Part shown: positions 1-30,620 of the stretch, in pieces | Numbering within the stretch: the stretch's first letter is position 1 | Layout: the number at the start of each line of letters is the position of its first letter | Source: Candidatus Krumholzibacteriia bacterium | Lineage (GTDB): Bacteria; Krumholzibacteriota; Krumholzibacteriia; LZORAL124-64-63 | DNA: 30,620 nt | Reading direction: 5' to 3' | Assembly: GCA_030590265.1 (NCBI GenBank) | Contig: JAUUYW010000001.1 | Span: forward strand, 1 to 30,620 | Position numbers and translations under genes: made by a program | The notes under the pieces: generated by a model | The model's database searches: none | What the model was told of the DNA's origin: nothing | Seen by the model: only the letters and a program-made list of their open reading frames with translations

Positions 1-900
1 CAACCCGAAACCGGCGGCAAACCCACCTTCCTGACGACTGGTCTCGTAACCGGCCCGCACGAACAGGATCTGGTTGACACCCAACTCGCCGCCAAAACGG
101 AAACTCTCCATGAAATCGGATGGATGATTGAAGTCGGCGCTGGTCAGCAGAGAGAGTTTGCGAGCCAGCTGCCAGGTTTTGGATGCTCCGAAAGAACCCA
201 CAGTGGGAGCCGGGAATCCCTGAAAATCACTGTTGGGAGTGGATCCATCAGGCAAGGCCGGTGGTGTGCCATCAGGCTTCAGATCGCCACCAAAATTGCG
301 AACCGAAAAACCGATGCGCATGTCGCCCAAGCCCACGAAATACAGAATTCCAAGATCAGCCAAAACTGCTTTCGTCTGGAATTCGTCCAGATTTTCCTGG
401 AAATACTTCACCGTCATACCCAAAGAGAAACGGTCGGTCATGGCCCTGGCCAAAGACGCCCCGATAAAGAACTGATTGGCATTGAAATAAGTGCCGGTGC
501 CTTCCTGATGGAATTCATCCGTGCGCAGAATATCACCCGAGCGCAGAGAACCTAGGGTCAGGCCAAACCCGTAGCTCTGTTTGCGGTGATGCCAGCTCAA
601 ATAATCGAGATCGATATCTGCGGCGTAAACACTGTGACTGGCGAAATAATTGGTCCGGCCGGGGGTTCGCATGATACCCGCCGGGTTCCAGAATACGGCA
701 GCACCATCAGTGGCGCAGGATACGTAGGCTTTGCCCATGGCCACCCCGCGGGCACCCACCGGAATGCGCAGGAACTGTCCCGAAGCCGTGCCCACATTTT
801 CTTCACCATAGAGCCTCAAGAGATCCCCGGCTGATGCTGGCCCCACCAAGACCAGGCACAACAACGTCGTCATCACGAATTTCAGGTGGCGGTTTACCAT
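1..900 (-). CDS. PorV/PorQ-family (UPF0164) outer-membrane beta-barrel, 3'-truncated by the window edge
   Basis: Not in the ORF track because the stop lies outside the window. Hand translation from ATG 900 is open to base 1 (300 codons): MVNRHLKFVMTTLLCLVLVGPASAG (signal peptide)...GTASGQFLRIPVGARGVAMGKAY...DGAAVFWNPAG...LFVRAGY, the PorV-type 'GAR..AMG.A...WNPAG' signature. The start overlaps the stop of the upstream TBDR (ATGGTAA). Confidence 0.85.
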   Translation of the reverse strand, partial: MVNRHLKFVMTTLLCLVLVGPASAGDLLRLYGEENVGTASGQFLRIPVGARGVAMGKAYVSCATDGAAVFWNPAGIMRTPGRTNYFASHSVYAADIDLDYLSWHHRKQSYGFGLTLGSLRSGDILRTDEFHQEGTGTYFNANQFFIGASLARAMTDRFSLGMTVKYFQENLDEFQTKAVLADLGILYFVGLGDMRIGFSVRNFGGDLKPDGTPPALPDGSTPNSDFQGFPAPTVGSFGASKTWQLARKLSLLTSADFNHPSDFMESFRFGGELGVNQILFVRAGYETSRQEGGFAAGFGL

Positions 901-3809
901 GAGTAGCTCACCCCCCACAACAGAGTGAAAGGATTTTCAATGTAACTGGGATCGACTACACCCTTGGCATAATCCTCACTGTCGGTGGAGGCATGATAGG
1001 GATTCTCCTGGTTTTCAGGATCATCCCAGGTTTCCACCCAGCGGGGGTTGTAGTCACCGAGTTGGTATCCATCCCCGGTGAAGGGGTTGACCCGGCGATA
1101 ATTGAGATGGTTGAAGAGATTGCGCACTTCCAGGTATATGGTGAATTTGTCCCCTCTGGCAAACTTCCAGTACTTGTTGAAGCGCAGGTTGACTGTGCTC
1201 TTGTAGGGGCCGGTGGCGCTGTTGATTCCACCACGCTGGTAATCCCGTTCGGCAACGTAGGTGTAAGGGGTGTAGCGCTGGCCCGCCTCGGCCCGGGCCA
1301 ACAGGTTAAAGCTCCAGTTCGCGGGCATGCGCCAGCCGAATATTTCGGGTTGGTCATCGTCGAAAACAGAAAAATCAAGGTTGAAACTTACAGTCCAGGG
1401 TTTGTCCCATAGAAGTGGCGTGCGGGTCAGACCACCGATGCTGGAAGTCGGTGTATATGCCTCATCGTAAGCCGCCTGCAAATAGGCTTCATCGGCATTG
1501 CTGTTTGTACCGGTAGTGCTTTGCAATTCCAAACTTCCGGAACCACTCAACCAACGGGTGGTGCGTTTGGTTACGGTCAACTCAATGCCCAGGCTTCTGG
1601 CCGAGTCGCCATTGAAATAACGCACCGGCTCGATGGTCACCGTCCCGGAGTCGTTGGGATCGGGAGTTTCTTCGGCGCCGATATCCACAGATCCCAGGCG
1701 AACGCTTTTGGCGTAGTCGTAGATATCGCGGTTGTAGAAGGTCACGCCCATGCTCCACAACCCGCCGAACTCATGCTGCACACCGGTTTCGTATTCGATG
1801 GTGACCTTGGGATCGAGATTGGGATTACCCAGCAGCTGCACTTCGGTGGCGGCCTGGGTTTCAAGTTGCGGATAAACGTAGGCGAAGCGCGGCCACTGGC
1901 TGAAGTGCCCGTAGTTGAAGAAGAACTTGTCCCGTTCGGTGACGGGAAAGCTCAGGCCCACGCGCGGTGAAAGGCGCATCTTCCAATTTCGGCCAAACAT
2001 TTCGTAGGTGTCATTGTAAAATTCATCGGCCATGTCATGGGTGATGAAAAGGTAATCATCCGGACTGGCCATGACCTTTTCAACTTCCTTGCCCGGCGCC
2101 CACCAGTCGGCCCGCAGGCCGGCGTTGACGATAAGACCACGGTAGTTGAGGGTGTCCTGAAAGTAGGCGGCACCGGTGATGGGATGGGCCAGGAAAATAT
2201 CTTCTTTGACACCCAGCTTGCCACTGGGAGGAGCCCCCAGGTTGGTCTGCAAATCCACCAGCTGCATCTCGGTAAAACTCAGATCAAAACCGGTCTTGAA
2301 TTCGTTGTTGCCCATACCCATGAAAGAGTAGGCACCCTTCAGGGTGTAACTTTCGGAATAGTGGTCGTGCCAGCGATCGGCACTGCCGGGCACCTGACCA
2401 TCGGGTTGGGAAATGAATTCGGCAGGCAGCCCCGGATTCAGGGGATCCCAACCGCTGATGGGCTCGTAAGTTCGGAAATTGTCGTTGCCGTTGACGTTGG
2501 CGTGCATGCGGTTGAAGTTTCGGCCAAAAGTCAGCTCGTACCAGGAATTGTCGTCCAGCACCTGCCGGTAATAAACCTGGGAAAGGATGTTTTCGGTGGT
2601 GAAAACCAGGTACTTGTCCATGTTGTCCATGAACGGACGGGGATAACCCTCGCCCGGCAAATCAAAGCCCTGGCTGATTCCCAACTGCCTGCTCAGATTG
2701 ATGTTCAATTTATGGTTGGGTGTCATGTGCCAGGTCCACTTGGCCAAACCGTTCCAGTTGCTTTTCTGTCGGGGAGACCAGAATTCGTTCTCGTAAACGG
2801 GGGAAGTAAGGGTGCTTTGACGGCTGTAGATAGGCAAATAACCATCCCGGATATCCATGGAACCGCTCAACAGAACGTACTGTTTACCAGGCAAATTCAA
2901 CCCTAGTGCGCGCAACCCTGCACTGATCGGATCAGGACCGCTGATGCTGCCTTTGACGATATCGATATTCTGCGGTTCACTGAAATTCGTAAAATCACGC
3001 CAGCCTCTGTGATCGTTTTTGGGCACCCGATTCCACAAATAGTCCCGTTTGAAACTGACTCGCCCCTCAACCCTGTCATTACCCTCTTTGGTGGTCACAT
3101 TGACCACCCCACTGACAGCCTGGCCATACTCCGCGTTGAAGCCACCGGTGAGCACTTCGATTTCGTTGATGATCGATGGGTCGATCTGGTAGCCGTAACC
3201 ACCACCGGCCAAAGGGTCGCTCACATTCATGCCGTCCACCACGAACATGGTATCGTCGGCCCGGCCACCGCGGATGTGAATCTCGTTGTCCTGCATGGTC
3301 ACACCCGGGGCCATGGCCACCATGTCGACCATGTTGTCCAGCGGCATGGCTTCCATCTGTTTGCTGGAGATGAAGTGGCTGCTGCCGGTTCTCTCCACTT
3401 CGATGAGGGCGCGTTCGGCCGCCACGTCAAAAGGCTCGGCCATGATGGCCTGCACTTCGAGATGGAAATCAATGTTGGCCACTTCACCGGGACCAAGTGT
3501 GACCGTCTCTGTGGCCAGGCCGTAGGAAATATAAGAGGCCCTCACGGTGTAGGTTCCCGGCGGCAAACCACGCATGATGTAGAAGCCATCGGTGAAAGAC
3601 ATGGTGCCGATGTTGGTACCGCTGATGAAGACATTGGTGTAAGGCATGGTCTCGCCGGTCTCATCGTCGAAGATGCGGCCCTTGATAGTGACAGGGGCCA
3701 CCGGAGCGTTGGCATTCATGTTGGATCGTTGGGCTGAAGCGGGCAAAGCAGTAGCCAACAGGAGGCTGAGCAGGATCCAGGTCAGGGTTTTGGCGGTGAA
3801 ATGGGTCAT
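894..3809 (-). CDS. TonB-dependent receptor with N-terminal carboxypeptidase-regulatory-like domain
   Basis: Signal peptide; IKGRIFDDETGETMPYTNV...LPPGTYTVRASYISY (CarboxypepD_reg-like); plug motifs IRGGRAD...VDG and IEVLTGGFNAEYGQAVSGVVNVTTKEG; long beta-barrel; aromatic C-terminus (VSYSW). Confidence 0.93.
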   Translation of the reverse strand: MTHFTAKTLTWILLSLLLATALPASAQRSNMNANAPVAPVTIKGRIFDDETGETMPYTNVFISGTNIGTMSFTDGFYIMRGLPPGTYTVRASYISYGLATETVTLGPGEVANIDFHLEVQAIMAEPFDVAAERALIEVERTGSSHFISSKQMEAMPLDNMVDMVAMAPGVTMQDNEIHIRGGRADDTMFVVDGMNVSDPLAGGGYGYQIDPSIINEIEVLTGGFNAEYGQAVSGVVNVTTKEGNDRVEGRVSFKRDYLWNRVPKNDHRGWRDFTNFSEPQNIDIVKGSISGPDPISAGLRALGLNLPGKQYVLLSGSMDIRDGYLPIYSRQSTLTSPVYENEFWSPRQKSNWNGLAKWTWHMTPNHKLNINLSRQLGISQGFDLPGEGYPRPFMDNMDKYLVFTTENILSQVYYRQVLDDNSWYELTFGRNFNRMHANVNGNDNFRTYEPISGWDPLNPGLPAEFISQPDGQVPGSADRWHDHYSESYTLKGAYSFMGMGNNEFKTGFDLSFTEMQLVDLQTNLGAPPSGKLGVKEDIFLAHPITGAAYFQDTLNYRGLIVNAGLRADWWAPGKEVEKVMASPDDYLFITHDMADEFYNDTYEMFGRNWKMRLSPRVGLSFPVTERDKFFFNYGHFSQWPRFAYVYPQLETQAATEVQLLGNPNLDPKVTIEYETGVQHEFGGLWSMGVTFYNRDIYDYAKSVRLGSVDIGAEETPDPNDSGTVTIEPVRYFNGDSARSLGIELTVTKRTTRWLSGSGSLELQSTTGTNSNADEAYLQAAYDEAYTPTSSIGGLTRTPLLWDKPWTVSFNLDFSVFDDDQPEIFGWRMPANWSFNLLARAEAGQRYTPYTYVAERDYQRGGINSATGPYKSTVNLRFNKYWKFARGDKFTIYLEVRNLFNHLNYRRVNPFTGDGYQLGDYNPRWVETWDDPENQENPYHASTDSEDYAKGVVDPSYIENPFTLLWGVSYSW

Positions 3810-5383
3810 CTGGGGACCACTCCCATTTCATCGGTTAAAATCTGGCCGAGGGCACTGATGACCTGGGCATTGTTGAAATACTCCAACTGCAGGCTGATGC
3901 AAACCGCGCTGGCCAGAGGATCCACGTCGCGGTGAGGGCGGCGGCTGCCAACGACCGGATCAAAGGGTCCGCTTTCGCTGGGGTTGTAACAGAATCGACA
4001 CCATTCCATGCGGTACAGCTCTTCAGTGCCTTCAAGGAGGTCCAAGCCGACTGCGGCACCGAAGCCTATCGCCCCGGTCATGTTGGGCAGATAGCTGCCT
4101 CCTCCCTGGGATTCTGCTGCTCGGTTGTAGAAATTTTGCAGGATTCCCACCGGAAGCCCTGCAGCGGCATTGATACCCAAAACAGAGGAAACAAAAACTG
4201 GTGACGGTCCATCGGATCCGGCTCCGGCCACCATTTTTGAGATCAACATCAGTCGTCCCGGTTCACGATCATCCTGGGGAATGACATATTGATGCAAGAC
4301 ACCATCCCTGGAAGAGGCAATTTGCATGAAGGAGCTGACTGTGCCGCCATCGGTCCAGAGAACCACCTCGAACTGGCGGAGATTTTCCAGCAAGACATAG
4401 GGCTTGTCGGGAAAACCAAAAACGAAATCGTATTGATCCCAGTTGCCCTCTCCAAAAAGGTCATCCAGGAGAGCGGAATAAAGGGCCTTTCCCAGCGACG
4501 ATGAATTGTCCGGAACATAAATCACTGAATTTTTTGGTGCACGCACTTCCCAGGTGTATTGGAATCGGGGATCACCCAGGGCTTCGTCCTGCACTGACAC
4601 CGTGAGTGTCCGCTGACCAGGATTAACATTCGTGACATAGACATCAAACTCATAGGACGAGACACCGGTTTCAAAAGGAACCCTCACCCAGCCCAATTCG
4701 GGGTCGGCGTCTGGATCGTCAATATCCCAGGTTAGGTCTGGGTCGCCACCTTCAACAAGAGTGTAGCGGAAGAAATCATCCAGGGTTTCAACACCATCGA
4801 GGTCGAAGGCAAAGAACCGAAAGTTGCTGGCTCCCCAGTTCCAGTAAAGGGTGTCCACAGGTGCTTCGCCCTCATAAATGATATCCCGCTGCATATTCTG
4901 GATTGGATCAAAATCCGACTGGAAACCCACCACCGGGGGATGGTTTCGCATGGGAAAAAACTGGACAATGGTATCGCTGAAGGCTCCCCGGTTGTCCCGG
5001 CAGGCCAACAGGAATGTGGCGCTGGCTTCACCACTGCTGGGATCGGGCACGAAAGTCATGGTGGTATCAGTAGCTGTGGTGGTATCCCAAGGTGCAGGCA
5101 TATCGCCATCGGTACGAATGGAAACGTAGAACTCTTCCACCCAGCCATCCCGATCGCTTCCACTCCAGTTGAAAGTGCGCATGAAATAACTGGTGGGATT
5201 CAGCTCTTCACCTTCGGGGGGCGGCTCTACAAACAACCGGGCCACCGGTGGTCGGTTCTCCAGTGAATTCGGATCAAAAGGTTCGTTGGCGGCACAACCG
5301 GCCAGCCAGATGGAGAACATGACCAGCGAGAGCATCAGGCCCAACAGCCCCGTCATCAGCGTATTTCGCTTCCAGGATCTCAT
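3806..5383 (-). CDS. Lipoprotein of unknown function (Ig/PKD-like N-terminal part, alpha/beta C-terminal part)
   Basis: Lipobox WLAG|C after a hydrophobic stretch; repeated N.PP starts and W.G.D.DG / DLDG motifs; ATGA overlaps with both neighbours. Confidence 0.8.
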   Translation of the reverse strand: MRSWKRNTLMTGLLGLMLSLVMFSIWLAGCAANEPFDPNSLENRPPVARLFVEPPPEGEELNPTSYFMRTFNWSGSDRDGWVEEFYVSIRTDGDMPAPWDTTTATDTTMTFVPDPSSGEASATFLLACRDNRGAFSDTIVQFFPMRNHPPVVGFQSDFDPIQNMQRDIIYEGEAPVDTLYWNWGASNFRFFAFDLDGVETLDDFFRYTLVEGGDPDLTWDIDDPDADPELGWVRVPFETGVSSYEFDVYVTNVNPGQRTLTVSVQDEALGDPRFQYTWEVRAPKNSVIYVPDNSSSLGKALYSALLDDLFGEGNWDQYDFVFGFPDKPYVLLENLRQFEVVLWTDGGTVSSFMQIASSRDGVLHQYVIPQDDREPGRLMLISKMVAGAGSDGPSPVFVSSVLGINAAAGLPVGILQNFYNRAAESQGGGSYLPNMTGAIGFGAAVGLDLLEGTEELYRMEWCRFCYNPSESGPFDPVVGSRRPHRDVDPLASAVCISLQLEYFNNAQVISALGQILTDEMGVVPR

Positions 5384-7377
5384 TTGATGATCACCAGCTT
5401 TCCGCGCTGCACTTCACCGGTTTCCAGATCGGTTACCGCAAAGATGTAAAGGCCGGTGGCGATGGCACGACCGGCATCAGACAAAGTATTCCAGGACGCC
5501 ATGCCCAGGGCCGGGTCGTTGTGATCAATGGTTTTAACCACCTCGCCCATGAGGGTGAAAACCTGGATCTTGCAACGAACAGGCAAACCGGTGAACCAGA
5601 TTTTTCGACCCAATTCCTGTTCACCTATGCCGGAATCGAAGAGTCCGGCCGTACGGTAGGGATTGGGAAAAACACCCACGCCCTTTCCTGAACCGGCTGC
5701 TGCAGGACCCGGCCCGGGAAAGACCAGCAGACCGTTCTCATAAAAACCGCTCTGGAATTCCGGCAATTGCTGCAATTCGTTGGGAGCGGTGAAAGACACC
5801 ACGGAATACCAGTAAGGGAAACCGTCCAGTAGATTGGTGTCCACAAATTCGCGGTGGCCATCATCGTTGAGGGGCGGCAATCCGGTGTCGTATCCACGCC
5901 CGTCGACGATGTCGTATTGGGCCACCATTTCGGCTATGTCGTAGGGATCTCCCGTGAAAGAATTTCCTTGGTACCGATAAATCCGGTAACCCTGAAAATC
6001 TTCCTGAGCCGTGGCAGTGCTGATGTGGTGCTCCGGAGAGCGCAATGGACTGTCGTTGGGCAATTCGTTGCCGCCGGCATCCAGACTGTCGCCCGGAGCC
6101 CAACTTAATATCACAGTGTCTTCAGAAAAACGGGTTTCCAGAATTGGCGAAGGAGGACCGCCGGGAATGGAAAAACCATCCTCGTAGGCAGCCTGGGCAA
6201 TTTTGCTGTTGTCCAGAAGACTGAGGGAATCGGCACCTGCAACCACGGCAAAGGTGATGCTGATGGTGTCGGCCGGGGCAAGGCTGGGAAAAGGGCCGGT
6301 GGAAATGATGCTCACCCAATTGGAGGCAATGGAGTAATTGGCCTCCTGGGTTTCTCCCACATCAAAATCACGGTTGCTCATGATTTGGTATTTACCGGGC
6401 ACGAGCTCGTCCGGATTGTCAGGATCATAGTACCAGTCGTCTCCCTGGGGAACGTGGCGAAAACCCCAGGCGTTGTACGATACGGGAGATTGTCCTGGTT
6501 CGGGTTGGGCGTTTTCGCTGGTGCCCAGGAGACGGTAGCCGATCCAGCTGGTGGCCAGGCCTTCTTCACCGTCATCATCGTGTTCGTAGGCCATCCAGAT
6601 TCCGGGGTCACCATCGGGAGTATGGGACGGATCCACAAAACCCTGGGCTCCCCAGGCTCCATTCATGTCGTCGTAATAATTCCAGCCAATGGGAGCATTC
6701 GGATCATAGGGATTCGTTTGCTCGGTGTTGCCCACGGTGGTGTCCATCCAAAGCCCCAAATAAAGGTCCTGCAATACCCATTCGCTGATTTTGATGATGC
6801 GGTAGTTCAGAATGACAAAATCATCGGCATAGGGATTGCTCCAGGCCAGGGCCCGCAAATTCACCTTGATGCCCAAAGGCTCGTGACCACCACTTTCAGG
6901 ATTGGCGTAATCGTTGAAATTGCTCTCGATGTGCTGGGTGGAAAGAGCGTCGAGGCTGAAATTATCTGCGTTTTGTCGGTTGGAAATAACCCGAACAGCG
7001 TCTTCCTGACATAATCCAATAAGATCAAACTCCCTGATCTCATCTCCTTCGCCCTGGCCATTGGCATCCTGGCTACCGGTTGAAACGCGAACTTGTCCGT
7101 CGGCAAGCACCGCGCCGACCCACAGGCCGCCACTGTAGACATGTTCAACATTGCTGTTCAGGGGATATTCACCGGAAGGGTTGCGATTGTCAAATGAGGT
7201 GCCGAGGTAACCCAGGTTTGTACCCGTCAATCCGACCAAACCAACATTGGTGTAGATGTGGGTGACAGCAGGCGGCTGCTGGCATTCTTCGTCACCAAAA
7301 GTTTGGCCGGTCCAGCTGGCGATCAGCAATGCGACCAGGAACAGAAGAGCTGCCTGGTTGGGTTTCCACATTTTCAA
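5380..7377 (-). CDS. Secreted protein with Fn3-like domain and T9SS type-A-like C-terminal sorting domain
   Basis: Signal peptide; Fn3-like VILSW...FQGYRIYR...YWYSVVSF; C-terminus VFPNPY...IQVFTLMGEVVKTI...WN...IATGLYIFAV...GKLVIIK. Start is TTG 7377 or ATG 7371. Confidence 0.85.
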   Translation of the reverse strand: MKMWKPNQAALLFLVALLIASWTGQTFGDEECQQPPAVTHIYTNVGLVGLTGTNLGYLGTSFDNRNPSGEYPLNSNVEHVYSGGLWVGAVLADGQVRVSTGSQDANGQGEGDEIREFDLIGLCQEDAVRVISNRQNADNFSLDALSTQHIESNFNDYANPESGGHEPLGIKVNLRALAWSNPYADDFVILNYRIIKISEWVLQDLYLGLWMDTTVGNTEQTNPYDPNAPIGWNYYDDMNGAWGAQGFVDPSHTPDGDPGIWMAYEHDDDGEEGLATSWIGYRLLGTSENAQPEPGQSPVSYNAWGFRHVPQGDDWYYDPDNPDELVPGKYQIMSNRDFDVGETQEANYSIASNWVSIISTGPFPSLAPADTISITFAVVAGADSLSLLDNSKIAQAAYEDGFSIPGGPPSPILETRFSEDTVILSWAPGDSLDAGGNELPNDSPLRSPEHHISTATAQEDFQGYRIYRYQGNSFTGDPYDIAEMVAQYDIVDGRGYDTGLPPLNDDGHREFVDTNLLDGFPYWYSVVSFTAPNELQQLPEFQSGFYENGLLVFPGPGPAAAGSGKGVGVFPNPYRTAGLFDSGIGEQELGRKIWFTGLPVRCKIQVFTLMGEVVKTIDHNDPALGMASWNTLSDAGRAIATGLYIFAVTDLETGEVQRGKLVIIK

Positions 7378-7487
7378 ACGCCACTCTTACCTTCAAACTG
7401 AGGACAGAAAAAATCTTCTGGATACCTCAGATAAATGGGACGTGCAGCTGAATATCCTGCCGACACGTTCCTGGGATTCGATGGAGC

Positions 7488-7508
7488 AAAAAGGGCCGAA
7501 TTCGGCCC
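7488..7508 (-). promoter_or_regulatory. Perfect 16-bp palindrome GGGCCGAATTCGGCCC (7493-7508) followed by TTTTT on the minus strand; operator or leader terminator
   Basis: Palindrome read directly. It lies ~115 nt upstream of the CTD/TBDR/PorV operon and just downstream of a weak possible promoter, TTGAAT(7543-7538)-16 nt-TATTTT(7521-7516). Confidence 0.45.
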
Positions 7509-7705
7509 CCTGTTAAAAATACCTCATGGGGGTTGAGATTCAAGAGGCAATGCCAGCCACCTTTTGCGACGATGCTGTAAATTGCCCAAAGAACATGGCT
7601 TCGGCGGTCACTGATCAGGACAATTCATGTGATTTTAACCCTTCAAGGTGCTATTCTCCATTTGCCGCAGTAAGTGGAACCTTCAATTGGTTGCTTAGGA
7701 ACTCA

Positions 7706-9214
7706 ATGCAGTTGCATCTTAAAAAAACTCTTATCCAACCCGGGCTTCCTTTCTGGCAGTTGGCCGAGCTTTTTGCCGACCAGCCCTGTGGAGCCTTACT
7801 GGACAGCGGAATGGACTCCCAAAAGCTGGGACATTTTTCATTTTTGGCCGGGCGGCCAACAGCTTTGCTGAAAGCCAAACGCCTGCCTAGGAGCGTGTCG
7901 GAAAACCTCGGGCCGAGGCAAGGCAATTCCCAGCGGGAATTCCTGATGGATTTGACCCGGTGGCAGTCTCCATCTGGTATCCGTGAAGATGAACCTTCCA
8001 ACACCCAATGGCCCGGCAATCCCTTCGCTGCTCTGCGGGATTTGCAAAAAGAGTACGGAATGATCCGAGACGGTGTTTCGGATATTCCCTTTTCCGGTGG
8101 TTTGATTGGTTATCTGGGTTATGAACTCGGCCAGGCCATAGAAATACTGCCTGACCAAGGCCTCGATGATCTGGATTTGCCCGATCTGGCTTTTATGGTG
8201 GTGGATGAAGTTTTTGTCCATGATCACACCGACGAAGCAACCCATTTGCTGGTCACCGGGCGAGGTTTGGATGATGAATCCGCCAAGCTGGACGCAGAAT
8301 TGCGGACGCGGGAATTGCTTGAGTTGCTGAGTGCCTCAACCCCATCATTGAAAGAGGGGAAGCCACAACCTGAACCCGCAACTGGTTCCAAAATACGCGC
8401 CCACTTCACCCGCGAGACCTACATGCAAGCGGTGGATCGTTGCCGTGAACATATCCTGGCCGGCGACCTCTTCGAAATCTGTTTGACCCAGCGCCTGGAA
8501 ACCGACCTCACATGCGATCCCTGGGAATTGTACCAGCGCCTGCGTGAAATCAACCCCGCCCCTTTTGCCTCCTGGTTGCACTTCGGCGATTTCCAGGTGG
8601 TGAGCGCCTCCCCGGAAAGATTTTTACGACTGGATCGCCATCGCCTTGCCGAAAGCCGCCCCATCAAAGGCACCCGCCCCCGCGGCGACAACCCCTGGGA
8701 CGACCAACGCCTGCGTGACGAGCTGCAAACTTGCGAAAAGGACCGGGCCGAAAATGTGATGATCGTCGATCTGGTGCGCAACGACATCGGAAAAGTGGCC
8801 GAGATCGGTTCGGTGGAAGTGCCCGAATTGCTGGTTGTCGAACCCTACGCCACGGTGTTCCAGCTGGTGAGCACCATCACCGGCCGACTGCGTCCCGAAT
8901 GCGATGCTTTCGACCTGGTAAAATCGTGTTTCCCCGGTGGGTCCATGACCGGCGCGCCCAAAATCGAGGCCATGAAAACCATCGACCAGATCGAACCGGT
9001 GAAGCGAGGAATTTATTCAGGTGCCATCGGTTATTTCGACCGCGGCGGAGCGCTGGATTTGAGCATTGTGATTCGCACCATTGTTTGCAAGGACGGGAAA
9101 GCCACCTTCGGTGTGGGTGGTGCCATCGTGACCGACTCAGACCCGGCGGCCGAGTATCAGGAAACCCTCGACAAAGCCAATGCCTTGATGAGGGCCTTGG
9201 GGGTGAAATCTTGA
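7706..9214 (+). CDS. pabB: Aminodeoxychorismate synthase component I
   Basis: LLDSG, PFSGGLIGYLGYE, SASPERF, PIKGT (Lys typical of PabB; TrpE has PIAGT), ENVMIVDLVRND, FPGGSMTGAPK. Start moved from 7526 to ATG 7706, which has AGGA at 7697-7700. Confidence 0.92.
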   Translation: MQLHLKKTLIQPGLPFWQLAELFADQPCGALLDSGMDSQKLGHFSFLAGRPTALLKAKRLPRSVSENLGPRQGNSQREFLMDLTRWQSPSGIREDEPSNTQWPGNPFAALRDLQKEYGMIRDGVSDIPFSGGLIGYLGYELGQAIEILPDQGLDDLDLPDLAFMVVDEVFVHDHTDEATHLLVTGRGLDDESAKLDAELRTRELLELLSASTPSLKEGKPQPEPATGSKIRAHFTRETYMQAVDRCREHILAGDLFEICLTQRLETDLTCDPWELYQRLREINPAPFASWLHFGDFQVVSASPERFLRLDRHRLAESRPIKGTRPRGDNPWDDQRLRDELQTCEKDRAENVMIVDLVRNDIGKVAEIGSVEVPELLVVEPYATVFQLVSTITGRLRPECDAFDLVKSCFPGGSMTGAPKIEAMKTIDQIEPVKRGIYSGAIGYFDRGGALDLSIVIRTIVCKDGKATFGVGGAIVTDSDPAAEYQETLDKANALMRALGVKS

Positions 9215-9795
9215 AAACCATCATATTGGATAATTACGACAGCTTTACCTACAACCTGTTTCAGTTGGTGGCGGGATTGCAGGGTGGAATTGAACCCCAG
9301 GTGTTTCGAAATGACGCGGTTTCCCTAGCCGACCTGCAAGCGCTTGAGCCGAGCCACATCATCATATCTCCCGGCCCCGGCAACCCGATGAAGCGAGATT
9401 GTATGGGTGTTTGTCGGGATGTGATTTTGGCTCTGGGGTCTGACGTTCCGATTCTGGGCGTCTGCCTGGGGCATCTGGCCATCATTGAAGCCCTGGGCGG
9501 AATGGTTTTACCCTCCCCCGAACCCAGGCATGGAAAAACCAGCCCGATTTATCATGATGGAGTGGGAGTATTTTCCGGATTGCCTGATCCCCTGGAGGCC
9601 ATGCGATATCATTCCCTGGTTGGAGTCGATAAGGAGTTTCCCGAAGAATTGGAAGTGACCGCGCGCACCGCCGAGGGATTGATAATGGGATTGCAGCACA
9701 AAGAATGGCCCTTGCAGGGGGTCCAATTTCATCCGGAATCCATTGGAACTCCATTGGGCAAGACCATGCTGGAAAAATTTTTAGGCATTTCTTAA
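9211..9795 (+). CDS. pabA: Glutamine amidotransferase component II of aminodeoxychorismate/anthranilate synthase
   Basis: LDNYDSFTYNL, SPGPG, GVCLGH, MRYHSL, QFHPES. TTG start overlaps the pabB TGA (TTGA). Confidence 0.92.
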   Translation: MKTIILDNYDSFTYNLFQLVAGLQGGIEPQVFRNDAVSLADLQALEPSHIIISPGPGNPMKRDCMGVCRDVILALGSDVPILGVCLGHLAIIEALGGMVLPSPEPRHGKTSPIYHDGVGVFSGLPDPLEAMRYHSLVGVDKEFPEELEVTARTAEGLIMGLQHKEWPLQGVQFHPESIGTPLGKTMLEKFLGIS

Positions 9796-9836
9796 CTCCA
9801 ACTCACCAACTTGATCCCCCACCCCCGGCAAGTAAG

Positions 9837-11516
9837 TTATCGGTTGTACCCGGTTGGATGCCGCTCATGCCAATCCGTCGCATCCTGGTACACCTTGGCC
9901 ACCTGCAACACCGTGGCCTCGTCATACAATTCACCCACAAAACTTATTGAAAATGGCTTGTTCTCTTCCAGAAAACCCGAAGGCAAAACAACCTGGGGAT
10001 GGCCCGTCAAGTTGGTGATCATCAGGCTGGGACCTGCCAATGAAGGTGTCACATAAACATCCACCGATTCAAAAACCTGCTTCATCATGGCCTGCAACCG
10101 GACCCGGGCGCGGTTGGCCTGAATGTACTCCACGGCTGGAATGAACTGCGCGCTGCGAAAAATATCGGGCCAATCGTTGGGGCGCTGGCGAACCAGCAAA
10201 TCATCCCGGTTGCTGAGGGTCAGTTCCTGGAAAGCCGCACCTGCTTCTGCGGTGAGAATGATGATCAGATCCCAGGGATTGGGAACTCCAAAATCATCCA
10301 GAGGGAATTCGAGGGGTACCAGCTGGGCTCCTGCCTTACGCAGAACATCCAAAGCCTGATCATCCAGTTCGCTCCCACGGTGTTCTGATTCAAAAATACT
10401 TTTCAGATAACCGATGCGCAGACCATTCAACCCTTCATCCGCTGAGAAATTGAATGGCCGGTCTACAGTGGTGGGATCCTCAGGATCAACACCCCGAATG
10501 ACCTCAAAAACCAGGGCACAATCTTCAACGTTGCGAGTGATGGGCCCGATTTTGTCCATACTCCAGCTCAGGGCCATGGCGCCGTGTCGACTGACTCTGC
10601 CGAAGCTCGGGCGCAAGCCCGTAACCCCACAACGTGTGCTGGGTGAAACGATGCTGCCAAGAGTTTCGGTGCCCAGAGCAAAAGGAACCAAACCGGCTGC
10701 CACTGATGAAGCCGAGCCGGCAGATGAACCACTGCTGCCTTCCTCAAGATTCCAGGGATTGCGGGTTTGACCACCGAACCAGACATCGTCCATGGCCAGG
10801 GCGCCAAGGGTAAGTTTGGCCACCAGCACGGCGCCGGCAGCATCGAGCTTTTTGATGACCGTGGCTGTTTCGTCAAGCACTTGATCTTTGTAGGGAGTAG
10901 CTCCCCAGGTGGTCGGATAGCCTTCCACGGCCAGCAGATCTTTGGCTCCAAAGGGAATGCCGTGCAAAGGTCCCAGGTACTGGCCCGAGTCAAGCATCTC
11001 GTCCAGCTTGCGGGCACGATTGAGAGCCCGGTCTGTGGTCAGGGAAATCACACATTCCAGTTTGGGTCCGTATTGTTCCAGGCGGTTCAGGCTGAGTTGC
11101 ACAAGTTCGGTGCAACTGACCTGTCTGGTGCGGATCAAGTATCCCAACTCATGAACTGAATAAAATGCCAAGTCGTTCAAGATATTTGGGCGTTGGACCA
11201 TGGGATCAGGAGAAAATCGGGGTCCGATATCCTCAATATATGGGGCAGGATTAGCAATTTCAGGGTCAAAGCGAAGCGCCGGTCTTTCAGGATTATCCAA
11301 TTCCATGGCCCTCAAGGCCTGGTAGTTGTGCTGCTGGTCTTCCAGAGATGGTCGCATCATCTGTCGCTCGCTGGAAGTCATTTCCAGGTCCAAAAGAACC
11401 TCGGCAGAAGCAATGGCATTTTCCGAAGGACCAGTTGCTTCATGGTCAATTTTTTCGCCGCACCCAGTGAGCAGAAGTGCAGAAAGCAACAGAATGATTA
11501 CAGGACTGGATTTCAT
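9837..11516 (-). CDS. Amidase-signature family enzyme, lipoprotein
   Basis: LHGIPFGAKDL, TRNPWN...GSSGSSAGS, LGTETLGSIVSPSTRCG (Ser-cisSer-Lys triad region); lipobox LLTG|C. Confidence 0.9.
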   Translation of the reverse strand: MKSSPVIILLLSALLLTGCGEKIDHEATGPSENAIASAEVLLDLEMTSSERQMMRPSLEDQQHNYQALRAMELDNPERPALRFDPEIANPAPYIEDIGPRFSPDPMVQRPNILNDLAFYSVHELGYLIRTRQVSCTELVQLSLNRLEQYGPKLECVISLTTDRALNRARKLDEMLDSGQYLGPLHGIPFGAKDLLAVEGYPTTWGATPYKDQVLDETATVIKKLDAAGAVLVAKLTLGALAMDDVWFGGQTRNPWNLEEGSSGSSAGSASSVAAGLVPFALGTETLGSIVSPSTRCGVTGLRPSFGRVSRHGAMALSWSMDKIGPITRNVEDCALVFEVIRGVDPEDPTTVDRPFNFSADEGLNGLRIGYLKSIFESEHRGSELDDQALDVLRKAGAQLVPLEFPLDDFGVPNPWDLIIILTAEAGAAFQELTLSNRDDLLVRQRPNDWPDIFRSAQFIPAVEYIQANRARVRLQAMMKQVFESVDVYVTPSLAGPSLMITNLTGHPQVVLPSGFLEENKPFSISFVGELYDEATVLQVAKVYQDATDWHERHPTGYNR

Positions 11517-12745
11517 GCTACTTCATGCTCCCTCCCACACCGGGGACACCGCACCTTCGGCATCTTGAACCCAGGCGGGATTTTCAAAACAGTGCCGCAC
11601 TCACACTCAATGCGATCATACCCGTCCTTCTTGTAGAAAAAATCATCCACCAGACGCGCCCGACCACGCTTGTCATTGCGCACTCCCGCAGCAGCACCAG
11701 CCTGGTCGTTGCTCACGGCAGCACGCCGGCTGCCTTCACGAGCACCAGCTCCCGACAGTGCGGATTTGGGGATGACTCCCCCGCCACCTTTGACCTCCTG
11801 GTAGCTCTTGTCATAGTCAGCAAAACCGCTGCCGCCCATGGATCGCAGAATGCGCACTCGTTCGTCGATGGGCGGATGGGTGCTGGTGCCGTTGGCTGCC
11901 ATTTTCCCATCCCGAGCCAGAGGGTTGATGATGTACATGGGTGCGGTGGCCTTGTTGGCCGAAGCCAATTTGCTGGGTGCCTGGCTGATTTTTTCCAGAG
12001 CCGAAGCAAGGCCTTCGGGATACCGGGTGAAGGAGGCCGCAGAAGCATCCGCCAGGTATTCCCGCTTGCGCGAAACCGCAAAATAAATGAGCTGGGCCAT
12101 GATCGGAGCCAGAATCATCAGGACGATGGCCACCACCATGATGATGGCCTGGGCACCACCGCCGCCTTCACCTTCACTGCGACGGGAACGCCGACCACCG
12201 CCAAACCACATGCCACGCAATCCCACTTCCGAAAGCAGCACAATGGCACCGGCCAACACCCCGGCAAAGAGCATCAGTTGAATGTCTCGGTTGCGAACGT
12301 GGGCCAGTTCGTGGGCGATGACGCCCTGCAGCTCATCGCGGTTCAGGGATTTCAGCAATCCGCTGGTGACGGCCACCGCTGCATTTTCGGGTTTGCGCCC
12401 CGTGGCAAAAGCGTTGGGAGCAGGATCGTCGATGACATAGATATCCGGCATCTTGCCAAGGCCCGCCGCCAGAGTCATCTCTTCCACCACATTGAACAAA
12501 ACCGGCAGATCGTTCTTTTCGATCTTTTTGGCCTTGGCCATGGTCAGGTAGATGTTGTCACCCTGGAACCAGGCCACCAGAGTCATGATCAGCCAGATCA
12601 CCGAGGCCAGGGCTACCCCATAGAGACCGTAACCAGGACCACCAAAATATTCCGCCAGAAAATAACCCAGCACACCCAGCAGCAAAGCCATGCCGATGAC
12701 CAGGAAAGTGGATTTGCGCCTGTTGGCTGCGATTTGTTCCCACAT
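11513..12745 (-). CDS. htpX: HtpX-like M48 zinc metalloprotease with C-terminal zinc ribbon
   Basis: PNAFATG, HELAH, SRKREYLADA, LASALEKI, THPP; C-terminal CECG...CPRC. Start moved to ATG 12745, directly after the lemA stop. Confidence 0.9.
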   Translation of the reverse strand: MWEQIAANRRKSTFLVIGMALLLGVLGYFLAEYFGGPGYGLYGVALASVIWLIMTLVAWFQGDNIYLTMAKAKKIEKNDLPVLFNVVEEMTLAAGLGKMPDIYVIDDPAPNAFATGRKPENAAVAVTSGLLKSLNRDELQGVIAHELAHVRNRDIQLMLFAGVLAGAIVLLSEVGLRGMWFGGGRRSRRSEGEGGGGAQAIIMVVAIVLMILAPIMAQLIYFAVSRKREYLADASAASFTRYPEGLASALEKISQAPSKLASANKATAPMYIINPLARDGKMAANGTSTHPPIDERVRILRSMGGSGFADYDKSYQEVKGGGGVIPKSALSGAGAREGSRRAAVSNDQAGAAAGVRNDKRGRARLVDDFFYKKDGYDRIECECGTVLKIPPGFKMPKVRCPRCGREHEVA

Positions 12746-12746
12746 A

Positions 12747-13307
12747 TTAGCTGAAGTCCACCTTGGGGGCGGCGCGTTCGGCTTCGTCTTCAATTTCGAA
12801 GAACTTTTCTGCGGTGAAATTGAACATGCCGGCGATGATATTGCCCGGGAACATCTGCACCTTGTTGTTCATGCGCATGACCGTCTCGTTGTAGAATTGA
12901 CGGGAAAAACTGATTTTGTTTTCGGTGCTGGTCAGCTCTTCCTGAAGGGCCAGAAAATTGGTGCTGGCTTTCAGGTCGGGATAGGATTCGGACACGGCAA
13001 ACAGACGGCCGAGGGCACCGGTCAGTCCGGCTTCGGCAGCCATGCGTTGGTCCATGTTACCACCGGCGCCGGAAATGGCGGCACGGGCCTGGGTCACCGC
13101 TTCGAGGGTCTCGCGTTCGTGGTTCATGTAGCCTTTGACCGTCTCCAACAGGTTGGGGATCAGATCAAAACGACGCTTGAGCTGCACATCCACCTGGGCC
13201 CAGGCTTCTTTGACCTGGTTGCGCAGGCCCACCAATCCATTGTAAATACCCATCACCCAAAGAGCGACCGCGACGATCAAACCGAGCAGTACCAGAGCAA
13301 AAATCAT
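12747..13307 (-). CDS. lemA: LemA family protein
   Basis: Single N-terminal TM; [49 protein letters not shown]. Start moved to ATG 13307 (AAGG upstream). Confidence 0.95.
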
Positions 13308-13326
13308 TGTTTTACCTTTCGAATTA

Positions 13327-13701
13327 TCATTCCGGGAACATTCCGCAGAGGAATTCCCTGACTTCGGGCCGCACGTGCCAGCCTTCGTTCTGCAAATCAT
13401 GAGTCAGGTCGGACAGCTCGTTGCCGTCAAACCACAGACCACACCCATCGGGGCATTTGTCTATCATTACCCGACGACCTGGTCCGATATTCACCTTTTC
13501 CATTTTTCGTGGACAAACAGGGCAATGCCGAGGTTTTTCACTGGTTTTGGCTGGCTCCGAGTCAACCGCGTCGCCAGTGCCCAGCAAAAGTTCCAGCTCA
13601 CCACAATCGAACCACACACCTTGGCATTCGGGGCATAGATCGAGTTCAATATCCAGGTATTCCACCACAAAGGTGGGCACCTTGCAGACCGGGCATTTCA
13701 A
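13327..13701 (-). CDS. Tandem zf-TFIIB-type zinc-ribbon protein
   Basis: Two repeats CPVC...[16 protein letters not shown] and CPVC...[16 protein letters not shown]; TTG start with AAGG upstream. Confidence 0.85.
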
Positions 13702-13782
13702 ATGACACGCCTTTCAAAGGGCAGAGAGTTTCAGGTTGGAACCAATGTGGACCAGAGAAGGAAATCTGGCAACACCAATTCA

Positions 13783-13811
13783 GTGACAATGATCGTCAAT
13801 GGCGGTAGAAT
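13783..13811 (+). promoter_or_regulatory. Sigma70-type promoter for the ECF sigma gene, probably giving a leaderless mRNA
   Basis: GTGACA(13783-13788)-17 nt-TAGAAT(13806-13811); ATG 13819 follows after 7 nt and has no SD. Confidence 0.6.
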
Positions 13812-13818
13812 CCTATTC

Positions 13819-14484
13819 ATGAACAATGCCACCCAAAATAATCGGCCTTTGCGCCGGCCCGCCCCCAAGGACGAACTCAGCCTGGAAAAGGAATGGCTCG
13901 AATCCGCTTTGGTGGACCCGGAAGAGTTCGAATTTTTCTATGACAAGTATGCCGACCGCATCGGTCGATTCATCCATGTGCGCACCGGCGACAGCGAATT
14001 GAGCCGCGACCTGACCGCCCTGGTTTTCACCAAAGCTCTCTTTCATCTGCATGAATTCCAGTGGCAGGGGTTCACCCTGGGCTCATGGCTGTTTCGTATC
14101 GCCACCAATGAAATTCGCAAACACTACACCAAGGAAGCCCGCCTCAGCACGGTGGCCGGCGATGGCACCCAACAACTGGCCATGGATCCCAGCGAAGGTC
14201 AGCTGGACAGCCTGATCCTCTCCGAAGACCAGATGTTCATGTTCCAGTGCCTGCACAATTTGCCCGAGCAGGACCAGGATATTTTTATCCTGCACTATTG
14301 GGAAGGCCAGAAAACACGCGAAGTTGCCGATACGCTGGGAGTCAGCGAGAACACCGTCAAAACTCGGCTCGCCCGGGGTCGCATTCGTTTGCGCAGCATG
14401 ATGGAATGCCGTGAAACTCAATCTGACCTGAGCCCGGATCCCGATCTGCGTTTCGCCCACTGGGTCTGTGCCGATGATGACTGA
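13819..14484 (+). CDS. ECF (RpoE/sigma-24 family) RNA polymerase sigma factor
   Basis: Region 2 (FEFFYDKY...DLTALVFTK...SWLFRIATNE) and region 4 HTH (TREVADTLGVSENTVKTRLARGR). Start moved from 13702 to 13819. Confidence 0.9.
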   Translation: MNNATQNNRPLRRPAPKDELSLEKEWLESALVDPEEFEFFYDKYADRIGRFIHVRTGDSELSRDLTALVFTKALFHLHEFQWQGFTLGSWLFRIATNEIRKHYTKEARLSTVAGDGTQQLAMDPSEGQLDSLILSEDQMFMFQCLHNLPEQDQDIFILHYWEGQKTREVADTLGVSENTVKTRLARGRIRLRSMMECRETQSDLSPDPDLRFAHWVCADDD

Positions 14485-15637
14485 GATGTTGAAACCCACC
14501 AGTGAATATTTGCAGAAAATCGGCTTCACCAGCCCGGGTATTCTGGTCAATGAAATCCAGGCTCGGGCCAACATTCGCCTCATGAAAGATAAGGCCCGTC
14601 GGGCGGGGGTCCTTTTCCGTCCTCATTTCAAAACTCACCAAAGCGCCGATGTCGGCCGCTGGTTTGCCGATGAAGGAGTGGGTGCCATCACCGTTTCTTC
14701 GGTGGCCATGGCGGAGTATTTTGCCGCCCATGGCTGGGATGACATCACTGTTGCCTTTCTTTTGAATCCACTGGAATGGCCCCGCATTGAAGAGTTGGCT
14801 TGGGAATTGGCCAGACGGGGCGGGCAGTTGGCTCTGACTGTGGATTCTCCTGCAGCCGCGGCCAGCATTTCAGCACGGCCGGAAGTGCCTTTGAAAGTGT
14901 GGATCAAGGTTGATGCCGGGTATGGTCGCACCGGTGTTCACTGGCAGGATGAAACCACCTTGAAGGCCATCCTTGGAAATTTGCTGCCTTCGCGCCACCC
15001 GGTGGGTTTGCTCACTCACAGCGGAAACAGTTATCACGCCCAGTCGGTCCAGGAGATCACAACCATCTGGACACAAACCAGTCAAAGGCTGGAAGCTGTT
15101 GCTCATAGTCTCGATATGGCGGAAAAACTGTTGCTCTCAGTGGGCGATACACCAGGTTGTTGGTCAGTGGATAATCTTTCTGGTGTGCAGGAAATTCGGC
15201 CCGGCAATTTTGTCTTTTTTGACTTGATGCAATGGACCCAGGGAGTTTGTCAAATCCATGAACTGGCCGCTGCGGCGGTCTGCCCCGTGGTGGGATTGTA
15301 TCCCGAAAAAGGACGGGTTGTTGTGCACGGCGGAGCGGTTCATCTGTCCAGGGAATTCCTGGAAGGGACGGACGGAGAACCTGTTTTTGGCTATCTGGGC
15401 ACTTTGCAGATCCAGGACGATGGCTCCACCAGTCAGCAAATCCTGGAAAATCTTCCGGTCACTTCTTTATCACAGGAGCACGGGACCATTGAGGTTCCCA
15501 GTGGTTCCTACGAACAATATTTCAAAGAAATGAGCATTGGGGATCTGGTCTTGATCTGGCCGGTGCATTCTTGTTTGACCTGTGATTTGGCAAGTGAATT
15601 CAGGAATATGTCCGGAACAGTTTTGACCAAGAAATAA
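14474..15637 (+). CDS. DSD1/D-threonine aldolase-like PLP-dependent enzyme (alanine racemase fold III)
   Basis: RPHFKTH (PLP Lys), KVDAGYGRTG, EIRPGNFVFFD, SQEHG, HSC metal ligands. Overlaps the sigma stop; exact ATG (14474/14477/14486) uncertain. Confidence 0.85.
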   Translation: MMTEMLKPTSEYLQKIGFTSPGILVNEIQARANIRLMKDKARRAGVLFRPHFKTHQSADVGRWFADEGVGAITVSSVAMAEYFAAHGWDDITVAFLLNPLEWPRIEELAWELARRGGQLALTVDSPAAAASISARPEVPLKVWIKVDAGYGRTGVHWQDETTLKAILGNLLPSRHPVGLLTHSGNSYHAQSVQEITTIWTQTSQRLEAVAHSLDMAEKLLLSVGDTPGCWSVDNLSGVQEIRPGNFVFFDLMQWTQGVCQIHELAAAAVCPVVGLYPEKGRVVVHGGAVHLSREFLEGTDGEPVFGYLGTLQIQDDGSTSQQILENLPVTSLSQEHGTIEVPSGSYEQYFKEMSIGDLVLIWPVHSCLTCDLASEFRNMSGTVLTKK

Positions 15638-15667
15638 CCCCCTGCGGCTTTGAGGCCACAGGGGGTT
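15636..15667 (-). terminator. Intrinsic terminator between convergent genes
   Basis: On the minus strand AACCCCCTGTGGC-CTCAAA-GCCGCAGGGGGTT (one G.U pair) followed by ATTTCTT. Confidence 0.8.
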
Positions 15668-15696
15668 GCTATCACCCGAAGGCAACAGAATCGAAT

Positions 15697-16356
15697 TTAC
15701 CGGTACATGGTCTTCAAGCTGTCCCAGTTGGTCTCTTCGGTGCTAACGGCAGGATCACAAGTGTAACCACCAAGCACGAAAGGAGCATCCGAAGAAGCAT
15801 TATCCTCAGCGCCGTCCCAGGCGTTGGCTCCACTGAAAGTCCAGTCGTCGAGGATGAAAATATAACCAGGACCAGTTTGGGTCATGCGCTTGGCCCAACC
15901 ATCGAGGTATTCCCAAGGCTCGCCGTTGCCGTCGACATCTCTGTCACCAAAATAGTCCACAACCACAGGCTCATCGCCACCGATGTAGAACAGTTCAATA
16001 GCATCATCGCCGTTGATGGCCATGCTGTAGCCGTCACCGATGTAGTCGGTATCAAAACCAAACCAATCGAAGAAGGCAGTGGGGTTGGAGGAGTCTTCAT
16101 GGCTCAGGTAGAAAGTTGTGCCGGCAGCAATAAAATCGGCGGGGAAGACGTGCTCGACACCATCAGAGCCACCACCGTTGTTGGCGGAACCGACACCGTA
16201 AACGGACAGATCGGCGATGTCATCACACGCATAGAGCTCGATACCCTTGGGAACGCCACCGGGCAAAGTAGCATCGTAAACGCCAGTGATAACCAGTTGG
16301 GCAGCAGCAGGGCTGACCATGAGAACAAGGGCGAAAGTCAGGAGCAATTTTTTCAT
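15697..16356 (-). CDS. Secreted lamin-tail-domain-like protein with short C-terminal WxxxKxxYR motif
   Basis: Signal peptide MKKLLLTFALVLMVSPAAA; LTD-like KGIELY...DLSVY...NGDDAIELF...VDYFG; ends STEETNWDSLKTMYR. Start moved to ATG 16356 (GGAG upstream). Confidence 0.8.
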   Translation of the reverse strand: MKKLLLTFALVLMVSPAAAQLVITGVYDATLPGGVPKGIELYACDDIADLSVYGVGSANNGGGSDGVEHVFPADFIAAGTTFYLSHEDSSNPTAFFDWFGFDTDYIGDGYSMAINGDDAIELFYIGGDEPVVVDYFGDRDVDGNGEPWEYLDGWAKRMTQTGPGYIFILDDWTFSGANAWDGAEDNASSDAPFVLGGYTCDPAVSTEETNWDSLKTMYR

Positions 16357-16481
16357 GAGATTCTCCACATTTGGAAATGGCCACAAAGGGCCGACTCTTT
16401 GGTGTCAACACCATCACCACGCTTCCAAGAGCTTGAGCGCAATCCAAGCGCTGGAGCGAAAATGGTAAGATTACTGGAAAG

Positions 16482-16509
16482 ATTATACCATACTACAAGC
16501 TAAATGCAA
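16482..16509 (-). promoter_or_regulatory. Sigma70 promoter with extended -10 for the secreted protein gene
   Basis: TTGCAT(16509-16504)-16 nt-TATAAT(16487-16482), with TG at the extended -10 position. Confidence 0.7.
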
Positions 16510-16584
16510 AAGATATATCACCCTTAGGCAAAAATATTCAATTATTGGGCTAAATATGTGGTTTTTCATGAGATAACAGCTTCC

Positions 16585-16690
16585 AAAACAAAAAACCCCC
16601 GAACTTCTGATTTCAGGCAAGGGCCGAATTTTGCAGGTACGGCACCTTTATCGAAATCCAAGGACCCAGGGGTTTTTGTTTCTTCTTTAA
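16585..16690 (-). ncRNA. Candidate ~105-nt structured RNA (sRNA or attenuator leader), family not recognised
   Basis: Own near-consensus promoter; 5' AAACAAAAACCCC pairs with 3' GGGGUUUUUUGUUU; three internal hairpins (16645-16663, 16623-16643, 16604-16621); U-rich end. Confidence 0.45.
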
Positions 16691-16704
16691 TCAATGATTA
16701 TACT
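16676..16704 (+). promoter_or_regulatory. Possible sigma70 promoter for the thioesterase gene, overlapping the divergent promoter
   Basis: TTGTTT(16676-16681)-17 nt-TATACT(16699-16704). Confidence 0.45.
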
Positions 16705-16725
16705 AAATCAAAACTTCAGGGTCAA
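16697..16725 (-). promoter_or_regulatory. Near-consensus sigma70 promoter driving the candidate ncRNA
   Basis: TTGACC(16725-16720)-17 nt-TATAAT(16702-16697). Confidence 0.75.
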
Positions 16726-16773
16726 AATATTCCCTGCCATGTTCCCATCTTGCAAGAAAGGACACACCTAACA

Positions 16774-17307
16774 ATGCGCGACGATGACCAGATTTGGCTG
16801 GAGCAAATCCACCCAGGCACAGTCCCTGCGGACCTGCCCTTCCTCGCCCTGGAAGATACTTTTGTCTCCGGGGATCCTTCCAACCACCGTCTGAGCATTC
16901 GTTACTTCCAATGCGAGGATGACCGTTCCCTGCTGGGAAAGGTCATCTTCGGCCCTGGCACCCAAGGCCCGCCTGATCACGCCCACGGCGGCAGCATGGC
17001 CGCCCTGCTGGATGAAGCCATGGGCGGCAGCGCCTGGCTGGCCGGTTTCCCGGTGGTGGCGGCACAGTTGAACATCACCTTCCGCACCATGTTGCCTCTG
17101 GGAACCCGATGCCTGGTGAAAGCAAGAGTCCTGGAAGTGAATGGTCGCAAAATAAAAACTACAGCGGAATTGTGCAGCGCCCAGGATGGAAAAGTATTCT
17201 GCAAAGGAGAGGCACTGTTCGTAACCCTGGATCACGAAAAAATCGCACAGCTCTCCCACAAAGCCAAAGTCATCGTAGAGCGCATGAAGAAACGAGGTGG
17301 ATACTAG
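16774..17307 (+). CDS. PaaI/hotdog-fold thioesterase
   Basis: GPPDHAHGGSMAALLDEAMG, AQLNITFR, GRKI; start moved to ATG 16774 (AAGGAC upstream). Confidence 0.9.
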   Translation: MRDDDQIWLEQIHPGTVPADLPFLALEDTFVSGDPSNHRLSIRYFQCEDDRSLLGKVIFGPGTQGPPDHAHGGSMAALLDEAMGGSAWLAGFPVVAAQLNITFRTMLPLGTRCLVKARVLEVNGRKIKTTAELCSAQDGKVFCKGEALFVTLDHEKIAQLSHKAKVIVERMKKRGGY

Positions 17308-24954: not shown

Positions 24955-26368
24955 TCCCAGCACCAAATCCAGCGAACAAACCTGGCTGCACTTTGCCGGA
25001 GTGGCCGGCAGCGGCATGAGCGCCCTGGCCCAATTCCACGCTTTCGGCGGCGGTTTAGCCACGGGGAGCGACCGCAGTTTTGACGACGGCGAACGCCAGG
25101 ATATCCGAAAAAAACTGGAAGGATTGGGCATCATCATCGTTCCCCAGGATGGCAGCTTCATCAGCGCCGGCGGCAGCCAGCGGCAGTGCGACGCCATGGT
25201 GGTCAGCACCGCCGTGGAAGAACGGGTTCCCGATGTGCGCGCTGCCCGCGAGAACCAGGTAGCCATGATGCACCGCAGTGAATTGTTGGCTCATTACGTC
25301 GCCACCCACAAGACCATCGCCATCACCGGCACCAGCGGCAAAAGCACTGTCACGGCCATGGTTTATTGCATCCTGCGCGGCTGCCGGCGCAACCCCGCCC
25401 TGCTCACCGGCGGCGCCGTCAGCGAGTTGATGGCCGAAGGTCACATTGGCAATGCCTTCTCTCCCTGTCCTGCAGAGGGCCCAGGCAACACCCTTTTGGT
25501 CATCGAAGCGGACGAGAGTGACGGCAGTGTTGTGCGCTACCATCCTTGGTGCGGGGTGGTGCTCAATCTGGGACTGGACCACAAAGAACCAGCTGAAATC
25601 ATGGACATGTTCCGCACTTTCAAATCCAATACCAAAGACCATTATATTGTGGGCGATCAAGGAGTTTTGGAAGAGCTGACAGACGCCGCTGTGGTGTTTG
25701 GATTGGAATCGGAAAAGGCCCACATCCAGGCAGCCAATATCAATCTGCTTCCTGCCGAGTCAACCTTCAGCATCGACGGTGTGGGGTTCCAGCTCAATGT
25801 TCCCGGTCGCTACAATGTTGCCAACGCCACCGCGGCCATCACGGCCTGTCTTCAGGCTGGAGTTGGTTTGGCTGAGATGGTCGCACCATTGGCTGAGTTT
25901 CAGGGCGTCCAGCGGCGATTTCAACTGATTGGCCAGGAAGGCGGTGTGGAAGTCATCGACGACTTTGCCCACAACCCGGACAAAATCGAAGCCACTCTGG
26001 CCACCGCCGCATTGCGCACAAAAGGCCGTGTATTGGCCATGTTCCAACCCCATGGATTTGGCCCCACACGTTTTTTAAAGGCAGCTCTGATAAAGACATT
26101 CAGCAATTCCTTGCGACCTCAGGATATTCTTTGGATGCCGGAGATTTTTTTCGCGGGAGGTTCAGTGAACCGGGATATTTCTGCTGGAGATCTGATCACA
26201 GCCATTGCAGATTCTGACCGGGATGCCCGATTTGAACCAGAACGTTTCGACATTGCCCGCCGGATGGCTGACGAGGCACAGCCAGGGGATCTCATCCTGG
26301 TGATGGGTGCGCGGGATCCGTCCTTGACGGACTTTTGCAGGGAGATTCTGGATCAATTGGGAAAGTGA
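24923..26368 (+). CDS. MurC/Mpl-like UDP-MurNAc ligase (divergent paralog)
   Basis: GVAGSGMSALA, GTSGKSTVT, EADESDGS, LGLDH, DDFAHNP, FQPHGFGP; located outside a dcw cluster. TTG start uncertain. Confidence 0.85.
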   Translation: MKKEILLSSFDPSTKSSEQTWLHFAGVAGSGMSALAQFHAFGGGLATGSDRSFDDGERQDIRKKLEGLGIIIVPQDGSFISAGGSQRQCDAMVVSTAVEERVPDVRAARENQVAMMHRSELLAHYVATHKTIAITGTSGKSTVTAMVYCILRGCRRNPALLTGGAVSELMAEGHIGNAFSPCPAEGPGNTLLVIEADESDGSVVRYHPWCGVVLNLGLDHKEPAEIMDMFRTFKSNTKDHYIVGDQGVLEELTDAAVVFGLESEKAHIQAANINLLPAESTFSIDGVGFQLNVPGRYNVANATAAITACLQAGVGLAEMVAPLAEFQGVQRRFQLIGQEGGVEVIDDFAHNPDKIEATLATAALRTKGRVLAMFQPHGFGPTRFLKAALIKTFSNSLRPQDILWMPEIFFAGGSVNRDISAGDLITAIADSDRDARFEPERFDIARRMADEAQPGDLILVMGARDPSLTDFCREILDQLGK

Positions 26369-26383
26369 TATATTAGTTTTAAA

Positions 26384-27412
26384 TCAGGAAGATTTTATTG
26401 TTTCAGCCTGCCCAATATTCATCCCCCCAGGGGCTTTTTCGGGCATCCGATTACCGCGCTTGTCCACAAACAAATTGCTCCCGGTTATACCTTTGGCCGC
26501 ATGCTTCACTTCGGCACAAACAGCGGCAACTTCCACATAACGCGTAAACTTGCGCCGCAACATTTCCACTCCGCCCATGGAAATGGTCATGAAGGGGAAT
26601 TCCTGCATTTCGCCCATGCGATCCTGGGCCACAATTCCACCTTGAGCCTGGTCTTCAACCGAATAGAATTCCTGTATTCCCTCATCAAACTTGCGGACTA
26701 TGGCATCGCCCACCCTTTTCATTTCATCCAGCTGAACCATCAGCACAAAATCGTCACCACCAATGTGCCCGAGGAATCCATCCCCCCCGCATTCTTCCTG
26801 CAGGGTCTCGCGCAACACCTCGGCGTTGAACAGAAGAACATCATCTCCGGCACTGAAACCGTAGGCATCGTTGTAGGATTTGAAATTGTCCAGATCGGTG
26901 TAGATCAAGGCCAAATCAAAATTGCAGTCGATGGCGTCCTGGATCACTTCCATGATGGTATTGTTGCCGGGAAGATGAGTCAGGGGATTGGAATCGATGG
27001 CCACCTCGCGCAGACGCTGAACTTCCAATAGCAGATTGTGCAGATGGATGTGAGTGCGCACCCGGGCCAGGATTTCACTCAAGTGACAGGGCACTACCAG
27101 ATAGTCCACCGCGCCAACAGCGTAACTGCGGGCGATGTCGTCATTTTCAGCCTGGTGGGTGGTGAATATTACCGGGACGTTTAAAAGACGGGGATCCATT
27201 TTGAGTTTTTCGCACAAGGCGTAGCCGTCCATGCCCCGGGTGTCGGCGGCGATGAGGAACAGGTCGGGAACACCGGCCTCCAAAAGAAGCATGGCTTCTT
27301 CCGAGGACACCGCAGTGACAACTTCATAACCTTGGGCGCGCAGCGTCGAAGCATGGACCTGACGTTCTTGCTTCGAAGGGTTCACCACCAGAATGCGCGC
27401 TTTTTGCATCAT
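26384..27412 (-). CDS. Pseudo-receiver plus GGDEF-domain (GGDDF variant) protein
   Basis: REC-like ILVVNP...PDLFLIA...DYLVVP (acidic pocket, phospho-Asp and Lys all substituted); NPLTHLPGN, DLDNFKSYND.YG, HIGGDDF. Confidence 0.88.
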   Translation of the reverse strand: MMQKARILVVNPSKQERQVHASTLRAQGYEVVTAVSSEEAMLLLEAGVPDLFLIAADTRGMDGYALCEKLKMDPRLLNVPVIFTTHQAENDDIARSYAVGAVDYLVVPCHLSEILARVRTHIHLHNLLLEVQRLREVAIDSNPLTHLPGNNTIMEVIQDAIDCNFDLALIYTDLDNFKSYNDAYGFSAGDDVLLFNAEVLRETLQEECGGDGFLGHIGGDDFVLMVQLDEMKRVGDAIVRKFDEGIQEFYSVEDQAQGGIVAQDRMGEMQEFPFMTISMGGVEMLRRKFTRYVEVAAVCAEVKHAAKGITGSNLFVDKRGNRMPEKAPGGMNIGQAETIKSS

Positions 27413-27795
27413 TGAACTTGTTTACACTCCGTTCCCATCAACTCGTTGATGGCCTCCAGCAAAAGATCCCTCTTCACGGGTTTGGTGAAAGTGTGTTTGA
27501 CACCAAAGCGCCGGGCCCAATTCAAGTAGTCATCCGGATTGATGCGGCCACCACCACTGATGGCAATGATCCGCACCGAAGGGTTGATGTTGCGCAAATC
27601 CATGATCGTTTCGATGCCCTCTTTTTCTGGCATGACGATATCTGTGATCACCAAATCAATGGTATCGGCGCTGTAATTGCTGACGGCTTGAACTCCATTT
27701 TCGGCTTCCACAACCGAGTGACCAGCCCTCTCAAGGGTCAGCTTGAGCATATCCCGGATTTGACGATCATCATCCACCAAAAGAATCCTGGCCAT
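27409..27795 (-). CDS. Single-domain CheY-like response regulator
   Basis: ILLVDDD, LVITDIVMPEKEG, AISG, FTKP. Confidence 0.95.
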   Translation of the reverse strand: MARILLVDDDRQIRDMLKLTLERAGHSVVEAENGVQAVSNYSADTIDLVITDIVMPEKEGIETIMDLRNINPSVRIIAISGGGRINPDDYLNWARRFGVKHTFTKPVKRDLLLEAINELMGTECKQVQ

Positions 27796-27796
27796 T

Positions 27797-30202
27797 TCAG
27801 TCTCCCCTCAACGAGCCCACCGGCTCAGTGATATCACATAGCACTGCTGCTAATTCTTTTATTCTCAATGGTTTTGGTAAGAAACACGAAATCCCTGCCT
27901 GTTTCAAGTCCTGTTCACTAACCGCCTCACTGTATCCCGTGGATAATACTATCGGCAGATCAGGCCTTAGACTTGACAGTTGAGTTGCCAGTTCGTAGCC
28001 GGTGATGTTGGGCATGGTCTGATCCGTTACCACCACATCGAAGGCGTTGGGATTTTTGCGAAATACTTCAAGCGCTTCAATTCCATCGGTGAAGCCGGTC
28101 ACTTCGAAACCCAGCCTTTTCAATCCCCGCATCACCAAATCCGTGATCATTGGCTCGTCGTCCACAATCATCACCCGACCATGGCCCTGAACCATTTCAT
28201 CGGGAAGAACTTTTGCTTCATCCTGGGGCGCGTGGCCCACCGCCACCGGAAAAGAAAGTGTGAAGGTGGAGCCTTTGCCCGGAGTGCTTGTCACTTGAAT
28301 ACGGCCATCATGGTTGCTTACGATGCCATGCACCGAAGCCAGACCGAGCCCCGTTCCCTCATCAGATTTTTTAGTGGTGAAATAAGGTTCGAATATTCGC
28401 GAGAGAACAGCCTGGTCCATTCCGACACCCGTATCGCTGACCGTCATTTCCAGATATTCACCGAGAGCCATACCGCTGAGAGCCTCAGGCGTGTCTTCCA
28501 ATACCGTTGTCTGGTGCAATCCCAGGGTAAGAACTCCACCGGCATGACCCATGGCATGGCCCGCGTTGGTGCAAAGATTCAAAACAGTTTGATGGATCTG
28601 GGCTTCATCCAGCAACGCTGATTGACAAGTCTCATCCAGGTCCATCTCAATTCGGATGGTCGTCGGCAAACTCGCCCTGACCAACTCCATCACCTCAAGG
28701 ATGATAGGCTGCAGCGGTTGAATTTCCCGTTGCTTCTCCGCTCTCTGGCCGAAGGCCAACATCTTGGCCACCAAGGCACTGCCCCGTTCCCCAGCCTTGA
28801 CGATCTCGGTCATGGGCAGATAGGCCGGATGATCGTTTGGAATATCATCCAGGGCCAGCTGGCTGTTCCCCAACAGGGCATAAAGGATGTTGTTGAAGTC
28901 GTGGGCAATTCCCCCGGCCAAGGTGCCGATGGCTTCCAGTTTCTGGCTCTGTCGCAAACGCTCCTCCAGCTTCAATTCACTGGTGATATCGCGTTTGACG
29001 CACACAAAATGGGTGATGACCCCACTGGTATCCAGCACTGGAGAAATGGTTGCCACTTCCCAATACTCTTGGCCGGATTTCATTCGGTTCGCCAGTCGAC
29101 CCTGCCAGGTTTCACCCCGCCGAATGGTGGACCACATCTCGCGATAATAGGCCGCATCATGCCGATTGCTTTTGAGGATGCGGGGATTTTCCCCCAAGAC
29201 CTCAGCTGATGTGTATCCCGTCATCCGGGTAAAAGCCGGATTGGTGTACTGGATAATTCCCGCCGAATCAGTGATGACGATGCCGTCGGCCGTTTGTTCA
29301 ATGGCCGTCACCAAACGGTTGCGTTCCTTTTCAATGACCAATTGTTGGGTGATGTCTCGACAACTGAGCAAATAGGCCTGAAGCCCATTCCATTGAATTG
29401 GCCTGACCTGGACATCCACCGGCAACGGATGACCGTTTTCTCTGCGCAACCGACATTGGTTGGGAATCTTGTTGTCCTGGACTGAAATAGAGGGCAATTG
29501 TTCCCGCTGTTGCCTGATAAGCCTGGCTCCATCCGGAAGAATGGAATCAATATTCGTTAGCGCTGATCCCGAACCGAGTTCGGACAGATTTGAATGGAGA
29601 ATCTGGCCCTTCTGATTCACCACAAACAGGAAACCATCCAGGGCCGAAATGATTTGACCAAAATTCTGCCGTGCCCCGGACAGTTGGGTTTCCAAATGCA
29701 ACATCTGGTGCCGCTGGCCCAGATCCATAATGGCCAGGCGCATGGCATTCAACAGAATTGAATCGAATTCAGAGCTCTGCCGTGAGGCAAAACCCATGGC
29801 CACCAGTCGACCGTCGGTCAACTCAAGGGGCAATACGCCCACCTGGTTCAAACCGGTCTCCCGAAACACTTTGGATTTTTCGCCCCAGAGATCATCCCAT
29901 CCAATGACGACTTCGTGTCCAACCAGCAGGTTGCTTACCACGGCCTCGGAATACTCCATGTTGGAGAGAATTCTTTGGACTTGCGGATCCACGCCGGCGC
30001 TGCTTTCCAAAACCAAACGGTCACTGGAAGCTTCCCGGGACCAGATCCAGACACAATCCAGGTGGGGAAATGCTAGACAGACCTGAGTCAGGCTGTTAGC
30101 CAAATCAGGCCAGGTCTTGGCCGCGTGGGCGACCTTTTTAATTTTGGTTTGAATCCGTAACAGAGCTACGGGATCAGCTACGCTGTGGTGAGTGTCGGTC
30201 AT
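27797..30202 (-). CDS. Hybrid sensor histidine kinase (GAF-like, PAS/PAC, HisKA, HATPase, REC)
   Basis: PAS AIEQTADGIVITD...NPAF...GENPRILKS; H-box GIAHDFNNIL; NLCTNA, DTGVGM, FTTK, GTGLGL; REC VDDE...TDQTMP...KP. Confidence 0.95.
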   Translation of the reverse strand: MTDTHHSVADPVALLRIQTKIKKVAHAAKTWPDLANSLTQVCLAFPHLDCVWIWSREASSDRLVLESSAGVDPQVQRILSNMEYSEAVVSNLLVGHEVVIGWDDLWGEKSKVFRETGLNQVGVLPLELTDGRLVAMGFASRQSSEFDSILLNAMRLAIMDLGQRHQMLHLETQLSGARQNFGQIISALDGFLFVVNQKGQILHSNLSELGSGSALTNIDSILPDGARLIRQQREQLPSISVQDNKIPNQCRLRRENGHPLPVDVQVRPIQWNGLQAYLLSCRDITQQLVIEKERNRLVTAIEQTADGIVITDSAGIIQYTNPAFTRMTGYTSAEVLGENPRILKSNRHDAAYYREMWSTIRRGETWQGRLANRMKSGQEYWEVATISPVLDTSGVITHFVCVKRDITSELKLEERLRQSQKLEAIGTLAGGIAHDFNNILYALLGNSQLALDDIPNDHPAYLPMTEIVKAGERGSALVAKMLAFGQRAEKQREIQPLQPIILEVMELVRASLPTTIRIEMDLDETCQSALLDEAQIHQTVLNLCTNAGHAMGHAGGVLTLGLHQTTVLEDTPEALSGMALGEYLEMTVSDTGVGMDQAVLSRIFEPYFTTKKSDEGTGLGLASVHGIVSNHDGRIQVTSTPGKGSTFTLSFPVAVGHAPQDEAKVLPDEMVQGHGRVMIVDDEPMITDLVMRGLKRLGFEVTGFTDGIEALEVFRKNPNAFDVVVTDQTMPNITGYELATQLSSLRPDLPIVLSTGYSEAVSEQDLKQAGISCFLPKPLRIKELAAVLCDITEPVGSLRGD

Positions 30203-30219
30203 TGGTTTTCAATCCTTGA

Positions 30220-30231
30220 ACAACCGGTTGT
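30220..30231. promoter_or_regulatory. Perfect 12-bp palindrome ACAACCGGTTGT in a divergent intergenic region; possible operator
   Basis: Read directly; lies just upstream of the kinase RBS (AAGGA, 30217-30213). Confidence 0.3.
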
Positions 30232-30347
30232 CGGGTTCCTTCCCTCGGGGTATTGAATTGGAGACACCAATCCCCCTTCTTCTCCGGTCCATTTTACGGT
30301 ATCGTCATGAAGCCCTGTCCTATGAAGGAAAAAATGCGAGGAAAAGC

Positions 30348-30620
30348 ATGGCCCGAAAAATTTTGCACATCCTTTCTCAGCGCCCGTCCCAAACCGGCAG
30401 CGGAATTACTCTGGAATCCATGGTTCGATTGGCCACCCAAAAGGGTTGGCAACAGGCCGCCGTTGTAGGTGTTCCTGCCGATGATACCCAGTTTCAAGTG
30501 GGTGGGCTGCCAGCCGACAGCATTCATCCTGTCTATTTTTTAGGAAGCCGTGACAGTGCCATCTCGGCAGATCTGGATTTCCCCGTTCCTGGCATGAGCG
30601 ATGTGATGCCCTACCCCAGC
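30348..30620 (+). CDS. Glycosyltransferase family 4-like protein, 5' part (truncated by the window edge)
   Basis: Not in the ORF track. Hand translation MARKILHILSQRPSQTGSGITL...DLDFPVPGMSDVMPYPS, open to the window end; GAGG RBS. Confidence 0.7.
   Translation, partial: MARKILHILSQRPSQTGSGITLESMVRLATQKGWQQAAVVGVPADDTQFQVGGLPADSIHPVYFLGSRDSAISADLDFPVPGMSDVMPYPS

What the first reader, a model, noticed from the sequence alone, without database searches (positions are those of the whole stretch)
1..7377. Four-gene outer-membrane module: T9SS-CTD cargo + lipoprotein + TonB-dependent receptor + its own PorV paralog
Seen: four genes with overlapping start/stop junctions, encoding a protein ending in a type-A-like T9SS CTD, a lipoprotein, a SusC-sized TBDR and a PorV-family barrel. 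No SusD-like gene is present. Established: in Bacteroidota, PorV is the outer-membrane shuttle that binds type-A CTD cargo leaving the SprA translocon, and SusC-type TBDRs use a SusD lid. Inference: a dedicated PorV holds its co-encoded CTD protein at the surface as the substrate-binding or lid partner of the TBDR. That would be a SusD-free uptake complex built from T9SS parts in a non-Bacteroidota lineage. I know of no functional characterisation of this arrangement.
Basis: partly seen in the sequence, partly recalled or inferred. Interest (0 to 1): 0.82.

Follow-up and report, generated by a model that had tools for sequence, protein, structure and literature searches.

The report
TonB receptor operon with PorQ-like anchor
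These genes are the first half of a tightly coupled, strongly conserved and undescribed outer-membrane operon in which a TonB-dependent importer is co-encoded with two lipoproteins, a secreted surface protein and that protein's own PorV/PorQ-type anchor barrel, and which in this lineage runs on into nucleoside-salvage genes, pointing to capture and import of nucleic-acid-derived material.

Summary
Four minus-strand genes with 4-, 4- and 7-nt overlaps encode A (663 aa: beta-supersandwich, Fn3-like domain, divergent T9SS-type C-terminal domain), B (525-aa lipoprotein), C (971-aa CarboxypepD_reg+Plug TonB-dependent receptor) and D (PorV/PorQ-family barrel, cut by the contig end).

The window misses a fifth coupled gene, E (NHL-propeller lipoprotein). 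In 40 of 47 related loci a dNK, adenosine deaminase and purine nucleoside phosphorylase trio follows E.

Order and overlaps are kept in every Krumholzibacteriota locus whose contig is long enough, and in a Marinimicrobia ortholog. A second module in this genome (receptor, A-like protein, PorV/Q-like barrel, GWxTD protein) repeats the core triad.

D leans towards PorQ. A's tail best matches the retained tails of PorZ and PorU and is as conserved as the mature protein. A D-tail complex model scored 0.91 against 0.00 for the best control.

The dedicated-anchor idea is well supported. The receptor-to-cargo contact and the lid role were not tested. The whole genome lacks SusD, so "SusD-free" is not special here.

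This scan had already noted the same cassette in at least 17 other genomes. I found no paper describing it. I class it as a new variant of known kinds.

The parts
5380..7377 (-). Gene A: secreted 663-aa protein. The database start is the ATG at 7371; the TTG at 7377 is an alternative. It has a signal peptide, an N-terminal beta-supersandwich, an Fn3-like domain and a C-terminal T9SS-type domain.
   Evidence: ORF and translation. 232 homologs at 55-83% identity, all unnamed. AF2 model with pLDDT 84.8 and pTM 0.80.
6157..7290 (-). A, N-terminal domain (aa 28-405): galactose-mutarotase-like beta-supersandwich. It defines a large uncharacterised family.
   Evidence: VIA-align Z 14-20 to the N-terminal supersandwich of GH15, GH65, GH94 and GH116 enzymes, aldose epimerases and GH174. 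Foldseek E 4.5e-9. The profile finds 2520 clusters at E<=1e-3. No Pfam hit.
5707..6156 (-). A, Fn3-like middle domain with the conserved DFQGYRIYR motif.
   Evidence: Strand pattern in the model, conserved motif and Fn3-type fold matches.
5383..5679 (-). A, C-terminal domain (aa 565-663): divergent T9SS CTD of the PorZ/PorU type. PNPYR and the terminal KLVIIK are invariant.
   Evidence: Weak hits to the tails of PorZ (E 1.5e-4) and PorU (2.8e-4); TIGR04183 14.5 bits against 23. Seven strands in the model. AFDB T9SS-CTD proteins align to 400-663. It is as conserved as the mature protein. It is predicted to bind D.
3806..5383 (-). Gene B: 525-aa lipoprotein (lipobox LAGC, Cys30). It has two Ig/Fn3-like domains and a C-terminal GATase1/ThuA-like alpha/beta domain.
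   Evidence: C30 invariant. 172 homologs, all 'hypothetical'. Model pLDDT 88.8. Fold matches Z 12-15 over residues 283-525 and Fn3 pairs. No Pfam or NCBIfam hit.
894..3809 (-). Gene C: 971-aa TonB-dependent receptor with an N-terminal CarboxypepD_reg domain, a plug and a barrel ending in ...SYSW.
   Evidence: PF13620 57.6 bits and PF07715 53.6 bits. Orthologs also hit PF14905. The plug motifs and the stretch where a TonB box normally sits (VxAERxLIEV) are conserved in 51 sequences. It is the most conserved gene of the set, at 60-90% identity.
1..918 (-). Gene D, cut by the contig end: PorV/PorQ-family 14-strand barrel. The likely start is the ATG at 900. The first ~300 of ~348 aa are present.
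   Evidence: NF033709 147.8 bits (cut-off 90), PorQ 85.5, PorV 52.8. Full-length orthologs score 149-167 bits. The profile hits solved PorV 6h3i_F at E 4.7e-8. Contig C101 overlaps the window's first 361 nt at 95.5% identity and carries the missing 3' end.

Best explanation
The four genes are the 5' part of one translationally coupled operon, A-B-C-D-E, that builds an outer-membrane capture-and-import complex.

Proposed mechanism:
- A crosses the outer membrane through the T9SS.
- A's C-terminal domain is not cleaved. It stays bound to the extracellular face of its co-encoded PorQ-like barrel D, as PorZ stays on PorQ and PorU on PorV. This holds A's supersandwich and Fn3 domains at the surface.
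- C is the TonB-energised channel.
- Lipoproteins B and E are further subunits: lid or accessory binding proteins if surface-exposed, periplasmic partners if not.
- In this lineage the operon runs on into dNK, adenosine deaminase and purine nucleoside phosphorylase. The most likely cargo is therefore nucleic-acid-derived (DNA fragments, oligonucleotides or another nucleoside-containing compound). It would be trimmed in the periplasm and salvaged in the cytoplasm.

Shown: the gene set, the family and fold assignments, the conserved order and overlaps, and the recurrence of the receptor, A-family protein and PorV/Q-like barrel triad.
Predicted by a model: binding of D to A's tail.
Inferred: that A's tail is retained, that D/A sits against C, which protein is the lid, and the substrate. 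I give the substrate step about 0.35-0.4 on its own.
For: Operon:
- The order A-B-C-D-E is found in every Krumholzibacteriota locus long enough to show it. Junction overlaps are fixed.
- E lies on C101 in this genome.
- B is present once per genome in 79 of 90 and 10 of 10 genomes of two families.
- A Marinimicrobia locus keeps A, a B-like gene, C, D and E: A E 2e-71, C E 6e-144, D E 2e-48.

Triad recurrence:
- This genome's second module is TBDR, A', PorV/Q-like barrel, GWxTD protein. Contigs C230 and C14 join by 127 nt at 100% identity.
- The same order occurs in an unrelated 4.6-Mb genome.

Anchor:
- D is PorQ-leaning.
- A's tail best matches the tails of PorZ and PorU, which stay uncleaved and bound to PorQ and PorV (PMC10947112 section 3.3; PMC10202324).
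- The tail is as conserved as the mature protein, and the predicted interface residues are enriched in conserved columns (p about 0.01-0.02).
- Complex model: ipSAE 0.91 in all three runs against a best control of 0.00 (mark reached by 58 of 80 solved complexes and 2 of 110 mismatched pairs).
- Other pairs of a CTD protein followed by a PorV/Q-like barrel in this genome: C14, C295, and PorU-PorV on C87.

T9SS present: SprA, PorU and about 120 CTDs.

Substrate:
- dNK, ADA and PNP follow E on the same strand in 40-41 of 47 loci with enough flank. The gap is <=150 nt in 23 of 43.
- A TonB transporter plus lipoprotein for DNA is known in Bacteroidota (DdbCD, PMC12478041).
Against: - No interface between C and A, B, D or E was modelled or observed; the link rests on operon structure.
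- The D-tail model may be recalled from solved PorV-substrate structures, and it was not compared with the genome's other PorV/Q paralogs, so it does not show specificity (caveats).
- A's tail fails the TIGR04183 cut-off. Whether it is retained cannot be tested here.
- A's N-domain and B's C-domain resemble carbohydrate-enzyme accessory domains, not nucleic-acid binders.
- The operon holds no nuclease, and the genome has no DUF5689 (DdbD-like) protein.
- The Marinimicrobia ortholog and the most divergent Krumholzibacteriota loci (L086, L087) lack the nucleoside genes.
- The lineage makes purines de novo: purM is in 151 of 156 genomes.
- The lipoboxes of B and E are not followed by the Bacteroidota surface-export motif (read, motif as given in PMC12478041).
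- PorL/M and PorK/N were not clearly found: GldK only weak, GldM search inconclusive.
Confidence: 0.55

Rival explanations
1. Same complex, different cargo. The module captures a glycan or glycoconjugate. A's supersandwich acts as a lectin-like or catalytic sugar-binding domain. The nucleoside genes downstream are merely neighbours or a separate transcription unit.
For: A's N-domain matches the galactose-mutarotase-like supersandwich of many glycoside hydrolases, phosphorylases and lyases, and the GH174 fucanase (Z 14-20). B's C-domain matches the GATase1/ThuA-like domain of GH42 enzymes (Z about 15). The wider A family keeps an invariant W/E/D set plus H and Y, typical of sugar pockets. The Marinimicrobia ortholog has no nucleoside genes.
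Against: No glycoside hydrolase, lyase or sugar-catabolic gene is conserved in or beside the operon. In contrast, dNK-ADA-PNP follow on the same strand in 40 of 47 loci, often within 10 nt of E. A shared fold does not show function.
Confidence: 0.25
2. D is only a private secretion shuttle. It collects A at the SprA translocon. A is then processed by PorU and either LPS-anchored or released. The receptor C works with lipoproteins B and/or E as its lid, without D or A in the mature complex.
For: PorV is a shuttle in Bacteroidota (PMC5562754, as cited in PMC9143113). PorU is present. Lipoprotein lids for non-SusC transporters are established (10.1101/2023.03.17.533168; PMC10404256).
Against: A tail that is discarded would not be expected to be as conserved as the mature protein, nor to resemble the retained PorZ and PorU tails best. 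A generic PorV already exists beside PorU. The triad of receptor, A-family protein and barrel recurs in a second, differently ordered module.
Confidence: 0.2
3. The module is not an importer. It is an export or envelope-biogenesis device. One option is an Oar-like TonB-dependent exporter. Another is a complex in which a FadL/PorV-like barrel docks a surface protein onto a large barrel, as BamG does between BamA and BamH in Bacteroidota.
For: It is single-copy and unusually well conserved (C 60-90%, D 55-86%, A 55-83% identity across the family), as expected of housekeeping machinery. There is a precedent for a FadL-type barrel as a fixed subunit linking a big barrel and a surface protein (PMC12578637). 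The exporter role of Myxococcus Oar is from my own knowledge and was not checked here.
Against: It is absent from seven of nine families of the phylum: 0 of 107 genomes with the B query. That argues against an essential envelope role. C has an ordinary conserved plug, and the stretch where a TonB box normally sits is conserved too. It is linked to cytoplasmic salvage enzymes.
Confidence: 0.07

Closest known systems
PorQ-PorZ and PorV-PorU pairs of the Porphyromonas gingivalis T9SS attachment complex
   Same: A FadL/PorV-family 14-strand barrel holds a T9SS-secreted surface protein through that protein's uncleaved C-terminal domain. D scores best on PorQ among the equivalog models, and A's tail scores best on the PorZ and PorU tails. 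Binding of D to the tail is predicted. Literature: PMC10947112, PMC10202324.
   Different: D reaches neither the PorQ nor the PorV equivalog cut-off. A has no PorZ-like propellers and no PorU-like peptidase. The pair is embedded in an operon with a TonB-dependent receptor and two lipoproteins. The host is not a Bacteroidota.
Type-B CTD proteins with their co-encoded PorP/SprF-like barrels (SprB-SprF, PG1035-PorP-PorE)
   Same: The logic of one cargo with one dedicated barrel encoded next to it, used for surface anchorage (PMC9143113).
   Different: The barrel here is of the PorV/PorQ family, not PorP/SprF. The tail is type-A-like or PorZ-like (the CHU_C hit has E 0.11 only). No PorE-like partner is present.
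TonB-dependent transporter plus surface-lipoprotein complexes: SusCD/RagAB, BtuB-BtuG, and the alternative lids of Bacteroides
   Same: A large TonB-dependent receptor with an N-terminal CarboxypepD_reg domain is co-encoded with lipoproteins. One of them (E) is a beta-propeller, as BtuG is (PMC10404256; 10.1101/2023.03.17.533168).
   Different: There is no SusD. C is not of the SusC family. A T9SS-secreted protein and its anchor barrel are added. Surface exposure of B and E is unproven.
ddbABCDEF DNA-utilisation locus of Bacteroides thetaiotaomicron and the related Riemerella natural-transformation genes
   Same: An outer-membrane TonB transporter with a non-SusD lipoprotein partner, tied to nucleic-acid use. 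In B. thetaiotaomicron, DNA ends up as deaminated nucleobases (PMC12478041). Here the deaminase, phosphorylase and kinase are encoded directly downstream.
   Different: No nucleases lie in the operon. No DUF5689 (DdbD) is found in the genome. The ddb locus as described has no PorV-like barrel or T9SS cargo. Homology of C to DdbC could not be tested.
BamG in the Bacteroidota BAM complex
   Same: A FadL-family barrel sits as a fixed subunit against a large barrel and binds a surface protein by its extracellular loops (PMC12578637). This is the architecture proposed here for C, D and A.
   Different: The function is different (barrel assembly) and no CTD is involved. This is an analogy only.

Membership tests
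PorV/PorQ family (NCBIfam NF033709) | Score over the curated family cut-off of 90 bits | tested here: met
   147.8 bits for the truncated window protein. Full-length orthologs score 148.7-167.2 bits.
PorV proper (NF033710 equivalog) | Score over 250 bits | tested here: not met
   52.8 bits; orthologs 39-59 bits. The genome's PorV-like copy beside PorU scores 106 bits.
PorQ proper (NF033711 equivalog) | Score over 220 bits | tested here: not met
   85.5 bits; orthologs 81-94 bits. It is the best of the equivalog models but far below the cut-off.
PorV/PorQ family | Homology to a solved PorV barrel | tested here: met
   The profile of 32 D orthologs hits F. johnsoniae PorV 6h3i_F at E 4.7e-8 over residues 39-211.
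T9SS type-A CTD (TIGR04183 / PF18962) | Sequence score over the cut-off (23 bits) | tested here: not met
   14.5 bits, E 0.026. The paralog on C14 passes with 25.4 bits.
T9SS CTD (any type) | About 80-100 residues at the extreme C-terminus forming a seven-strand Ig-like sandwich | tested here: met
   Seven strands between residues 566 and 661 of 663. AFDB T9SS-CTD proteins align to 400-663. The fold is as described in PMC11285876.
T9SS CTD (any type) | The host genome encodes a T9SS translocon and sortase | tested here: met
   SprA totals 476 bits on C216. PorU scores 451.7 bits on C87. There are 129 CTD matches. The PorK/N and PorL/M searches were weak or inconclusive.
PorZ-type retained CTD | The tail is not cleaved and stays bound to the barrel | not testable with these tools
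   Only indirect evidence: best matches to the PorZ and PorU tails, tail conservation and the predicted complex at ipSAE 0.91 against 0.00.
TonB-dependent receptor | Plug domain plus large barrel, with a conserved stretch where the TonB box normally sits | tested here: met
   PF07715 53.6 bits (cut-off 23.9). Orthologs hit PF14905. Plug motifs and the VxAERxLIEV stretch are conserved.
SusC/RagA family (TIGR04056) | Score over 368 bits along the whole length | tested here: not met
   56.2 bits, residues 41-264 only.
SusD/RagB | A SusD-family lipoprotein encoded next to the receptor | tested here: not met
   No Pfam hit for B at E<=10. PF07980 finds nothing in the genome.
ddb-type DNA-utilisation locus | A DdbC-type transporter with a DUF5689 (DdbD) partner and secreted nucleases | tested here: not met
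   No DUF5689 in the genome. No nuclease family in A-E. Homology of C to DdbC was not testable, because no DdbC sequence was held.

The most novel reading that the evidence does not exclude
A PorQ/PorZ-style anchoring pair borrowed from the T9SS is a fixed structural subunit of a TonB-dependent importer. This A-B-C-D-E platform is an ancient module shared across phyla of the FCB group (the Bacteroidota-related superphylum), with exchangeable cargo. In Krumholzibacteriota it is a dedicated scavenging system for extracellular DNA or oligonucleotides, co-transcribed with its own cytoplasmic dNK-ADA-PNP salvage route. That would make it a non-Bacteroidota counterpart of the recently found ddb/Riemerella DNA transporters, built from different parts.
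Probability: 0.3. Interest if true: 0.85.

Novelty: new variant of a known kind. Interest (0 to 1): 0.72.

Why it matters
- It would show that T9SS anchoring barrels are used not only inside the secretion machine but also to assemble nutrient-uptake complexes.
- It would show that large TonB-dependent receptors outside Bacteroidota solve the lid and substrate-capture problem with secreted, barrel-anchored proteins instead of SusD.
- The cassette is widespread in uncultured FCB phyla. The A family alone has about 2500 sequence clusters. One characterisation would therefore annotate thousands of 'hypothetical' genes.
- The link to nucleoside salvage gives a concrete, testable substrate hypothesis for environmental DNA turnover by these lineages.

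Tried and rejected
- PDB sequence searches for A and B found nothing useful. The TBDR hit only a CarboxypepD_reg domain.
- The Atlas feature search for A's N-domain returned unnamed clusters only.
- The PKD hit on A (aa 21-54, 15 bits against 23.5) is sub-threshold and lies in the signal/linker region, so I dismissed it.
- AFDB names suggested a gingipain-like domain in B. VIA-align shows a GATase1/ThuA-like fold instead, and B has no invariant Cys/His pair. Rejected.
- Peptide-uptake idea: A homologs at about 40% identity in other families of the phylum sit beside a Peptidase_S9/PD40 protein. Those loci lack B-E, so this says little about the operon.
- Purine-auxotrophy idea (salvage essential, hence the high conservation): rejected, because purM is present in 151 of 156 genomes.
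- PorZ ortholog search: none over the cut-off.
- GldK gave only weak SUMF1-type matches. The GldM search found nothing, but its control found nothing either, so it is inconclusive.
- The promoter and terminator scan inside the operon found nothing above the shuffled expectation.
- Literature searches for Krumholzibacteriota with T9SS, or for PorV-like paralogs with TonB receptors, found no description.
- The Marinimicrobia ortholog was checked for the nucleoside genes. They are absent.
Full report
**What is in the window**

The window is a whole 30.6-kb contig (C84) of a metagenome-assembled genome (MAG) with 585 contigs and 81% completeness. Names attached to homologs place it in Candidatus Krumholzibacteriota.

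On the minus strand lie four genes:
- A: 7377/7371-5380, 665/663 aa.
- B: 5383-3806, 525 aa.
- C: 3809-894, 971 aa.
- D: 918/900-1, about 300 aa, running off the contig.

A/B and B/C overlap by 4 nt. C/D overlap by 7 nt (ATGGTGA) if D starts at its first ATG. No promoter- or terminator-like site inside exceeds the shuffled expectation. The divergent upstream gene is anthranilate synthase component I.

**Family assignments**

D meets the PorV/PorQ family model NF033709 (147.8 bits, cut-off 90). It is far below the equivalog cut-offs for PorQ (85.5 against 220) and PorV (52.8 against 250). Three full-length orthologs behave the same way, with PorQ scoring above PorV. A profile of 32 orthologs finds solved F. 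johnsoniae PorV (6h3i_F) at E 4.7e-8.

C has CarboxypepD_reg and Plug domains. Its orthologs also hit OMP_b-brl_3. Its plug motifs are conserved, and so is the stretch between the N-terminal CarboxypepD_reg domain and the plug, where a TonB box normally sits. It is not a SusC-family member: TIGR04056 gives 56 bits against 368.

B has an LAGC lipobox with an invariant Cys30 and no family hit.

A has no family hit except weak, concordant matches of its last ~100 residues:
- the tail of PorZ (E 1.5e-4);
- the tail of PorU (E 2.8e-4);
- FlgD_ig;
- TIGR04183 (14.5 bits, cut-off 23);
- CHU_C.

**Structures**

A was modelled with 64 homologs (pLDDT 84.8, pTM 0.80). Its parts are:
- An N-terminal beta-supersandwich (aa ~30-400). 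It matches the galactose-mutarotase-like N-domains of GH15, GH65, GH94 and GH116 enzymes, aldose epimerases, polysaccharide lyases and GH174 fucanases, at Z 14-20 over 220-280 residues (Foldseek agrees).
- An Fn3-like domain carrying DFQGYRIYR.
- A seven-strand C-terminal domain that aligns with AFDB 'T9SS C-terminal target domain' proteins.

B (pLDDT 88.8) is two Ig/Fn3-like domains plus a GATase1/ThuA-like alpha/beta domain, of the kind found in GH42 enzymes, ThuA-like proteins and IFT52 (Z 12-15). None of this gives a function by itself.

**The operon is longer than the window**

Three divergent genomes show A-B-C-D followed by a 383-aa NHL-repeat lipoprotein, E, which overlaps D's stop. 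In this genome E lies on contig C101. That contig overlaps the window's first 361 nt at 95.5% identity, so it is a strain variant or the continuation.

Among 80 loci fetched from species genomes, every one whose contig is long enough has A, B, C, D and E in this order on one strand. The exceptions are six loci with a ~40%-identical A paralog. Junction overlaps are almost invariant:

| Junction | Overlap | Loci |
|---|---|---|
| A/B | -4 nt | 68 of 69 |
| B/C | -4 nt | 49 of 49 |
| C/D | -7 to -25 nt | 56 of 56 |
| D/E | -4 nt | most |

Conservation is high for surface proteins:

| Protein | Identity range |
|---|---|
| C | 60-90% |
| D | 55-86% |
| A | 55-83% |
| B, E | 37-79% |

B occurs once per genome in two families of the phylum (79 of 90 and 10 of 10 genomes). 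It was not found in the other seven families (0 of 107) with this query.

**Beyond the phylum, and a second module**

A profile of A's N-domain finds 2520 sequence clusters at E<=1e-3. They typically show the same architecture of N-domain, Fn3 and tail.

A Marinimicrobia member sits in an orthologous operon: A, an extra CTD protein, a B-like gene, C, D and E. The matches are A E 2e-71, C E 6e-144, D E 2e-48 and B E 2e-7.

Another member, in a 4.6-Mb genome, lies in the order TBDR, A-like, PorV, GWxTD protein. This genome has the same second module: contigs C230 and C14 join by 127 nt at 100% identity.

So the triad of CarboxypepD_reg-type receptor, A-family T9SS protein and PorV/Q-family barrel recurs in two gene orders and in at least two phyla. 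This is the strongest evidence that the three work together.

This genome also has a CTD protein followed by a PorV/Q-like barrel on C295, and the canonical PorU-PorV pair on C87. SprA and about 120 type-A CTDs are present.

**Anchor or shuttle?**

- A's tail is as conserved as the mature protein. The majority fraction is 0.77, against 0.71-0.75 for the other domains. PNPYR and the terminal KLVIIK are invariant.
- It resembles the PorZ and PorU tails most. Those are the two tails known to stay uncleaved on PorQ and PorV (PMC10947112 section 3.3; PMC10202324). The latter review explicitly suggests that cognate PorV-like barrels protect such tails from cleavage.
- A complex model of a complete ortholog pair (D residues 31-354, A residues 565-671, both from locus L021) scored ipSAE 0.91 in all three runs against 0.00 for the best of three controls. 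That mark was reached by 58 of 80 solved complexes and 2 of 110 mismatched pairs.
- The predicted interface residues are enriched in conserved columns on both sides (p about 0.01-0.02; the related sequences are not independent).

Caveats: solved PorV-substrate structures exist, so the model may reflect family likeness. Specificity against the other paralogs was not tested, because only one complex job was allowed.

**Substrate clue**

Downstream of E, on the same strand, 40-41 of the 47 loci with at least 3 kb of flank carry a deoxynucleoside kinase and an adenosine deaminase, and 28 also show a PNP_UDP_1 phosphorylase (Pfam assignments; survey). The gap between E and dNK is:
- <=150 nt, often an overlap, in 23 of 43 loci;
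- about 0.8 kb, with an ADP-ribosylglycohydrolase gene between, in 8;
- 1.3-2.3 kb in 12.

In this genome dNK is on C101 below E, and ADA and PNP are on C159.

This ties the outer-membrane module to purine (deoxy)nucleoside salvage. It recalls the ddbABCDEF locus, where a TonB transporter with a non-SusD lipoprotein is needed to turn exogenous DNA into deaminated nucleobases (PMC12478041; I followed this lead from earlier notes of this scan).

Against this reading:
- there is no nuclease in the operon and no DUF5689 in the genome;
- the folds of A and B are of carbohydrate-enzyme accessory types;
- the Marinimicrobia ortholog and loci L086 and L087 lack the nucleoside genes;
- purine synthesis is intact.

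I therefore hold the substrate step at about 0.35-0.4.

**Comparison with what is known**

The parts are known kinds:
- PorQ-PorZ-type anchoring;
- cargo with its own barrel, as in type-B CTD proteins with PorP/SprF (PMC9143113);
- TonB transporters with non-SusD lipoprotein lids (10.1101/2023.03.17.533168; BtuB-BtuG, PMC10404256);
- a FadL-type barrel as a fixed bridge between a large barrel and a surface protein (BamG, PMC12578637).

I found no paper describing their combination in one conserved operon, outside Bacteroidota and linked to nucleoside salvage. The library holds open-access papers only.

The same cassette has been noted by this scan in at least 17 other genomes. One of those notes shares words with this A protein. 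Those are unchecked AI notes, not independent evidence.

**Verdict**

I class it as a new variant of known kinds, with interest 0.72.

Noticed in passing
beyond window start: G000 contig C101:1818-2975(-), C101:52-861(-), C159:8-1962: The operon continues off the contig with an NHL-repeat lipoprotein (E), then a deoxynucleoside kinase. Adenosine deaminase and PNP lie on another contig. In 40 of 47 related loci this trio follows E on the same strand.
   Followed up: yes
G000 contigs C230:5894-10411 and C14:1-4376 (L103, L101): A second, paralogous module: TBDR, then an A-like CTD protein (TIGR04183 25.4 bits), then a PorV/PorQ-like barrel, then a GWxTD-domain protein. The two contigs join by 127 nt at 100% identity. 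The same order is seen in an unrelated 4.6-Mb genome.
   Followed up: partly
G000 contig C295:950-2701 (L003): Another pair of a CTD protein (tail like that of T9SS-dependent M6-like proteins) followed directly by a PorV/PorQ-family barrel (154.8 bits).
   Followed up: partly
L083, L085, L088, L090, L092 (other families of the phylum): A homologs at about 40% identity lack B-E. They are followed by a small ORF ending in RRKRWRWW and an 860-1000-aa Peptidase_S9/PD40 protein.
   Followed up: partly
D orthologs (alignment A4); C101:2975-3478: D ends in a conserved basic tail (...RKxxDxWRRR) instead of the usual aromatic last residue of outer-membrane barrels. Its role is unknown.
   Followed up: no
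window 1-361 versus C101:3123-3479: The two contig ends overlap at only 95.5% identity (16 mismatches in 357 nt). This suggests strain heterogeneity in the bin rather than a clean join.
   Followed up: no
window 18447-20429 (+): A second, small (660 aa) TonB-dependent receptor without the CarboxypepD_reg domain.
   Followed up: no
whole genome G000: No SusD_RagB (PF07980) match anywhere in the 81%-complete genome, although it holds several large CarboxypepD_reg-type TonB receptors.
   Followed up: partly
G000 contig C352:979-5937 (L104): An 846-aa lipoprotein whose N-terminus resembles B precedes a 790-aa protein with Sortilin/BNR-type propeller repeats and the genome's best PorZ-tail match (43.6 bits). 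This may be the lineage's PorZ analogue.
   Followed up: no
window 9837-13400 (-) and L015, L016, L021 and others: The LemA and Peptidase_M48 pair upstream of the operon is also conserved in many relatives.
   Followed up: no

What the first reader, a model, noticed from the sequence alone, without database searches (positions are those of the whole stretch)
15697..15760. Short C-terminal motif (V-S-T-E-E-T-N-W-D-S-L-K-T-M-Y-R) as a candidate second export or anchoring signal
Seen: a Sec-signal protein ends in a short linker and an amphipathic WxxxKxxYR tail. From memory, not a database result, similar xxSWGxxKxxYR tails recur on many unrelated secreted proteins in Krumholzibacteria/Latescibacteria/Eisenbacteria, and TWGxxK tails in Poribacteria. 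Inference: a lineage-specific C-terminal sorting signal alongside the T9SS CTD in this same window. Its receptor is unknown; a PorV-family barrel or another outer-membrane protein is a candidate.
Basis: partly seen in the sequence, partly recalled or inferred. Interest (0 to 1): 0.66.

Follow-up and report, generated by a model that had tools for sequence, protein, structure and literature searches.

The report
Short tail tag on secreted proteins
A 16-residue tail that ends this small secreted protein also ends about 50 unrelated secreted proteins in the same genome and thousands across its phylum, and tail-bearing genes sit in a conserved operon with a second copy of the type IX secretion "sortase", which makes it a likely undescribed address label with a candidate reading enzyme.

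Summary
Window 15697-16356 (-) encodes a 219-aa protein: signal peptide, lamin-tail-like fold, flexible linker, C-terminal helix ...VSTEETNWDSLKTMYR.

About 52 end in a relaxed form, on 38 unrelated bodies, nearly all with signal peptides. None also carries a T9SS C-terminal domain (127 proteins do).

The conserved core is [ST]-[WFLM]-[GD]-x-[ILV]-K-[SA]-[LM]-[YF]. The last 0-5 residues vary and codons vary freely. Pfam, NCBIfam, PDB and the literature have nothing.

All 151 sampled genomes of the phylum (apparently Krumholzibacteriota) carry it. So do 27/41 of an Eisenbacteria-labelled phylum and 0/61 Zixibacteria, although all 61 have the T9SS translocon SprA.

New here: a near-single-copy, catalytically intact PorU-like C25 peptidase lies within 20 kb of tail genes in 38/40 genomes, usually in one collinear array. 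It is detected in 91/101 and 37/41 genomes of the tail-bearing phyla and not above PorU level in 61 Zixibacteria. I propose it reads the tail; this is inferred, not shown.

Lpp-type peptidoglycan attachment is rejected. The PorV idea has no genomic support.

Earlier reports of this scan found this tail on other DNA (four noted here) and named no partner.

The parts
15697..16356 (-). Gene for the 219-aa tail-bearing secreted protein (stop codon TAA at 15697-15699)
   Evidence: ORF listing and sequence. Orthologues found in 6 of 7 searched genomes of the same genus and in none of the other genera searched. 894 homologues in the metagenomic protein collection.
16297..16356 (-). Sec-type signal peptide, residues 1-20 (MKKLLLTFALVLMVSPAAAQ); the mature N-terminus is probably Gln
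   Evidence: Read from the sequence. Helix 2-13 in the model. Signal-peptide-like N-termini in 41 of 52 tail proteins versus 24% of all genes.
15757..16296 (-). Folded body, residues 21-200: Ig-like beta-sandwich of the lamin-tail-domain type
   Evidence: AlphaFold2 with a 114-sequence alignment: mean pLDDT 86; body blocks mostly 88-96, lowest 74. Foldseek top hits are lamin A/C and B1 Ig-fold domains, probability 0.96-1.0. Two homologues carry a precomputed PF00932 hit.
15730..15756 (-). Linker, residues 201-209 (D-P-A-V-S-T-E-E-T), with the semi-conserved V-[AS]-T-E box
   Evidence: pLDDT about 55, below 50 at residues 205-208. Position-specific composition across 24 tails: V 18/24, T 14/24, E 12/24.
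15700..15729 (-). Tail core, residues 210-219 (N-W-D-S-L-K-T-M-Y-R): short amphipathic helix with an invariant Lys (K215)
   Evidence: Helix 211-218 in both models. K215 is invariant in 114 homologues. Helical hydrophobic moment 0.56 versus background 0.31 +/- 0.16. Free synonymous codon use.
5380..7377 (-). Context only: a T9SS cargo gene in the same window, ending in a type A CTD (...GLYIFAVTDLETGEVQRGKLVIIK)
   Evidence: Translation. The genome has about 127 such CTD proteins, and none carries the tail.
1..918 (-). Context only: PorV-family (FadL-like) outer-membrane barrel paralogue, cut by the contig end.
   Evidence: NF033710 match at 50 bits, below the cut-off. It lies directly after a CarboxypepD_reg+Plug receptor gene at 894-3809.

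Best explanation
The last ~16 residues (V-[AS]-T-E, a 3-residue spacer, then [ST]-[WFLM]-[GD]-x-[ILV]-K-[SA]-[LM]-[YF] plus 0-5 residues) form a portable C-terminal sorting or anchoring tag. It is used by small Sec-exported, mostly single-domain binding proteins of Krumholzibacteriota and allied T9SS-bearing phyla, in parallel with the 80-residue T9SS CTD used by large proteins.

The tag is a flexible linker plus a 2-3-turn amphipathic helix that does not pack on the cargo.

I propose that it is recognised by a dedicated paralogue of the T9SS sortase PorU. This is a ~1,400-aa C25 cysteine peptidase with propeptide, conserved His/Cys dyad and its own T9SS CTD. By analogy with PorU and with Gram-positive pilus sortases, it would cut in or near the linker and attach or polymerise the cargo on the cell surface.

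Shown: the tag's existence, distribution, position, independence from the cargo fold, exclusivity with the CTD, and its operon and phylum-level association with the paralogue.

Inferred: recognition by that enzyme, cleavage, surface location, and how tail proteins cross the outer membrane.
For: - Enrichment: 24 terminal versus 0.084 expected; about 52 with the relaxed pattern.
- 38 BLAST-independent body families. Pfam finds GEVED, C-type lectin, RskA_C, lamin-tail domain and beta-helix.
- Signal peptides in 41 of 52; the exceptions are almost all truncated or mis-started ORFs.
- 0 of 52 also carry a CTD, versus 127 CTD proteins. Median lengths 211 and 577 aa.
- A beta-helix tail protein has CTD-bearing paralogues.
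- The tail is detached in a confident model. K215 is invariant in 114 homologues. Codons are free.
- Phylum-wide: 151 of 151 genomes.
- Partner, by synteny: clustering of about 130 tail neighbourhoods recovered a C25-like family and a small dockerin-like family. Around the C25-like gene in 40 genomes, 38 have tail genes within 20 kb, mostly as a same-strand array of dockerin-like gene, 1-4 tail genes and C25-like gene (P about 2e-16 under a generous null). The array is also seen in G023, G160, G161, G164, G167, G168 and G169.
- Partner, nature: Peptidase_C25 + Propeptide_C25 + CTD, below the PorU and PorU2 cut-offs. Invariant H987 and C1028 align with those of PorU. Only 21% identity to the genome's own PorU.
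- Partner, profile: 91/101 Krumholzibacteriota; 37/41 of the Eisenbacteria-labelled phylum; 0/61 Zixibacteria above PorU level. Those Zixibacteria have SprA in 61/61 and tails in 0/61.
- PorU's sortase role is published (PMC12365241).
Against: - The finding protein itself is a solitary gene. Its link to the enzyme rests only on the shared tail.
- Most tail genes (about 50 per genome) are not near the C25-like gene, so the enzyme might serve only the operon's own family.
- The phylum-level profile amounts to about three independent lineages. Within the Eisenbacteria-labelled sample the association is not significant (26/11/1/3, Fisher p = 0.11), and the gene is not adjacent to tails in G157.
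- Family f2 of the window's phylum has tails but only a divergent C25 gene with no tail genes next to it.
- The enzyme carries a T9SS CTD and so should act outside the outer membrane, yet tail proteins have no known way across it.
- If cleavage occurs upstream of the helix, the invariant Lys is discarded, and its conservation must then be explained by recognition alone.
- No complex modelling was possible.
Confidence: 0.42

Rival explanations
1. Non-covalent docking peptide. The helix plugs into a groove on a surface or envelope receptor, as a dockerin, an encapsulation peptide or a pilus donor element would. The receptor could be the operon's own ~190-aa proteins or the dockerin-like first gene product. 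The C25-like peptidase would only mature the operon's proteins, as gingipain matures type V pilins.
For: - Linker plus detached amphipathic helix.
- The last 0-5 residues are free, so the carboxylate itself is not read.
- The largest and most widely retained tail family lies in tandem arrays in the operon.
- The first operon gene ends in two dockerin-type EF-hand repeats.
- Weak Atlas lead to cohesin for the operon family.
Against: - No Pfam or PDB support for a cohesin fold.
- No receptor identified.
- The semi-conserved V-x-T-E box upstream of the helix is not needed for simple docking.
Confidence: 0.25
2. Minimal T9SS export signal. The tail is read directly by the T9SS translocon or by a PorV-family shuttle, replacing the 80-residue CTD for small cargo.
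For: - Every genome with multiple tails that was searched for SprA has it: 101/101 in the phylum plus 5 other genomes, one of them with only a single weak tail match.
- G000 has PorU, PorV and three extra PorV-like paralogues.
- The tail and the CTD never occur on the same protein.
Against: - 61 of 61 Zixibacteria have SprA and none has the tail, so a T9SS is not sufficient.
- The PorV-like paralogues sit next to CTD-protein genes or a TonB-type receptor gene, never next to tail genes.
- A 10-residue helix bears no resemblance to the Ig-like CTD, and no CTD model matches it.
Confidence: 0.1
3. In-plane membrane anchor or periplasmic retention tag. The amphipathic W/L/Y face with flanking K/R sits in a membrane interface, as does the C-terminal helix of PBP5.
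For: High helical hydrophobic moment. W, Y, K and R are typical interfacial residues.
Against: - Only about 9 helical residues, and residue-specific conservation (an invariant K across 114 homologues) beyond what lipid binding needs.
- The cargo consists of lectin, lamin-tail, PPC/GBD-like and beta-helix modules, typical of surface proteins and shared with CTD-bearing paralogues.
Confidence: 0.07
4. Lpp-like covalent attachment to peptidoglycan through the conserved Lys by an L,D-transpeptidase (compare the ...K-Y-R-K end of E. coli Lpp, recalled from memory).
For: Superficial likeness of K-x-x-Y-R to the Lpp C-terminus.
Against: - YkuD domains occur in only 50 of 101 genomes of the phylum although all carry the tail. 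For example G030 (single contig, 96% complete) has 40 tails and no YkuD.
- G000's only YkuD protein lacks a signal peptide.
Confidence: 0.02

Closest known systems
T9SS C-terminal domain (type A, TIGR04183/PF18962) processed by the sortase PorU
   Same: A C-terminal tag on Sec-exported proteins of FCB-group bacteria, found in the same genomes and on the same kinds of passenger domains. Tag and CTD never occur on one protein. The candidate reader is a PorU paralogue of the same C25 peptidase family.
   Different: 16 residues (linker plus helix) instead of a 70-100-residue Ig-like domain. No model match. Cargo is small (median 211 versus 577 aa). Absent from the sampled T9SS-positive Zixibacteria. 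The enzyme scores far below the PorU and PorU2 cut-offs.
Small tripartite C-terminal sorting signals (LPXTG/sortase, PEP-CTERM/exosortase, GlyGly-CTERM/rhombosortase, MYXO-CTERM/myxosortase; attributes listed in bioRxiv 10.1101/2023.06.07.544157)
   Same: [quoted passage not shown]
   Different: No transmembrane segment and no basic cluster. The candidate enzyme is a secreted C25 peptidase, not an intramembrane protease.
Gram-positive pilus operons (pilins with sorting signals plus a dedicated class C sortase)
   Same: A same-strand operon of 1-4 small tandem tagged proteins followed by a dedicated transpeptidase-family enzyme. A conserved Lys in a W-x3-...-Y motif recalls the pilin motif (resemblance from memory, not tested).
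   Different: Diderm host, an unrelated enzyme family (C25, not C60), no LPXTG, no hydrophobic anchor. Polymerisation is not shown.
Terminal docking peptides (dockerins; microcompartment and encapsulin targeting peptides)
   Same: A folded cargo, a flexible linker and a short terminal amphipathic helix shared by unrelated cargo.
   Different: Those act in the cytoplasm or are 60-70-residue calcium-binding modules. Here the cargo is exported and the receptor is unknown.

Membership tests
Small C-terminal sorting signals (Haft attributes, bioRxiv 10.1101/2023.06.07.544157) | [quoted passage not shown] | tested here: met
   Most profile hits at E<=0.1 in G000 end exactly at the stop; the few others end 1-6 residues before it. 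Internal matches are at or below the chance level.
Small C-terminal sorting signals (Haft attributes) | Multiple occurrences in one genome | tested here: met
   About 52 in G000; from 1 to 58 or more per genome in 151 of 151 genomes.
Small C-terminal sorting signals (Haft attributes) | [quoted passage not shown] | tested here: met
   Aromatic/hydrophobic at -9, K at -5 and Y/F at -2, plus V, T and E upstream. K is invariant in 114 homologues.
Small C-terminal sorting signals (Haft attributes) | Strongly hydrophobic transmembrane segment after the motif | tested here: not met
   Only 9-10 amphipathic residues follow the linker.
Small C-terminal sorting signals (Haft attributes) | Cluster of 2-5 basic residues at the end | tested here: not met
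   A single terminal R, replaced by Q, E, N, NN, DN and others in relatives.
Small C-terminal sorting signals (Haft attributes) | Most carriers have an N-terminal signal peptide | tested here: met
   41 of 52 by a crude heuristic versus 24% genome-wide; the exceptions are almost all truncated ORFs. No dedicated signal-peptide predictor was available.
Small C-terminal sorting signals (Haft attributes) | Carriers unrelated outside the signal; homologues with other or no signals | tested here: met
   38 BLAST-independent body families. The beta-helix member has CTD-bearing paralogues. Longer homologues of the finding protein lack the tail.
Small C-terminal sorting signals (Haft attributes) | Cognate sorting enzyme linked by co-occurrence or neighbourhood | tested here: inconclusive
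   The C25-like PorU paralogue has tail genes within 20 kb in 38 of 40 genomes and tracks the tail across three phyla. The test within the Eisenbacteria-labelled phylum is not significant. No biochemistry.
T9SS C-terminal domain (type A/B CTD) | 70-100-residue beta-sandwich domain matching TIGR04183/PF18962 or TIGR04131 | tested here: not met
   No Pfam or NCBIfam hit for the protein or the tail. The model shows a linker plus a 9-residue helix.
T9SS C-terminal domain (type A/B CTD) | T9SS core machinery in the genome | tested here: met
   SprA, PorU and PorV-like genes in G000; SprA in 101 of 101 genomes of the phylum.
Lpp-type peptidoglycan attachment signal | Exported YkuD L,D-transpeptidase present wherever the signal is | tested here: not met
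   YkuD in 50 of 101 genomes. G000's only copy has no signal peptide.
Outer-membrane beta-barrel C-terminal beta-signal | Terminal aromatic residue on a beta-barrel protein | tested here: not met
   The terminal residue is R, Q, N or E. The body is a soluble Ig-like sandwich. Amphipathicity fits a helix better than a strand (0.56 versus 0.40).
PorU (T9SS sortase), for the candidate enzyme | Score at or above the NCBIfam NF033707 cut-off (420 bits) | tested here: not met
   146-184 bits; PorU2 model (NF052324) 66-107 bits against a cut-off of 450. The genome's true PorU scores 452 bits and lies next to a PorV-like gene. The candidate is a relative, not PorU itself.
Peptidase family C25, for the candidate enzyme | Pfam PF01364 match and a conserved catalytic His/Cys dyad | tested here: met
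   PF01364 at 168-179 bits. H987 and C1028 are at least 95% conserved in 39 orthologues and align with the His and Cys of PorU.

The most novel reading that the evidence does not exclude
Krumholzibacteriota and allied phyla run a second, short-signal branch of type IX-linked surface attachment. A dedicated PorU paralogue reads a 16-residue linker-plus-helix tag on about 50 small Sec-exported proteins per genome and covalently anchors or polymerises them on the cell surface. This would be a diderm counterpart of sortase-built pili and sortase-anchored scaffoldins, with the conserved operon (dockerin-ended protein, tandem tagged subunits, enzyme) as its core.
Probability: 0.3. Interest if true: 0.85.

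Novelty: new variant of a known kind. Interest (0 to 1): 0.74.

Why it matters
If the tag is an address label, one short motif annotates thousands of "hypothetical" secreted proteins in several uncultured phyla common in sediments, soils and sponges, and it defines their surface proteome.

Earlier reports of this scan could not name a partner. The conserved operon with a catalytically intact PorU paralogue turns an orphan signal into a testable enzyme-substrate pair.

It would also show that the T9SS sortase family has diversified to read a quite different, minimal signal. A 16-residue portable surface-display tag would be a useful tool as well.

Tried and rejected
- Pfam and NCBIfam on the protein and on the tail alone: nothing.
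- Tail profile against PDB sequences: one irrelevant weak hit.
- Literature searches for motif strings, phylum names, and PorU2 or PorU paralogues: nothing relevant.
- First AlphaFold run with 7 sequences: unusable, pLDDT 42.
- Neighbour clustering within G000 alone: only T9SS-CTD proteins recur. Enrichment is modest (15 of 52 versus 5.9 +/- 2.3) and is attributable to clustering of secretome genes.
- Conserved coupling of a tail gene to flanking CTD genes on contig C288: rejected, because that tail protein was not found in 7 other genomes of its genus.
- Lpp/L,D-transpeptidase idea: rejected.
- PorV paralogues as receptor: no genomic link.
- Cohesin identity of the operon's tail family: not supported by Pfam or PDB profiles.
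- DNA- or RNA-level repeat as the cause of conservation: rejected by free codon use, use of all three stop codons and an unconserved downstream sequence.
- DNA-pattern hits in MAGs labelled Polyangiaceae, Phycisphaera and Elusimicrobia: chance matches with no profile hits.
- A tail search at E<=1e-6 in the Eisenbacteria-labelled phylum was too strict and was repeated at 1e-4.
- The look-up of encoding contigs for the finding protein: no record.
Full report
**1. The observation**

Window 15697-16386 (-) is an open frame. The sensible start is the Met of MKKLLL at 16356, which gives 219 residues. It ends ...GGYTCDPAVSTEETNWDSLKTMYR and then TAA. The N-terminus (MKKLLLTFALVLMVSPAAAQ) is a classical Sec signal peptide. 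Neither Pfam nor NCBIfam matches the protein or its last 26 residues. The neighbouring genes are ordinary housekeeping genes: an ECF sigma factor, a D-serine-dehydratase-like enzyme and a thioesterase.

**2. Is it more than chance?**

I laid the window's genome in the Python box (G000: 585 contigs, 3.69 Mb, 81% complete; the window is contig C84) and listed all ORFs of 60 aa or more.

- It occurs only 8 times internally, against 12.8 expected anywhere. One of those is 6 residues from an end.
- A profile built from the 24 tails finds more members in which the aromatic position is F, L or M. A relaxed pattern gives 52 ORFs.
- The consensus is V-A-T-E-x-x-[ST]-[WF]-[DG]-x-[LVI]-K-[SA]-[LM]-Y-R.
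- After trimming the tails, the 52 proteins fall into 38 BLAST-independent families.
- Pfam names GEVED, C-type lectin, RskA_C, lamin-tail domain and beta-helix/PMP repeats on some of them and nothing on most.
- A crude signal-peptide heuristic is positive for 41 of 52, against 24% of all genes. Almost all of the 11 exceptions are ORFs cut by contig ends or with mis-called starts.
- Codon use inside the tails is freely synonymous: Lys AAG 34 / AAA 12, five Arg codons, both Ser codon families, all three stop codons, and no conserved downstream DNA. The conservation is therefore on the peptide and not on a DNA or RNA element.

**3. Anatomy**

With a 114-sequence alignment, AlphaFold2 gives a confident model (mean pLDDT 86). 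Residues 21-200 form a beta-sandwich whose 10-residue pLDDT blocks are mostly 88-96 (lowest 74). Residues 201-219 drop to about 55 (below 50 at 205-208) and end in a helix at 211-218. Foldseek puts the body with the lamin A/C and B1 Ig-fold, that is, a lamin-tail domain.

The tail is thus a flexible linker plus a detached 2-3-turn helix. Its helical hydrophobic moment is 0.56, against 0.31 +/- 0.16 for C-terminal 10-mers in general.

Across 114 homologues Lys215 is invariant, which makes it one of only 18 invariant columns. By contrast the last residues are free:

- Of the 120 best homologues, 90 end in the strict tail. Most of the others end ...WGxIKAMFDN...SLSAVKALFQ or ...KALYNN.
- In other families of the phylum the ends read SWGAIKSLYE...KSLINE and ...KALKEKE.

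So the core is [ST]-[WFLM]-[GD]-x-[ILV]-K-[SA]-[LM]-[YF] followed by 0-5 residues. The free carboxylate is probably not what is read.

**4. Relation to the T9SS CTD**

G000 has SprA, a PorU-PorV pair and three further PorV-like barrels. An HMM built from the genome's own CTDs finds 127 CTD proteins, and none also has the tail. Median lengths are 577 aa for CTD proteins and 211 aa for tail proteins. A beta-helix tail protein has CTD-bearing paralogues, and a cluster of small proteins related to each other on contig C205 holds both tail- and CTD-ending ORFs. The two tags are therefore alternative endings for similar passengers.

**5. Distribution**

- A 22-column tail profile (A1) matches in 151 of 151 sampled genomes of the window's phylum, with 1 to 58 or more matches each.
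- Identical hit coordinates show that MAGs carrying the NCBI labels 'uncultured Fibrobacteraceae', 'Candidatus Latescibacterota', 'Candidatus Krumholzibacteriota Zod_Metabat.682' and a Geodia sponge 'bacterium' all belong to this one GTDB phylum.
- The ESM Atlas names Krumholzibacteriota for two tail families. I therefore take the phylum to be Krumholzibacteriota. NCBI labels are unreliable here.
Hits came mostly from MAGs labelled Eisenbacteria, Krumholzibacteriota and Latescibacterota. Hits in MAGs labelled Polyangiaceae, Phycisphaera and Elusimicrobia were chance matches with no profile hits.
- At the same threshold (E<=1e-4) the tail is found in 27 of 41 genomes of the phylum of an Eisenbacteria-labelled MAG and in 0 of 61 genomes of the phylum of a Zixibacteria-labelled MAG.
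- Individual cargo genes turn over fast. The finding protein was found only within its genus, in 6 of 7 other genomes. Another tail protein was not found even there.

**6. Hypotheses rejected**

- Lpp-like attachment to peptidoglycan through the conserved Lys. YkuD domains occur in only 50 of 101 genomes of the phylum, although all carry the tail. G000's single YkuD protein has no signal peptide.
The PorV-like paralogues lie beside PorU, directly after CTD-protein genes, or after a TonB-receptor-like gene at the window's left end. None lies beside a tail gene.
- T9SS sufficiency. SprA is present in 101 of 101 genomes of the phylum and in five other genomes tested, four with many tails and one with a single weak match. 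It is also present in 61 of 61 tail-less Zixibacteria.

**7. A candidate partner**

I fetched 80 tail neighbourhoods from about 20 genomes and clustered all neighbours together with G000's own. Apart from generic families, two recur across 6 genomes each:

- a ~1,250-1,470-aa protein ending in a CTD;
- a ~205-250-aa secreted protein ending in Cys-Pro or a lone Cys.

They flank tandem ~190-aa tail proteins. In G000 this is contig C432. The small gene is at 4293-4934. Tail genes are at 5154-5732 and 6184-6810. The large gene is at 6999-11423. A SpoIID/LytB-like gene follows.

The large protein has these properties:

- It is Peptidase_C25 + Propeptide_C25 + FlgD_ig/T9SS CTD.
- It matches NCBIfam PorU at 146-184 bits (cut-off 420) and 'PorU2' at 66-107 bits (cut-off 450).
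- It is 21% identical to the genome's true PorU.
- It keeps a His987/Cys1028 pair that is at least 95% conserved in 39 orthologues and aligns with the His and Cys of PorU.

As a query, it gives the following:

| Sample | Result |
|---|---|
| Krumholzibacteriota | a hit at E<=1e-40 in 91 of 101 genomes (one hit in 89, two in 2) |
| Eisenbacteria-labelled phylum | E<=1e-22 in 37 of 41 |
| Zixibacteria | nothing better than 4.5e-19 (65 bits) in 61 genomes, the same level as PorU itself |

I then took 20-kb windows centred on this gene in 40 genomes spanning most families of the phylum. Of these, 38 contain tail genes. They are usually arranged as a same-strand array of small gene, 1-4 tail genes and C25-like gene.

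- Even under a generous null (a 0.33 chance per window) the probability is about 2e-16. Related genomes are not independent.
- The array includes the few tails left in 'tail-poor' genomes.
- It is also seen in G023, G160, G161, G164, G167, G168 and G169.
- The first gene's C-terminus carries two dockerin-type EF-hand repeats.

**8. Interpretation**

The layout of tagged small proteins followed by a dedicated member of a transpeptidase family parallels Gram-positive pilus operons. [quoted passage not shown]

I therefore propose that the tail is the recognition element for this PorU paralogue, which would process and anchor or polymerise tail proteins. This is an inference from synteny and a coarse phylogenetic profile.

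Points against:

- The finding gene itself is solitary, and most tail genes are far from the enzyme gene.
- Family f2 has tails but only a divergent C25 gene with no tail genes beside it.
- In the Eisenbacteria-labelled sample the 2x2 association is weak (26/11/1/3, p = 0.11). The gene is 7-12 kb from a listed tail gene in only 5 of 37 genomes and is not adjacent in G157.
- How tail proteins would cross the outer membrane to meet a T9SS-exported enzyme is unexplained.

The main rival is a non-covalent docking role, with the peptidase maturing only the operon's own subunits.

**9. Comparison with known systems**

Against the published attribute list for small C-terminal sorting signals (bioRxiv 10.1101/2023.06.07.544157), the tail meets six attributes: position, multiplicity, signature residues, signal peptides, unrelated carriers, and homologues with other anchors. 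It fails the two structural ones: it has no transmembrane segment and no basic cluster. It is not a T9SS CTD, not an OMP beta-signal and not an Lpp-type signal. I found no curated model and no paper that describes it.

**10. Relation to earlier scan notes**

Earlier reports of this scan described the same tail on other DNA, mainly Eisenbacteria; four are noted here. They called it an uncatalogued tag and named no partner. I confirmed the tag independently in a different phylum. I add the mutual exclusivity with the CTD, the codon control, the rejection of the L,D-transpeptidase idea, a T9SS-positive tail-less control phylum, and the C25-like operon.

**11. Limits**

- ORFs were called by longest frame, without a gene finder.
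- The signal-peptide test is a heuristic.
- Profile A1 is trained on one genus and undercounts variant endings.
- GTDB placement of genomes reached through named loci is unknown.
- No multimer modelling, localisation or cleavage data were available.

Noticed in passing
G000 contig C432:4293-4934; also C567:9080-9742 and C571:17379-18008; first gene of the operon in 26 of 40 loci L260-L299: A ~205-260-aa secreted protein family with no Pfam match. Its C-terminus carries two dockerin-type EF-hand repeats (...SPDLNGD..VNLSD...F... and ...D.N.D...NLSD...) and ends in Cys-Pro or a lone Cys. It is the conserved first gene of the tail/C25-like operon.
   Followed up: partly
window 1-7377 (-): An apparent minus-strand operon: a T9SS-CTD protein (5380-7377), an unknown 525-aa protein (3806-5383), a CarboxypepD_reg+Plug TonB-receptor-like protein (894-3809) and a PorV-family barrel (1-918, cut by the contig end). 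This is an unusual pairing of a TonB-type receptor with a PorV-like shuttle.
   Followed up: partly
G000 contigs C14:1770-4367 and C295:950-2671: Two further PorV-like paralogues each lie immediately downstream of a gene for a T9SS-CTD protein, mirroring the PorU-PorV pair on C87. They may be cargo-specific shuttles.
   Followed up: no
G000 proteome: After the predicted signal-peptidase site the first mature residue is Gln in about 21% of tail proteins and 19% of CTD proteins, against 9% of other candidates. This recalls the Bacteroidetes 'Q-rule' (pyroglutamate N-termini). The site prediction is crude.
   Followed up: partly
loci L040, L045, L035, L065 (genomes G159=G100, G158=G113, G156=G080, G165=G012): Public MAG labels for one GTDB phylum are inconsistent. 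'uncultured Fibrobacteraceae', 'Candidatus Latescibacterota', 'Candidatus Krumholzibacteriota' and plain 'bacterium' all fall in the window's phylum, judged by identical hit coordinates.
   Followed up: yes
G071 contig C85:55866-62712 (locus L305): Two tandem, nearly identical ~1,400-aa C25-type genes with CTDs in a family-f2 genome. They are preceded by a 327-aa gene and a 1,104-aa CTD protein, with no tail genes nearby.
   Followed up: no
window 24340-24954 (+): The genome's only YkuD-domain protein has a hydrophilic N-terminus without a signal peptide, so it is probably cytoplasmic. This agrees with a first-reader note on this window.
   Followed up: partly
G000 contig C432:11440-12807 and the equivalent position in family-f1 loci L260-L279: A SpoIID/LytB-domain gene (~450-470 aa) regularly follows the C25-like gene in the window's own family. 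In other families a ~236-aa or a ~305-318-aa gene takes that place.
   Followed up: no
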